Positions 1-64,000 of a stretch of DNA of 64,000 bases are shown here, in pieces. Below the pieces are notes generated by a model. It searched no databases and was not told the DNA's origin. It worked only from the letters and a program-made list of their open reading frames with translations. A program made the position numbers and the translations under genes. Position 1 is the stretch's first letter, and each line of letters starts with the position of its first letter. Source of the stretch: Candidatus Bathyarchaeota archaeon (GTDB lineage Archaea; Thermoproteota; Bathyarchaeia; 40CM-2-53-6; RBG-13-38-9); the NCBI GenBank assembly GCA_963807605.1, contig CAWECG010000004.1, positions 352,001 to 416,000 on the forward strand, written 5' to 3'.

Positions 1-54
1 CCCTCAGCGCGTATACAGGGCAGCTCAGTTACCTAACCTTCCTAATGAAGTCTC

Positions 55-1017
55 ATGGGGTTCCGTAGGTGGCTTGAAATGGAAGGTCAAGAAAGTAGAT
101 TGCAGCGTAAAGAGCTCAGATTCCCATACTCTGTCTTCCGCAATTTCTGCGAGCTTCTCAGCTTTCTTTTTTTAAATGCTCTTGCGTTCAAGTACGTCTA
201 TCCTTTCTTGAGTGTTGATTCCATACCAGTGCCTGTCCCGATTCTCATCAGTCTGAAGTCCGCTTACAGTCTAATGGGCGGAGCACTCGACTTTGTCCAA
301 GTCATGTTCTCTAAACCTTTGTTCCCTCTCATTCCGCTTGCGTTGGTCTTTGTTGTGGGTTCTATAGTTGGCAGGCTGCTCTGCGGATGGCTTTGCCCAA
401 TCGGTTTTATTCAAGATCTCATACTGAAGATCAAAGGCAGTCGTTCGAAGGTCAGTCTTAGAAAACATGTTCCTTTAACGAAACTGAAGCTCTTCATTCT
501 CCTGATCGTTCTATTCTTTTCGATAACCCTTGCCTACTCTCTCTACTTGGACCCCGAGACAAGATACAAGGATGCCTTGGGACCCTTTACAAGAGGCGTG
601 TTCTTTCCCATCGAACCTGAGACAACGCTCTTCGCAACGATTCCGAGGTTGGTTCAATCCGGTGTTGAGTCGGGTTTGCTGGACTTCTCAAGCCTATCCT
701 CGCCGGGCTATTTAATGGTCACCGGGGTCGCTATCTTGGGAATCTTCTTTGTTGGTGCGTACGTTGTGCCCTGGTTTTGGTGCAGATACGTTTGTCCCAC
801 AGGAGCACTCATGGGGATCTTTATGAGATTCAGCTTTCTCGGCTTGCGAAGAGATCCTTCCAAATGCACGAAGTGTGGTGATTGCGTTGAAGCATGCCCC
901 ATGCAGATAAGGATACTTGACCTGCCTTGGGAGAAGTTCAATGATCCTGAATGCACACTCTGCTTGGAATGCGTTGGCGCCTGCGCGAGGGGCGCCCTAG
1001 CTCCAAAATTCCCATGA
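55..1017 (+). CDS. Membrane 4Fe-4S binding protein (NapH/MauN-like)
   Basis: Hydrophobic helices, CGWLCP and CRYVCP motifs, two C-terminal CxxCxxCxxxC clusters; start could be the ATG at 79. Confidence 0.8.
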   Translation: MGFRRWLEMEGQESRLQRKELRFPYSVFRNFCELLSFLFLNALAFKYVYPFLSVDSIPVPVPILISLKSAYSLMGGALDFVQVMFSKPLFPLIPLALVFVVGSIVGRLLCGWLCPIGFIQDLILKIKGSRSKVSLRKHVPLTKLKLFILLIVLFFSITLAYSLYLDPETRYKDALGPFTRGVFFPIEPETTLFATIPRLVQSGVESGLLDFSSLSSPGYLMVTGVAILGIFFVGAYVVPWFWCRYVCPTGALMGIFMRFSFLGLRRDPSKCTKCGDCVEACPMQIRILDLPWEKFNDPECTLCLECVGACARGALAPKFP

Positions 1018-1146
1018 ATACTCACAGCAAACTTCCACCTTCACCCGGACGATGTCGGAGGTCGCGGCTACCAAAGTTCGTGTTCCCGCAAATAAGATAA
1101 GAGGAACTCTAGCCAGATAGTGGTCTTGATCTCGACAGTCTAACTT

Positions 1147-1247
1147 GCCGGGATGGCCGAACGGTTCAGGCGGCGGGCTGCAGACAATCTTCCCAAGAGA
1201 AGCTGACTGAAACCCGCAGTATGTGGGTTCGACTCCCACGCCCGGCT
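1147..1247 (+). tRNA. tRNA-Cys(GCA) with ~28-nt intron at 37/38 (1184-1211)
   Basis: Acceptor GCCGGG/CCCGGC, anticodon stem GCGGG/CCCGC, loop CT-GCA-G^A, T arm GTGGG-TTCGACT-CCCAC, U73 discriminator. Confidence 0.85.
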
Positions 1248-1562
1248 TCCAACTCCATGAACCAATCTACAATCCAGAAAGATCGTCATTGTCGGCTCGC
1301 ATACGCAGGACTGATACTAGAAATCCATTCATGAAAACTAAAGAAAAGACAAATCTAGACTTGAAGCTCCAATCACCTAGACAAAGTCAGCTATATGCAA
1401 TCAGAATCGACGACTGAAACCCATGAAAGTAAAATGCTCTAAGTGCGGTGTCTGCATAGACTTCGCCGACATGAATCGCCATTTGACAAGATGCGGTACC
1501 GGCGCCCAGAAAGATCAGTAGGTCTAACTCAAGGTCCTCGTCAAGTCTTCAAATCAACAAAA

Positions 1563-1587
1563 TTTATATCTGTTACCACAAGTAACA
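1563..1587 (+). promoter_or_regulatory. TATA box followed by a palindromic operator upstream of hsp20
   Basis: TTTATAT at 1563-1569, then TGTTAC-N5-GTAACA at 1571-1587, RBS GAGGTG at 1596-1601. Confidence 0.6.
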
Positions 1588-1607
1588 ATCTGACAGAGGT
1601 GAGATTA

Positions 1608-2207
1608 TTGTCGTGGGAAAATGAATCTCCATCATGGTTTAGAAGACGGAGACGCCAGCCTTTTTTCGGCGACTGGTTTTTTGACGATATGAACAGAATG
1701 TTCGAAGAGATGTTCAAAGACGTTGCAGGGACACTGCCTAAAGAACTCGTTCGGGAACGCCGTCTCCCAGACGGCAGCACCGTCAGAGAAGTTGGGCCGA
1801 TCGTCTACGGATACTCGATGACCATGGGGCCAGATGGGAAACCGGTCATCAGAGAGTTCGGCAACGCAAAACCATCCATGGAGCAGACGAAGTTTGGTCC
1901 ACCAAAACCAGGCCTGACCGTCAAAGAAGAGCGTGAACCGCTTGTGGACCTGATTACCGAAGGCGACCAAGTCAGGGTAGTAGCGGAACTACCTGGGGTT
2001 GAAAAAACGGACATAAACCTTCAATGCGCTGAGAATGCGTTGACCATCTCAGTAGACACACCACAGAGGAAGTATTACAAAGTCCTAGAACTCCCGACAC
2101 CAGTGGATCCTGAAACTCCCAAGGCGTCTTACAAGAATGGAGTACTTGAGATACTTCTCAAGAGGCAGAGACCAGTTCCAAAAGGCAGAGAGATAAAGAT
2201 ACAGTGA
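1608..2207 (+). CDS. hsp20: Archaeal small heat shock protein Hsp20
   Basis: GPIVYGYSMT.GPDGKP and alpha-crystallin motifs AELPGV..I, ASYKNGVLEI; TTG start after GAGGTG RBS (the ORF-track start at 1443 is too long). Confidence 0.92.
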   Translation: MSWENESPSWFRRRRRQPFFGDWFFDDMNRMFEEMFKDVAGTLPKELVRERRLPDGSTVREVGPIVYGYSMTMGPDGKPVIREFGNAKPSMEQTKFGPPKPGLTVKEEREPLVDLITEGDQVRVVAELPGVEKTDINLQCAENALTISVDTPQRKYYKVLELPTPVDPETPKASYKNGVLEILLKRQRPVPKGREIKIQ

Positions 2208-2446
2208 CTATCCGCTGTTCTTTGAGCTGTATCAGAGCCATCACGGCCTTCAGGACCTTTCCCAGGCCCCGAAGGAACCCCCAAGATTGTTTCTAGCCCT
2301 GGTGAACCGGCATTTTTTGGAAATGTTTAAGCAGATCGGCAGAATATTCTTTTCCGGTCCAAATGCTCAAGGAATCTGAGCGGATTCCGTTTTTTGGTCC
2401 AAACTGTAGACTATTCTCCACTGTAGAATCTGAGGCATAGAGCGAG

Positions 2447-3511
2447 ATGTCCGAGTACATCAAAGAAATCGAGCTGAAGAAGATACAGCCAAACCGACTG
2501 AACCCTAGAGAGGAATTCAGAAAGGAATCACTAGACGAATTAGCCGATAGCATCTCTGAGGTGGGTTTACTCCAGCCACTCATTGTGCGTCCAGTGGACA
2601 GAGGATTCGAAGTAGTCGTAGGTGAGAGACGATATAGAGCTTCGCACCAAGCTGGCCTGGAGAAGGTGCCGGCAATCGTCAGAAAGTATGCCGACGATGA
2701 AGTGATAGAGCTCAACTTGATAGAAAACATACACCGCGAAGACTTGAGTGCAGTTGAGAAGGGAAGGACCTGCCTCAAATTGATGGAAACGTTTCCTGAG
2801 AAATATCCAACAGAAGAGTCAGTCGCAAAACACGTGGGGGTAAGCCAACTCACAATCAAAGACTGGCTGAAACTTGTCACAGCAATGCCCCGTAAAATCC
2901 AGCGAATGGTAGCTCCAGAGACCATCTCGCGGAGGGTTCCAGCAGGAAAGATTGAGTACACAACAGCTGTCAGAATCGCACGAAAGATAAAGGAACCTGG
3001 GAAACAGTTGAAGGTGGCAGAAACACTCGTTCAAAGGGGCATAAGAGGTGCCGTAGCAAGGCAGATAGTCAGCGAAGTCGCAAGGAAACCCGAAAGGCCT
3101 CTGGAGGAGATAGTCCAAGAAGTTGTCGAGGCTCAGGCCAGAATACCATTTAGGTTAGCCAACATTGAACCCGTTGTGAATGAGAGTAAGACCCAATTAT
3201 CCCTGAAAGGACTGGACCCGAAAATCCGAAAAGGCTCCATAGTCCAAGCCGACCTCTACGAGCCCCACTTTGCAGACCTTAGAGTGAGGGACGTCTTGAA
3301 AAAGAGACTGGGCGATTTTACAGATGAAGATACAAAGAGAGAAGGAGGATACAGCCTCAGTGAATTCAAGAAGTACTGGGAGGAGACCTACGGAGAAGGA
3401 AGCTGGGATCCCGATGAGAGAGTTGACATTGTACACTTCGAGGTTGTGAAGATGAATCCCAAGTTTGAAGAGTTGAGAAGAAGAATAAGCACGAAGTTCC
3501 TCCTTAAGTGA
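2447..3511 (+). CDS. ParB/Spo0J-family protein with C-terminal ASCH-like domain
   Basis: GLLQPLIVR, GERRYRA, LIENIHREDL, HTH-like segment; C-terminus F..I....KT..DEDTKREG..SEF..YW...Y....V..VHFE resembles ASCH/PUA. Confidence 0.8.
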   Translation: MSEYIKEIELKKIQPNRLNPREEFRKESLDELADSISEVGLLQPLIVRPVDRGFEVVVGERRYRASHQAGLEKVPAIVRKYADDEVIELNLIENIHREDLSAVEKGRTCLKLMETFPEKYPTEESVAKHVGVSQLTIKDWLKLVTAMPRKIQRMVAPETISRRVPAGKIEYTTAVRIARKIKEPGKQLKVAETLVQRGIRGAVARQIVSEVARKPERPLEEIVQEVVEAQARIPFRLANIEPVVNESKTQLSLKGLDPKIRKGSIVQADLYEPHFADLRVRDVLKKRLGDFTDEDTKREGGYSLSEFKKYWEETYGEGSWDPDERVDIVHFEVVKMNPKFEELRRRISTKFLLK

Positions 3512-3608
3512 GTTCAACAACTCGGCCGCCGCACACCCGTCAATTGCAGGCCCAAGAGATCGCCAGTTATCGATTAAGTCTATTAGCAACCCACCGTTAG
3601 TCAGGATA

Positions 3609-3684
3609 GGGCCCGTGGTCTAGTCAGGATTATGATGCTGGCCTCCGGAGCCGGTGATCGTGGGTTCAAATCCCACCGGGCCCG
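3609..3684 (+). tRNA. tRNA-Arg(CCG)
   Basis: Acceptor GGGCCCG/CGGGCCC, anticodon arm CTGGC-CT-CCG-GA-GCCGG, T loop GGTTCAAATCC. Confidence 0.95.
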
Positions 3685-3722
3685 CACAGAAAATTTGACG
3701 ACACCCAAGGCTTGGCATAGAG

Positions 3723-5699
3723 ATGTCTGACGACAAATCCCGATCTCACACTAGTGAGAACCCTTATGAAGACATTCTATCAGGATGCCGGAATCTTTTG
3801 CGTGAGGCCCTCTCGTCCCAATTCCCCGATTTCCAAGACGCAGAGATCAAACTTGAAGAACCCCCCTCTCCACAATTCGGCGATTTGTCCACAATATTGA
3901 GCTTTCAAATCTCTAAGGCTCTGGGCGTTCGTGCCATAGAGATCGCGCAACGAATCGCCAGCTGCCCGAAACCTAGTAGTGACGGTTTGGTCAAGCAATT
4001 GGAGGCGTCTGGAGCAGGGTATCTCAACCTCCGCCTCAACCACGAGAAGATAAACGAGCTGACATTGCATTCTGTCAGGTCGCTTAATGACAGATATGGT
4101 TTCCCGCATACAGATAGGCCTGAAAAGATCGCGGTGGAACATAGCAGCATAAACCCCGTACATTCAATCCATATTGGACAGGCACGAAACTCGATCTTAG
4201 GAGATGCCATATCGAGAATCTTGAAAGCTAGAGGACACGAAGTTGAAGTTCACTTCTACATAAATGACGCAGGGCGACAGAGCGCCATAGTGTCCTACGG
4301 GTACGAAAAAATCCGCCGTCCAACTCCCAGCATCAAATCTGACCATTACTTGGGCCAAGTCTATAGCATAACCTCATGCCTAGTGGAGATTCAAAACCTG
4401 AAGAAGGCAATGAGTAACGTGGCAAGCGACGAATCTCTCACAGAAGAGAGAAGTCAGATCCAAAATAGACTGGACGAGTGGACATCAGTTGCATTTGAAC
4501 TACAGAATCGATATCCGGAATTATTTGAGCGACTTAGAAAAGAGATCAGCATTAGCTCCGAGGCTGACACTCAAATCAACAATCTTCTAAGAGAATATGA
4601 GCAGCACACACCGAGCGCGACGGACCTAATCAGACAAGTGAGCGAGCTTTGTATCAATGGCTTTAAACAGACCTTTTCAAGGCTTAACATATGTTTCGAC
4701 GTCTGGGACTGGGAGAGCGATCTACTCTGGTCACACAAGGTTGCTGATGTGCTTCAGAGGTTGCTCAAGACAAAATATGTTTCAAAGGAAGACGGAACTC
4801 TCAGACTTGAATCGGAATTGGCTGTCGAGGAACTCGGAATCCGCCAACTCCTCAATTTGGGCGATGATTACGTACTTCCATCGGTCTCTTTAACGAGATC
4901 AGATGGGACGACGTTGTACATAGCTCGGGACATCGCCTACAGCCTCCTTAAGTTCGGGAAGTGTAGCAGCGTCGTAAACGTCGTTGGAATGGAACAAGTG
5001 CATGAACAATTGCATGTGCGCGTTGCTCTTTCTATTTTGAGCCTCAAGGAACTCGCAAGAAAACAGCAACACTTCACATTTGGCTTAGTACGCTTTCCCG
5101 GAGAGAAAATGTCAAGTCGAAGAGGGCGAATCGTGCCCTTAGACGAGGTTATAGACGAGGCAATAAGAAGAGCCTACGTTGAGATCGAAAAACGCACAAC
5201 AGATCTTGACGATACTGAGAAGCGTAGGAGAGCAGAGACCATAGGAATCGGGGCATTAAAGTACGCGTTGCTTTCGGTCGAGCCATCACGTGAAGTCGAT
5301 TTCTCTTGGGATCGAGTCCTGAACTTGGAAATGAACAGTGCACCCTTCATCAATTATGGATACACAAGGGCTAACGGCATACTGAGAAAAATCGGCTCAA
5401 TACGTGACGACGTAAACTATGGAAGGTTAGATAGTACCGCAGAACGACGTCTTATCCTAACCCTGGCCAAATTCCCCAGCATCTTTGCTGAAGCGGCAGA
5501 CAGACTTCGTCCAGACGACTTGGCTAATTACGTAAACCAATTGACCAAGCAGTTCCACGAGTACTATGAGCATTTCGACGTATCACATCTTGAGGATGAT
5601 GAACTGCGATATGCCAGAGGCTCGCTCATTGAGGCAATACAAATAGTGATTCGTAACTGTATGCGTATACTTGGCATAGAACTTCAAGAGAGAATGTAA
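3723..5699 (+). CDS. argS: Arginyl-tRNA synthetase
   Basis: HIGH-like HIGQARN, KMSSRRG, DALR-type anticodon-binding C-terminus ending ERM. Confidence 0.97.
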   Translation: MSDDKSRSHTSENPYEDILSGCRNLLREALSSQFPDFQDAEIKLEEPPSPQFGDLSTILSFQISKALGVRAIEIAQRIASCPKPSSDGLVKQLEASGAGYLNLRLNHEKINELTLHSVRSLNDRYGFPHTDRPEKIAVEHSSINPVHSIHIGQARNSILGDAISRILKARGHEVEVHFYINDAGRQSAIVSYGYEKIRRPTPSIKSDHYLGQVYSITSCLVEIQNLKKAMSNVASDESLTEERSQIQNRLDEWTSVAFELQNRYPELFERLRKEISISSEADTQINNLLREYEQHTPSATDLIRQVSELCINGFKQTFSRLNICFDVWDWESDLLWSHKVADVLQRLLKTKYVSKEDGTLRLESELAVEELGIRQLLNLGDDYVLPSVSLTRSDGTTLYIARDIAYSLLKFGKCSSVVNVVGMEQVHEQLHVRVALSILSLKELARKQQHFTFGLVRFPGEKMSSRRGRIVPLDEVIDEAIRRAYVEIEKRTTDLDDTEKRRRAETIGIGALKYALLSVEPSREVDFSWDRVLNLEMNSAPFINYGYTRANGILRKIGSIRDDVNYGRLDSTAERRLILTLAKFPSIFAEAADRLRPDDLANYVNQLTKQFHEYYEHFDVSHLEDDELRYARGSLIEAIQIVIRNCMRILGIELQERM

Positions 5700-6038
5700 G
5701 CCTCACGCGCCCGCGTAATTAGCAGCGAGCGCGATACGATGTTGACAGCGTGGGGCGAGTTCAAGAAGAAATATGAAAACGTCATTTCAGCGCGCGGCCA
5801 TAACTAGGCAAGTAATCGCAGCTTGCCGGTGCAAACTCAAATGACTGACGACGACCAACCGTTTAAGATCAGTCGAATCCGGCAGACTGGACCATGGACA
5901 TTCTCCGAAGCCGATGGATTTTGTGAGTAGACTAGCCATAAAGGAATGTGGCCGCCAACAACCTAGAAAATAGCAACCCCAACAAACGCTTAATGATAAA
6001 TATTAGAAAGGTGACCAATATTCGGTGGTTGATGGTAT

Positions 6039-6275
6039 ATGCCAACAGCTTTTGTCCTAATTAACGCGGAGCTTGGCAAGGAAGAGGGCATCCTCAAGGA
6101 GTTGAGAAGCATAAGCAGTTGCAAGGAAGCGCATTTCGTCTACGGCGTCTACGACATCATAGCCAAGGTAGAGGCTGAGAGCATGGAGAAGCTTAAGGAG
6201 ATCGTAACCTTCAAGATCAGAAGGCTCCCCGATGTCAGAAGCACGCTCACTATGACTGTAGCTGAGGGGATTTAA
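6039..6275 (+). CDS. Stand-alone Lrp/AsnC ligand-binding (RAM) domain protein
   Basis: AFVLIN, VYGVYDIIAKVEA, VRSTLTM; no HTH. Confidence 0.9.
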   Translation: MPTAFVLINAELGKEEGILKELRSISSCKEAHFVYGVYDIIAKVEAESMEKLKEIVTFKIRRLPDVRSTLTMTVAEGI

Positions 6276-6348
6276 GGCCAGTTCAGGGAACCGTCTTACC
6301 AATTTATTCCTAAGCAAACCTACGCCTGGGACACTGAAGAGCCGACGA

Positions 6349-7176
6349 CTATAGGCTACTTAGTTTACTCTCTAGTTTCATTATCACAGCTATTGCTGAC
6401 GAACCCACGAGAGAACTGCCACGGCTATTCCTTTCACCCATAGTCATCTGTCGGACGTGCTCGTCGTAGGGTATCACGAGGTCCAAATGATGCCCTTGTC
6501 CAACTAAGGTTCTTTCGATAAATTCCTCCTCGGCCTTGTCCTTTACCTTATTTGCGATGAACATGTGTTTCGATACACCAAGTTCCACAACAAGTCGCCA
6601 AATCTTCAAAGAGGTCTCGATTGATTGCAGTGAAGGTTCAATAACATTTATGATAGTATCAACGGATCGAATTGTTCCACGTCCAAGATGTTCCAGACCG
6701 GCTTCCATATCAAGAATAACCGTTGCGCTCATCTTGCTGAACACATAACGTAGGAGAGCTCGGAGCAGAGCATTTGCCGGGCACATGCATCCTTGGCCTG
6801 CGCTTCTGACTGTTCCCATTATGAGGAGTCTCACGCCATCTGGGCTGTCTAGCGCATATTTCTCAACAACGTCATCCACCGTAGGATTCAGATTGAAGAC
6901 AGAACTCCCAGAGTCATCGCCGCCGACACTTGTCAGCTCCTTTATGAGATTGGCATCCTCGCAAAGAGGTGTGATCGCGTTAGCTGTCTCCTGCGGTATG
7001 CCCAGCTCAAGATAGAGGTTTGTGGACGGGTCAGCGTCTATCGCTATGACCATCTTACTAGGATCCAGCTTCTTGAACTGTTTTGCGAGTGTGCCGGCGA
7101 TGAAGGTTTTACCAACTCCACCTTTCCCGACAACTGCAATCTTCAATCCAGACAACCTCATACAAACTGTTGCCAC
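6349..7176 (-). CDS. cooC: CooC/AcsF-type nickel-insertion ATPase
   Basis: GKGGVGKT, DADP, GCMC, DMEAGLEHLGRGT; exact start uncertain. Confidence 0.9.
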   Translation of the reverse strand: MATVCMRLSGLKIAVVGKGGVGKTFIAGTLAKQFKKLDPSKMVIAIDADPSTNLYLELGIPQETANAITPLCEDANLIKELTSVGGDDSGSSVFNLNPTVDDVVEKYALDSPDGVRLLIMGTVRSAGQGCMCPANALLRALLRYVFSKMSATVILDMEAGLEHLGRGTIRSVDTIINVIEPSLQSIETSLKIWRLVVELGVSKHMFIANKVKDKAEEEFIERTLVGQGHHLDLVIPYDEHVRQMTMGERNSRGSSLVGSSAIAVIMKLESKLSSL

Positions 7177-7269
7177 AGAAAGGCTCTACAAAACACAGCA
7201 TTCATAGCGCGCGAAGTATTGGGGTAATCTACTGCAACGCTATGAACATTCGTCACATTACTGATTGTT

Positions 7270-8187
7270 CTACAGTATTTGTTTCGATCTCTCAATTATC
7301 TTGGGCACGATCCACTCAAAACCTATAGTCATTATGTGTATTCCTTGAACTGCGGTCGATTTTCTTATGTCACTCACGAGTTTGCCAAAGATCTCAAGAT
7401 TCTCATTGAGGAAGGCTTCCTTGCCACCCTTTTCTCTAGCTAAGCGCAGACGGTTCTGAATCTCGTCCGGTACCATTATTCCGGGCACATTCTTGACCAT
7501 CCAGTCCATCATGCCCATAGATTTGAAGGGCGCTATGCCGATCAGTACGGGCATCTTCAGGTGTGAAACTTCTTTAACGAATCTCTTCGCAAGTTCAGGA
7601 TCGTACACACACTGAGTCTGTATGAAGTCTGCTCCCAGTTCAGCCTTCCGTTCTATCTTCAGGATCTCCGGCTCAATTGGATCTGCATTAGGGTTTCCAG
7701 CCACGCCAATGTTGAACTTCGGCGGATTGTCAATCTTGTTGCCCTTGAGATCTGTTCCCTCATCGACCATCTTGCTCATTAGGTCTACCAAAGATGTTGA
7801 GTCCAGGTCGTACACCGGCTTGGTTCTAGGGTCGTCTCCAATTGTTGTGTGATCGCCGCTGAGGGCAAGCACATTCTTGATGCCTAGTGCGCTCGCAGCA
7901 AGGAGATCAGCAGTTATTGCAAGTCTGTTCCTATCTCTGACAGTTACTTGGTAAACTGCCTCCAAACCAACCTCTCTTTGAATAATGTATGAGGGTATAA
8001 GCGCGTTCATGTATGCAAAGGCTGTTGGGTTGTCAGTGACATTTGCTGCGATGACATGGCCCTTCAGTATCTTGGCTGTTGCTAGGGTTTCCTCAAGACT
8101 TGTAGTCTTTACTGGTTCTATCTCGCCAGTAAAGACAAAGGTGCCTGCAAGCAGAGCCTTCGCTAGTTCGCTATACGCTTCTCTCAT
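7270..8187 (-). CDS. metF: Methylene-tetrahydrofolate/pterin reductase catalytic subunit
   Basis: NVTDNP, RDRNR, LALSGD, GADFIQTQ, GIHIM. Confidence 0.92.
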   Translation of the reverse strand: MREAYSELAKALLAGTFVFTGEIEPVKTTSLEETLATAKILKGHVIAANVTDNPTAFAYMNALIPSYIIQREVGLEAVYQVTVRDRNRLAITADLLAASALGIKNVLALSGDHTTIGDDPRTKPVYDLDSTSLVDLMSKMVDEGTDLKGNKIDNPPKFNIGVAGNPNADPIEPEILKIERKAELGADFIQTQCVYDPELAKRFVKEVSHLKMPVLIGIAPFKSMGMMDWMVKNVPGIMVPDEIQNRLRLAREKGGKEAFLNENLEIFGKLVSDIRKSTAVQGIHIMTIGFEWIVPKIIERSKQIL

Positions 8188-8831
8188 CTGAAGATAACTT
8201 CCCTAGCGCTGGCCATCAGAGAGTAGTCTTTGGGCGGCCTATACTTCTTGAATAAGTCGAGTCTTCCAGCGTCGTGTAGTCTGTTGTAGATCAGGATCCA
8301 GGCGCAATCGTTCTTCCAGCCGCCGACTTCGCATTTACCTTTGGCCTGACCGCCGCACGGTCCATTAAGTAAGCTCTTGCCACATCTTGCGATTGGACAT
8401 ATCCCGCCTGTATCGAAGAGGATGCAGTCTCCGCAAGCTCTACATCTCTCATAGTACCTTCCGATCCTCTCTACGGTACCGATGAACTGCGTATTACATC
8501 CGGGGATTGTATTTTTCTTTGATAACTCCGCTACAGTTTGTGTGGCCGTTCCACAGGACAGGACTAGAATAGCGTCCGAAGCTTCTACAGCGGGGCTATT
8601 TCTTTTAAGGTCTAGTCTTGTCAGCCTTTGGTCGCATACGGACTCGACTATAATCTGACCGGTTACTGACTTGCCCATCTTCTCGAGCTTTGAAGCATAA
8701 GACTTGACTTCTTCCTCTCCACCGGTCTTGCATTCTGTTGCACATGTGCCACAACCAACCAAGAACAGTTTGTTCAGGTTGCCGATCATCCGCTGGATCT
8801 CTTCATCGGGCTTTTGTGTGGTGATTATCAA
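8184..8831 (-). CDS. metV: MetV Fe-S/Zn small subunit of MTHFR
   Basis: GCGTCATEC, CRACGDC, CPIARCGKSLLNGPCGG, CEV, CAW; 4-bp overlap with metF. Confidence 0.9.
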   Translation of the reverse strand: MIITTQKPDEEIQRMIGNLNKLFLVGCGTCATECKTGGEEEVKSYASKLEKMGKSVTGQIIVESVCDQRLTRLDLKRNSPAVEASDAILVLSCGTATQTVAELSKKNTIPGCNTQFIGTVERIGRYYERCRACGDCILFDTGGICPIARCGKSLLNGPCGGQAKGKCEVGGWKNDCAWILIYNRLHDAGRLDLFKKYRPPKDYSLMASAREVIFR

Positions 8832-9041
8832 GATCTTTTCACTTACCTAGAACTTTCATTTGAAAAAAATGAGGATGTGTAGATATAGTGGGAAGACTAT
8901 TCCTCAGACTAAGTGCCAACATTCTTTGGTTTCAGACCTATTGTCAGGTTTCTGATGACATACGTCATAGTTATTTAAAAACATTAAACGTCTCCGCTAG
9001 GAGTTTTCTGAGAAAAAGCCAGCGATATCGTATCGTGCTCT

Positions 9042-10427
9042 CTAGATCTTCCGCGCAGCCATCTCCGCTGCCGTGATAACGGGTTCCCAGTAATCGGCCA
9101 CCGGTGGGGAGTAACACGTGTCAGATGAACTAGCCTCTTGTACAGTCATTCCTTTCTGGATCGCAATTGATGCCATGTTTATTCTTTGAGTGACCTCTTC
9201 GCCTCCAACGATCTGGACCCCAATTATTCTTCCTTGTTTTGATTCGGCGATGACTTTGACTCTTATGTCCAATCCGCCAGGGTAGTAGTGCGCTCTAGTC
9301 TTGGCTGTTATGTTGCCAGTGACTGTCTCGATACCGGCATCTTTTGCTCTACTCTCTGTAAGTCCGGTCTGTCCGACCTCTATGTTCAGGAAACGTGTTA
9401 TCGCTGATCCTAGAAATCCAGGTAGTGCAGAGTGACCGCCCGCAGCGTTGATACCCGCAGTTCTTCCTTGTCTGACCGCGGAGGTCCCAAGCTGAGGAGA
9501 GCAAGGTCTGCCAGTTATCAGGTGTGTTGTTTCTGCACAATCTCCAACGGCATATATTCCTTCCAGATTTGTGCGCATCTGACCGTCCACTCTCACGCAG
9601 CCTGTTTTGCCTATTTCCACGCCTATTTTCTTTAGCAGTTCGACCTCTGGTCTTATTCCGGCGGCCAGTATTACGATGTCGGCCTCGATCTTGGATCCGG
9701 CCACGGAAACTCCTGAGACTGATCTATTGCCAACTATTTCCTCCACGCCTTTTCCAACTATGACTTCTATGCCATTCTTAGTCAAATGGTCGTGAACTAG
9801 CTTGGCCATATCCGAATCTAACATCATAGGAAGAACTTGTGGGAGTAACTCCACCACAGTTACTGTGAGATCTCTTTCCTCGAGTGCTGCTGCAACTTCA
9901 AGACCTATTAGACCGGCACCGATTACGACGGCTGATTTTGATTTCGGGATTTGAGCGTCTATTGCTTCACAATCAGGGATAGTCCTTACGACGTACACAC
10001 CAGTCTTGTCAGAACCTTTTATGCGGGGTTTTGCAGCTCTGGCTCCCGTCGCTATAATGAGACTATCATAGCTCAAGCGCGTGACATTGCCATTCTTGCT
10101 CCTAACACCAACCGTTTTGTTTGAAGCATCAACATCTAATGCTCTTGTCTCTAGGAGGAGATTCAGCTTCATCATGCGGTAAAATTCTGAAGGATAAAGG
10201 ACTAGGTTGTTGAATGCAGGTATCTCTCGGCCTAGAACAAATGGCAAGCCGCATCTTGAATAAGCGGCGTAAGCTTCTTCTGTTACGAGAGTAATCTCCG
10301 CTGTTCTGTCAGTCTTCCTGGCTGCTGCTCCGGCGCTTACCCCTGCAGCCCCAGCTCCGACGATGAGGATCTTTCGGGCCAAGATATCTTCATTCCCTGT
10401 GACGAGATGGCGTTGCGTAATGAACAT
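9042..10427 (-). CDS. FAD-dependent pyridine nucleotide-disulfide oxidoreductase (NADH oxidase/CoA-disulfide reductase family)
   Basis: GAGAAG, redox Cys YSRCGLP, GAGLIGLE, GDC, YSPP; real start probably near 10382. Confidence 0.9.
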   Translation of the reverse strand: MFITQRHLVTGNEDILARKILIVGAGAAGVSAGAAARKTDRTAEITLVTEEAYAAYSRCGLPFVLGREIPAFNNLVLYPSEFYRMMKLNLLLETRALDVDASNKTVGVRSKNGNVTRLSYDSLIIATGARAAKPRIKGSDKTGVYVVRTIPDCEAIDAQIPKSKSAVVIGAGLIGLEVAAALEERDLTVTVVELLPQVLPMMLDSDMAKLVHDHLTKNGIEVIVGKGVEEIVGNRSVSGVSVAGSKIEADIVILAAGIRPEVELLKKIGVEIGKTGCVRVDGQMRTNLEGIYAVGDCAETTHLITGRPCSPQLGTSAVRQGRTAGINAAGGHSALPGFLGSAITRFLNIEVGQTGLTESRAKDAGIETVTGNITAKTRAHYYPGGLDIRVKVIAESKQGRIIGVQIVGGEEVTQRINMASIAIQKGMTVQEASSSDTCYSPPVADYWEPVITAAEMAARKI

Positions 10428-10531
10428 GTTGCCTAAAAGCTTTGGTCAGGCAAGTGCCTATCGCTTCGCTTCTGAAAATGAACTTTCATAATCTGAAATG
10501 GAAGTGAGAAAACAGCGTGCGCTAGCAGGAC

Positions 10532-11494
10532 CTATACTTTACGTAACCCGAGCGCGTCCCTGAGTACCGCCTCATTGATTTTTCCTGAACTGTATGTGAG
10601 TCCTGTCTTGACATTGCTTATTGTAACCACAGCCGGGGCGAAGAGATTTGGATCTATCTTGTAAAAGTCGAACTCGGCTTCCTTGAGTATGTCATAGAAG
10701 GGTTTGCCATAGTCCCTTGAGCTTGATGAAGGGGCTTTGGCAACAGTCTTCTGAAGCGACTCGTCATCATCACATACGACCGTATAATGAGTAACACCAC
10801 CATAGAGTATTGCATCATTGGTCCTGCCCATTGCCTTCGCTGAGTTTGGATGCACCGGCGGGAGCGGCGCGTATCCACAGCCGAAGGTTATGGTTTTGGG
10901 ATCGAGTCCTAGTTCAGTTAATTTGTGAATGCCGGTTTCCACAACTCTCCCAGCTATTTGAATCGAACCTACTAAGCAAGAGGTAGGCGCGATTATCACA
11001 TAGAGGTTCTCAGGTGACACTCTGCACTCCTCACTCATGTAATCTATCGCTTTCTGTGTCGGAGGCTTGTCCGATTCGAGCAGTATTACAGCCTCTTCAG
11101 ATCGATCTTGATAGTTTATCTTCTCGTATAGTGCCTTGGGTTTGAGTGCTAGAGCTCGTGCTGGTCCGGATCCCATTGCGAAGTAATCGTTCGTCTTGAT
11201 CTGCCAACCTGCGTACTGTGAACCTAGAGTCGCTACCGCGGGTGCCCAAGTTTCGACGAAGATCGATGGCAAGTATTCTCCGCCGTAATTCTGGTAATCT
11301 ATTCTGGCTTTTCCAAGTCCGCCTAAGCAGATGTCTGTGATCAGAATTCCTGCTAGCGACCCGCCGGGAGCCTTGATTCCAGCGTCCACCATGACACAGT
11401 TTCTGTCCGACTGAACGGCTATTCCATAGGATTCTGGATCCCGAATGACATTCTTAATCAGTCTGGCTGCCTCGGCATTCACACTCTTAGTCAT
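10532..11494 (-). CDS. mch: Methenyl-H4MPT cyclohydrolase
   Basis: SQYAGW, GSGPARAL, RVVETG, TNDAILYGG, DFYKIDP.LFAPA. Confidence 0.96.
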   Translation of the reverse strand: MTKSVNAEAARLIKNVIRDPESYGIAVQSDRNCVMVDAGIKAPGGSLAGILITDICLGGLGKARIDYQNYGGEYLPSIFVETWAPAVATLGSQYAGWQIKTNDYFAMGSGPARALALKPKALYEKINYQDRSEEAVILLESDKPPTQKAIDYMSEECRVSPENLYVIIAPTSCLVGSIQIAGRVVETGIHKLTELGLDPKTITFGCGYAPLPPVHPNSAKAMGRTNDAILYGGVTHYTVVCDDDESLQKTVAKAPSSSSRDYGKPFYDILKEAEFDFYKIDPNLFAPAVVTISNVKTGLTYSSGKINEAVLRDALGLRKV

Positions 11495-11504
11495 GAGAAT
11501 CAGC

Positions 11505-12335
11505 CTATGCCTCTATGAATTTCTCATACCACTTCAGTTGAGGATTACGTTCAACACCCACAAACAATCTACCGTTTCCGTCTTCATTGTTATCGCCTGA
11601 GAAGGCATAGAAGGGCCCTTGGACGCTCTCTTTCTCAATCTTCGTCTGTCCTCTAACGTCATCGAATGAGAAGCTGGGGAGTATTGTCGGCAGATTTCCG
11701 GAGATTATGATCCTTCCCCCGGTCATGTGTGCTCCGGCTCTTCCGTAGCAGTCTCCAGCGATATGGATCGTTCCTCCTCGCATGTGCACTCCAGGAAACA
11801 TCTCTGAGTTTCCAGAGATCCTTATGGCTCCCGAGTGCATCCAAGCGCCAGTCTCGCTACCCGCATTGCCCTTTATCGTAATGCTTCCTCCCACCATACC
11901 CTTGGTCGTTCCACGACTAGCAGCGCCCACAAAGTCACCCGTGTTCCCTGAGACTTTTATGGCACCACCTTTCATGTTTGAGCCGAGCCAAGAACCAGCG
12001 TCACCCTCGACGAGTAGGGTTCCACCTTTCATCGATTCACCAATGTAAATGCCACCCGTACCTTTGACGTGTACCGTGCCTGCGGTCATTCCGAATCCTA
12101 TACGTCGGGTCTTCGACAGGTCGCCAACAATTTCGAGTGTGACCTCATTGGGATTGCCGCTGGTGTTGCCCTCAACTTTGAAGAGGGTCCTCAGTCTAAC
12201 TTGTCTATTGCCCTCCCATACTTCAGCGTTAGATATCTCTGTCGTTTTCTTGCCCGCAAGGGTGTCTGGTGAGAGAAGATCTAGATGAACGGGGTTTCGT
12301 ATCACACGTTTCAATGTCAGGACAAGTTTAGACAT
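11505..12335 (-). CDS. fwdC: Formylmethanofuran dehydrogenase subunit C
   Basis: GXGXG beta-helix repeats (G..M..G.I.V.G); position in the fwd operon. Confidence 0.94.
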   Translation of the reverse strand: MSKLVLTLKRVIRNPVHLDLLSPDTLAGKKTTEISNAEVWEGNRQVRLRTLFKVEGNTSGNPNEVTLEIVGDLSKTRRIGFGMTAGTVHVKGTGGIYIGESMKGGTLLVEGDAGSWLGSNMKGGAIKVSGNTGDFVGAASRGTTKGMVGGSITIKGNAGSETGAWMHSGAIRISGNSEMFPGVHMRGGTIHIAGDCYGRAGAHMTGGRIIISGNLPTILPSFSFDDVRGQTKIEKESVQGPFYAFSGDNNEDGNGRLFVGVERNPQLKWYEKFIEA

Positions 12336-12338
12336 TCT

Positions 12339-14036
12339 TCAGATATCCGCCTCACACGTGATCTTGGAGGGGTTTCTGAGAAAGTTCTCAGATATTGGGT
12401 AATTGTCAAGTTCTATTGTGTAGTAGTCCCTGAACTTTGATTCGATCTCCTTCAATAGATCGGTCTCGAGACTAGGCGAGACATCACTTTCAACATAGAA
12501 GGTCTTTCCAAACGACGTTCCTGCTATCCTTCCATCTTTGGAGACGACATTACCACCTTTGATGGTGAAGGATGCCTCCTTGAACGCCCTCCTCAAGATA
12601 ATGGGTTTCTTTTCGAGGTCTGTCTTTGACGGATCTAAGTCGTAGATTGCAACGTCGGCATCGGCGCCTACAGCGAGGTGACCTTTATTCGCTAGGCCAA
12701 GAGATCTTGCAGGCGCAGCCCTCGTTACCGCTGAGATCTCTCCCAGCGTGTACTCTCTGTCAATGGTCGGAAGATCCAGCCTTCTCCTTGCGGTTCGGTT
12801 GATCTTTGACATCGTCTTCTCACGGGCTTTGCGACTCATCAGCCATGCGATAACTTTGGGGTATGATGTGAACGGGCCGCCGTTTGGGTGATCTGTTGTC
12901 ATGAAGACCCTCCAAGGATCGTCTACTAAGAGAGCGAGCTCAAGCCCTATTCCCCATTGGACAGCGTTTACGTAGTTGCTTCTCTTGTAGTGGAATGGAA
13001 CAACTCCTGAGCCTGTCTCAGCCTCGACGTCTACGTTGACCCATTTGTTTCCTGACAGTTTGTGAAGGAAGTATTGGAATGGGCCGTCAGCAGTCATGGT
13101 TGTTGTGTCGCCGAATATTACCTGACCCATATCCACAGATACGTGGTGGTTCTTGTTGACGTAGTCGGCTATCTCTGGAGCTCCCGAGCCTAGGTTCAGC
13201 CATGATGAGCCTGAGAATCCTGTGAATTGCACGTGGGTGATGTGAATTATCGGTCTCTTCCCGTCCCAGAGATCCTTGACTGCCTCCATAGTCTCGATCG
13301 TTGTTCGATAGTTCCCTGGATTACCAAGATTGTTAGTATGGACGTGAATTATGTGTGGCAGGTTCAGGATCTTGTTGACCTTGCATAGACCTCTAACTAT
13401 TTCTCTCGGGGTTATGTCGAAGTTTGCCACTGGATCGTCCAAACCTCGTAGGAATCTTCCCCAGCCCCATGCCTCAACGCCTCCAGGGTCGACAATCTTG
13501 ATAGCATATCCCTTGGTTGCCTTTAGCATCCAAGAGACGTAGGCAGCGCACTCGTTGATCTTGCCATCTCTTAGATACTCCATCACCAACCAGTTGTTTC
13601 CGAGGAGCGGGAAACATGCCTTGTCAATCAGTGGAATCGAGTCGAGTTCTTCGTGTGTATGTCTTGTCTTGAGGGGCGGAGTTGCAGGTTCAAAGACGGT
13701 GGTGTATCCCATCTTTGCGTAACGGTAACCTGTTGTCCTGGTTGATGGGACAGAATAGCCGACCCCTGAGAAGGTACGTTCCGTCTTTAACTCAACATCT
13801 TTTCTGTGATCCTCGGGGCGGAGAAGCCTTCCAGCATTGACCTTCGATCCGGCTATGTGAGAATGAATGTCAACGCCACCTGGCATGACGGTCTTTCCCG
13901 ATGCGTTGATGGTACGTGCCTTCTTCCCAACAGAGGTGACTATCTTGCCGTCTCGAATGAATATGTCCAGTTTCTCTCCGTCGATCCCATTTAGTGGGTC
14001 GTAGACTTTTCCGTTAACAACCGCCAATTCCCTCAT
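12339..14036 (-). CDS. fwdA: Formylmethanofuran dehydrogenase subunit A
   Basis: DIHSHIAG.KVN.GR, HVHTNNLG.PGN, TTDHPNGGPF. Confidence 0.96.
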   Translation of the reverse strand: MRELAVVNGKVYDPLNGIDGEKLDIFIRDGKIVTSVGKKARTINASGKTVMPGGVDIHSHIAGSKVNAGRLLRPEDHRKDVELKTERTFSGVGYSVPSTRTTGYRYAKMGYTTVFEPATPPLKTRHTHEELDSIPLIDKACFPLLGNNWLVMEYLRDGKINECAAYVSWMLKATKGYAIKIVDPGGVEAWGWGRFLRGLDDPVANFDITPREIVRGLCKVNKILNLPHIIHVHTNNLGNPGNYRTTIETMEAVKDLWDGKRPIIHITHVQFTGFSGSSWLNLGSGAPEIADYVNKNHHVSVDMGQVIFGDTTTMTADGPFQYFLHKLSGNKWVNVDVEAETGSGVVPFHYKRSNYVNAVQWGIGLELALLVDDPWRVFMTTDHPNGGPFTSYPKVIAWLMSRKAREKTMSKINRTARRRLDLPTIDREYTLGEISAVTRAAPARSLGLANKGHLAVGADADVAIYDLDPSKTDLEKKPIILRRAFKEASFTIKGGNVVSKDGRIAGTSFGKTFYVESDVSPSLETDLLKEIESKFRDYYTIELDNYPISENFLRNPSKITCEADI

Positions 14037-15343
14037 TACCTGTTCCTCCGGATGGCCTTCAAACGTTTAAGGAGGGCATGCAAGATCTCGACATCAGTCT
14101 TGACTCCTTTCGGTGGATCAACTAGCTTTCTTGTCTCAAGCACAACTCCGTCCATGCGGTATACTGTTCCGGTCGTCTCTATTCCGACATGGGCAGAAGG
14201 AATTACTACGTCAGAGCACATTGTGGTGGGGGTTACGTGTGGATCGATTGATATCAGTGGAACCGAGGTGAGATTGCGGGCTGCCTGGTAGGGAAGGTTT
14301 GATACTGGATCTGAAGCAACGATCAAAGCTGAGTCACACTCTCCTCTTGACAACAGATCGACTGCTGAGGTCTCTCCTGGACTGTATCTGGGGAATCCTT
14401 GTGTGAAGTCTATGGCGTAGGGATAGCCGGTAAGCCAAGTGGCAACGTTGTTGGCGCCGTTTACATTAAAGTGCCCGCGCATAGGCATTATTACGAACTT
14501 CGTCTTGGAATTCAATTCACGAACCAGTGATAGTGCAGCATCGAGATTCTTGCTCTTGCCTGCGCTCATTGTTAGACCAAGACCAAAGAAGAGGGCCCCA
14601 AATTCGCAGTTGATCATTTTCTCTGCGATTTCTTCAATCTTATCTACTGGCACGCCAGCAATTTGGTCCTGTTCAATTTCATCGCCACGTACTGCAGCTC
14701 TTAGAGCCGACAGCAATTCGTAATCTTTGTTCGGCTCTGCCTGAACGAATATATCTGCCAGTTTTGCCGTGTCTGTCTTTCTGACGTCAACTACGATTAG
14801 TGTTCTTTCGGATCTGGATCTTCGAAATCTGCCTTTGCTCAGTACAGTATACCGAAGCATGTGGAGGGGATGGGCGTGAACTGGATTGCATCCCCAATAG
14901 ACTACTAAGTCTGCGCGATGTCGGATCTCACCCAATGTGCATGACGATTCCCCAATTTCATGAATGCCCAGAATGGCAGGTCCATGACAGGTTGATGTGG
15001 TGTTGTCGATGAAACCTCCAGCCTCCTCGGCCAGCTCAACCCCTACCTCAGTGGCTTCACAGCTTGTAAGACTCCAGCCGTAGAATAGCGGCGATCTAGA
15101 CTTCGCAAGCGTCTTCGCCGTGAAATCAATCGCCCTCGCATAGGTGCAACTTGACAGCTTGTTTTTCCGGCGGATCATTGGTTGCGTCAATCGCTCGTTC
15201 ATGTAGCCGAGAAACTTGCTTGTGGACATGGCGCACGCGTTCTTGACACCAGCAATAGCATTGCCCTTCACCGTTGCCTCTATATTGTCACAACAGCAAC
15301 CGCACACTGTACAGACAGCACTCTTGATGACTTGTTCTTTCAA
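14036..15343 (-). CDS. fwdB: Formylmethanofuran dehydrogenase subunit B (Cys form)
   Basis: CTVCGCCCD, STCHGP, MRGHFNV.G; TTG start at 15343 after a GGTGAGG RBS. Confidence 0.95.
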   Translation of the reverse strand: MKEQVIKSAVCTVCGCCCDNIEATVKGNAIAGVKNACAMSTSKFLGYMNERLTQPMIRRKNKLSSCTYARAIDFTAKTLAKSRSPLFYGWSLTSCEATEVGVELAEEAGGFIDNTTSTCHGPAILGIHEIGESSCTLGEIRHRADLVVYWGCNPVHAHPLHMLRYTVLSKGRFRRSRSERTLIVVDVRKTDTAKLADIFVQAEPNKDYELLSALRAAVRGDEIEQDQIAGVPVDKIEEIAEKMINCEFGALFFGLGLTMSAGKSKNLDAALSLVRELNSKTKFVIMPMRGHFNVNGANNVATWLTGYPYAIDFTQGFPRYSPGETSAVDLLSRGECDSALIVASDPVSNLPYQAARNLTSVPLISIDPHVTPTTMCSDVVIPSAHVGIETTGTVYRMDGVVLETRKLVDPPKGVKTDVEILHALLKRLKAIRRNR

Positions 15344-15371
15344 GTGTCCCTCACCGATGTCTTTCAATAGG

Positions 15372-15773
15372 TTAGTGACTCTTCCCAAATGATCTTGTGA
15401 CCAGCTCATCCACGCTGAGGACTTTTTCGCCTGTCGCTGACTCTAACGTTGCGGGGACTCCCTTGTAGGAGGGCATACCTGTCCCATCTGTATCGCAACC
15501 TGAAAGCTGCGTAGCCCAGAGGCTGTAAGGCATGAAAATGATTCCTTGCGGGAGGAGTTGAGTGGGAGCGATTGCCTTCACAACAACAGAGCCGTGTTCA
15601 GTAATGACTCGAATGTTCTGACCAGGGGTTACACTGATCTTTTCAAGATCAGTACTGCTGACCTCGCAACAGGCTACAGCCTGAAGGTACGCTTCAGAGA
15701 GTTTTCCATGCTCCTTTGTTCTTCCCTGGCTCAGACTTCTCCCGGTCAGCAAAGTGACTTGTACTCTTGTCAT
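15372..15773 (-). CDS. fwdD: Formylmethanofuran dehydrogenase subunit D
   Basis: TGRSLSQG, GSVVV, GIIFMPY, T.GTGMPSYKG; ATG at 15773. Confidence 0.92.
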   Translation of the reverse strand: MTRVQVTLLTGRSLSQGRTKEHGKLSEAYLQAVACCEVSSTDLEKISVTPGQNIRVITEHGSVVVKAIAPTQLLPQGIIFMPYSLWATQLSGCDTDGTGMPSYKGVPATLESATGEKVLSVDELVTRSFGKSH

Positions 15774-15994
15774 GATGAATGCTTCCAAGCATGGGAGTTT
15801 TAGCACTGACTTCAGTGAAGCCTTATCTAAGAGTTTCCCACGCGGAGAACTCTCAACATTGTCACGGGGCTACGCACCCGCATAGCAGGAAAGTAAGGAA
15901 ACTAAGATCCGATGTTATCGAGGGTGTGCGCGACGGCAGCGCTCCAAGCTATGGCCACGCCGGCACGACAAGCACAAAATAGCATAATCTAACG

Positions 15995-16078
15995 GTTCAA
16001 ATTACGATGCTCTCACCAAAGGTCACACACACAAGAAAATTACAAAGCCTAGCAGTTCAAATCATGGTGCTCTCACCA
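15995..16078 (+). repeat. Two imperfect 24-bp direct repeats with 60-bp period
   Basis: GTTCAAATTACGATGCTCTCACCA (15995-16018) and GTTCAAATCATGGTGCTCTCACCA (16055-16078). Confidence 0.7.
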
Positions 16079-16149
16079 GCTAAGGCGACGACGACGGACG
16101 CTAGGCCCGCTTCGCTCGCCATTCATGTCCATGGGAAGAAAACCCCTCT

Positions 16150-16695
16150 CTAAGTTGCTACCTGTCCGTTTTCTGCCCCAGTTGAAGATGCCAGTATATC
16201 CATAATATCCTTGAACTTGTCGGTTGTTTCAAGAAAGGCGTCGAGGATAGTTGTCCACAATCGTTTGTAGTTGACTGAGGTAGGTTTCTCGTTGAAGAAC
16301 TGCATCGCGTTGAAAGCCTTTGCATCCGCATCATGGATGGGATAGCTTGTTCTTAGTTTTCTAATGTTGGTCCAAACGTCAAGAATTCTGTCAAGGCCTG
16401 CGATACTTCTCTCCTTGGCCCAACGCTTCATAATGATTATCGTTCCAGAATCGTCCTTTTCAAGAGCCTTCTTGGTTTCTGGGTTTCTTATGAGCTGCAG
16501 TAACGGAGTTCTCGGAGCGTCGAAAACCTGCGCAAGTGCTGCTATCTTGTGTGTGAAGTTCTCCGCTATCATACATGGGCTTGCTATGTTCTCGTTCAAT
16601 CTAATATCGAGCGCAAATATTTTGGCTTTGAATTTCCACTGAAATGTTTTGTTGCGCGCGCGCCCAGACAGAAGATTCTTACCCTTAGAAACCAC
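16150..16695 (-). CDS. Hypothetical helical protein with HEPN-like R-x5-H motif, possibly 5'-truncated
   Basis: 181-aa ORF, IRKLRTSYPIH. Confidence 0.5.
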   Translation of the reverse strand: MVSKGKNLLSGRARNKTFQWKFKAKIFALDIRLNENIASPCMIAENFTHKIAALAQVFDAPRTPLLQLIRNPETKKALEKDDSGTIIIMKRWAKERSIAGLDRILDVWTNIRKLRTSYPIHDADAKAFNAMQFFNEKPTSVNYKRLWTTILDAFLETTDKFKDIMDILASSTGAENGQVAT

Positions 16696-16837
16696 CCGTA
16701 ACTCCTCTTATTCTCGCTACTTGTCTTAGCAAACGAGCCCTAGCAGAAGTTGGAGTCACATTTTCCAATACTGAACAGGATAGGTGATGAATAATCTGCT
16801 GGTGATCAGAGCTTCTTGGAGTTCCAATTCATTTTCT

Positions 16838-17692
16838 TCAAATTCTTGCGAGTTTCAGAAGTCTTTCGTGCTCAATCTTCTCCATGTGAATGGAATGTAC
16901 GTCCTCTGGGAATTTACCTTCCTGAACCTCCGTTCTGTAGTTATTGAGGGCATCTAGCATCGAATCGTGCAGGCTGGCATACTGTTTCGCGAACTTCGGC
17001 GTCAAACCTAGTGATAGGCCAAAAATATCTGATATGTTAAGCCCCATTCCGTCGCAATAGGGACCTGAGCCCCATCCCAGGGTTGGAATGGCCAGTCTCT
17101 TTGAGATTATATCAGCCAATTCTGCGGTTGCAAATTCTATGACGACTGCTGAAGCCCCGTTCTGTTCAACGGCGACAGCATCGCCCAGTATCTTTTGAGC
17201 ACTCTCAGCTGTTTTACCCTGAACTCTGTATCCGCCTGAAAGTATCGCGGTCTGAGGAGTTAATCCGATGTGACCTATCACGGGGATGCCTGCACTACTT
17301 ATCGCCTTGACCTTATCACAGACTTCTATGCCACCTTCCAGCTTGACGGCATCAGCCCCCGCCTCCTTCATGAAACGTCCCGCGTTCCTCAAAGCGTCTT
17401 CAACACTGGCGTGATACGACATGAATGGCATATCGGCCAGTATCAGCGAGTGTGGTGCTCCTCTCACCACCGCTTTGCAGGCAATCACCATCTCATCCAT
17501 TGTAACTGGTACTGTGCTGCTATATCCCAGAGCAGTCATGCCTACGCTGCCATCACCGACCAAGATCACATCAACTCCAGCGCTATCAGCAAAAAAAGCG
17601 GTTGGGTAATCGTATAAGCTAACCGCAACTATCTTCTTCTTATTCTTCTTCATATCCAGCAAGTGACGGATAGTGACTTTTTTTCTCTCCAT
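16838..17692 (-). CDS. panB: PanB-family (ketopantoate hydroxymethyltransferase-like) protein, divergent
   Basis: YD, LVGD, ADMPFMSY, VKLEGG, GHIGLTPQ, PKFAK; ATG at 17692. Confidence 0.85.
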   Translation of the reverse strand: MERKKVTIRHLLDMKKNKKKIVAVSLYDYPTAFFADSAGVDVILVGDGSVGMTALGYSSTVPVTMDEMVIACKAVVRGAPHSLILADMPFMSYHASVEDALRNAGRFMKEAGADAVKLEGGIEVCDKVKAISSAGIPVIGHIGLTPQTAILSGGYRVQGKTAESAQKILGDAVAVEQNGASAVVIEFATAELADIISKRLAIPTLGWGSGPYCDGMGLNISDIFGLSLGLTPKFAKQYASLHDSMLDALNNYRTEVQEGKFPEDVHSIHMEKIEHERLLKLARI

Positions 17693-17788
17693 GACCCCAC
17701 TTCCCCTACGGAAATACATGCTTACGATATAAGACTGTTAACGCTCGATATCCAAGCATCGACTCGTGAGACTTGTCATTAATGTCGC

Positions 17789-18757
17789 TCACATTGATTT
17801 CTTCTTGATGACTTCTTTCGCTGCTTTCACAATGTCGGCACTTGACATGTTGTACTCGGCAGCCAGTTCATCCATACTTCCCGTCTGACCGAATCTGTCT
17901 CTGACACCCACTCGACGTATTGGAACTGGATAGTTTTCTGATACCACCTCGGCCACAGCACCTCCCAATCCACCTAAGATGTTGCTGTCCTCCGCCGTTA
18001 CTATGGCTCCTGTCTCTTTGGCAGCGTTTTCGATGGCGCGTTCATCCAAAGGTTTGATTGTGCTGATATTGATGACTCTGCTATCAATGCCTTCGTTCTC
18101 TAGGATGGTGGCGGCCTCCAGAGAACTTCGTACCATGATGCCAGTGGAGATTATTGCTACGTCTTTTCCTTCTCTCAAAATTGTAGCTTTACCTATCTCA
18201 AACCGATAATCGTCTCTGAATAGAACTGGCACTCGAGGCTCGGCTAACCTGATGGCGACTGGTCCAACGTGTTTAGCAGCTGCAACGGCGGCTTTCTTTG
18301 CTTCAATTGAATCTGAGGGGGAGATCAAGACGAGATCCGGTACGGCACGCAAAGAGGCTATGTCTTCAATTATCTGGTGGGATCCGCCCATGAATGTCCA
18401 GAACATGCCTGTGTTGCAGAGAATCATTTTCACGTTCAATCGGTCAAAGGCGATTTGTCTTATTTGGTTGAATGCTCTTCCAACAGCAAAGATGCTGTGG
18501 CAATGCGTGAAAGGTATTTTACCTGCCTCTGCCAATCCTGCAGCCACAGTCATCATGTCGGCTTCCGCGATGCCGAGGTTATATATCCTATCGGGGTATT
18601 CTCTTTTGAAAACAGGACCGACCTCGTCTTGAGGAAAATCCGCATACAGAACCACAATGTCCGAGTTTGCTCTAGCAAGTTCAATCAGAGCCTCGTTGTA
18701 ACCCTTGTACATTGATTTCAGTTCGCCTGGCTGCTCTCTAAGATATTTCAAGTTCAT
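17789..18757 (-). CDS. Transketolase-like protein, C-terminal subunit
   Basis: GIAEADM, GGSHQ, GKA..LREGKDV, TIKPLD, GGLG.AV. Confidence 0.92.
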   Translation of the reverse strand: MNLKYLREQPGELKSMYKGYNEALIELARANSDIVVLYADFPQDEVGPVFKREYPDRIYNLGIAEADMMTVAAGLAEAGKIPFTHCHSIFAVGRAFNQIRQIAFDRLNVKMILCNTGMFWTFMGGSHQIIEDIASLRAVPDLVLISPSDSIEAKKAAVAAAKHVGPVAIRLAEPRVPVLFRDDYRFEIGKATILREGKDVAIISTGIMVRSSLEAATILENEGIDSRVINISTIKPLDERAIENAAKETGAIVTAEDSNILGGLGGAVAEVVSENYPVPIRRVGVRDRFGQTGSMDELAAEYNMSSADIVKAAKEVIKKKSM

Positions 18758-18773
18758 CTTCCTTCCTTGAAGA

Positions 18774-19616
18774 TCATCTGAGAGCTTTCATGACCTCTGC
18801 GTACAATTCATCGGTGACCGAAGTGAAGTGTACTCGGCCTTCAAGTGACGGAACACCTTTGCCCTTAATTGTGTGCGCTATGATGATGCTAGGCTTGCTC
18901 GTGACTTCTTTAGCTCTGTCGAGAGCCTCCAGTATCTGACCCATATTGTGACCATTCGTCTCTGACACGTTCCAAGAGAAGCTTCTCCATTTTTCTGCGA
19001 GCGGTTCTATGTTCATCGTCTCAGCCACGGCACCAGTAGACTGGTATTCGTTTCTGTCAAGGATCGCGATTAAATTATCCAACTTGTAATGGGCGGCGGC
19101 CATCGCGGCCTCCCAAATCTGACCTTCATCACATTCACCGTCACCGATTATGCAGTAGACCCGGTATCTGTAAAGTTGCCTTCCAGAAGGATCCTTTGGA
19201 AAACCTATCCTAGCAGCGAGAGCGTTGCCCACAGCAAAGGAAAGCCCTGTGCCAAGTGACCCGCCTGAATAGTCCACGCCTGGTGTTGTCCTCTGACTGT
19301 GGGCTTGTAGGACTCCTCCGAACCTGCCATAAGACGTGAAATGTTTCTTGGGAAAGTAGCCAGCCTCTCCCAGAGCCGCATAATGCATCTCGCAGCAGTG
19401 AGCCTTCGACAGGATCAGTCTGTCTCTATTCGGCCATTTTGGGTTCTTAGGATCGTGTTTCATGTGGTGGAAGAATAGCGCCGTAATTATCTCAGCTTCT
19501 GAGAAGGATCCTCCTATCCACCCTTTGCCAGCGCTCTTCATCATTTCGATTGAGTGTCTTCGGAGGATCTTGGCCTTTGCTTCCAGTTCTTGTATTAACC
19601 TAGTATCATGCGACAT
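18774..19616 (-). CDS. Transketolase-like protein, N-terminal ThDP-binding subunit
   Basis: RDRLILSK.H, GSLG.G, GDGE.DEGQIWEA...N, HT.KGKG. Confidence 0.92.
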   Translation of the reverse strand: MSHDTRLIQELEAKAKILRRHSIEMMKSAGKGWIGGSFSEAEIITALFFHHMKHDPKNPKWPNRDRLILSKAHCCEMHYAALGEAGYFPKKHFTSYGRFGGVLQAHSQRTTPGVDYSGGSLGTGLSFAVGNALAARIGFPKDPSGRQLYRYRVYCIIGDGECDEGQIWEAAMAAAHYKLDNLIAILDRNEYQSTGAVAETMNIEPLAEKWRSFSWNVSETNGHNMGQILEALDRAKEVTSKPSIIIAHTIKGKGVPSLEGRVHFTSVTDELYAEVMKALR

Positions 19617-19685
19617 GGCCTATTCTTCTCTGAGAATTATTGCCAGAAACGATACTTCTCATGGATGGTAGATGAATCAAGCGTC

Positions 19686-20156
19686 TTACCTCCCAATCGG
19701 AAGTTTAATCTGTATTCCGCCAGCCACTTCATCCTTGTGCTTAGCGACATCGCATCCTTTGATTTCTGCTAGGAAGAGTTCAAGTGTTGTGTACACGATC
19801 GCTCTGTCCAAGTGGCCTCCGATAACGTTTCCATCATAGGTTCCCAAAGTGACGTGAAGATGAGGGATGAGCTGGTCACCCATGGGCAGGATATTCCCCT
19901 CCATTGTTAGAACCTCAAACGGACCTGTCTTCTTTATCACTGTGATCTTGTCTTGACCGAATGGAAGCTTTGAATCTGGTTTCACACCGAAGAAGCTTGC
20001 TTCGTAAACGCTCCCGATGGCTGAAAGAATAACCGCACGCTTGAAAGCATTCTCAGACATTACTTCTTCCAGTTTCTGACGAAGCTCCTCCTTTGGTCTC
20101 ATTCTCACGATCAGGACGTTGCTAAGATCGACCCTCTCAAAATACTTCATATTCAT
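19686..20156 (-). CDS. PPC/DUF296 domain protein
   Basis: SAIGSV, FEVL.MEGNI, HLHV, GGHL. Confidence 0.88.
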   Translation of the reverse strand: MNMKYFERVDLSNVLIVRMRPKEELRQKLEEVMSENAFKRAVILSAIGSVYEASFFGVKPDSKLPFGQDKITVIKKTGPFEVLTMEGNILPMGDQLIPHLHVTLGTYDGNVIGGHLDRAIVYTTLELFLAEIKGCDVAKHKDEVAGGIQIKLPIGR

Positions 20157-20359
20157 TTGTCGACTACCTGCGTCCCGGAGATTGACGGATGTGTTTGGCT
20201 AGATTGGCGGCTTAAGTGTTGCTAACTTGCTTGAAGAGTATTGCTCTTCTTTTTCAGGCTCAGAAATTCTCCAGGACAGAGAGCAAGCCGAGATTCCCAG
20301 CTGGAAGAGTATTCGGATCGTCGCCTAGCGACGAACCCAACTTAGACGTGGTCAGTTAC

Positions 20360-21202
20360 TCATTGAGGGCTGCGCGGTTTCTCCAAGAGCTTCCTCTTAA
20401 GAAGAGGCAAACCTTCGTCGTTGTGAGGTCTTCTTGCTAGTACGTCGAGGCTTTTCTCGATTTCACGGGCTTCATCAACAAGTCGTGCAGCGGCTCGGAT
20501 GATTTCGTGACCTGAGCAGACGAGCTGGACGTATCTTTCCCAATCTTTCTCGACGAAGCATCCTTCGTAATTCACATCTCCGGCACGCCGGGCCATTTCG
20601 TACGCTGAGGCAGCCTTCACCTTGGCGTAGGGATTTTGGAAACCAGCAGCCTCAGTAGCCCTGTCCTTTCCGACAGTGATTTTGGGCATTTCAGGTTTGA
20701 CTCCTTTCTTTATTGCTTCAATGAGCTTGTCGATCTCAGAGCGTAGCACGTCGAAGACGCCTGTAACCGCCAAGATCTTGATTATGTCGGAGTTGAAACA
20801 TGCCATCTCTACGGGGTCGAGGAATTCTCTTCTGGCCCCAATCATAACGTCGCCTTCCACGATTATGTATCCAAGTCCGGCCTCCTCAATGACCTTAGTC
20901 GCTTTCTTGGCAGGGTTATCTGACACTATGACAGTTGGAATTCCACTGACTTTGAATATCTCTCTAGCTTTCGCCGGCCCCGGTAGTGCGGCATTTGGCG
21001 AAGTGAAGATCAAAAGATCAGGCTTAGAACCCACCACCGCGTTTGCAATCGCTACGCAACTATCCGGATCCATCTTCGAACCTGAGCCAAATACTCTCAC
21101 TTCGATGTCGTTCCTCTCGGCTCTTTCGTCAAGTAGGAACTCTAGGACAGGACTGGAACCAATGTTTCCAACTTTTCCGAAGCCAATTTTGACTTTGCTC
21201 AA
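20360..21202 (-). CDS. mtd: F420-dependent methylene-H4MPT dehydrogenase
   Basis: GNIG, LLDERAER, SPNAALPGP, MIGARREFLDP.EM. Confidence 0.96.
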   Translation of the reverse strand: MSKVKIGFGKVGNIGSSPVLEFLLDERAERNDIEVRVFGSGSKMDPDSCVAIANAVVGSKPDLLIFTSPNAALPGPAKAREIFKVSGIPTVIVSDNPAKKATKVIEEAGLGYIIVEGDVMIGARREFLDPVEMACFNSDIIKILAVTGVFDVLRSEIDKLIEAIKKGVKPEMPKITVGKDRATEAAGFQNPYAKVKAASAYEMARRAGDVNYEGCFVEKDWERYVQLVCSGHEIIRAAARLVDEAREIEKSLDVLARRPHNDEGLPLLKRKLLEKPRSPQ

Positions 21203-21321
21203 ACTGACATCTCCCGGAGAAGAAATGTGATCGATCTGATTTCCAATATAATTCTATCCATTACGCTCACGTGTGGGAGCAGTGATGGCAAGCTTTAAGG
21301 CAATAAGGTCCGATTCAGACC

Positions 21322-22230
21322 GTGAAGTGGGAAAATTTGGGGTCGGTCGAGATAGAAGACACCTTTGCCGAAGCATTCCCAATGATAGTCGGAAGAATCC
21401 TGATTACCGCAGAGAATGAGAAATGGGCTCACATCTCTGCAAATAGCGCAACGGGATTTGCTTCCTCGATAATAATGTCTCCAGCCGAAGCAGGTATTGA
21501 GGGCGTATCTGTACCGCCGAACAAGACCCCAGATGGAAGACCGGGTGTGAACATACAAATCTGGCATAGAACCGGCCACGAATTCAAGTCTCAAATGCTT
21601 TCACGAATAGGGCAATGCATCCTGACATGCCCGACAACCGCTGCATTTGACTCCATCTATGGCGCCAAGAAGAGGCTGAAGATAGGCAGGGCAATTCGAC
21701 TCTTCGGAGACGGATATCAGAAGAAGGACACTCTTGGAGACAAGATCATCTGGCGAATCCCTGTCATGGAAGGCGAATTCATCATAGAAGACAAATTCGG
21801 CGTCAGACGAGGAGTAGCCGGCGGCAACTTCCTCATAATGGCCGACACGCTCAAGCACTGTCTCAGCGCAGCGGAGAATGCTGTAGCCGCTATTAGATCA
21901 GTAGAAGGTGTCGTTGTACCCTTCCCTGGTGGAATCTGCCGCTCAGGTTCAAAAGTGGGCTCAAACAAGTACAAGCTACCGGCATCCACCAACCATCCCT
22001 TCTGCCCAACATTGCGTGGAATTGTGGCTGACTCCAAAGTCCCTGAGGGTGTTAACAGCGTCTACGAAGTGATTTTGAACGGAATAGATCTCGCCTCTGT
22101 CAGAAGGGGTATGGCTGAAGGCGTAAAAGCTGCGTCTACCGCTGAGGGCGTGGTCAAGATAACGGCCGTAAACTTTGGAGGAAAACTAGGCCCATATAAG
22201 ATATCACTGCGGGAAGTCTTGACCAGCTGA
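21322..22230 (+). CDS. ftr: Formylmethanofuran:H4MPT formyltransferase
   Basis: IEDTFAEAF, TPDGRPG, QCILTCPT, GGNF, SGSKVGS, NFGGKLG. Confidence 0.96.
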   Translation: MKWENLGSVEIEDTFAEAFPMIVGRILITAENEKWAHISANSATGFASSIIMSPAEAGIEGVSVPPNKTPDGRPGVNIQIWHRTGHEFKSQMLSRIGQCILTCPTTAAFDSIYGAKKRLKIGRAIRLFGDGYQKKDTLGDKIIWRIPVMEGEFIIEDKFGVRRGVAGGNFLIMADTLKHCLSAAENAVAAIRSVEGVVVPFPGGICRSGSKVGSNKYKLPASTNHPFCPTLRGIVADSKVPEGVNSVYEVILNGIDLASVRRGMAEGVKAASTAEGVVKITAVNFGGKLGPYKISLREVLTS

Positions 22231-22261
22231 CTGCAACTTCCAAGCTCTTTTCTACGTCCGG

Positions 22262-23320
22262 CTAAGTGGCCACTTTGATGTACTCTTCTCCTCCACTTTC
22301 AAGTGAGCCTACAACTATTCTGTGATGGAAGGACCTATCGAGAGTATTCTCAACTCTCTCCAGTTTCCCGCGAACGAGTATCTTCTCCTCTTCAAAGGCT
22401 ACATCACCGTAATCCCTGTCGTAACTCACAATCTCATCAATATCTTTGACATCATTTCCACGTTTGACTTTCACATTAGAAACCAGGTACTTTGCGGGAA
22501 CGAAGATGCTTTCAGAAGCATCTGTAACAATTGCATGAGCCTCCACCATTCCAAGTGGGAAATATCGGTACTGTCCATACCTTTCACGGAGATCATCTGG
22601 CTCAAGGACAGGATTCACCGAGAAGGGAGTTCCCATAAAGGATCCACGATTCCACTTCCTCTCGTAGAAGAGTCTGGACTGCTCCTTATTCATGAAACGG
22701 AGTCTTGCCTGTCTGGCAGGTGTTGGCATCTCATCTCCCGAGATTCTCTTGATGTGAGGATCTTGACCATTGAAGAGTTCAGGCAAGGTTCTTCTAACTA
22801 TCAACCCATTCTTCTTGCCGTAAGTTGTTAGGTCTATGTCTGAAAACTTCAGTTGATGAACATCGACTAGCAAAGATCCCGTCACGCCAAACTTGCCCAG
22901 TTGAACTCCGCTTCTCTTTGAGAGAGTGATAGCCAAGTTCACTGCCTTTCTCTGAAGCTGATCCACATCAGTGCTCATGCTAAGGCATCTCAGCTTTTCC
23001 TCAGGAAGGTAGTGATTCTTGATGGATTTAGTGGCGACCGCAGTAAATGAGATGCCGAGCAACTCATCTTCGTAAAGGTAGTGTGGGTACCTTGACGTAA
23101 GTAACTCAATAGTCTCCTTCAGGTGGGGGATGTCATAGTATTTTATGGCTCTCTCGAACTTTACGCCAGTTCGTGCCCACTTTCCGTTAGGACTTGGATA
23201 ATACTTCAGATAAGCAATGACTCGATCTTCGGGGTGGATGTTTCCAACGACCGTGAATAATAGGCCCTCTGTTGTTTCTAGGCAATCTCGATCTCGAAAG
23301 TCGTTTCGTCGGTTTCTCAC
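22262..23320 (-). CDS. Uncharacterised archaeal Pol-beta-superfamily nucleotidyltransferase (COG1665-like)
   Basis: HP...V.AYLKY N-terminus, GVTGS-x10-SDID signature, C-terminal OB-like VRGKLE. Confidence 0.8.
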   Translation of the reverse strand: MRNRRNDFRDRDCLETTEGLLFTVVGNIHPEDRVIAYLKYYPSPNGKWARTGVKFERAIKYYDIPHLKETIELLTSRYPHYLYEDELLGISFTAVATKSIKNHYLPEEKLRCLSMSTDVDQLQRKAVNLAITLSKRSGVQLGKFGVTGSLLVDVHQLKFSDIDLTTYGKKNGLIVRRTLPELFNGQDPHIKRISGDEMPTPARQARLRFMNKEQSRLFYERKWNRGSFMGTPFSVNPVLEPDDLRERYGQYRYFPLGMVEAHAIVTDASESIFVPAKYLVSNVKVKRGNDVKDIDEIVSYDRDYGDVAFEEEKILVRGKLERVENTLDRSFHHRIVVGSLESGGEEYIKVAT

Positions 23321-23416
23321 GTCGTTTGCTCCTCCGTTAGTGTGCTTGGGCTGAATTGTTGACTTCGGGAATGCAACTTTAGGTTTAGATATAGATGTGA
23401 CGGTCTAGGTTAACTC

Positions 23417-24370
23417 ATGGAGTCTACAGAGCCTAATGTTGTAGAGTACGTTTCCAGCTGCGTTCAGTTAGCGACGTTATTGGAGGTCAGCGCCTATCCG
23501 AAGCCGGGTAATGTGCATCGGACTGCTGATTTTGACGATACCAAGTATGAACATTTCTTGGCCTCTTCAATAGCTATAGGGGGTGCTGTGAGAGGTGCTA
23601 CACGCAGAGGAATCGAGGCATTATCCAGCAGAATCAGTTTCGAACAAGTTGGTGTTGGAAAATTCATAGCCGATGCCGTAGCCGCTATGATGGCATGGCA
23701 GCACGGAGGAAATACCAGCCTAGGAGCTATACTCCTGTTGATGCCGATCGCCGTCGCTGCAGGCTATGTGTGGTCGGGAAAATCACCTAACGCTGAGAAA
23801 CTGAGAAATGTAGTTTCTAAGGTGACTCGGTCGACTACCTCTGAAGATGCAAACAATGTGTATGACGCGATCAGGATGGCTGGAGCAGGTGGTTTAGGAA
23901 CCGTCAAAAGATTTGACGTAACCATCGAGAGTTCGCGTAGCGAGATAATCAATTCGGGCACCTCATTGCTGCAGATATTCCAGCTCTCTTCGACATATGA
24001 TTCAATCTCTTCAGAGTGGGTCCAAGACTTCAATATAACATTCGGAACAGGCTACCCCTATTTCATCAGCCAAATCAAGCAGACAAATGACTGCAATATC
24101 GCCACAGTACATACTTTTCTCAGGATCCTATCAACGACCCCTGACACCCTGATAGCAAGAAGAGCAGGCAGACAAAGGGCCGAAGAAGTATCGAAACTGG
24201 CAGAACAGGCACTATCAATGGGTGGTCTAACATCGGCTTCCGGAAGAAACAGGCTCGCACAATTGGATCAAACGCTCAGGTCCGGGAGTCATAAGCTCAA
24301 CCCCGGAACTACAGCAGACCTTACCGCTTCATCGTTGGCTGTAGCGATCCTTGAAGGATACAGACCCTAA
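23417..24370 (+). CDS. citG: Archaeal CitG/MdcB-family triphosphoribosyltransferase
   Basis: LEVSA.PKPGNVH, NTSLG..LL..P, PDTLI.R, NPGTTADL. Confidence 0.9.
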   Translation: MESTEPNVVEYVSSCVQLATLLEVSAYPKPGNVHRTADFDDTKYEHFLASSIAIGGAVRGATRRGIEALSSRISFEQVGVGKFIADAVAAMMAWQHGGNTSLGAILLLMPIAVAAGYVWSGKSPNAEKLRNVVSKVTRSTTSEDANNVYDAIRMAGAGGLGTVKRFDVTIESSRSEIINSGTSLLQIFQLSSTYDSISSEWVQDFNITFGTGYPYFISQIKQTNDCNIATVHTFLRILSTTPDTLIARRAGRQRAEEVSKLAEQALSMGGLTSASGRNRLAQLDQTLRSGSHKLNPGTTADLTASSLAVAILEGYRP

Positions 24371-24387
24371 TCTACGTGGCGATATGA

Positions 24388-25230
24388 CTACTGTCTACGC
24401 GCGCGTACAATTGTTATCGGGTAGTGTGGCACACTTTCCAGCATCTCCCAGCTAACTCCGGTAATGCTAACGCCAAAGCGTCTGGCCATCTCCCAGATTG
24501 TCTTTCCGGCTCCGTCGCCTCTAGCAATATTCGATGCGGCAGCTATTCGGAGGGCCCTATCGGGATTGTTCTTCGACAGTGTAAAAGCAATAGGAGTCGA
24601 TCGTGATCTCAGTTTAAGAAATCTTCCAGCGGTGAAGGCCACAGGACCGAGACACCTGATTCCCTTTATCGCACTCTGCCTTGGAGACATATGGAAGTTG
24701 TAGAAACTATAGGTCTTGTCTGAGTCGGATATCATGACATCAACATCTAGGCCTGACGCTTTTCTAATATGTGCCTTAATCGCTTCAGCGACCTCAGTCG
24801 GACTTGACAAGGGGATGCAGGCATAGGCGTGTGGAACATTGCTAACATCTATTCCGCCCTCAGAGCCGTGTCTAAGTGCTTGCCACGGACCGGCGTAGAC
24901 TAAGGCCAGCTGCTTGTGGGCAGCACCCTCGATGATGGGGTAGCTCCTCAAACTTTCAATATTCGTTTGGCTCATCCTAGAAACTGGCGCCAGAAAATAT
25001 CCCCAGACTTTGCGCATCCAGAAATTTGCGAGTAGCCTAGCAGAGAATGAAGGCGTAATTCTAGATTCGTCGCAAATCCTGCCAGAAGCCATGGCAATCG
25101 CCTTCTCAGAGACGACTATTACATCGCCGTCTTGCGCACGATCCCGAACGAGTCTTGTTATTGTCTCTCTGTAATCTGTTCCAGGCTTCCAGTATCTTGA
25201 GCGCACTGCTAAGGTCCGATACTTCGACAA
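24388..25230 (-). CDS. CofE-like gamma-glutamyl ligase paralog
   Basis: DGDVIVVSEK, GGIDVSN, VMISDSD, RG.GAG; distinct from the canonical cofE at 59162. Confidence 0.75.
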   Translation of the reverse strand: MSKYRTLAVRSRYWKPGTDYRETITRLVRDRAQDGDVIVVSEKAIAMASGRICDESRITPSFSARLLANFWMRKVWGYFLAPVSRMSQTNIESLRSYPIIEGAAHKQLALVYAGPWQALRHGSEGGIDVSNVPHAYACIPLSSPTEVAEAIKAHIRKASGLDVDVMISDSDKTYSFYNFHMSPRQSAIKGIRCLGPVAFTAGRFLKLRSRSTPIAFTLSKNNPDRALRIAAASNIARGDGAGKTIWEMARRFGVSITGVSWEMLESVPHYPITIVRARRQ

Positions 25231-25350
25231 CCTGACACGTCCTTCCTCATTTCAAGCACGTAGTGTCTTCCAAGGTTTTTTCAACTATCAAGATGAAGCA
25301 AAAAACTAGACTTATAGGCATGTTGACGAAGGAACCTTCGGTTTACCTTC

Positions 25351-26226
25351 ATGAAAGTTGGACTGCTTACACGAAACAAAGACGCCTGGTGTTCTCAACA
25401 ACTTAGAAAATCATTTCAAAAGAGAAACGTCGATGCTGTATGCTTCAGCTTCAGCGATCTTGCAGCGAGAGTACGTCTGACACCGACGGTCGATTTTCGC
25501 GGATTAGATCTGGTGGCAGAGCTAAGCGCTTTGTTGGTCAGACCGATAGGCAGAGGTTCGCTTGAAGAGATAATCTTCAGGCTTGACATGCTGCAAAGAC
25601 TAGCCAGGACAGGGATGGCTGTAATTAACCATCCATCATCAATAGAGAAGGCTGCAGACAAATACAACACACTGGCAATCATGTCAAAGGAAGGCATATC
25701 CGTTCCGAAGACGGTCGTCACCGAGAACGTTTCAGAAGCCATGAACGCGTTCAGGAATTTCGGATGCGACGCAATAGTGAAACCTATCTTCGGGTCCAGG
25801 GGGATTGGTGCAGCAAGAATTTCTGATGCTGACGTTGCTGAGAGGGTATTTAGAACACTCCGGTTCAACAGACAGGTCCTCTATGTTCAGGAATATGTCG
25901 AGCATGGAACCTCCGATATAAGAGCCTTTGTAGTAGGTGACAAAGTGGTTGCCTCTATGCGTCGCGTAGCAAGATCTTGGAAAACAAATGTCAGTTTGGG
26001 TGCAAAGGCGGTAGCGATGGGACCCTCAAGAGACCTTGAGGAGCTCGCCGTGAAGACAGCCAAATCCATCGGATGTGATATTGCTGGTGTCGACTTGATC
26101 GATGAAGGTCCTCAGCCAATTGTATTGGAGATAAACTCCCAGCCGGGTTGGCGAGGTCTTCAAACGACTACGGATAAATCAATTTCAGACCTAATAGTTG
26201 ATCTGGTGATATCACGCGCAAGATGA
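25351..26226 (+). CDS. RimK-family ATP-grasp alpha-L-glutamate ligase (MptN-like)
   Basis: GSLEEIIFR.D.L, VKPIFGSRG.G, DIRAFVVG, WKTN, LEINSQPGW.GL. Confidence 0.88.
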   Translation: MKVGLLTRNKDAWCSQQLRKSFQKRNVDAVCFSFSDLAARVRLTPTVDFRGLDLVAELSALLVRPIGRGSLEEIIFRLDMLQRLARTGMAVINHPSSIEKAADKYNTLAIMSKEGISVPKTVVTENVSEAMNAFRNFGCDAIVKPIFGSRGIGAARISDADVAERVFRTLRFNRQVLYVQEYVEHGTSDIRAFVVGDKVVASMRRVARSWKTNVSLGAKAVAMGPSRDLEELAVKTAKSIGCDIAGVDLIDEGPQPIVLEINSQPGWRGLQTTTDKSISDLIVDLVISRAR

Positions 26227-26246
26227 GCTACTGGTCGGCCTTCGCA

Positions 26247-27035
26247 CTACTTGAGATCGAGCAGCCCTAACTTCTGAGTAATATCGCGCATCGCCTTGAA
26301 AGCTTCAGAATCTCTCGGTAGATCAAGAAGCGGTTTGCCAGTTGTGTTGAAAGATGCTATGTCAGCGTCATTTGGAATTAGACCTGCAAGTTCAAAACCC
26401 ATCTCCGCCGCCTTAGCCGTCAGTTCCTTCTCGGACTCCGCGGGAAACTGGTTTCCGACCAAACACATCTTCTTGAACCCTATGTGGACCTCCTTTGCGA
26501 GCTCTCTGATTCTGGATGCTGTCTGAAACCCCATCCTAGACGGGTCAGTTACCACCAACATAATGTCCACATCTCGATCGGTTCTTCTGCTGACGTGTTC
26601 TAGACCGGCTTCCATATCCATTATAGTAAGGTCATAGTTCCTAGAGATCGAGTCGATTATAGAAGCCAGAAGATAGTTTACGCTGCAGTAGCATCCCTCG
26701 CCCTCAGATCTCCCCATCGCAAGTAAGTCAAAACTTGAGCTTTCGACGAGGATACTGTGTATCTGCCCTTCTAAGACCTCCTTCTTTGTTACACTGACCG
26801 GGATCTCGCTCCGCTCAAGCTTCTTCTTCAGATCACTCTCGACCATGCCGACAGTCTTGTCAATCCTTACCCCCAACACATCCGGGAGGTTCGTAGCAGG
26901 ATCAGCGTCTATAACCAGGATACTCTTGTGGTCATTTTCAATCAGATTCTTCAGCATAAGTGCAGCGGCCGTAGTCTTTCCTGATCCTCCTTTACCAGAG
27001 ATCGATAATACGAGTTTCTGATTCAAATGCTGCAA
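26247..27035 (-). CDS. cooC: Second CooC/AcsF-type nickel-insertion ATPase
   Basis: GKGGSGKT, DADP, EGEGCYC, DMEAGLEH.SR; divergent from cdhC. Confidence 0.92.
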   Translation of the reverse strand: MQHLNQKLVLSISGKGGSGKTTAAALMLKNLIENDHKSILVIDADPATNLPDVLGVRIDKTVGMVESDLKKKLERSEIPVSVTKKEVLEGQIHSILVESSSFDLLAMGRSEGEGCYCSVNYLLASIIDSISRNYDLTIMDMEAGLEHVSRRTDRDVDIMLVVTDPSRMGFQTASRIRELAKEVHIGFKKMCLVGNQFPAESEKELTAKAAEMGFELAGLIPNDADIASFNTTGKPLLDLPRDSEAFKAMRDITQKLGLLDLK

Positions 27036-27128
27036 CTTCCTTGTTTGAGAATGATCAAGGTCTGAATTAATGTTTCCTTCGTAGGGCGAACGCTACGTAA
27101 TTGGTCTGGCTTGAAATAAGCTAGTGAG

Positions 27129-27169
27129 TGCATTCAAATTCTGGCGAGAGAACCTCAATTTGAACTGCA
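27129..27169. promoter_or_regulatory. Inverted repeat in the cooC/cdhC divergent intergenic region
   Basis: TGCA-TTCAAATT-N16-AATTTGAA-C-TGCA. Confidence 0.4.
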
Positions 27170-27435
27170 TGTTGATTTAAAATCCTAACCGAAGCCTATT
27201 CTGGTTAAGTTTGTCCTTTCCTACAAATCAAAGATTGAGGCATAAAACGCCCGCGTCTTTTACCCAAACAATAAATATCACTCGTTTCGTTCTTGTAGCA
27301 ATGGCACCATCACAGTGGAAGCTTTTGAATTCTTTCTTCCGTTGCGATGCACATTCCATACGCTGTCCTCATTTCACGGATGATTTTGCTGGAAGAGTCA
27401 GCTCTTGTCCCAGGGTGAGGTTGGAGGGATAAATA

Positions 27436-28821
27436 GTGTCAATGTTCAAAGATATGCCGGTTGATGTTGGAGTCATCTACGAAGGGGAACGCGTCAGAAA
27501 GGCCGATATGCAAGTTGAATTCGGCGGAACTGAAATACAAGACAAGTTCGAGCTAGTCAAGGCCAGGCAGTCAAATGATGTTGAAGACGGAAAGATCGTC
27601 ATTCTTGGCCCTGACATAAAGGAGCTAAGCCAAGGTTCAGGCTCGCCCCTAGGGATTTTGATCGAGGTTGCTGGAGAACAGATTGAACAAGACTTGGAAG
27701 GGGTAATTGAAAGGCGCATCCATTACTACTGTAACTACATCGAAGGCGTAATGCATCTGAACCAGAGATACGATATCTGGATAAGACTGAACAAGAAGTC
27801 ATTCGACAAAGGCTTCAACAGCTTCACTTTTCTTGGACAGATACTTATGCGTCTGTTCAAGAGTGAACTTCCCATCATCAAGAAGATACAGATGACATTC
27901 ACAACGGATCCCGAAAAAGTAAAAGAATTCAAGAAAGAAGCCCTGAAGGTATATGACGAAAGAGACGCCAAGGCAAGGGGACTTAAGGACGAAGAGGTTG
28001 ATTACTTCTACGGCTGCACTCTGTGCCAGTCTTTCGCTCCGAGCCACATTTGCGTAATAACGCCTCAAAGATACGCGAATTGTGGAGCCATAAGCTGGTT
28101 TGACGGGAGGGCAGCGGCAAAGGTCGACCCCAAAGGGCCCGTCTTCGCAATTGAAAGAGGCGATGTTGTAGATTCACTGAAGGGAGAGTTCTCAGGGGTT
28201 AATCGAGTTGCTAAGGATAAATCCCTTGGCGACGTAGAACGCGTCTACCTGTACTCAGCCTTTGGTTATCCGCATACCTCATGTGGATGTTTTGAGGCCA
28301 TTGCATTCTACATACCAGAGGTCGATGGATTCGGCATCGTCCACAGGGACTTTAAAGGCCCAACCATCAACGGGTTGCCCTTCTCAACGATGGCGGACTC
28401 AACGGCAGGTGGCAGGCAGATCGAGGGCTTTCACGGTATCTCGATAGAGTATATGAGATCGCCCAAGTTTCTCCAAGCTGATGGTGGATGGGAGAGAATT
28501 GTATGGGTGCCTTCAACAGTCAAGGAAAGGGTGAAGGCATTTATTCCCCAGGAACTCGAACAGAAGATTTTGACAGAGAAGGACGTCCAGAAACTTGAGG
28601 AACTAAGAGATTCTCTCAAGTCAAAGAATCACCCTGTTGTACAGAGATGGGTGGAGCCCCCGAAAGAAAAGCCGCCAGAACCCTCAACGAAACAACCAAG
28701 GAAGGGGGTCATCACTGCCGTTCCGACTGGCGTGCCCGGCGCTGGAGTCAAGATAATACTCAAAGGGGCAAAGATCACAGCGAAGAAGATGATCTTGAGG
28801 GTGTCCCGAGAGGGCGAATAG
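27436..28821 (+). CDS. cdhC: Acetyl-CoA decarbonylase/synthase beta subunit
   Basis: CTLCQSFAP.H.C, CGAISW, HTSCGCFE A-cluster ligands, GG.QIEGF.G. Confidence 0.96.
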   Translation: MSMFKDMPVDVGVIYEGERVRKADMQVEFGGTEIQDKFELVKARQSNDVEDGKIVILGPDIKELSQGSGSPLGILIEVAGEQIEQDLEGVIERRIHYYCNYIEGVMHLNQRYDIWIRLNKKSFDKGFNSFTFLGQILMRLFKSELPIIKKIQMTFTTDPEKVKEFKKEALKVYDERDAKARGLKDEEVDYFYGCTLCQSFAPSHICVITPQRYANCGAISWFDGRAAAKVDPKGPVFAIERGDVVDSLKGEFSGVNRVAKDKSLGDVERVYLYSAFGYPHTSCGCFEAIAFYIPEVDGFGIVHRDFKGPTINGLPFSTMADSTAGGRQIEGFHGISIEYMRSPKFLQADGGWERIVWVPSTVKERVKAFIPQELEQKILTEKDVQKLEELRDSLKSKNHPVVQRWVEPPKEKPPEPSTKQPRKGVITAVPTGVPGAGVKIILKGAKITAKKMILRVSREGE

Positions 28822-28823
28822 AC

Positions 28824-30075
28824 ATGGACAATAATGAAAGCAACCTGAAGAAGGCACTGGCAAAGATACCGCCCAATCTGATTGACCTACTGGGGAAATT
28901 TCAAGAGATTGAACTTCATGACGTGGAACTCAATGTGGATGAGCTAGAGCTGGTTCTGCCTCAGTTTTCTGCGCCCCTAACAGGGGTCACAGAGGAGGTT
29001 TTGACTCAGAGGCCGACTGAGCTTATCCGTGAGATTTTCACTGTCCCTTCTGTGAACTATACTACCCAGATAGTCGAGGTCAAACTAGGGGCCACAAAGG
29101 CTGAAGGGGGGAAGCCGTGATCGGTCACTTACAATAGGAGGAGAAACCACACCACCATTCCAGCTTCTCAACCAAACGATGAAGAACCCGCCAGTCATAT
29201 CCCTAGATGTATTCGACGCAAAGATCCCCCTTGCAAAACCCGTCAAGATGCACTTCTCAGATGTTCTAGAGGATCCAGCAGCATGGGCGAGACTTGCCGT
29301 TGAGAAGTTTGGCGCTGAAATGATAAACATTCACCTTACAAGTATCGACCCTATGGTCAAGGACACGTCACCCGAGGAAGCATCCAAGACCGTCGAGAAT
29401 ATCCTCCAAGCTGTCAAAGTCCCTGTTGCAATCGGAGGCTGTGGAGACGCACAAAAGGATCTTGAAGTCTTCACGCGAGTTGCCGAGATGGCGAAGGGCG
29501 AAAGGCTACTTTTCAATTCGGTTACATTAGATATGGATATCAAGAAAATGGCTGAAGCCATGAAGAATAATGGGCATGTTGTGATCGCCTTTACACCAAT
29601 GGACATGAACAAGGCCAGAGAACTTAACCGCAAACTCTTCGAGTTTCTGCCGAAAGACCAGATAATCATCGATACAACCACGGCAGCCCTCGGCTACGGC
29701 CTTGACTATGCGTTCACGACTATGCAGCGGTCAAGACTCGCCGGTTTGATGGGAGATACCGAGCTCGCGCAGCCGATGGCCTCTGGGACCACGAATGCCT
29801 GGGCTGCGCGTGAAGCCTGGATGAAGCTGCCTCCAGAATGGGGGCCGACAGAACTTAGAGGCCCGATATGGGAAACGATCACTGCCCTCACTCTCCTTCT
29901 AGCCGGAGTGGATTATTTCATGATGATGCACCCTGCGGCTGTCAAGACTCTCAAAGACACTATCCAATACATGACTGCTAGCGAGAAGTGGACTCCGTGG
30001 CCGCTTCATCGACAACACGACGTCAACCTGTCAACTTCCCAGGACTGGATTGGACTGCGAATTCGCGGTGACTAG
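28824..30075 (+). CDS. cdhD: ACDS delta subunit, interrupted by one extra G in a G6 run at 29106-29111
   Basis: ..LGATKAEG continues as GSRDRSLTIGGE in the next frame; LGYGLDY, NAWAAREAW, GPIWE, MMHP. Confidence 0.9.
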
Positions 30076-30076
30076 A

Positions 30077-31498
30077 ATGGCAAGGAAGAGACTCAGCCCA
30101 ATAGACGTTCAGCGACTTCTACCGATGACCAACTGTAAGGAGTGCGGAGAAGAGAACTGCATGGCATTTGCGACTAGGTTAGTTAATCGAGAAGCGAGCC
30201 TCAACCAATGCCCTCCAATTCTACAAGAGAAATACAAGCCCGCCTTCGAGAAGCTGTGGGAGATGCTCAAACCCCCGGTAAGAGAAGTGACCATAGGGGG
30301 GACCGGCCGTCAACTGAAGATCGGCGGCAAATACGTCCTATACCGACATGAATTCGCTTACCACAATCCGACAGCCGTCGCGATCGATATATCAGATGAG
30401 ATGCCCGAAGACGAGCTCTTGACCCGCATAGAAAAGGTTGGATCCTTCACATACAGATACATTGGACAGGATCTCAAGCTTGACGCGTTAGCGGTAAGAG
30501 GTGTCTCGGGCGATCCGAAGACTTTCGCGAAGATTGTGAAGACGATAGTTGCACGGACGGACTTACCGATTATCCTCTGCTCTAGGAATCCGGAAGTTGC
30601 TGAGGCCGGCTTGGCTGCCGCATCTGGAAGAAGGCCCTTGATCTACGCCGCGGACACAACCAACTGGAAGAATATGGCAGAACTTGCCTTGATGTATGAG
30701 AGCCCCGTCGTGGCTTCCACCTCAAATGGACTCGACGAACTTCGATCACTCGTCAAGACCCTCAAGGAATATGGAGTCGAGGACATCGCTCTTGATCCTG
30801 GAACATTCTCCGGAGAAGGCCTAGCAAATACGATATCGAATTTTAGCACACTGAGACTGGCTGCCTGCAAGTATGAAGATGAACTATTTGGTTACCCCAT
30901 AATCGGTATCCCTATGGTTGTCTGGATGAGTGAGAGCGAACTCCCTGAAATCGTGAAATGGCGCGAGTCCTACTTGACCTCACTCTTGATCACAAGGTAC
31001 TCAGACCTAGTTATACTTCACAGCTTGGAAGGATGGGTTCTCCTTCCAAACCTGATACTCAGAGAAAACCTTTACACGGATCCGCGCAAGCCTGTCGCTG
31101 TCGAGGCTGGAATCAAAGCGCTCGGTAAACCAGATATAAATTCGCCTATCCTGGTTACTACAAACTTCGCATTAACGTACTATACTGTGGTAACTGACAT
31201 CGAATCGTTTGGGCTTGATTGTTATCTGATGGTAGTCGACACCGAAGGACTTTCAGTAGAGAGCGCCGTTGCCGGAAGGAAACTAACAGCTGAGAAGATC
31301 TCTCAAGCACTGGAGCAACAAAAGGCAAAAGAGAAGGTAAGCCGCCAGGAACTAATTATTCCTGGAAGAGCTGCGAGGTTGAGCGGTGAGTTGGAGGAAC
31401 TCTCAGGTTGGAAGGTCCTAGTTGGACCACTAGACTCATCTGGAATCCAAAAGTTCATCCGCGAGAAATGGACCCCCCAACCGCAGACGAATCAGTAA
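30077..31498 (+). CDS. cdhE: ACDS gamma subunit (corrinoid Fe-S protein)
   Basis: LPMTNCKECGEENCMAFA..CP, YTDPRKP, TNFALTY; ATG at 30077. Confidence 0.96.
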   Translation: MARKRLSPIDVQRLLPMTNCKECGEENCMAFATRLVNREASLNQCPPILQEKYKPAFEKLWEMLKPPVREVTIGGTGRQLKIGGKYVLYRHEFAYHNPTAVAIDISDEMPEDELLTRIEKVGSFTYRYIGQDLKLDALAVRGVSGDPKTFAKIVKTIVARTDLPIILCSRNPEVAEAGLAAASGRRPLIYAADTTNWKNMAELALMYESPVVASTSNGLDELRSLVKTLKEYGVEDIALDPGTFSGEGLANTISNFSTLRLAACKYEDELFGYPIIGIPMVVWMSESELPEIVKWRESYLTSLLITRYSDLVILHSLEGWVLLPNLILRENLYTDPRKPVAVEAGIKALGKPDINSPILVTTNFALTYYTVVTDIESFGLDCYLMVVDTEGLSVESAVAGRKLTAEKISQALEQQKAKEKVSRQELIIPGRAARLSGELEELSGWKVLVGPLDSSGIQKFIREKWTPQPQTNQ

Positions 31499-31618
31499 CA
31501 TCTGATCATAAAGTAGCTCATTGTGAGTCAGGCAAGAAATTTAAATCTGAGCACTCTTGGATTGGAGCAACAAAACAGTCCAGGAACTCAATATTCAGAT
31601 TCTAACGAGAGGTCAGTA

Positions 31619-33118
31619 ATGCGGGAACTCATTCATAGCGGGATAATGACACCCAAATACGAGGCAAAAGTCCTAAGCATAATGGTAGAAGGAAAAAGGG
31701 TCCAGCTGACACCTGAACAGGAGGAGATGGCTGTTGCATTTGCCAAAAAATCGGGTACCGAATACGTCGAAGACAAGGTCTTCGTAAGGAACTTCTTAAA
31801 GGATTTCTCTAAAGCTCTGGGTCTAGAAGGCGATCTATCCCCAGAAGGAGTAGATTTCACCGATATTCTACGAATCATTGAACATGATAAAGAGGTCAAA
31901 CTCAATAAGAGCAAAGAGGAGAAAAAGAAAGAGGCGGAGGCTAGGAAAGCAATCCGAGAAGCAAACAAACAACAATTCGGCTTCGCGATCGTTGATGGAC
32001 AAAGGGTCGAAATAGCAAGCTACTTGGCTGAACCTTCTTGCATATTCATGGGTCGAGGTAAACACCCTCTACGAGGCAGATGGAAAAAGGGGCCCAAGGA
32101 ACATGATATAATTCTGAATCTATCTCCCGATGCGCCAAAACCGCCGGGAGACTGGAAGGAGATAGTCTGGGAACCAGACTACATGTGGGTAGCAAAGTGG
32201 GATGACAAGCTCCGTGGTGACGAGAAGTATGTCTGGCTAGCTGACACATCGACGGTCAAGCAGAACAGGGATAAGGACAAGTTTAACCAGGCAAAAGAAC
32301 TTGAGAAGACGATAGAGCACGTACGGCAACACATAATGGCAAATCTAAAGGGAGAAGACCTCAAGAAACGCAAAACTGCCACAGTCTGCTATCTTATAGA
32401 CGCCTTGAAGCTTCGTGTCGGAGATGAAAAGGATAGAGATGAAGCTGACACTGTCGGCGCGACGACCCTCAGGTCCAGCCACATCAAGATCGGCCCCGAT
32501 AACTTAGCAACTTTCGATTTTCTGGGCAAAGACTCTGTAAGATGGCACAAAGATATACAACTGCCTGAGGCAGTAGCAGAGAATCTCAAGGAGTTCGTAG
32601 ACAACAGCGGCTCATCGATATTCAAAGGGATTCGTTCTGACACTGTCGCACAATTCCTGAGCGAGGCGGTCCCAGGCCTCACAGCAAAGGTCTTTCGAAC
32701 GTACCATGCAACAACCACCGTTCGAGAGTATCTGAACCAAGAAGCTATCCAAAAGTCCGCACCAGATCATGTGAAGAAATACGCGGCAACCATGGCCAAC
32801 CTGCAAGCAGCAATCGTCTGCAACCACAAGAGAAAACTCCCGAAGAATTGGAAGAAGACCCTGCAGAGAAAAACAGAGAGACTGCACAAACTGAAGACTA
32901 CAAAGAAGAAGACAAGGAAGACTATGGAGAATATCGAAAAGGCCGACACAGAACTAAGAAAGACGAAGGTCACCCGAGACTATAACCTACAGACATCACT
33001 CAAGAGCTACATTGACCCTAGAGTCTACAGGGATTGGGGAAGAAAGGTCGAATTCGACTGGAAACAATACTATCCAAAGACGCTCCAGCGCAAGTTTTCC
33101 TGGATTGACAGCCAATAG
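31619..33118 (+). CDS. Eukaryote-like DNA topoisomerase IB
   Basis: EP..F.GRG.HP.RG, LRVGDEK, FLGKDS, KVFRTY, CNH, catalytic SYIDPR; ATG at 31619. Confidence 0.94.
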   Translation: MRELIHSGIMTPKYEAKVLSIMVEGKRVQLTPEQEEMAVAFAKKSGTEYVEDKVFVRNFLKDFSKALGLEGDLSPEGVDFTDILRIIEHDKEVKLNKSKEEKKKEAEARKAIREANKQQFGFAIVDGQRVEIASYLAEPSCIFMGRGKHPLRGRWKKGPKEHDIILNLSPDAPKPPGDWKEIVWEPDYMWVAKWDDKLRGDEKYVWLADTSTVKQNRDKDKFNQAKELEKTIEHVRQHIMANLKGEDLKKRKTATVCYLIDALKLRVGDEKDRDEADTVGATTLRSSHIKIGPDNLATFDFLGKDSVRWHKDIQLPEAVAENLKEFVDNSGSSIFKGIRSDTVAQFLSEAVPGLTAKVFRTYHATTTVREYLNQEAIQKSAPDHVKKYAATMANLQAAIVCNHKRKLPKNWKKTLQRKTERLHKLKTTKKKTRKTMENIEKADTELRKTKVTRDYNLQTSLKSYIDPRVYRDWGRKVEFDWKQYYPKTLQRKFSWIDSQ

Positions 33119-33191
33119 CGTCGCAATTACCTAGTAGAGTGGTGCGTATGCGAAAAGGGCGTAGACGACGTCCACGCATTCTTGGACAGAC

Positions 33192-34139
33192 TCAGACAAG
33201 GGATCGCCCGCAGCTTGGACAAAAAATCTCCTCGACCTGTTTAGATCCTCCACAAAACCTGCAAGTCACACCGAAAGCTCTTTCGAACATCTTTCTTTGA
33301 TTCAACTTTCTCACGATCTCCGAGTACTCGGCTGATTCAGCGAATTTCCTTACTGCTCTAAGCCTATCCAGATGATTGGGGTGACTCTGAAAAGCCTCGA
33401 GGATTGAGGAGAAACCCGTATCAGAGTTGATGATCTCATCCACACCTACTATCTTTGCAAACATTGCAGCTACTGATGTGAAGCTAGCTGCAGCTATCAG
33501 GCTCGCTTTGTCAGCACTGAATTCTGATTCCCTCTGCCAAGCCAATAGAGCCAACCTCAAAGGTATCGAGATCGAGCCCAAACCGAAAGCATATGTTGAA
33601 AATGCCATCCCTTGTGCCAGGACTTCTGCAGTCGAATGGTATACCAAGTGACGACTCTTAATATGGCCCATCTCATGACCTAGTAACGCACGCAACTCAT
33701 CGATTGAAAGGCGATCCACTAGGGATTGACCGATGAATACAGTGGCTTTGGAGTCAGTCCCGGTAGTAAACGCATTCTCATGACCAATATCACCTACATA
33801 TACCATCGGTAAGAAGTCCAAGCCAAGAGTATTCGCACAATCCGTTGCCACAGATTCAACTAAGGAATTAGGCCTTGAAGTCACATTTCTCCGAGACAAT
33901 TTTTCATTGAACCTTTTCAGCCGTGGCTCGACTATCATTGAATGTACCAAATGAAGAATTGGTCCTGTGGCTTTCAGAATTCCCAGAGCTCTCCTATCTC
34001 CGTCGGTAACAAAATCCTCAACGGACAAATCGTAGCTTGTGGCGGCTCGAAGGGCTGAACGACAACGTCCACAGAAAAGTGCTCCTTGGCAATTTTCGAG
34101 TCCGCATCGCCTGCAAGCAGTAGGCATCGAAATCACCAA
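33192..34139 (-). CDS. M48-family zinc metallopeptidase with terminal zinc ribbons
   Basis: NAFT.G, HEMGH, E.SAD, SHP...R; CxxC pairs at both ends. Confidence 0.88.
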   Translation of the reverse strand: MVISMPTACRRCGLENCQGALFCGRCRSALRAATSYDLSVEDFVTDGDRRALGILKATGPILHLVHSMIVEPRLKRFNEKLSRRNVTSRPNSLVESVATDCANTLGLDFLPMVYVGDIGHENAFTTGTDSKATVFIGQSLVDRLSIDELRALLGHEMGHIKSRHLVYHSTAEVLAQGMAFSTYAFGLGSISIPLRLALLAWQRESEFSADKASLIAAASFTSVAAMFAKIVGVDEIINSDTGFSSILEAFQSHPNHLDRLRAVRKFAESAEYSEIVRKLNQRKMFERAFGVTCRFCGGSKQVEEIFCPSCGRSLV

Positions 34140-34257
34140 CTACTAACCTCTCGTAAAAACGAGTTAGTAGGTGTTGTTAGCAGATCTTCAGGGCTCATAG
34201 ACAACGCAAATAATATCTATTCCCCTTGTTAAAGTTGAATCGGAAAGGCGTATTGAA

Positions 34258-35232
34258 ATGAGTAAACAGTTGAAGCTGACGTGGGACTATGGAAGCCCCC
34301 GCGAATACCTGAGGCTTCATGAGAGGTTTGAGATGCCCCCCGTTATCATAACTTGCGCTATCACTGGCGGATGGCAAGGAAAGGAAGCAAACCCAAACGT
34401 TCCAGAAACACCCGATGAACAGGCCAAATCAACTTTTGAGGCTTACGAGGCAGGTGCTTCGGTAGTTCACGTTCATGCGAGGGATCCCAAGAAAGGATAT
34501 GCTGATCCTGTAGGCTCTAAAGAGATCTACTATGACATCAACAAGAGGATAAGAGAGCTCTGCCCAGACATAATTATCAACAACACCACCGGCGGAGGAC
34601 CAACAATGACTGTTGAGGAAAGGCTTCAGTCGGCCTTTGCCAACCCTGAAATGTGCAGTCTGAACATGGGTACACTTTGTATGAAGGGTCTCTATAAGGC
34701 CCGAAAGCCGCCTCTCACAGGCAGAGACCAAGACGTAGCGGTCGAGTCCGTGTTCAAGAACACTTATACTGATACTGAGAGATTTGCGAAGGAGATGCTC
34801 GACCGCAACGTTAAGCCTGAGATGGAGACATTCGGTGACGGCAATTGGTACTTGATAGATAATCTGATAAGCAAACAATTGCTGAAGCCTCCGTACTGGG
34901 TCTGCTTGGTCCTCGGAATGGGCAGCTCCACACCCCCAACACCTTGGCATTTGATGAATCAGACTGCTTACGCTCCACCAAACACCATGTTCAATATCAT
35001 AGGGATAGGTGTTCATCAGGTTCCTTTGACAACCTTTGCTATGATCATGGGGATGCACGTTAGGGTCGGCATGGAAGACAATGTTTACTATGCAAGAGGC
35101 GTCAAAGCGAAGAGTAACGCGGAGCTCGTTGCAAGAGCAGTCAGAATAGCCAAAGAACTCAACAGACCAGTAGCCACCCCAACCGAAGCAAGACAGATGC
35201 TGGGGATCTCCAAGAACCCAACCAAGTATTGA
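34258..35232 (+). CDS. Beta-keto acid cleavage enzyme (BKACE/Kce, DUF849), copy 1
   Basis: IITCAITG, HVHAR, SLNMG, RVGMEDN, ATP.EAR..LG. Confidence 0.93.
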   Translation: MSKQLKLTWDYGSPREYLRLHERFEMPPVIITCAITGGWQGKEANPNVPETPDEQAKSTFEAYEAGASVVHVHARDPKKGYADPVGSKEIYYDINKRIRELCPDIIINNTTGGGPTMTVEERLQSAFANPEMCSLNMGTLCMKGLYKARKPPLTGRDQDVAVESVFKNTYTDTERFAKEMLDRNVKPEMETFGDGNWYLIDNLISKQLLKPPYWVCLVLGMGSSTPPTPWHLMNQTAYAPPNTMFNIIGIGVHQVPLTTFAMIMGMHVRVGMEDNVYYARGVKAKSNAELVARAVRIAKELNRPVATPTEARQMLGISKNPTKY

Positions 35233-35258
35233 GGAGTAAAACCTCCTTCTTTTTTCTT
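35231..35258 (+). terminator. Short hairpin plus T-tract after BKACE copy 1
   Basis: GAGG..CCTC followed by CTTCTTTTTTCTT. Confidence 0.5.
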
Positions 35259-35576
35259 GCTCTGCCAATGACTACAGACTAGGTCAACGAGGAGCCCGTT
35301 GAACCTTGTTGCTAGGGTGCATATGGCACCTGCTTTAATTTTCCAATATCGAGGGATACTTCTCGTAGAAGGACCACTTAATAGCGTACCTTTGCTTTGA
35401 TACAGCCGGATAGAGTCGACGAATCACCTTCATTCCTAACTCATTCAATGAATTCATCAAATCTGACAATTAATCCCTGAGAATTCCAAACAAACTGAGT
35501 GGTGTTCTTTTTCGATTTTTTTTTGGGTAAGCTTAATATGCCTTCTCTTTGTTGAAGGGAACCAAGGCGTATCGAT

Positions 35577-36551
35577 ATGAGTAAAACCTACAAACTGACA
35601 TGGGACTATTCAAGCCCCAGGGAATACCTCAGACTGCATGAGAAATTTGAGATGCCTCCCGTCATAATAACTTGTGCCATCACTGGAGGTTGGCAGGGTA
35701 AGGAAGCGAATCCAGGTCTTCCAGAGACGCCAGACGAGCAAGCAAAGTCAACCTTCGGGGCCTATGAGGCAGGCGCTTCGGTAGTTCACGTTCATGCGAG
35801 GGATCCCAAGAAAGGATATGCTGATGCTGTAGGCTCTAAAGAGATCTACTATGACATCAACAAGAGGATCAGAGAGCTCTGCCCAGACATAATCATCAAC
35901 AACACCACCGGCGGAGGACCCGGCATGAGCCTTGAGGAAAGGCTTCAGGCTGCCTATGCCAATCCTGAAATGTGTAGCCTGAATATGGGCACAATGGTTC
36001 AAAGGGGCCTGGTGAGAGCACGGACTGGTGCCCTCAAGGGCAGAGGAGAGGATCAAGTTGTCGAGACAGTCTTCAAGAACTCTTACACTGATACTGAGAG
36101 ATTTGCGAAGGAGATGCTCGACCGCAACGTTAAGCCCGAGATGGAGACATTTGCCGATGGTAACTGGTCGCTAATTGATAACCTGATAAGCAAACAGCTT
36201 CTCAAACAACCATACTGGGTCTGTCTCGTTCCCGGAATGCAGGGTGCCACACCTCCAACACCTTGGCACGTTATGAATCAGACCGCCTTTGCACCTCCTA
36301 ACACGATGTTCAACATCATAGGGATAGGTACCCACCAACTTCCTCTGACAACGTTTGCAATGATTATGGGATGGCACGTTAGGGTCGGCATGGAAGACAA
36401 TGTTTACTATGCAAGAGGCGTCAAAACGAAGAGTAACGCGGAGCTCGTTGCAAGAGCAGTCAGAATAGCCAAAGAACTCAACAGGCCAGTAGCCACCCCA
36501 ACCGAAGCAAGAGAGATGCTAGGGATCTCCAAAAACCCAACCAAGTATTGA
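35577..36551 (+). CDS. Beta-keto acid cleavage enzyme (BKACE/Kce, DUF849), copy 2
   Basis: Same motifs and length (324 aa) as copy 1, offset 1319 bp. Confidence 0.93.
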   Translation: MSKTYKLTWDYSSPREYLRLHEKFEMPPVIITCAITGGWQGKEANPGLPETPDEQAKSTFGAYEAGASVVHVHARDPKKGYADAVGSKEIYYDINKRIRELCPDIIINNTTGGGPGMSLEERLQAAYANPEMCSLNMGTMVQRGLVRARTGALKGRGEDQVVETVFKNSYTDTERFAKEMLDRNVKPEMETFADGNWSLIDNLISKQLLKQPYWVCLVPGMQGATPPTPWHVMNQTAFAPPNTMFNIIGIGTHQLPLTTFAMIMGWHVRVGMEDNVYYARGVKTKSNAELVARAVRIAKELNRPVATPTEAREMLGISKNPTKY

Positions 36552-36582
36552 GGGATCTCAATCCCTCCATTTTTTTGTTTTT
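36550..36582 (+). terminator. Hairpin plus T-tract terminator after BKACE copy 2
   Basis: GAGGGAT-ctca-ATCCCTC followed by T7GT5. Confidence 0.65.
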
Positions 36583-36676
36583 GTTATTGGCACGACATTA
36601 GATAGGCATGCGCAGTTGGAAACCACGCGTGCAGGCAATCGCTCGTCACGAGAATTCTAGCGACAGACTAAGATCA

Positions 36677-37444
36677 TCACTGTTCTAGAGAGATGGCTGT
36701 CTTAAGCCAACTTATAGTCTTCCCTACAACCATCCTATGTTTTCCCGAGAAGATATGATCCCCCCCATTCACGACAACAATTTCCTTCGGCTCTTCAGCT
36801 CTGGAAAAGAGTTTGGTTGAACAGCTAATCGGTATAATGTCATCTTTGTCTCCATGTATCAACAAGAAAGGTCGTGGCGAAATTCTGTTTACGCAGTAGA
36901 TTGGGTCATAATGCTCGGCAATAGCCTTCCATTCTTTAAGAGCGTTGGTCATCCCCAACCCTGAAACAAATGGCAATCCTCTAGCCAAAATGGTCTTACT
37001 GTGAAGACCAGTAATGTCTTCCTTGAGGCTGGCAACCGGGCATAACGCTGCCACGGCCTTGAGACTGTTGTTCTGTGCAGCGGTTTGGATCGCCGCGAGT
37101 CCGCCAAAGCTGTGGCCTACAGTAGCAAGTCTGCTTGCATCGACGTCTTTCCTTTGAGCCAACACCGCTAGAGCCTCTTGCGCGTCTTTCAGAGCACCTA
37201 GGAAGCTATACCGTCCGCCGCTTCCCCAACATCCCCTGTAGTGGAAGATCATAGGAGCAAAACCCTCTTGGCAAAGTGATGAGGAAAGATCATACAGTAT
37301 CGGCGCCACGCCGGGGAACCCGTGCAGGATTAGAACTCCTAGAGGGAGCACCTTCGTCTCTGCCGGGATTAGGAGTGTTCCGATCAGTTTCTGGGACTGG
37401 CTTCTGAAGACGAGTCTCTCAAGCTTGTAGGGTCTTTCTTCCAT
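36677..37444 (-). CDS. Alpha/beta hydrolase
   Basis: HGFPG, GHSFGG nucleophile elbow, HGDKDD, DH. Confidence 0.9.
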   Translation of the reverse strand: MEERPYKLERLVFRSQSQKLIGTLLIPAETKVLPLGVLILHGFPGVAPILYDLSSSLCQEGFAPMIFHYRGCWGSGGRYSFLGALKDAQEALAVLAQRKDVDASRLATVGHSFGGLAAIQTAAQNNSLKAVAALCPVASLKEDITGLHSKTILARGLPFVSGLGMTNALKEWKAIAEHYDPIYCVNRISPRPFLLIHGDKDDIIPISCSTKLFSRAEEPKEIVVVNGGDHIFSGKHRMVVGKTISWLKTAISLEQ

Positions 37445-37584
37445 GAATATCTAACCTACCGTGAGTAGAGACAACTGACTCATACATTTGAAGGAGCTAC
37501 TTAATGACACTGCAGTGGCACACTAAACCTAAATGTCTTTAGCCGACATCGACATGCAAAGCATTCTGATGGGGTTCTTGAGAG

Positions 37585-37803
37585 ATGGGGTTTTGGGAAA
37601 ACGTATTCTTCAGTCCACAATTCGTCGTGATGTGTGTTTCTTTGGGATTTGTCATCCTATTGCTTGATGAACTTGGGTTCAGAGAGCATACAAAGGCGAG
37701 AGACTACGTCAGGGCAGCGCTGGTCATAATCGGGCTCGGGGTCTCAACTACAATATGGCTCTATCTTCTCTCAGTCAGCTTGGGCAATTTCAATCAGGAG
37801 TAG
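37585..37803 (+). CDS. Small two-helix membrane protein
   Basis: 72-aa ORF with two hydrophobic stretches filling a gap between genes. Confidence 0.5.
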   Translation: MGFWENVFFSPQFVVMCVSLGFVILLLDELGFREHTKARDYVRAALVIIGLGVSTTIWLYLLSVSLGNFNQE

Positions 37804-37867
37804 GGCAACATGGTTTTTATCCAAGAATGCGAGAGAGAATACCAATGCGTCAAAAAGGTAGACTGAG

Positions 37868-38188
37868 ATGCAACTAGAAAAGACTGGGAATGTCAAAACT
37901 ATCTCACAGAAAAGTGACCTCAAAATCCTAGTAGTTATCGAGCTTCATCAGGACAATCCTGACCAGCCGCAAAGACCGATAATCTCCCCAATCAATCAAC
38001 CGCTGGAAAGACAAATCTCGGAGTCGATACACATGGCTGTTTCAGCGATCCCCATAGGCCTTCAACAGGTAGGAAGGTCTCCAAACGAGGTAAACTGGGT
38101 GATGACTAGGGAAGAGTACGCCGACAGCGGCTTGTGTGTCGGCGATACTGTTACGTTAATCCTTTCGCGAATTCAAAGGATAGAATAG
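37868..38188 (+). CDS. Arcadin-1-like protein
   Basis: G.V...V.IEL, Pro-rich linker, helix ending aiP.G, MTREEY....VGD.V.L pattern recalled from Pyrobaculum arcadin-1. Confidence 0.5.
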   Translation: MQLEKTGNVKTISQKSDLKILVVIELHQDNPDQPQRPIISPINQPLERQISESIHMAVSAIPIGLQQVGRSPNEVNWVMTREEYADSGLCVGDTVTLILSRIQRIE

Positions 38189-38433
38189 AGCACTCCTCAT
38201 TCGTCGAACGGTTCAGGAATTCCTCACCAAACGTTGCATACATCAACTTGACCCTGCTGGCGCACAGTGAATCTAGCGTTCTTTTCCGTCCTCGATATTT
38301 GGTCTTGAATTGTTGGCCCAGTAGCTTACGCGCGAAAGTAGCCAAGATCTCTGAAAAAGAATCAAAATCTAGACTCAAATAGGTCCGAACAACTTACATT
38401 TATCGACTGTTCATACTAAGCCTGCTCAGCCCG

Positions 38434-40198
38434 CTATGCGGAGAGCTTCTTTAGCTGATTGTTATACATCTCCAGAATTTCTTTTGTTGTGCTGGCATCT
38501 TCTGGAGACTTGTCCAATCTGTATTTCCCCGTAAATCTGGGAAACCTTATTGCAAGCCCACTATTTGGCCTAATTACCCCCACACACGCACTGTGAACTG
38601 GGCTAAGAGTTATTTCATCGCCGATAATTTCGAGAACCATGTTCGGAACGAGCCAGAACATCTGCTTCGAGTTTCGAGTCAACTCTCGGGTGTCTGTGCG
38701 AAGTCTGAAATGGCCTGAGTTTCTTTGGAAGTTCTGCCAAGTCTTGGTCAGTGAAACCGGAGCCGCATTTACACACTGTCCGAAACATGTCCTCATTCTC
38801 ATCGTAGGCGGCTAGTAAGAGTGCGCCATAACTTCCGCCTCTCTTGCCTTTGCCGTGAAAAGCTCCAACCACAACTAGATCTACTGTATCGGCCATCTCA
38901 GCTTTGTATGCTCTTTTGTACTTTACCCATAGCCAGCCTCTCGCCCCAGCCTGATATATCGAATCTGGCCCGATGGACTTGAACATCAACCCTTCACAAC
39001 CGTCAGAAACCGCCTTGTCCATGTACTGCTCGATCTCTCGAGCGTCGTCAGTCACCAGTCGCTCAGACATTCCAATAGATTCGTTTTCTGTAATACTTCT
39101 TGCCAGAGCTTCTCTTCTATGCGGATACGGTTTCATAGTGAAGTCGACGCCGTCAGCGTAGAGCAGATCGAAGAGGAAGACCTTAACCGGGACCTCTCCG
39201 ACCATCTTCTCAATCCCATACTTCCTGCCCCTCCTTTGACTAATCATTTGAAAAGGAAGCATATCACCCGTATTCGGGTCAATAGCTACGCACTCCCCTT
39301 CGACTATCGCCTCCTTTTGTTTCACAGAGTCGCGGACATGCTTGACGACTTCGGGAAACTGATCCGTGATTTTCTCAAGCCTTCTTGAGAACAGGGAAGC
39401 AGACTTATGCGTTACGTGAGCCTGAATCCTCAATCCATCGTACTTGTACTCCGCGGCAGCTTTGCCACCCAGCTTCTCAAGGATCTCTGTTGGATCAGAT
39501 AGACGTTCAGCCAACATTGGCCTTATCGGACGGCCTACCCTAATCTTCAACTTCAGCACTCCGTCAATGCCATCTGAAGCGACGGTTCTTGCGATGAGGC
39601 CGAGATCCGAGGAGATATTATATGCTCTCTCGAGTTGTTCCTTGTCTTCAACATTGCCTGTGTAGGCCAAGGCCAATGACTCGAGCAGAGTCATGTCCGC
39701 CACACCAAGCCTCAGCTTACCCAGAGCCATCCTAGCAATGTATTTTGCCTCTCTGGGCGACGCGTCGTTAAGGAGGCTGCACAGCAGTCTAACCTTGGCT
39801 TCAATCGATCCGGAGCCTGTTTCACGCGCTATCTTATCAAATGCTGAGTACACGTCTTCCGCGTTAAGGATTTTTTTCGAAAGGGTCTGCTGCATCTTCT
39901 TTCCAAGAAGTTTCTCAGCAGTTTCTCCTAAATCTCCAGTTGTTCTGTAGCTGGCTGCGACAACATCCTCCCTCTTGCCTGAGGCCAATGAGATTGCTTT
40001 TATTATGAGTTTCTCGGCCATTCCAAGCTCGATACCCATGTAATCGGGATACAGTTTTCCCTGCATGAGATAAACGGTCTCTTGGATGACATTTCTAGGC
40101 GTCTTCTTGAAAAGTCCCGCCAGCAGATCTCGCATCTCAAGCCTTTTGGTGGTTGCCTCTATCTTGTCGTAAGTCTCCACAAGTATCGAGTATTTCAT
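38434..40198 (-). CDS. lig: ATP-dependent DNA ligase, interrupted by a +1 base near 38657
   Basis: EYKYDG.R.Q, EGLMFK, W.KYK; the frame reads ..EADV and then continues [12 protein letters not shown]...RFPRF in another frame. Confidence 0.93.
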
Positions 40199-40246
40199 CT
40201 CGAATCGATTATAGCTCGTCTTCGCAGGATTAGGGAATTGTGGTTG

Positions 40247-40786
40247 TCAAAACACAGACTGAGCTCGGTAAACCTCTTCATGGATAACTTCTCTAAGACT
40301 TCTCCTCGGCGTGGCAGCAGACACATATTTTGGAAATCCAATTGGGATTATCGCAACAGGCTTTGCCTTGTCGTCGGTTTGTACGGCGTCTGCTGCGACC
40401 GCCTCGTCGAAGGTTCCAACCCAACACGCTTCCAGACCTTTGTTGTGAACTGCCAGAAGCATATTCTGTATGGCGGCTGCGGTATCCTGTATAGAGTACA
40501 GCTCAGAACCTCTGCGACCGTAGATCCTTGATGACCTTGATTGGTTCGCCAGAACCACTACTACAGTGGGCGCCTCGGCGATGAAGCTCTGATGAAAAGC
40601 AGCTTCTGCAAGGGCACTCTTTCTTTTCTGATCTCTAACTACAATGAACTCCCAGGGTTGGACATTCCCTGCACTTGGCGCATGTGTACCACATTTGATT
40701 ATCTCCTCGAGGTCATTTTTTGAGACCCCCCTGTCATCAAAGCTCCTTACGCTCCGTCTTCCTCTGATGGCTTCAAGAACGTCCAG
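40247..40786 (-). CDS. Nitroreductase-family flavoprotein, apparent CTG start
   Basis: Open frame (L)DVLEAIRGRRSVRSF..HAPSAGNVQPWEF..QNMLL...G...CW; purine-rich GGGGAGGG RBS shortly upstream of the CTG. Confidence 0.88.
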   Translation of the reverse strand: MDVLEAIRGRRSVRSFDDRGVSKNDLEEIIKCGTHAPSAGNVQPWEFIVVRDQKRKSALAEAAFHQSFIAEAPTVVVVLANQSRSSRIYGRRGSELYSIQDTAAAIQNMLLAVHNKGLEACWVGTFDEAVAADAVQTDDKAKPVAIIPIGFPKYVSAATPRRSLREVIHEEVYRAQSVF

Positions 40787-40861
40787 GGTTTCCCTCCCCC
40801 AGGTGAATCCGCACCTGCACTTTGAATAGGAGTGGCCTAGAAAGCGGCCATTTCCTAAGTT

Positions 40862-42043
40862 CTACTCGATGTGCACTCGGAACAGGTCCATGTCTAGACC
40901 GATTTGGTCAAGGAATTCTTTGGCAGCGTGTTCGACATCTTTTGATTGAGTTATGTATCTGCCGACTATGAGTATGTCCGCTCCGGCCTTCATGGCGGCC
41001 GTCACAGTGCTCGGCTCCACTCCGCCGGCTACTGCCACGAGGAGTTTCCAATTCTTGAATTTCGTTTTTATCTCCTTGATGAGTTCCCATCTTGTCTTGC
41101 CTACTCGCTCCTCATCTATTCCTCTGTGGAGTATTATAACATCGGGTAGTTCCTTGAGCGACTCAAGAATCTTCATCGGGTCGGCGACGTCCATCATGTC
41201 AATTATCGCGTATATTCCAAGCCTTCTTGCCTCATAGATGAATTTGTCAAGCGTATCACGCGATGCAAGACCTGAAGCCACGACTGCGTCGGCGGTTTCC
41301 TCAAATGCAAGGTCGACTTCGACTTGGCCAACATCCAAAGTCTTGAGGTCTGCCACGATGAAGACATCCTTTGCAACCTGTCGGAGTTCTTGAATAACGC
41401 TAGCGCCGTACTTCTTGATTAGGGGAGTACCGGCTTCATATATTACCCTGTCACTCCTCGGTACTTCGGAGATTATCCGCTTCGTCCGTTCAAGATCGGG
41501 TATGTCTAGAGCTATCTGGAGATAAGGCGGCATCCAGAGTCTCGGAATTCTGAAGCCCATGATGGGGTGCGTCGCCCTGTCTTTATCGTAGATAATCTTC
41601 TCGATAGTCGGATACTTATTTAAGGCTCTTCTGACTGCGAGTTTCGTAGCGCTGTAGTTATACTGGTAGATCTTTCGGTAGTCTTTTGCCTCAGGGTGTA
41701 CGAAGACACTGCATAGAACGACCCAGTCTTCGACCACATCCTTCGGAATAAGTCCTTCTTCCACGGCATCCGCAATGGCCTTGGCGACACCAGCCTGAGC
41801 AGGACCAAAGATCTTCGCAACCTCAGATATGTCCTTGACAGTGACCTTAGGAACCACAAGTGTGTAGGGCTTCGATGGAAGGTTGGGCCTAATTACCGCC
41901 AGAAGCGGCGTGTGACCAGCGGAATAGTTCCCAAAGCTGTTGGCAAATGCTTGGCCAACTGGCCCCTCCTTGGTACCAATCAATAGATCCACGTGTGCAA
42001 TTTCAGGTTCTTTTCCGACTAAGGCTTCACCGATGAGGTACAT
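40862..42043 (-). CDS. fae-hps: Bifunctional formaldehyde-activating enzyme / 3-hexulose-6-phosphate synthase
   Basis: GEALVG..PE.AH.D, FGPAQ; LQIALD, EAGTPL, DLKTLD, HRGIDE, VAGG. Confidence 0.95.
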
Positions 42044-42212
42044 GTCGCCACTATCCTTATTCTATTTGTAATCTAGAAAGGGCCTGAGTTTATAAATGCG
42101 TTTTCTCTTCGCTCTTGTCTTTTCACTCTTGACGTCATATCAATATGCTCTCTTCCAAGCAGTTCTGATGTTACAGTTAGATCTTCCAAGCATCGCTGGA
42201 TACTGCTTATTC

Positions 42213-43124
42213 CTACTTGCAGACGTTTTGTTGAAGTCGCCTCCAGTAGTACAAATACTCTTGCGCATATCCCGCGTAGCGGCCGAAATGCATTCGGCCA
42301 AACTCACTTAGGATCTTGTAGTCTCGAACAGTTAGATGTCGACCATCTCTGATTCGTTTGGCAAGTCTTCGGCCCAACTGAAAGTGGTAGAGCTGGGCAA
42401 GTGCTCTGGCAATCCACACGTCAACTGGAAAGGCCTCAAGCTTCTCGAGAGAGAAGAGCAGGATACAATCGGATACCTTGTTTCCAACGCCATGATCATA
42501 AGACATGAGAGTTGACTTAGCTTCGTCGTAGGGCATCTTTCTTAACTTGTCGAAGTCGATTACGCCTTCACAAACGAGCTTGGCCATCTCTCTAAGTTCC
42601 AGAGCTTGTCTTCGTCCGTAGCGCAGCCCGCACTTCATGAGATCCTCCAACTTGGCTCGAGCTACAGCCTCGGCTGTTGGAAAGGAGTAGTCGATATAAC
42701 CATCCCAAACAACCTTCTGTCCAAATCTGCAGCTGAGAGTGTTAAGCACCTTCCTTATCATCACGATTCTGCAGTTCCTTGAGCATATGTACGACACCAG
42801 GCACTCCCAGGGGTCTTGGCGCAGAAGTCTGATTCCTCGAACTCCTGCTACAATCGTTCGAAATGTTTTATCTTTGCACAGCTCTTTGATGATGGCATAT
42901 AAGTCGTCGTCAAGACGCAGGTAGCTTGTGATCGTAGTCTTCGGAATTGAATTGGAAGATCGAACTTCCAAGCGATCCTCTTGTTGTCTTATCTTGATCA
43001 TTTTGTCGTCGAGGACCCCGAGCCACCATCCATTGAGTTTGGCCCACCGAAATACCTGACCACACGATAATGTTCTATCGAGGTCTATCGACTTTGAGTT
43101 GTCGTCTAGCTCTATGTTCATCAC
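42213..43124 (-). CDS. ogg1: 8-oxoguanine DNA glycosylase (OGG1-type)
   Basis: TL.CGQVFRW, QDPWECL.SYICS, HhH GVG.KV.DC, FPVDVW, YAGYAQ.YL. Confidence 0.9.
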   Translation of the reverse strand: MMNIELDDNSKSIDLDRTLSCGQVFRWAKLNGWWLGVLDDKMIKIRQQEDRLEVRSSNSIPKTTITSYLRLDDDLYAIIKELCKDKTFRTIVAGVRGIRLLRQDPWECLVSYICSRNCRIVMIRKVLNTLSCRFGQKVVWDGYIDYSFPTAEAVARAKLEDLMKCGLRYGRRQALELREMAKLVCEGVIDFDKLRKMPYDEAKSTLMSYDHGVGNKVSDCILLFSLEKLEAFPVDVWIARALAQLYHFQLGRRLAKRIRDGRHLTVRDYKILSEFGRMHFGRYAGYAQEYLYYWRRLQQNVCK

Positions 43125-43147
43125 AGTGCCTTCATACTCGGCGATTC

Positions 43148-43879
43148 TTACTTGTTCAGCTTGGTTTGTATCAGGAGTAGATTGTCCAAGTAAAGGTCAA
43201 ATTCGCTTAGAAAGCTCCTGAGCTTTAGTACGGACACGATCGGTACTCCCTCGATCATGCTAGTCTGACTCTCGGTCAATGTAACAATGAGGGGCACAAA
43301 GATCGTCTTGCGATCTGGCGGAATAGTGAGTATTTCCCCGTACCTATCAAGCTCCTTCACCAGAGCCTCTGTCCGGCTAATCTGTTTCTTCACGGCATTG
43401 AGAAGGCGGCTAGTGAACAGACCGTATCTCCAGTGTTTGCAGTCGACGCAGATCGTCGTCGAGTCTCTTCTTCCAATGAGGTCTATCTCATATTTTCTGT
43501 CGGCATGCCTGAACACGAATCTTGTGAAGGTTTTAAAGCCGTTAGCACGAAGGGCCTCAGCTCCAACATCTTCAAACTCACTAAAGGATAGACTTCCACA
43601 GACCCTTTCGAGATTTACTCCCGCCTTAATGCCCTCTAAAGCTAGATTGAGACGGTTTTCGCGTGTGACTTCTATCGCTGAGCCCTCACATGAAAGCAAA
43701 CCCATTTTTGCCAACAGCTCAACCGCACCCTTCACAGTCACAGTTGGCAATCCAACGATATCTGGAAGATTGTGCACGGATATTTTCTTGCATTCGCGCG
43801 TGCTTTTCAGAAGCCCGAGAAGCAGTCTACATGTGACTTCTTTGTTTAGACAGTTGATTTGGCCGCAGAGAATGCACAA
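43148..43879 (-). CDS. wHTH + PD-(D/E)XK restriction-endonuclease-like protein
   Basis: FE......L..NGF, EIDLIG, VDCKHW; start uncertain. Confidence 0.75.
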   Translation of the reverse strand: MCILCGQINCLNKEVTCRLLLGLLKSTRECKKISVHNLPDIVGLPTVTVKGAVELLAKMGLLSCEGSAIEVTRENRLNLALEGIKAGVNLERVCGSLSFSEFEDVGAEALRANGFKTFTRFVFRHADRKYEIDLIGRRDSTTICVDCKHWRYGLFTSRLLNAVKKQISRTEALVKELDRYGEILTIPPDRKTIFVPLIVTLTESQTSMIEGVPIVSVLKLRSFLSEFDLYLDNLLLIQTKLNK

Positions 43880-43892
43880 TCTAACCGTCGAC

Positions 43893-45038
43893 TCAGCCCG
43901 GGGGGGTTACGAACGTAAGAGCAAGTATTGCTAGCACTATTAGGTAGAATAAGGCTCGCGATCTTGACAGAGGGGAGATGTCTTCAAGTGGTTCTGCGCC
44001 CGCCCAAGCATGTCTGCTTGCCGTCATGAGTAGTATAAGGAATAGTGCGAAAAACCAGTAACCACTCACAACAAGGACAGCGAGACCAATTATAGATGTA
44101 ATCCTGTGTCCCTTAGAACCGAATACAGCTCTCGAGATATGACCGCCGTCAAGCTGCCATATTGGCAGAAGATTCAGGAAAGTTACGAGAGAACCTACCC
44201 AAGCAGCGAAGAGGGTCTGTCCTAGCACAAGAGTCCAGCCGTGCGGCAAAGTGTAAATCCTGAGTGCATCAACAATCCAGAATATTCCTGAGAATAGGAG
44301 AGGCGAACCGGGCCAAGAAACCGAACCTACCAGCTTCTGCTGTTCAAGAGAGGCGGCCTGCGTCTCTGGAATTGATACACCGAGAGCCATACTCAGAAAG
44401 GTGACGAGAATCATGATTACAAACCCAGCCAATGGGCCGGCAAGCCCTATGTCGAAGAGTTCATCTTTGTTAGTGGGCGGACTCTTGAGAGAGATAATTG
44501 CTCCAAATGTTCCGAATGGTGGAAAGCCCGGTATGAAATAGGGGGTTGATGCCGCCAAGCCATGTCGGTTACACACGAGCTTGTGTCCCAACTCGTGGGA
44601 GCCTATTATCCCTGCGAGACAGGCGGTATATATTGCCGCTTGAAGGTAGGGGTTTGCTTTGGGCATCAGCCTCTGACTCCACAGGGGATTACCGATCCAC
44701 AATAGGTAACCAGCGATGAAGATCGTAACCAAGGTCACAATGAAAAGAACTGGGCTGAGTCCTCTTCTGCCGGCCTTGATGGGAGGTTTGCTAAAAAGCT
44801 TAAGCACATAGTTAGCTTCTCCACGCCTAACCATCGGCAGAAGTCCAAGGGATGACAGCTGATTTGCCAGAGCCTTGAATTTGTCCTTCAGAGGTTCGAC
44901 CGCTATGATGAATGTGGGGTTTCCTGTCACATCGATAAATGCGTCAGTTATGTTGAAATCTTGACTCACTATGGTCTTCAAATCAGCCAAGGAGTATTGT
45001 GTTGCATAAGTGGGCTGGGAGGGCGCATAATTGCTCAA
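43893..45038 (-). CDS. Site-2 protease (M50)
   Basis: HELGH, GTFGA, AGPLAG, NLLP..QLDGGH. Confidence 0.93.
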   Translation of the reverse strand: MSNYAPSQPTYATQYSLADLKTIVSQDFNITDAFIDVTGNPTFIIAVEPLKDKFKALANQLSSLGLLPMVRRGEANYVLKLFSKPPIKAGRRGLSPVLFIVTLVTIFIAGYLLWIGNPLWSQRLMPKANPYLQAAIYTACLAGIIGSHELGHKLVCNRHGLAASTPYFIPGFPPFGTFGAIISLKSPPTNKDELFDIGLAGPLAGFVIMILVTFLSMALGVSIPETQAASLEQQKLVGSVSWPGSPLLFSGIFWIVDALRIYTLPHGWTLVLGQTLFAAWVGSLVTFLNLLPIWQLDGGHISRAVFGSKGHRITSIIGLAVLVVSGYWFFALFLILLMTASRHAWAGAEPLEDISPLSRSRALFYLIVLAILALTFVTPPG

Positions 45039-45190
45039 GTTAAGTTCTCCTCAGGCATTGATAGCGCTAACCGCTGAGCTCTTGTAATATAAGTCTAGTG
45101 ACAACAACCTCAACTTTGAAAGCCAGGCAAGCTTTCGAATTGAGTTAAAGCCTTATATCAACGATTTCCAATCACAGCCGCGATAGCGAG

Positions 45191-45706
45191 ATGAACCTGC
45201 ACTCCGAGGTAAAGATCAGAAGATTCTCCGCCGAAGACCTCGCAACGGTTATGGAGATAAATAGAACCTGCCTGCCAGAGAATTACAGCAGTTATTTTTT
45301 CCTCGATATCTGCAAGAACTACCCTGATGCCTTTCTGGTCGCAGAGTTCGAAGCGAGAATTGTCGGGTACATCATGTGTCGACTGGAGACAGGTTTCTCG
45401 GACTTTGCTCACTTAAGACCCGCCAAAAAAGGCCATGTCGTCTCTATCGCAGTCGTACCGGAGTATAGAAAAATAGGAATCGGTGGCACACTCATGCTCT
45501 CTGCGATCTCAGCACTTGCAAGTTACGGCTACTCAGAGGCTTTTGTGGAGGTCAGGATTACAAATGAACCGGCAATTAGTCTGTACCGGAAACTTGAATT
45601 TACGATCGTCAAGAGAATACCTCGGTACTACTACAATGGTGAGGACGCCTACGTCATGGCAATTCGGATGAATAGGCGCAAGTCGACGCGCGCGTCATGT
45701 AATTAG
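45191..45706 (+). CDS. rimI: N-terminal acetyltransferase (RimI/Ard1 family)
   Basis: CLPENY, GHVVSIAV...YR..GIG, EVR..N..A..LY, YY..GEDA. Confidence 0.92.
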   Translation: MNLHSEVKIRRFSAEDLATVMEINRTCLPENYSSYFFLDICKNYPDAFLVAEFEARIVGYIMCRLETGFSDFAHLRPAKKGHVVSIAVVPEYRKIGIGGTLMLSAISALASYGYSEAFVEVRITNEPAISLYRKLEFTIVKRIPRYYYNGEDAYVMAIRMNRRKSTRASCN

Positions 45707-46279
45707 ACAATACAGCAGTCATCACACAGCTGTAGATCTGACTGTAGACACGCAGCGGACCGTAGCTTCCAGTCTTCTCTGGATCTTCGGCATCACTTCA
45801 GGATTCTTTCAAATCAGATCAATGATAGTCGCCTCTCTTCGAGGTTCAGAAAAAAAAGGGCAGATTCTAGCGTGAACCGATTGAGGGTTTTTCCAGAGAT
45901 CTTTGCGACCTCGATCATCATGGCTTGGGTAGGGAACGCTAATGGAGAACCTGAGGAAGCTAAGCCACTACGAGCGGCCAGCCGCAATAGTCACATATCA
46001 AAGCCCTATCGTCTCGTGTGACTTTTCCACAATTAGGGCAGTAGATCAGCCTTCGGGTATCCATAGGGGGCCCCCTTCAGAGATAAGGTTAATTCAAATA
46101 CGAGGCGTATTATTTTTGGAGCACCTATAAGAGAGAACTGCACGATTTTGCTGCACTAGAAACTCGTCAAGTTTCTTTAGGCCGGATCCCGTTCAGGAGA
46201 AAAACAATAATAGCAAAGACCAAACAATCTTACTTGATAAACGGTTCTTAGCAATCTCACGCCAAAACCGGGTGAGAAA

Positions 46280-46537
46280 GTGGCCTCGAAAGAATTTCGT
46301 AATCTTGCCAACGAGTTTCCAACGATCTCTGAAATAGCCTACCGGGAATACCAAAAATACTTCCATGTCTCAGATGTTATGACTACTACGGTCTTGACAA
46401 TATATCCTGAAGCCTCGATGGAAGACGCGGCAAAGATAATGAGCGAAAGACACGTCGGCAGTCTCGTTGTTATAGAGAAAGAGACACCAGTAGGAATCGT
46501 CACTGAGAGAGACCTTGTGGAGGCTTACGCGAAATAA
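46280..46537 (+). pseudogene. Single CBS-domain ORF, probably truncated
   Basis: VSDVMT..V.T....S..DA...M....GSLVV....PVGIVTERDL, then a stop; CBS domains normally come in pairs. Confidence 0.55.
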
Positions 46538-46577
46538 TATCAAGAAGAATCATCTTCTGCGAGGGGGTGAGTGATGC

Positions 46578-46892
46578 TTGCCTATAGATCCCGACTTCCA
46601 GAAGAAGCTAAAAGCTAGTGGTGAACACGCCGGCCATAAAGTGTGGGGTGATGTCCAGTCGCCCCAGAAACTCGGCATTCACGGCACAAATGTCGCTGTG
46701 GACTTTGACTGTTGTAATGCTGATGGAATCTGTATATCGGTCTGTCCGGTTTCTGTCTTTGACGGGACGGAGACACCGGGCAATACGCTCTCAGACAAAA
46801 AGTCTGACCCAGTCAACGAACCTGCATGCATAGTATGCATGGCTTGCGAGATGCAATGCCCGACCAAGGCCATTAAGGTAACCGCTCCGTAA
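46578..46892 (+). CDS. zfx: Zinc-containing 7Fe ferredoxin (Sulfolobus Zfx type)
   Basis: IDP...GEH.GHKV, LGIHG, DFD.C.ADG.C...CP, KK.DPVNE.AC..CMAC...CP. Confidence 0.9.
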   Translation: MPIDPDFQKKLKASGEHAGHKVWGDVQSPQKLGIHGTNVAVDFDCCNADGICISVCPVSVFDGTETPGNTLSDKKSDPVNEPACIVCMACEMQCPTKAIKVTAP

Positions 46893-47064
46893 CATCCGTG
46901 TTAGCCGCGCTTCATAAGGTGCCATGTCGAGTAATCAGAATAGTGTAGAGACAACTGAAGCTGAGATGTCAACAGTAGCTTAGGAAACAGTTCAGCAAGA
47001 CAGTCGGTCATCAGACATTGCGCGTAATTCTTAGGATCTTCGAGTGAGAATAGGGCTTTCTGGG

Positions 47065-47364
47065 TCAGCGCCCTTCTTTCCCAGTTTCCCACTTCTCCCT
47101 CTTTACCAGAAGTCGCAGTGGAATATTCTGGCTTGTCCCGTCGGGCAGGCTCCTTCTAATACTGATAGGTAAAACACCCTCCTCCAGCTCCATCAGCCCG
47201 ATGGTAATAGGCGATCTGGCGGTGCTATCTAAGTTCAACAAAACAGGCGCCCCCATTGAAATCTGAAGCGCTCGTGCACCGACAACCCTAGCCTTCTCGA
47301 ATCTCGTCAGTTTCTGAGGCCCTATCAGAACTTGAGGTTGACCTTTAGGACTCTTCTGTTTCAC
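47065..47364 (-). CDS. rpo6: RNA polymerase subunit Rpo6 (K)
   Basis: LTRFEKARVVGARALQISMGAP, LPISIRR.LP; GTG after a GAGGAGG RBS inside the thermosome 3' end. Confidence 0.93.
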   Translation of the reverse strand: MKQKSPKGQPQVLIGPQKLTRFEKARVVGARALQISMGAPVLLNLDSTARSPITIGLMELEEGVLPISIRRSLPDGTSQNIPLRLLVKREKWETGKEGR

Positions 47365-48991
47365 CAGCACCCTCCTCTGACCCTTTTGGAGGCGGCATTC
47401 CTCCCTTACCTTTCCCTGCCTCAATAATGTCGTCAACCTTCAGAATCATAGTCGCAGCTTCTGTAGCCGAAGCTAGTGCCTGCCTCTTCACAGATGCCGG
47501 CTCGTGTACTCCCGCCTTATACATGTCCCTAACCGTTCCCTTATATGGATCTACACCAGCCCAGATCTCACCCTTCTCATGTCTCGCTCTCAACTCCACC
47601 AAGATATCAACAGGATCTAGACCGGCATTCTCAGCCAAAGCCATCGGAACAGACTCCAGAGCGTCCGCGAAGGCCAGAAATGCAAGTTGGCCTCTCCCAG
47701 GAATTTTCCTTGCGTATTCTCGCAGTCGCTTAGAGACCTCCGCCTCTGGTGCGCCTCCCCCAGCGACCATCTTCGGTTCTTGAACGATGTCTTTGACGAC
47801 GCATAGAGCGTCATGTACGGCTCTCTCAACCTCGTTTACTATTCTCTCGGTGCCTCCCCGAACAAATATCGTTACAGCCTTGGGGTTCCTGCATCCTTCG
47901 ATGAAGAGCATCCTATCATCCCCGATCTTTCTCTCCTCAACAACCTTGGCGTAGCCCAAATCCGTTTTTTCTAAGTTGGCTGTCTCTGTGACTATTGTCG
48001 CTCCTGTCGCCTTCGCCAGCTTCTCGATATCGGATGCTTTGACCCTCCTAGTGGCTAGGATACCCTTCTTTGCCAAATAGTGCTGTGCCGTGTCATCTAT
48101 CCCACGCTGGCACAGGAGAACGTTCGCCCCTGTGCTCGCGATCTTCTCAACCATTTCTTTGATGAGTTTCTCTTCTTTCTTGATGAATGCTTCAAGCTGT
48201 TCGGGCTTCTCGATTGAGAGTTTTGAGTCAAATTTTGTCTTCTCAATCTCAAGAGGCTTTATCAGAAGGACAATCTTCGCGCCATCCACCCGTTTGGGCA
48301 TCCTAGCGTGGACGATCTCTTTGTCAATAACTAAGCCCTTTATCAGTTGAGTGTCAGAGATGCCTGCTCCTTGTTTCTTCTCGACTTTTACATCTTCTAT
48401 GTCAACTGTGTACTTGCCAGATTTCTCTTCAGCCACATAGAGTATCGCATCTGTCACCAGGGTTGCTAATTTCTCTCTCTCTTCAGTGAGTAGCTTTGTT
48501 GCCATAGCGACGTCTGCTATTCTGCGAAGAATCCGCTTGTCTGTGGGGTGTACCTTTACGGCGATATCATAAAGAAACTCATTTGCTTTCTCAAGTGCTG
48601 ACGAGTAACCTTCTACAATAATGCCGGGATGGACATTTTTCTCTATCAGAAACTGCGCTCTGTTGAGAAGATCTCCGGCCAAGACGACCGCGGTTGTTGT
48701 TCCGTCTCCAACCTCTTGATCCTGTGTTTTGGCTACCTCAACCATGATCTTCGCTATGGGATGCTCTACTTCCATTTCCTTAAGGATGGTTGCCCCATCA
48801 TTAGTGACTGTAACGTCGCCGAAGGAGTCCACTAGCATCTTGTCCATTCCCCTCGGGCCAAGAGAACTCTTAACTACTTCACTGATTACGCGGGCCACGG
48901 TGATGTTCGCACGCTGACCCTCTCTACCTTGAGTTCGTGCACCTTCTTTCAAAATTAAGACCGGTTGACCTGAAAATTGAGGTGAAGCCAT
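47345..48991 (-). CDS. ths: Thermosome (group II chaperonin) subunit
   Basis: [31 protein letters not shown]. Confidence 0.97.
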
Positions 48992-49060
48992 TATAACTTT
49001 CTCCGATAAAGGCGGGCTAACTAGAGTTGCATCTCGTCATAATAAGTATTGTGTTAAATA

Positions 49061-50139
49061 TGCTGTGTTGCGCGACTAGGTTTCAGTGATGTTTTTCGCT
49101 TTTGTTGGCTGTCTTCAGGTTTCGTCTAGCCGTGTGTTGCTGTGGTTGTTTCTATCAGCATGTTGTATAGTGAGGCTTTGATCATCATCTCCTGTGCCAT
49201 GTTTTGCATCGTTTTGGCTGAGACGTATTCTCCGAAGGTTCGCTTCAGCGATGAGAAGGCTGATTCAGCCATCCATCTATACCCGTAGCCATGATTGTGT
49301 TTCCAGGCTTCAGGGTCTTTGAGGTATTCTTGGGCTACGAGCTTTCTGGGCATGCATCCTCCGGCCCTGCTGGATGTGTTCTTGCGCACCTTGATGGCTG
49401 GCTCAATCCCTTTTGCGTTGAGATAGCGGAAGTTGCTTTTCATATCGTATGCTCCGTCGCCAATTGCCTTGGCGACCTTACCTTTCTTGGAGGCTTCATC
49501 AACAAGCGGCTGGAGCATCCCTCCGTCACCTGTCTTCTCATCCGTCACCTTCAAGGCGAGTATCTTCTTCCGCTTTACATCAACGGCGATATGGATCTTG
49601 AGGTATCCGCGTCTCACCTTCCATTTATGGCGTATCCATTCGCCGCGGTTAGCCACCTTGATGCCTGATGCGTCCACCGCCAGGACTATGTCGTCGCCAT
49701 AATCTTTCTCATCCAGCTTCACATCTAACCTGTTCACGCGTCTATCTATGGTTGAATAGTCAGGCACATGGATCCTTGAGTCGAATCTTCTCAGGGCTTT
49801 GAGGAATCCTTCTGTCTGCCTGTAGGGTAGGTGGAATAGCAGGTGCATGTAGCCTAGAAGCCTGATGAAGATCTCAGGGTAGACGTATTGTCCACCTTCC
49901 TTCCCAGTATTCATCTTTTCAAGCTCAATGTTCCACCTGTCAAGGATGCGTGGGTCAAGCAGGATCTCCCCACGCTTCACGAGACCCTCATTGATGCGTC
50001 TCCAATCTCTAGCAGCCAATCACAATCGTGGAATAGTTCTCTCACAGGCAATATAGATCATCCAACCACTTCCACGTCAATAAACCGAAAACTCAAACCT
50101 ACATCCATAAACAAAAATGTCTAGTCATGCAACACAGCA
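49061..50139 (-). mobile_element. Complete IS5-family insertion sequence (1079 bp)
   Basis: 19-bp TIRs TGCTGTGTTGCGCGACTAG (49061-49079) and CTAGTCATGCAACACAGCA (50121-50139), 17/19 match; 8-bp target duplication GTTAAATA at 49053-49060 and 50140-50147. Confidence 0.95.
49126..50019 (-). CDS. IS5-family DDE transposase
   Basis: N.GLV.RG, LPYRQTEG, PDYSTI.RR, VDASG, GDGAYD, Y..RW..ES.FS..K. Confidence 0.95.
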   Translation of the reverse strand: MAARDWRRINEGLVKRGEILLDPRILDRWNIELEKMNTGKEGGQYVYPEIFIRLLGYMHLLFHLPYRQTEGFLKALRRFDSRIHVPDYSTIDRRVNRLDVKLDEKDYGDDIVLAVDASGIKVANRGEWIRHKWKVRRGYLKIHIAVDVKRKKILALKVTDEKTGDGGMLQPLVDEASKKGKVAKAIGDGAYDMKSNFRYLNAKGIEPAIKVRKNTSSRAGGCMPRKLVAQEYLKDPEAWKHNHGYGYRWMAESAFSSLKRTFGEYVSAKTMQNMAQEMMIKASLYNMLIETTTATHG

Positions 50140-50600
50140 GTTAAATACAGTTGAAGGATCGCCAGACGGAAAGGTCCTCCGGCAGGATTTTGGTCTTGGA
50201 GATCTCTTCTGCCATCTGAAAATAGTACTTTCACAAGCCGAGATATTTTGAGGCCACGATCGAGATTGTATCCGCCTATCTGTTGGAAAGGCACAGACTT
50301 CGCATCAGCGGAAAACCAACTTGCCGAAACCAGTTCTAATGATCATCAGCTTACGCTAGTGACGTTTCATGAAACTGGCCTCGTATAGAATTATCCCCGC
50401 AGTCATGATTCGAATGATCTAACACGCACCGCAAAGACAATATCGACCGAAAAGAGATGTACAACAAGAAAAAACAATCCGTGCTGAAATAATACATAGT
50501 ACGATCGGCAAGTCAGTTGTCCACGAGCTTGCGATCCGCCAACAAGACTTAAGATGATCGTAGTGAGATGATTCAATATTGTTTGGCAGGATGATCGCAC

Positions 50601-51731
50601 TTGCGAAGTTTTCTGAAGATAAATCAGCCTTCCCTTGGGAATGATGAGGTTGAAGCTGTTTCTGAGGTCCTTAGGGACGGCATTCTGACCGACAAGAGCG
50701 GCTGCGGACCGAGAGTCCTCAAATTTGAAAAGGAGTTTTCGCGTTACGTCGGGGCTAGATACGCTATTGCCGTTAACAGCGGCACGTCTGCCCTTCACGC
50801 ATCGCTCTTGGCTCTGGAAATCAGGCATGGAGACGAGGTTCTCCTTCCATCATTCACCTTCTCGGCAACCGCCGAAGTAGTTTTGCTGGCAGGAGCCAAG
50901 CCTGTATTCGTTGATATCGATTCGAGAACTTACTGCATGAGGACAGACGGCTTGGAAAGCAAGATCTCAAACCGCACAAGCGCGATAATGCCGGTGCACC
51001 TCTACGGACTTCCAGCGGATATGGGGCATATCAAGGAAATCGCCCACAAACACGGTTTGACCGTCATAGAGGATGCGGCCCAAGCCCTCGGAGCTCAATA
51101 CAGGGACAAGAGGATCGGCTCGTTAAGCGACGCGACCTGTTTCAGCTTCTATGCCGTCAAGAACATTACGACGGGGGGAGAGGGAGGGATGATCACCACT
51201 AACGACAGTGACGTAGCAGAAAAAATGAGATCCATCAGGGTGCATGGCGAGGAAAGACCATACTGGGTCTCAGGGCTAGGACACAACTATAGAATGACCG
51301 AGATGGCGGCATCGATCGGCTCAGTGCAACTTAAGAAACTGCCTGACTTCCTAGAAAAACGCCGAAGAAACTCAGGCTACCTGTCCGAGAAACTGAAAGA
51401 TCTTAAGAAGGTGGAGTTACCCGTTGAGCCAGAAGACAGAAAGCACGCTTGGCACCTTTACACGCTCAGGCTAAAAGGTGCAAATGCGGGTAAACGTAAT
51501 AGAGTGGTCGATAAGCTTCGCAGCAAGAACATCGGAGCGGCAGTCTACTACGAAACACCCGTGCATCTCCAACCTCTTTATCGAAAGCTGAGCAGTTCTC
51601 ATCGCAGCGACTTACTTGAGACTGAGAGGGCAGCTAGGCAGGTCTTTTCTCTTCCAATACATCCTGCGGTGAAGCGAGAAGACTTGGACGAGGTTGCCTC
51701 AGATCTAGAGAAGATCCTTTCAAGACAATAG
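50601..51731 (+). CDS. DegT/DnrJ/EryC1/StrS PLP aminotransferase
   Basis: NSGTSAL, PVHLYG, EDAAQALG, SFY..KNITTG.EGG. Confidence 0.93.
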   Translation: MRSFLKINQPSLGNDEVEAVSEVLRDGILTDKSGCGPRVLKFEKEFSRYVGARYAIAVNSGTSALHASLLALEIRHGDEVLLPSFTFSATAEVVLLAGAKPVFVDIDSRTYCMRTDGLESKISNRTSAIMPVHLYGLPADMGHIKEIAHKHGLTVIEDAAQALGAQYRDKRIGSLSDATCFSFYAVKNITTGGEGGMITTNDSDVAEKMRSIRVHGEERPYWVSGLGHNYRMTEMAASIGSVQLKKLPDFLEKRRRNSGYLSEKLKDLKKVELPVEPEDRKHAWHLYTLRLKGANAGKRNRVVDKLRSKNIGAAVYYETPVHLQPLYRKLSSSHRSDLLETERAARQVFSLPIHPAVKREDLDEVASDLEKILSRQ

Positions 51732-51833
51732 GCATCGACTAGAACAACTCCTAGAGGTCACGATCAAATCGTCATCGGGCAGCTGACCTTTCTTTAGCCC
51801 GGGCAGGAATTAAGTTTCACTGGTGTAAAGGCA

Positions 51834-52208
51834 TTGACCGAAAGTGTCTCCAGGACAAAAATCAGGTTCATCATAGAGGATAAGGGCGAGTCGGAAGGGG
51901 AACTGATTAGATATCTTGCCCCCAGAACAGTGGAGGCATTGCTTCGATCGATGCCAATCCATGGAATAACTGCGATCACGAAGGGAATAGTCTATTTTCA
52001 AACGCCTGTTAAGGTCGGGAGCGAGAAGCCTAGGATACAGGTTGAAGCGGGCACTCTAGCTTACTGGCCTGTGAGCTCTGCTGTCTGCATTTGCCTCGAG
52101 AACATTCAACCCTACAGCGCGTTGAATGTGATTGGCAAGATTACGGGCAACTTGGCAATTTTAGAACAAGTAGGGTCTGGCAAGAGAGTAAGGATGGAGA
52201 AAATCTAA
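51834..52208 (+). CDS. Cyclophilin-like fold protein
   Basis: AP.TV..L...PI, YF..PV, G.LAYWP, N.IG.I. Confidence 0.78.
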   Translation: MTESVSRTKIRFIIEDKGESEGELIRYLAPRTVEALLRSMPIHGITAITKGIVYFQTPVKVGSEKPRIQVEAGTLAYWPVSSAVCICLENIQPYSALNVIGKITGNLAILEQVGSGKRVRMEKI

Positions 52209-52252
52209 GTGGAAGGAATGATCCATCCACCCAACAACCGACTCTAAGATCT

Positions 52253-52582
52253 TTAGGCTGCGGCGGCCTGATATATCCTAACCCTAGCGTTGCCTCCGGC
52301 AGACTTCACAACATGTTTCTTTGCAAGCTCCTCTAGCAGATCCTTAGCCAGACTTATCTTTAGATTAAACTGGGAAGCCAGAGAGTAAGGAGTTAGAACG
52401 CTCATTTTGGAGATCTCTGAAAGAAATCTTTCATCATTGATGTCAGGCATACTTATACTCCTTTCTTTCTTTTCGAACTCACCCTTTCCCTTGGCTTTGG
52501 GTTTCTTGATCTGCTGCTTCTGCTCAGGATTTGCCTGTGAATCATCCATTTTGGAAATACTTTTCTTCTTTGCGCCACCCAA
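52253..52582 (-). CDS. rps25e: 30S ribosomal protein S25e
   Basis: GG.KKK N-terminus, LTPY.LA....KISLAK.LL.EL, IY; TTG at 52582. Confidence 0.88.
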   Translation of the reverse strand: MGGAKKKSISKMDDSQANPEQKQQIKKPKAKGKGEFEKKERSISMPDINDERFLSEISKMSVLTPYSLASQFNLKISLAKDLLEELAKKHVVKSAGGNARVRIYQAAAA

Positions 52583-52682
52583 TAGGTTCACCGGATGTGA
52601 AAACGAAGTCTTGCATGATAAAAGTCTTTTGCAGAGAGGGTGGGACAAAGAATGACATGGTTCTGCAACCACCTAAGTCGAT

Positions 52683-52951
52683 TCAGGACCTTGTGATTAC
52701 GATCTTGTATTCCTCGTGTCCTAGCGTGCAACCCAGCTTCTCTGCAGCGTTCTCTGTGTGCGATTCGTTTGTCTCGCTAGGGTCGAAGGTGACGTAGAGT
52801 TGACAAAGCATCTAACTTGTCCATCATCAAGGCCTTCATTTCTCTTTGAGCGTTTTTCTATTTTGGGCACGCAAGATGGACATTCGAGACCTCTAAGAGA
52901 GGTCTAACTATTGACCTCTCTCTATTTGTCTTTGGGCTTATTGTCTGACAA
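52683..52951 (-). pseudogene. Decayed heavy-metal-associated (CopZ-like) chaperone gene
   Basis: Manual translation: GLECPSCVPKIEK in one frame, LYVTFDPSETNE...AEKLG in another, with stops and shifts between. Confidence 0.6.
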
Positions 52952-53086
52952 GCATGATTTCTCGTTGTGACAATTCAGGAGAAGGCTCTGGCGTCTCCAG
53001 CAGAACCTGCAGAGAACCGCCTCTGATCAACTTAGTGTGATTGTTAGGCGTGCAAGTTCTACTATATCAGTCGTTCCGGGCGTGAT

Positions 53087-54160
53087 TCACCGCTCTCTCG
53101 ATCCGCTGATGTACTCCTCAACCCATCCTTTTGCGATGCTGGTAGATGCCTGAACGGGCGGGTGCTTGAATGCGTAGGAGGATATGCTGACTAAAGGTCC
53201 ACTTACCTTTCTGTCCAACGCCAGTTTGACAGCTCTGATTACATCTATTATTACTCCTCCACTGTTTGGTGCGTCCCAAATGTCTAGTTTAACGTCAACA
53301 CTGGCTGGTGACTCGCCGAAGTATCTGCCTCTGAGACGAATGTAACAGATCTTCTTGTTATCTAGGAAATCAACATAATCGCTTGGCCCGATCCTCAAGG
53401 GGACATCGTAAGGGATCATAGCCTGTACCGCGCTTGTCTTGCTTATCCTCTTTGACTTCAGCCGCTCCTCTTCCAACATGTTCAGAAAGTCCGTATCGCC
53501 ACCTATATTCAACTGGTAGCTCTCATCAATCTTAACCCCTCGATCCACAAGCAACTTCGCCAACGTCTTATGCAGGACTGTTGCGCCCAGTTGGCTCATC
53601 ACATCATCGCCTGCAACTGGAAGACCTGCCGATCTGAATCGTTCCTGCCAGCCTTCGTTTGAGGCTATGAAGACCGGGATGCAATTGATCAAGGCACATC
53701 CCGCTTTGAGCGCCTGCTCAGCGTACCATCGTGTAGCTTTCTCACTTCCAACAGGCAGGTAATTGACCAGAACATCTGCGTTAGATTGACGAAGAACATC
53801 AGCCACCTCAACGTCCTTCTGGTCCTTCTCGACCTTAACAACCGGCTTTAGGTACTTGCCAAGACCGTCCATAACTGGTCCACGTAACACTGTCACTCCT
53901 GCATTCGGAGGTCTCGCGAAGATCCGGGTATTATTCGGTTTGGAGAAAATCGCCTCGCTGAGATCCCTACCAACCTTTCTTGAATCAACATCAAAAGCGG
54001 CGACGAACTTTATGTTTGACGGGTGGTACCCTCCAAACTTGACGTGAAGCAAGCCTGGAACGATTTCATTCTCTGGCGCTTCCTTGTAGAAGTGAACTCC
54101 TTGAATGACTGCTGATGCACAGTTTCCAACGCCAGCAATCGCGACATTGATGTTTGACAA
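53087..54160 (-). CDS. ino1: Myo-inositol-1-phosphate synthase, copy 1
   Basis: GVGNCAS, NYLPVGS, YQLNIGG..DF.N, SK.ISK, DAPNSGG, KHPP. Confidence 0.92.
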   Translation of the reverse strand: MSNINVAIAGVGNCASAVIQGVHFYKEAPENEIVPGLLHVKFGGYHPSNIKFVAAFDVDSRKVGRDLSEAIFSKPNNTRIFARPPNAGVTVLRGPVMDGLGKYLKPVVKVEKDQKDVEVADVLRQSNADVLVNYLPVGSEKATRWYAEQALKAGCALINCIPVFIASNEGWQERFRSAGLPVAGDDVMSQLGATVLHKTLAKLLVDRGVKIDESYQLNIGGDTDFLNMLEEERLKSKRISKTSAVQAMIPYDVPLRIGPSDYVDFLDNKKICYIRLRGRYFGESPASVDVKLDIWDAPNSGGVIIDVIRAVKLALDRKVSGPLVSISSYAFKHPPVQASTSIAKGWVEEYISGSRER

Positions 54161-54264
54161 TGGAATTGTCCCCTAGTGTTTTTCCTCATTGATAGATTGG
54201 TAGGGTAGAAAAGTCTTGCTTAGCCACGAGCCTGATTAAGTGAGTCAGATTCAAACAACCTCTT

Positions 54265-55047
54265 TCAGTTTGACTCAAGCGCTGAAATCGCCTCATCTCT
54301 GATCGATCGTGCAGATTCTGTGGGATTCGCGGAGTCATAGATGGCTCTTCCAACGATGAGGTAATCAGCTCCGGCCTTGACCGCTTCCTTGGAAGAGCCT
54401 CCCTGCACGGCTATCCCAGGAGAGTATATGGGCACTCTACCTTGGAGAATTGCCCTCGTTGAGGTAATCTTCTCAAGATGCGTTGCTCCCACGACAGCGC
54501 CATCGGCGTCCCAAGCCAACGCTCTCTCAGCGAAGATCATAAACTGCGGGCGTTCCCTACCAGTCTTGATATCGACCACGGTTTGGCCATAACCTTCGGC
54601 GGCTCCTTTGTGGCTCATATGAACCAGAAGGATCACACCCTTACCTCTAGCCGATGCTTCCCTGAAGACTGAGTCCAGCCCACCCTCCCAGCCTACGAAC
54701 GGCGATGCTATAAGAGCATCGAAGCCAGCATCGAAGTACTGTACCGCGGTGGCTAAGTTTGTGTGAGCGACATCGTTGAGTTTTGCGTCCATTATCGTTA
54801 CTAACCCAAAATCATGGGCGCGTTCGAGAAGATCCTTGATTTCTCTGTCCAAACACAATCTTAGAACGAGAGGTCTGTTTAGCTTCAAAGCGCAAATGTA
54901 AGGCGAGACTGCCTCAAGTATGTCAATGCATCTTGTGGAAAGAGCCGTTCTATCACGATCAGTCAGATCAAGGGCTAAGACTATTTTGGTCTTCAGCCTT
55001 TCAGATGCTTGGTTGATGGACCTCTTGAAGGTCGACAATCCCATCAA
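54265..55047 (-). CDS. pyrF: Orotidine 5'-phosphate decarboxylase
   Basis: VLALD, DAKLND..HT, SPGI..QGG, IVGR.I. Confidence 0.92.
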   Translation of the reverse strand: MMGLSTFKRSINQASERLKTKIVLALDLTDRDRTALSTRCIDILEAVSPYICALKLNRPLVLRLCLDREIKDLLERAHDFGLVTIMDAKLNDVAHTNLATAVQYFDAGFDALIASPFVGWEGGLDSVFREASARGKGVILLVHMSHKGAAEGYGQTVVDIKTGRERPQFMIFAERALAWDADGAVVGATHLEKITSTRAILQGRVPIYSPGIAVQGGSSKEAVKAGADYLIVGRAIYDSANPTESARSIRDEAISALESN

Positions 55048-55048
55048 C

Positions 55049-56167
55049 CTAGGGTCTGGGGGTCACCTTGCCTGATCTCCGGTCTTTGGCGAACATGTTG
55101 AAGAACCGGGTTGCTTCGTCAAAAGGTAGAGGTTTGGGCGGCATCTTGAATCCGTATGCGCAGACTTCCAATGGCACTCCGGTGATTCTGCGATCCTTTG
55201 CGAGCTTCAGTGCTCTTATGACGTCTACGAGTACCGCAGCGCATGCGGGTCCTTCAACAACGTTTAAGGTCATATCGAGAGTGAACTCGGCTTGACCGAA
55301 GTACTCTCCTTTCACCCAGAAGTGGCTCGTTCTGGAGTTCTTCATGAATTCGACATAGTCCGATGATCCCGCGGCCATTGGGAATTTGTATGGAATGGCA
55401 GAACTTACGGCTTTTATCTTTATCTTTCTCTTGATCCAGTATCTTTCTCGTTCGAGAGCATTGAGAGACTCCATTCCCCCGCCTATGTCGAGTTGGTAGC
55501 TCTCGTCGATCTTTACGCCTCTTCGCGCAAGCATTCTTAATATGGATTCGTGGAGGATAGTCGATCCGACCTGATTCTTTATGTCGTCGCCAACGAGTTG
55601 GAGTCGGGCAGAACTGAATTTTCGTTGCCAGAGCCCATCCGCAGCTAACTTGGTAGGGGTTGCATTCAAGAAGGCGCAACCAGCGTCAAGGGCCTCTTTA
55701 GCATAGAACTTCGTGGCTTTGGTTGCCCCTGTGGGCAGGAGATTAACCAAGATCTCTGCCTTCGTTTCTCGAAGAAGGTTCGAAACGTCTGCTGGCATCG
55801 AAGGGTCAACTGGGACTTTTCCTTTGGAGTAGTATCCCAGACCGTCAAGCAGCGGTCCCTTTCTGACCGTGACGCCGATCTTAGGGACTTCACTGAATTT
55901 AGGAGTGTTATTTGGATTAAGGAAGATTGCGTCAGAGAGGTCGCGTCCGATCTTGTCACTGTTGACGTCTATGGCGGTCACGAATTCGATATTCGCGACT
56001 CGATATCGGCCAACTCTCTCAGACATTAGTCCGACATTTCTCTTTCGTTTGGAGGCAGCATAATAATGGACTCCTTGTACTAAGGCTGAGCAGCAGTTAC
56101 CTACTCCTACGACAGCGACGTTGATCTTGCTCATCTTGAACTCACGATTGGCATTGATGTAGGACAT
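55049..56167 (-). CDS. Divergent inositol-1-phosphate synthase paralog
   Basis: GVGNC, GDDIK, YQL, K.PP retained, other motifs altered; probable start at MSKINV. Confidence 0.8.
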   Translation of the reverse strand: MSYINANREFKMSKINVAVVGVGNCCSALVQGVHYYAASKRKRNVGLMSERVGRYRVANIEFVTAIDVNSDKIGRDLSDAIFLNPNNTPKFSEVPKIGVTVRKGPLLDGLGYYSKGKVPVDPSMPADVSNLLRETKAEILVNLLPTGATKATKFYAKEALDAGCAFLNATPTKLAADGLWQRKFSSARLQLVGDDIKNQVGSTILHESILRMLARRGVKIDESYQLDIGGGMESLNALERERYWIKRKIKIKAVSSAIPYKFPMAAGSSDYVEFMKNSRTSHFWVKGEYFGQAEFTLDMTLNVVEGPACAAVLVDVIRALKLAKDRRITGVPLEVCAYGFKMPPKPLPFDEATRFFNMFAKDRRSGKVTPRP

Positions 56168-56271
56168 CCACTTGAAAAGGTTATATTCTCACTGAAATGG
56201 CGGCTGAGTAGAGCTGGTTCCCGTACACTACTTTGATCAAAGGCTGAGTGATATCATACGACACTTGAAGT

Positions 56272-57015
56272 TCAAGGTAAGAATGGCAGGCTGTCAACAT
56301 CTATCAGTTTAGCGTAGAAATATTTGGCTTCAGACGTGTTGGAAACGAACTCCAGCTTCTCGCCTGTGGGCTTCGAGGCATTATATCGGATGAAGGCTCC
56401 TTGAGGGGGCGCCTTCATCCTGTAGTAAAAGAATACTGGTAGCGCATCAGCTTCAAAATAGTGCTCAAAGGGAATCACCACTCCAACCTGATGTTCCCCT
56501 GCCTTTTCCAAATGCCACAACGGAAAGACCGTGCCTTCTCTTACTGATAGAGGAACGAGGACACGCATTATAGATCTTAGGTCGTCCACCTCCATTAGCA
56601 GAGGTTTCGCTGGCTTTGAGTACTTGCCTTCAAGAGAATCTCTGAAGAGAGCAGGAGTCTCCTTCATATTGATTATCGAGGCATACCTGTATCTCGTATC
56701 ATCGAAACTGTCGCTGTAGGACCATTCTTCTCCCGCTGGAGTGTCACATCTATATGCTAGAAACGGTTTCGTGGGTTTCTCGCCTATTAGATAAGCTAAC
56801 AGTGGCAAATCTCCGTTCCAGTACATGTATGCTGTGAAGAAGCATAGGGCAAACTTGTCTTTGAATGGAAGAGTCCAAGCTATCTGAGAGCCTTCGCTAA
56901 AGGCAAGCATGAGCCTTGCAAAATTCTTCATGTCAGGCACCCTGATCGGGATGGGCGGTTTGTCTGAGATCAAGGATAGAGGTCCCCGCTGATACAACTT
57001 AAAGGAGGGCGTCAC
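56272..57015 (-). CDS. Hypothetical protein made of two homologous ~115-aa domains
   Basis: Both halves show P...V.D.....R, LP...Y, F..Y....GE, Y.YA..I. Confidence 0.75.
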   Translation of the reverse strand: MTPSFKLYQRGPLSLISDKPPIPIRVPDMKNFARLMLAFSEGSQIAWTLPFKDKFALCFFTAYMYWNGDLPLLAYLIGEKPTKPFLAYRCDTPAGEEWSYSDSFDDTRYRYASIINMKETPALFRDSLEGKYSKPAKPLLMEVDDLRSIMRVLVPLSVREGTVFPLWHLEKAGEHQVGVVIPFEHYFEADALPVFFYYRMKAPPQGAFIRYNASKPTGEKLEFVSNTSEAKYFYAKLIDVDSLPFLP

Positions 57016-57068
57016 ATTGATAAGAGCCTTTCTGGTGATGGCGGATTACTGACTACTGATAATCTCAA

Positions 57069-59120
57069 ATGAATCCGTCAGTTAGGACTCTTTCTTCCCG
57101 CTCCACATGCAAAATCAACAGAGTCAACTACACTCAACCTTTTCTATGTCTCCATGCTTCAAAAATATTAGAGAATCAATTGTGCGAGAGGGGGAGAATT
57201 CTGTCTGGGACATCGGACTCCTGGTCGAGGAGGCTATATTCAACTGTCAAAGAAGGCGAGAGTCTACTCGATGCGTTGGAATCTCAGGGGCACAGTATCC
57301 TCTCTATGTGTGGGGGCCGAGGGTTGTGTGGGAAATGCAAGGTGGTCATTCTCAAGGGCTCAGGTAACCTGACGCGTGTTACCCAAACCGAAAAAATACA
57401 TCTGTTAAGCTCAGACCTCAAAGCGGGTTACAGACTGGCCTGTCTCGCCAAATCAACCAGATCGACTACCGTTGAGATTATGATACCGCCCGAAAGCGAG
57501 CAAACACAACAGAGGTTCGTCATCTCCGGGCTGACTCCACCTGTCAAGTTGTTACCGCCTATAAGAAAGGTGTTCGTCAGGTCTCGACCCCCCACCCTTA
57601 AAGACCCCACAGCTGACCTTGAACGCTTGATTGGGACACTGAGGAAGAAGGGAAAGTCAGAGATATCAGGAATAGGCTACAATACCCTGAAGTCTTTACC
57701 AAGACTCCTAAGACTCGATGACTGGAGGGTGACAGCCTCCATCTTCAAAAATGAGGAAATAGTTGGACTTGAGGCAGGGGACAAGACAGGTTCTTGCTAC
57801 GGTTTTGCAATTGACGTTGGCACGACTAAACTTGCAGGCTACCTCGTCGATCTGAAAGAGGGTGAAACTACCTCCACCGTCTCAAGTCTGAATCCACAAA
57901 CCAAGTTTGGTGCAGATATCATATCGAGAATAGCATATGCCATGAAAGGTGAAGAGGCCCTCGCTGAGCTGAACAGGTCCGTTGTCGACGGCATCAATAA
58001 GCTGATTCGCGACGCTTGCCAACTGGCGGGGTTGTCAACTAAGGATGTCATCGATGTATCCGTGGCGGGTAACACTGCAATGCATCATATCTTTCTCGGC
58101 ATCTCTCCACGCTACCTCTCCCTCTCTCCATATCCAGCAGGTCTGAAGAGAGGCTTGGAGTTGAGGGCTACCGATCTTGGTTTAGAGACTGCTCCAGATT
58201 CCCGGGTTTACATGTTTCCAATCATAGCCGGCTTTGTTGGCGGCGATGCTATTGCAGACATTATCGCAACAGGCATGCATTCAACACGAGAGCTCTCGAT
58301 GCTTATTGACATAGGAACTAATGCCGAGATAGTTCTGGGGAACAGGGACTGGCTGGTCGCATGTTCATGTGCTTCTGGACCGGCTTTCGAGGGAGCTCAC
58401 ATTAAGCATGGCATGCGTGCAGCAGAGGGTGCGATAGAGAGGATATGGATCGACCCCCAAACTCTGAATGTTTCGTACAAAGCCGTTGGTGGAGTCAAAC
58501 CTGTTGGGATATGTGGTTCAGCAATAGTCGAAGGCGTGGCGGAGATGTTCAGGGTTGGCATATTGGATTCAAGGGGACGCATGCGTAGCGACAGAAGCGC
58601 GGAGAGTCTCAGGGAGGCCGATGGCTCAATGGAGATAGTGATAACTTCGAAGAGGAATTCTGGAATAGATGACGATATTGTGATAACTCAGTCGGATGTT
58701 CGGGAGATACAGCTCGCAAAGGCCGCAGTTTATACCGGTATAGCAATCCTAATGAAACACAGGCATATCAAGCCCCGAGAGATAGAGAGAGTCTTTCTTG
58801 CCGGGGCTTTTGGAACATACATCGATCCTGCCAGTGCTCGCGACATTGGGATGTTTCCGGAAATTTCCCTTGGAAGAATTCAGTTTGTGGGTAATACTGC
58901 CGGATCTGGAGCTAGGATGGCCTTGATCTCCAGTCAAACAAGAAAGCTTGCTGAGAGAATCGCCTCCAAAGTTGAATATGTGGAGCTTGGCGCTGACCCA
59001 GACTTTCAGAGGGAGTTTATCTCAGCCATAGACTTCCCGAATGCTAAGAAGGAACTCTTCCCAACTGTCAACAAAATCATTGAACGAAACTATCACATTT
59101 CCGAGTCAGAGAAGAATTAG
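57069..59120 (+). CDS. ASKHA ATPase reductive activator of corrinoid proteins (RACo/AcsV type) with N-terminal 2Fe-2S
   Basis: CGGRGLCGKC..RLAC, DVGTT, GADIISR, DIGTN.E, GPAFEG, GICGS, AGAFG; true start probably downstream of 57069. Confidence 0.92.
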   Translation: MNPSVRTLSSRSTCKINRVNYTQPFLCLHASKILENQLCERGRILSGTSDSWSRRLYSTVKEGESLLDALESQGHSILSMCGGRGLCGKCKVVILKGSGNLTRVTQTEKIHLLSSDLKAGYRLACLAKSTRSTTVEIMIPPESEQTQQRFVISGLTPPVKLLPPIRKVFVRSRPPTLKDPTADLERLIGTLRKKGKSEISGIGYNTLKSLPRLLRLDDWRVTASIFKNEEIVGLEAGDKTGSCYGFAIDVGTTKLAGYLVDLKEGETTSTVSSLNPQTKFGADIISRIAYAMKGEEALAELNRSVVDGINKLIRDACQLAGLSTKDVIDVSVAGNTAMHHIFLGISPRYLSLSPYPAGLKRGLELRATDLGLETAPDSRVYMFPIIAGFVGGDAIADIIATGMHSTRELSMLIDIGTNAEIVLGNRDWLVACSCASGPAFEGAHIKHGMRAAEGAIERIWIDPQTLNVSYKAVGGVKPVGICGSAIVEGVAEMFRVGILDSRGRMRSDRSAESLREADGSMEIVITSKRNSGIDDDIVITQSDVREIQLAKAAVYTGIAILMKHRHIKPREIERVFLAGAFGTYIDPASARDIGMFPEISLGRIQFVGNTAGSGARMALISSQTRKLAERIASKVEYVELGADPDFQREFISAIDFPNAKKELFPTVNKIIERNYHISESEKN

Positions 59121-59161
59121 AAACCAGAAATCTGGCCAGTAGGGTCTGAACCTGTTCCGTG

Positions 59162-59953
59162 CTACCTGAACAGATCAAACTCCTTTGGACGGATAATCTC
59201 CTTAACTGAGCCCTTTCCCTTTGTGTAGCGGTATCCTCGGATCAAAGCAACTGGCGTTTTGTCAGACTTCCTCATAACAAGCTCACCGGTTGAGGCGAGC
59301 TCATCGGCAACTGCCATCACCGTCAGCCGCAGGACGCGTCCATACATGTCTTTGCGGCCACGGTAATCCAGCAGAGGTTTCATTCCCGAGATACCTATTG
59401 CCAAATTTGTCTGGCCAAGCCTCCATGGTCTCCCGAAGGTGTCTGAGATTATCACGGCGACATCTGCGCCCGTAAGATGCTTTATTCTTCTTCTGAGGAC
59501 TCTGGCTGAAGCGTCAGAATCTCTCGGTAAGGTAGAGATGTACTTTGTGCCCTCAATATTCGATTTGTCAACGCCCGCATTGGCACACACGAAACCATGA
59601 TATGTCTCGGTAATCAGGTGGTGTCCCCGCATCTTGACTATCTCTTTCGTCTCATCGAGGATCACCTCAACATGGCGTGGATCCTTCCTAGCGTCTCTAG
59701 CTATCTTCTTGGCAAAAGGGGATGGAGTGATCTCACGTAGATCGATAATTTTGCCTTCAGATTTTGAGACTATCTTTTGGGCAACCACAATTACGTCACC
59801 ACCTTCAAGAGAAAGATCCTGATTACCAGCGGTCTCAGCTATGATCTTACCTAGGTCGTCTCCCTCCTTGATGGAAGGAATCCCTTGCAACCCAAAGACA
59901 CTAAACCCTGACGCCCTGTAGAGCTTCATGGGATTCTTGAGCTTTGTATTCAT
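59162..59953 (-). CDS. cofE: Coenzyme F420-0:gamma-glutamyl ligase
   Basis: QKIVSKSEG, ANAGVDKSN, DTFGRPWR.G, ADELA, DLFR. Confidence 0.95.
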   Translation of the reverse strand: MNTKLKNPMKLYRASGFSVFGLQGIPSIKEGDDLGKIIAETAGNQDLSLEGGDVIVVAQKIVSKSEGKIIDLREITPSPFAKKIARDARKDPRHVEVILDETKEIVKMRGHHLITETYHGFVCANAGVDKSNIEGTKYISTLPRDSDASARVLRRRIKHLTGADVAVIISDTFGRPWRLGQTNLAIGISGMKPLLDYRGRKDMYGRVLRLTVMAVADELASTGELVMRKSDKTPVALIRGYRYTKGKGSVKEIIRPKEFDLFR

Positions 59954-60152
59954 CGATAAACATCCCGGAATTCATCAATAATGCAACGAGACATTTGCAG
60001 AAATAGGTTATGGAATGACAGAAGTCCAATCTAACTGGGGAATGTGATGAAGAAGACAATTAATTCCTAGAAGACGAGATGCTTGAACCTGTCTTAACCC
60101 AAAAAATCGACCTCGCACGATCCCTGGTTGCCTCTCCGGACTCGCCCGCACT

Positions 60153-61712
60153 TTACTCGATAGAGTTTCCAGGATTGGAGGTTAAACCAATTATCCTGTA
60201 GACCTGTGCAATGTCCAGACTCTTGCTTACTATGTCGGCGATCAGGTCAACGCCAGATGCCCAGTCATCCTGTATGGTTCTAGAAGGAGTAATTGTAGGG
60301 GAAAATCCCTTCTTGTTGGCAAGATATTTCAGAAGAGCCTCGCGAAAGGATCCGTCAAAGAGCCCATGCAAGTAAGTGCCGAGAACCAGCCCGGAACTGT
60401 CCGTTGCGCCATCAATGAGTTCTTGTCCCGTCCCAACAACTTGGATTTTGAACGCGGGGCTAGCAGACGGTCCAAGAACCGTATTGCCCATATGTATCTC
60501 ATAACCGATCACACCTGAATTGCCTACCTCATCGAGAAGTGGCCCTCGACCTATTGTCGTTGCCGAAACCTTTCTGGTAGTCTTTGCATACTGCTCAAAT
60601 TCCGTGGAAACATCCAAGAGACGTAACCCATCAACAGTTGCTGGAAGACCGTCCTCGACACCCATTCGATCAACAATTCTCTTTCCTAGCATCTGATACC
60701 CCCCACAGATACCGATCACTGGAACGGCAAGCCCAGAGATCTTTAAAATCTCAGAGGCCAAACCATTTTTCATCAGCCATTTGAGATCGCTTAACGTATT
60801 CTTCGTTCCGGGAATGATTAATGCGTCTGGGGCGCCCAGTTCCTCCACGGCGGATACATATCTCAATTTGACCTCCGCGATTGCACACAATGGATCGAAG
60901 TCCGTGAAGTTGGCGATGTGAGGCAACCTGATCACGGCAATGTCGTATCTGGCTGCTCTTCGCGGCTGATAGCTTTCAAAGAAGAGTGAATCTTCCTGTG
61001 GCAGAGCGAGATCGGGAATGTAAGGTATGATGCCCAGGACTTTCTTGGCGGTTTTCTTCTGGAGCAATCTGATTCCTGGCTCTAGAATTTCAGAGTCGCC
61101 GCGTAACTTATTAATAACGAGACCTTTGACCAGTGCTCTTTCTTTTTTGCTCAGAAGGTCAATTGTACCAAGAAGGGTCGCAAAGACCCCGCCCCGATCG
61201 ATGTCTGCGACCAGGATTACTGGTGCGTCCACCATCTTGGCGATGGTCATGTTTGCGATATCATTTGGAAGGTTAATCTCAACTGGGCTTCCAGCGCCCT
61301 CGATGACCACCATGTCGAATCTTGATGAGAGACGACGGTATGACTCTCGTATAGCCTCTAGACCCTTGTTAGGCGCGAATTGTGTCACGTAATCTTTGTA
61401 GTTTAGGTCAAGTGACGGCTTTCCGTGAACAATTACTTGACAAGTCCTAGAGTCCTTCGGCTTCAAAAGGATCGGATTCATGTCAGCGGTGGGTTCAATT
61501 CCGGCGGCTAACGCTTGTAGCGCCTGAGCTCTAGAAATCTCTGCGCCGTCATTCGTCACATAGGAATTCAGGGACATGTTTTGAGCTTTGAAGGGTGAAA
61601 CCCTGTAACCTCTTCTCGCAAGGAGTCTACACAAAGCAGCAACAAGAAGAGTCTTTCCGCTATGGGAGGAGGTGCCCTGCACCATCAAGTTCCTGCATTT
61701 TTTCAAACCCAA
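60153..61712 (-). CDS. cobQ: Cobyric acid synthase
   Basis: GTSS..GK, PFKAQNM, EGAGSP.EINL, GICGGYQMLG, GYEIH, GTYLHG. Confidence 0.96.
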   Translation of the reverse strand: MGLKKCRNLMVQGTSSHSGKTLLVAALCRLLARRGYRVSPFKAQNMSLNSYVTNDGAEISRAQALQALAAGIEPTADMNPILLKPKDSRTCQVIVHGKPSLDLNYKDYVTQFAPNKGLEAIRESYRRLSSRFDMVVIEGAGSPVEINLPNDIANMTIAKMVDAPVILVADIDRGGVFATLLGTIDLLSKKERALVKGLVINKLRGDSEILEPGIRLLQKKTAKKVLGIIPYIPDLALPQEDSLFFESYQPRRAARYDIAVIRLPHIANFTDFDPLCAIAEVKLRYVSAVEELGAPDALIIPGTKNTLSDLKWLMKNGLASEILKISGLAVPVIGICGGYQMLGKRIVDRMGVEDGLPATVDGLRLLDVSTEFEQYAKTTRKVSATTIGRGPLLDEVGNSGVIGYEIHMGNTVLGPSASPAFKIQVVGTGQELIDGATDSSGLVLGTYLHGLFDGSFREALLKYLANKKGFSPTITPSRTIQDDWASGVDLIADIVSKSLDIAQVYRIIGLTSNPGNSIE

Positions 61713-61914
61713 CTATTATCCCTCTAGACATGTATGATTCGGTTTAGATGAGATTCTCAACGAATTCTAAGCAAGCGCGCGCGTATCCGCCGCAATTATT
61801 ACATGCCACGCTTCTGAAGCAGTTCTGCTTTTTGGTGAACACTGCTTTCGGCTAGCGGGCGCACTTGACAATCTAGACGATCGAACATAGGATAGGCTTC
61901 TGACAACAACGCAG

Positions 61915-64000
61915 TTATTGAAAGAAAGTCTCAAGTTTTGTTGTCCCTATGAGTTCAGCGAAGCTTAGTCCAAGAGCATCCAAGACCTGCTCAAATGTCG
62001 AGTCAATGTATTCTACATATTTTGTTACATCGATCTCACTGAGGTTTGCCAGCTGGACCGGCTTAACGCTTGGTTCCCCAACGACTTTGACATATGACAC
62101 TAGATCTCCACTCCTGATCTCTTGGCCGTTTCTGACAAGGAGCATAGCTGCCTTTACGTGCTGAGGGGTAGTCTTGACGTATGATGTTGGAGGCTTACCC
62201 ATCATCACGTTGAAAGCCAGGTCGTCAAGAGAGTATTCTCTATTCTTGAGTCTTGCGTAACAGCTTTTCACAATCTTTTTGATTGTCAATCTTGCTTGTT
62301 CAAAATCTTCCCCAAATCCGACGCGACTAAGGGTTTCTATCATCTCATAGAAGGAAATCTTCAGAAAGTTTGGTACATGTCTTTTCTTTCCCGTCAAGCC
62401 TTTGATGTCCACGTTTCCGTCTGGATAGACCCCCAGATAGTTCTTCTTGCGGAGGCTCAATGCTACGTATCGATAGTTCTTGTCAACTTCAAGTTCTAGG
62501 CCAACTTCTGCCCTCGACCACTCCATCAGCTTTTCAAGGAGCTCCGGCTTTGAACCCTCAAGGAAGATAGAGTCTGTATCGCCATAGAAGACCTCGATTC
62601 CAAGCTCTTTGGCTTTCTCCACGGTGTTGGTAATCACGAATCTGCCTATAGCGGCCGTCGCCTCGGCCACAGGGGGGCAGTAAAGGGGAAAACTCTCGGA
62701 GCCGAAGACGCCGTAGCTTGCGTTGAGAATGACCTTAAGGGCGTCTGATACAACCTTGTACCATGCTCTCAGTGAAGGGGACAGACCTGGGCCCTTCGAT
62801 TGTGGCTTGTACCAGTTGACTCTTAGATCCCTCAGGGATCCTATAAGAAGACTTTCGAGAGCGATCTTCTTCTTACAGATCCAGTGTGTGGTCCCGGGAA
62901 TCTTGCTTGAGCGACATTCTTCATCTGTGTGAGTGCAATTTATTGTTTCATAGCCCAAATTCCAGAGTTTAATTATTGACGGGTAAAGCGAGGCGAAATC
63001 CAGGACTGATACGTTGAAGTGAACTCCAGGAACTGGATTAACGACGATTGCGCCTTTGTATTTCTTGCCCTTGATAATCGCCTCGGTTACAGTGCCTCCT
63101 TTCTCACTTATGATCTCATCCGACCGAGGGATGAGGTATCCACGTTTTCGATGCTCTCTGTAGAGCATACTCTTGATCCACGCGGATACGCCCTGACGGG
63201 TTACATCTTCCACGCCCATATATGAGATTCTTGAAAGTACTATCATGAGCTTCATGAGTAGTTCGTCATCGAATTTTGTCAGGTTCTGTGTGATCTCGAC
63301 ATCCCGATAACAGTACGATGCGAGATCCGAGTACGAAAGTTGGGACACAGGACGTTCTAGAGGCTTCTTAGACATGTTCACTAGAGCTGAACCGATCTCG
63401 TCGAGCGTCTTCTCCCTGTATTTCTGGCCGAATGCGTATACTTGGATTGACCTGTTGAAGAAGAACCTGTAGAGGTCGATGTGAACGCCGGACTTGAGCG
63501 TTGCAGAATCACGACCCAACTCGATCGGGATCTCATCCCTCGTTAAGCCAAGTCTTTGAGCGCGGTTCCAAAGATATCTGAGGTCGAAGTCGTCTCCGTT
63601 GAACGTTATTGTAAACGGATAGCTAGAAAGAAGAGAAAAGACTGCTTTTAGCAGGTCTCTCTCATCTTCATAGAATTCGACTATGCTTTTTGATGGTATT
63701 TCCTCTTTGCCTTCTTCAACGCCGGCTCTTCTGAGCAGCATGAGTTTCTCCATGCCGTCTGAACCAATGCCACCTACACAGATCACTGGGTCTTCAGCGA
63801 CATGCGGGTCAGGCATTCTTGTTGCGATCTGAGAACACACCTCTATGTCCAATGCTAGGCGTTTGATTTTTGGGACAGGACGTTCGAGGAGCCCAATCCA
63901 TTCGTCCGACAAGAGCCTGTAATCTTCAGACTCAGCTTCCAGCACTTTCCCGAGACTGCCCAAAACTCTTGTTGAGACTTTACCGGCTGGCGTGAGCCTA
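61915..64000 (-). CDS. polB: Family B DNA polymerase (B1 type), 5' end outside the window
   Basis: DIEV, FNGDDFD, DFASLYPSII, K..LNASYGV, YGDTDS, KKNY, KG..GKK, PQHV. Confidence 0.96.
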   Translation of the reverse strand, partial: RLTPAGKVSTRVLGSLGKVLEAESEDYRLLSDEWIGLLERPVPKIKRLALDIEVCSQIATRMPDPHVAEDPVICVGGIGSDGMEKLMLLRRAGVEEGKEEIPSKSIVEFYEDERDLLKAVFSLLSSYPFTITFNGDDFDLRYLWNRAQRLGLTRDEIPIELGRDSATLKSGVHIDLYRFFFNRSIQVYAFGQKYREKTLDEIGSALVNMSKKPLERPVSQLSYSDLASYCYRDVEITQNLTKFDDELLMKLMIVLSRISYMGVEDVTRQGVSAWIKSMLYREHRKRGYLIPRSDEIISEKGGTVTEAIIKGKKYKGAIVVNPVPGVHFNVSVLDFASLYPSIIKLWNLGYETINCTHTDEECRSSKIPGTTHWICKKKIALESLLIGSLRDLRVNWYKPQSKGPGLSPSLRAWYKVVSDALKVILNASYGVFGSESFPLYCPPVAEATAAIGRFVITNTVEKAKELGIEVFYGDTDSIFLEGSKPELLEKLMEWSRAEVGLELEVDKNYRYVALSLRKKNYLGVYPDGNVDIKGLTGKKRHVPNFLKISFYEMIETLSRVGFGEDFEQARLTIKKIVKSCYARLKNREYSLDDLAFNVMMGKPPTSYVKTTPQHVKAAMLLVRNGQEIRSGDLVSYVKVVGEPSVKPVQLANLSEIDVTKYVEYIDSTFEQVLDALGLSFAELIGTTKLETFFQ

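Follow-up and report, generated by a model that had tools for sequence, protein, structure and literature searches.

A gene module in a Bathyarchaeia family that may link the H4MPT C1 pool to small hydroxy-oxo acids

What might a split transketolase (TK), a PanB-family protein and a PCC/DUF296 protein do together inside an H4MPT/ACDS gene cluster of a Bathyarchaeia archaeon? We analysed a 64-kb stretch of DNA (the window, to whose positions the gene coordinates refer) in which these four minus-strand genes lay between mtd and fwdD. They were co-oriented and tightly spaced, as a sequence-only reading had described, with gaps of 69, 16 and 69 bp in the order PCC, TK-N, TK-C and PanB. A literature search, in which subscription journals were thinly covered, found no paper on the operon or on its transketolase clade. 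The features considered were:

19686..20156, minus strand: PCC/DUF296 protein, 156 aa, PF03479, of putative function
18774..19616, minus strand: split transketolase N subunit (TK-N) of the His26→Trp clade, 280 aa, PF00456
17789..18757, minus strand: split transketolase C subunit (TK-C), 322 aa, PF02779/PF02780
16838..17719, minus strand: altered PanB-family hydroxymethyltransferase/aldolase, 293 aa, PF02548
20360..21202, minus strand: mtd, F420-dependent methylene-H4MPT dehydrogenase, upstream of PCC
16150..16695, minus strand: 181-aa ORF between PanB and fwdD
10532..15806, minus strand: fwdD-fwdB-fwdA-fwdC-mch of the H4MPT pathway (fwdA/B/C named by sequence and order)
21322..22230, plus strand: ftr, formyltransferase, divergent from mtd (context)
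7270..8187, minus strand: MetF-like methylene-pterin reductase (context)
40862..42043, minus strand: Fae-Hps fusion (context)
C4:180471-182769, elsewhere in the genome, about 190 kb from the operon: DUF1537 kinase with PdxA2

The end of mtd lay 203 bp upstream of PCC on the operon's strand, and mtd possibly shares one transcript with the four genes; a promoter and terminator scan, with bacterial-type models applied to this archaeal host, gave nothing exceeding shuffled sequences. In the loci of related genomes mtd also adjoined the block. Downstream, fwdD started 1,031 bp from PanB, and the intervening 181-aa ORF was rejected as a fifth module gene because it matched no family and had no counterpart in 11 related loci. 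No Mer scored above cut-off in this Bathyarchaeia family, and the operon was not needed as a substitute given the MetF-like gene within the window. Searches of this genome returned no match to Fhs or FolD, which makes H4MPT the likely carrier for the operon's chemistry; the glycine cleavage P protein was looked for and not found.

The block was intact in 11 of the 16 genomes of the family, in keeping with the expectation that the gene set is conserved together, and was relocated as a whole unit in one family genome. It lay apart from mtd in G007 and G004. The operon proteins were conserved at 68-72%, similar to mtd and mch. The four genes are nevertheless not an obligate unit: one genome had PCC and PanB but no TK pair, and the His26→Trp transketolase (Trp-TK) occurred without PanB in other phyla.

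The domains and fold of the TK pair matched the transketolase family in its split form. The replacement of the GHxGG histidine in GWIGG, noticed from the sequence alone, was confirmed: Trp33, at the position of E. coli His26, was present in the query and all of its best 120 homologs, and in 32/32 clade loci versus 0/18 His-type controls and 0/150 wider representatives, so it is not a chance change. In a quick version of the transketolase tree, the His26→Trp enzymes formed one clade. TK-N retained H66, H100, H261 and the ThDP/metal motif (D155, N185) and had I189→Ser, while TK-C retained D381, the activating E411, F437 and H473 (E. coli numbering here and below). The motifs KAH and LQAHS, previously listed as variants, were dropped as diagnostic changes since His66 and His100 are retained. 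TK-C had L382→F, F434→H and D469→M, the last being the Asp loss read from TFMGGSHQ, and all four phosphate-binding residues were gone (R358→Y, S385→D, H461→N, R520→E). D469 and the phosphate site were lost in 32-34 clade loci and kept in the His-type controls, and TK-C had two new invariant histidines. The sequence-only reading had not noted these histidines, the phosphate-site loss or I189→Ser. Thus, of the pentose-phosphate transketolase residues His26/His261 and Asp469, H261 alone was kept. Both histidines that bind the donor's hydroxyl group in transketolase, H100 and H473 (bioRxiv 10.1101/719906), were present.

The split TK of Carboxydothermus hydrogenoformans (PDB 6YAK) has the same two-gene architecture and fold (TM 0.88, 47% identity) and the same ThDP-binding and activating residues. 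However, it and other described split TKs (PMC13663882) differ from Trp-TK, which has His26→Trp, F434→His and I189→Ser, lacks D469 and the phosphate site, and falls in a separate clade. The proposed check for a separate canonical tkt or panB found none in this genome, where the Trp-TK pair was the sole TK, but a fully canonical TK was additionally present in G003, G007 and G013. Based on the loss of the phosphate site and this coexistence in relatives, Trp-TK is probably not a pentose-phosphate transketolase. Sole copies of TK and PanB had been named as part of what would count against the sequence-only reading; the other controls carry more weight. A transketolase would also be dispensable for pentose supply because of the Fae-Hps fusion, which we take to be a RuMP route to pentoses.

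The PanB-like protein scored 301.9 bits against TIGR00222 (cut-off 207.55) and also passed the PRK00311 cut-off. It had 43% identity to E. coli PanB (PDB 1M3U), with the Mg ligands in common, and retained D45, S46, D84, K112, E114, H136, E181 and D217, but differed in a Gly inserted after D45 and in A24L, I202W, I212G and V214N. The altered motifs GDGSVGM, GWGSG and DGMGLN described earlier were all present, and the insertion, W216, G226 and N228 were common to 30 homologs and absent from the next 90, of which 18, a second altered clade without a shared neighbourhood, also had Asn at 214. The EFA motif was present too; it was set aside as a diagnostic change because the catalytic Glu181 is kept and E-F occurs in canonical PanBs. 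By alignment to E. coli PanB, the methyl pocket I202/I212/V214 was W, G and N in 16/16 family genomes and I, V and V in the sister family. The protein thus belongs to a family-specific clade in which the catalytic residues are kept and the methyl pocket is rebuilt. At these three positions, E. coli KPHMT has been mutated to alter which substrates it accepts (PMC7610986, PMC7611260). KPHMT also acts as a pterin-free aldolase (PMC7610986), so that H4MPT is not demanded by the chemistry.

Although the PanB-like protein was the sole PanB in this genome, it is probably not a pantothenate enzyme. PPS was found in 0/16 family genomes (69-98% complete) and PanC in none of those searched, save one 65-position partial match in G002, and in the sister family a canonical PanB lies within a CoA cluster (PoK-PPS-PanB-PanE). 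Unlike E. coli PanB, the PanB-like protein stands in an H4MPT setting, and the genomes yielded no enzyme that forms pantothenate.

PCC matched the PF03479 HMM and fold and kept the HxH...GGH motif, as had been read from the sequence, with H99, H101, H115, E81 and E126 invariant. The suggested likeness to the acetolactate decarboxylase fold held (4BT2: Z 9.4, rmsd 2.8 A over 114 residues; 1XCR: Z 5.6), and the three-His site is common to PCC and the acetolactate-decarboxylase-like Zn decarboxylases. Acetolactate decarboxylase and C11orf54/BKGD share the fold and HxH...H triad and both act on 2-hydroxy-3-oxo acids (PMC12337341), whereas PCC is a single 156-aa domain with 8-18% identity to them. 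More distant PCC homologs had unrelated neighbours. We regard PCC as a putative Zn-dependent decarboxylase or isomerase that shares the fold of acetolactate decarboxylase; we know of no PCC protein with a proven enzyme activity.

A second family-specific cluster comprised the DUF1537 kinase, PdxA2 and a TDH-like dehydrogenase. The kinase occurred in 14/16 family genomes versus 2/25 others, adjoined PdxA2 in 12/12 loci read, and scored 301 bits, below the DtnK cut-off of 450 bits. A vitamin B6 role for PdxA2 was ruled out, as PdxS was present and PdxJ was not found in this genome. The TDH-like enzyme was present in 16/16 family genomes at 73-88% (<=44% elsewhere), and its 13 best matches among the other loci compared were Trp-TK loci; in two bacterial loci, the kinase, this dehydrogenase and Trp-TK formed a single run. 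It may be a true threonine dehydrogenase, a reading in which the Kbl-like gene of this genome also matters, but scored 327-333 bits, below the threonine dehydrogenase cut-offs. The link of this cluster to the operon is one of co-distribution among related genomes. Elsewhere, Trp-TK lay in uptake-and-oxidation clusters. In loci that lack PanB, genes close to Trp-TK encoded an HpcH 2-oxo-acid aldolase, ApnO, a protein resembling glyoxylate/hydroxypyruvate reductase, or glycerate kinase together with enolase. Together, the kinase cluster and these neighbours point to C3/C4 hydroxy-oxo acids.

The chemistry of DtnK/PdxA2 was reportedly described by Zhang in 2016. In the tetronate routes DtnK/PdxA2 and LtnD/DenD-OtnI-OtnK-OtnC (PMC12994016, PMC13753588), 2-oxo- and 3-oxo-tetronate are intermediates, as they would be here, and a DUF1537 kinase with PdxA2 occurs in the same genomes as the operon. 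The known routes, however, operate without PanB, transketolase, PCC or a pterin C1 carrier. Neither OtnI/OtnC nor LtnD/DenD adjoined the operon or kinase, and the genome contained just remote members of these families; an E. coli hyi query found no OtnI/Hyi-like isomerase, and the operon held no tetronate transporter or dehydrogenase.

Our best explanation, at a probability of roughly 0.4, is that the operon is a family-specific module connecting the H4MPT C1 pool with C3/C4 hydroxy-oxo acids that are small and unphosphorylated. The altered PanB would form an Mg-enolate as in PanB, but of hydroxypyruvate, and catalyse hydroxypyruvate + methylene-H4MPT ⇌ 3,4-dihydroxy-2-oxobutanoate (2-oxo-tetronate) + H4MPT; a bulky Trp and polar Asn in its pocket would fit H and OH replacing two methyls. 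From a small donor (hydroxypyruvate or 3-oxo-tetronate), Trp-TK would take a glycolaldehyde unit and transfer or release it, with a very small molecule or a proton as acceptor, and PCC would decarboxylate a 2-hydroxy-3-oxo acid, e.g., 3-oxo-tetronate to dihydroxyacetone. The TDH-like dehydrogenase, DUF1537 kinase and PdxA2 may take a reduced C4 acid to DHAP + CO2. We lean towards a catabolic or salvage direction, in which released carbon would enter Mtd or MetF. The sequence-only reading of unusual enzymes exchanging C1 with H4MPT is partly supported, as regards the conserved gene set, a probably non-ordinary TK and PanB, the PCC fold and the likely carrier; for its branched substrate, an unbranched, tetronate-type C3/C4 acid appears to fit the context at least as well.

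A doubtful but serious alternative is that comparable chemistry acts on a different small polyhydroxy substrate, namely branched apionate or, with PanB as a pterin-free aldolase, a larger aldehyde. PanB would strip CH2OH from 2-oxo-apionate, a hydroxylated ketopantoate, and TK or PCC would cleave 3-oxo-isoapionate, which is, like acetolactate, a 2-hydroxy-3-oxo acid. Known apiose/apionate routes have phosphorylated intermediates at the TK step. Points of likeness are a transketolase route, ApnO and hydroxymethyl-rich substrates (ApnO, AptAB; work of Carter in 2018 as summarised in PMC13753588), and an ApnO homolog occurs in Dehalococcoidia Trp-TK clusters; ApnO, however, had no tblastn match in this genome, nor had the TRAP and sugar-binding proteins of those clusters, and ApnO also oxidises D-erythronate (PMC13753588), so apionate is not singled out. 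I212G widens the pocket, and KPHMT V214G admits erythrose (PMC7610986), but Trp216 narrows it.

It is rather improbable that PanB adds C1 to pyruvate, giving 4-hydroxy-2-oxobutanoate, homoserine and threonine, from which TDH/Kbl would make glycine + acetyl-CoA; this would be a homoserine-type route occurring in nature, with TK and PCC accessory. Trp216 filling the methyl pocket, the TDH-like gene in 16/16 family genomes, the presence of a Kbl-like gene and the retention of PanB where TK is lost suit such a route, which leaves Asn228/Gly226, the kinase-PdxA2 pair and the tight TK link unexplained. Also improbable, and a little more so, is a C1 assimilation cycle beside the acetyl-CoA pathway that makes one sugar-level C2 (glycolaldehyde) from two methylene-H4MPT C1. 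Hydroxypyruvate would pass through 2-oxo- to 3-oxo-tetronate, TK would split this into a glycolaldehyde unit and glyoxylate, and glyoxylate would return via glycine and serine (SHMT, second C1) to hydroxypyruvate. The operon's place in the H4MPT/ACDS cluster, its mtd-like conservation, SHMT with a GlcD-like neighbour and a TalC/FSA-type gene are consistent with this cycle; ACDS and Fae-Hps already being in the genome, the oxidative Trp-TK clusters elsewhere, G004 without Trp-TK, and the needed isomerase and transaminases without assigned genes argue against it. Finally, ordinary functions behind diverged sequences (housekeeping TK, ketopantoate PanB fed by mtd's methylene-H4MPT, PCC as regulator or bystander) are very unlikely, as the PanB scores, the ApbA-like, PoK-like and CoaBC genes and the single copies of TK and PanB are outweighed by the missing PPS and PanC, the lost phosphate site and the canonical TK of relatives.

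In sediments, Bathyarchaeia rank with the most abundant microbes (PMC10321748), and accounts of their metabolism rely on automatic annotation, where these genes appear as transketolase and panB. All four operon proteins are small and assayable in vitro. If our best explanation is true, prokaryotic DUF296 would gain its first testable reaction, a PanB-family enzyme would have a role beyond pantothenate synthesis, and there would be a natural transketolase for unphosphorylated substrates, such as enzyme engineers make by mutating the same residues. The core C1 genes of a whole family would then include a connection from H4MPT to small sugar acids that has gone unrecognised.

The four genes of the operon lie on the minus strand, with intergenic gaps of 69, 16 and 69 bp (PCC/TK-N, TK-N/TK-C and TK-C/PanB):

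20156-19686, minus strand, PCC (DUF296), first of four genes
19616-18774, minus strand, TK-N of the split transketolase (TK), second of four genes
18757-17789, minus strand, TK-C, third of four genes
17719-16838, minus strand, PanB, fourth of four genes

The gene mtd is 203 bp upstream of this block and fwdD about 1 kb downstream. The GC content of the block is that of its flanks, which carry ftr, fwd, mch, a MetF-like gene, ACDS subunits and Fae-Hps, and the close homologs are, by name, from Bathyarchaeia. A 181-aa ORF (16150-16695, minus) has no family match, and its site is variable among relatives. The MetF-like gene and an overlapping 215-aa partner ORF, a candidate MetV, together occupy 7270-8831 (minus); Mer was not found above the cut-off in the 16 family genomes. 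Two beta-keto-acid cleavage enzyme (BKACE) paralogs (34258-35232 and 35577-36551, plus) adjoin ACDS genes, and BKACE genes also occur near Trp-TK, the TK clade with Trp for His26, at loci L043 and L203.

The sequence-only reading treated the four genes as a set, and their conservation bore this out. The block is on a single contig in 11 of the 16 family genomes, and in another three contig ends interrupt it. Its position is between mtd and fwdD in eight genomes, and in one relative (G007) it was relocated as an intact unit. Relative G004 has lost the TK pair and retains only PCC and PanB, adjacent to one another; in G010 there is PanB alone, with a PCC ortholog interrupted by stops (C88:1522-1882) and no Trp-TK found. 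As the family genomes are kin, these counts represent inheritance and retention, not independent events. Mean identities of the operon proteins to those of relatives were 68-72% (mtd, 75%; mch, 69%).

Trp was present at the His26 position (E. coli numbering) in the query and 120 of 120 top homologs, and in 0 of 150 wider TK representatives. The Trp sequences formed one side of a branch in a quick tree (SH-aLRT 97). Residues were mapped onto E. coli TktA and counted in 32-34 Trp loci versus 18 His-type loci. Trp-TK keeps H66, H100, D155, N185, D381, E411, F437 and H473, as well as H261 as judged by motif. The changes were R358 to Y, L382 to F, S385 to G/D, F434 to H, H461 to N, D469 to M/L, R520 to various residues and I189 to S; a further new His stands two positions ahead of F434. 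In TK, the donor hydroxyl is held by H100 and H473, and mutations meant to alter the acceptor are usually made at D469, S385 and R520 (bioRxiv 10.1101/719906). Based on the kept ThDP and donor residues versus the changed acceptor and phosphate residues, we infer that Trp-TK is an active ThDP enzyme that would still carry a glycolaldehyde unit, with a narrowed, phosphate-free acceptor channel. A separate full-length TK with all canonical residues is also encoded by relatives G003, G007 and G013; the genome under study (2.65 Mb, 94% complete) carries a single TK pair and a single PanB. Since Fae-Hps is in 14/16 family genomes and canonical TK in these three, the pentose-phosphate role is otherwise covered. 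At two bacterial loci (L044:5675-9876 and L124:3678-9865), one or two full-length transketolases adjoin the Trp-TK pair.

Each of the 16 family genomes has one PanB, always of the altered type, which forms a single clade (support 100). Mapping on E. coli PanB showed intact metal ligands and catalytic residues, together with a Gly inserted after D45 and the changes A24L, I202W, I212G and V214N; which substrates E. coli PanB accepts is set by positions 202, 212 and 214 (PMC7610986, PMC7611260). The sister family, whose canonical PanB is within PoK-PPS-PanB-PanE, provides a natural control. PPS was found in 0/16 family genomes and PanC in none, and therefore ketopantoate would be without a known route to CoA. 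Neither Fhs nor FolD was found in the genome under study, making H4MPT the likely C1 carrier. Within the order, it is common to find a PoK-like kinase but no PPS; by analogy with the Picrophilus enzyme, this kinase may serve pantothenate salvage. The pantoate-kinase-like GHMP gene on contig C3 (L276:5556-6578), of a kind found in many PPS-less genomes of the order, is a candidate pantothenate kinase. Sister to the PanB clade of the operon (support 91) is a second altered clade, which has Asn at 214 and Ala at 202 (L227:10001-10861 and L228:3214-4083). One of its genes comes after those for a tripartite tricarboxylate transporter and a ComA-family protein, and pantothenate genes are absent nearby. 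A third odd PanB (L255, L256 and L258, family f18) has a long branch and changed equivalents of D209, V214 and H216.

The predicted PCC structure (pLDDT 94) best matched other PCC proteins, followed by acetolactate decarboxylases (Z 9.4) and C11orf54 (Z 5.6), against a background of Z under 4. Residues H99, H101, H115, E81 and E126 are invariant. Acetolactate decarboxylase and C11orf54, the two characterized relatives, both decarboxylate 2-hydroxy-3-oxo acids (PMC12337341); likeness in fold does not establish function, and PCC is a candidate decarboxylase.

Outside the family, Trp-TK is without PanB. Its neighbors in Dehalococcoidia are TRAP transporters, a TDH-like dehydrogenase, SDRs, E1 alpha/beta, a 3-hydroxyisobutyrate-dehydrogenase-family gene, HpcH aldolase, a 2-hydroxyacid dehydrogenase, an ApnO homolog and, often, a PCC of another subfamily. 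Downstream of the TRAP genes in these clusters are two small paralogs of 137 and 139 aa, which share 55% identity and belong to no clear family (L197:3008-3878). In Nitrososphaeria, Trp-TK is inside a sugar ABC operon with Zn dehydrogenases and HpcH close by, and a bacterial subclade neighbors a DUF1537 kinase, a TDH-like enzyme and xylose-isomerase-like genes; one Trp-TK contig carries enolase and glycerate kinases. The thread common to these neighborhoods, and to a family-specific cluster that lies apart from the operon, is C4 sugar acids and hydroxypyruvate/glycerate:

contig C4, 180471-183955 (L277:4472-7959), DUF1537 kinase-PdxA2-TDH-like cluster

The kinase is in 14/16 family genomes versus 2/25 others, and the TDH-like dehydrogenase in 16/16 at 73-88% identity (at most 44% elsewhere), a conservation at the level of Ftr or FwdA. 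The cluster is thus as family-specific as the operon, and the best matches of its dehydrogenase among the compared loci are Trp-TK neighbors. On contig C3, SHMT lies directly downstream of a GlcD-like FAD oxidase and its Fe-S partner (L313:5060-9006), a possible glycolate-to-serine link.

We propose, at a probability of roughly 0.4, a joint model in which PanB would interconvert hydroxypyruvate plus methylene-H4MPT and 2-oxo-tetronate, TK would transfer or release glycolaldehyde from small unphosphorylated donors, PCC would decarboxylate a 2-hydroxy-3-oxo acid, and the kinase/PdxA2 cluster would drain the C4 acid to DHAP and CO2. HpcH and PanB may be interchangeable, as both are metal-dependent 2-oxo-acid aldolases (PMC7610986); that PanB is a pterin-free aldolase, or that the substrates are branched or larger, is somewhat unlikely. 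A pyruvate/homoserine route is improbable. We lean towards breakdown or salvage as the direction because the kinase step runs this way and the context of the TK clade elsewhere is catabolic; a C1 assimilation cycle has slightly poorer prospects than the homoserine route. Least credible are the ordinary functions. Tests by residue and by genome context failed for Trp-TK as EC 2.2.1.1 and for the altered PanB as EC 2.1.2.11; the operon enzymes are very probably not ordinary pentose-phosphate and pantothenate enzymes.

The operon proteins are members of the TK, PanB and PCC families, and no description of the module was found in the literature searched. Under the joint model the module is similar to tetronate catabolism but would be coupled to pterin C1 chemistry, and it falls outside every described tetronate or apionate route. 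Together, these data indicate that the operon is a real, conserved candidate pathway of re-specified known enzymes.
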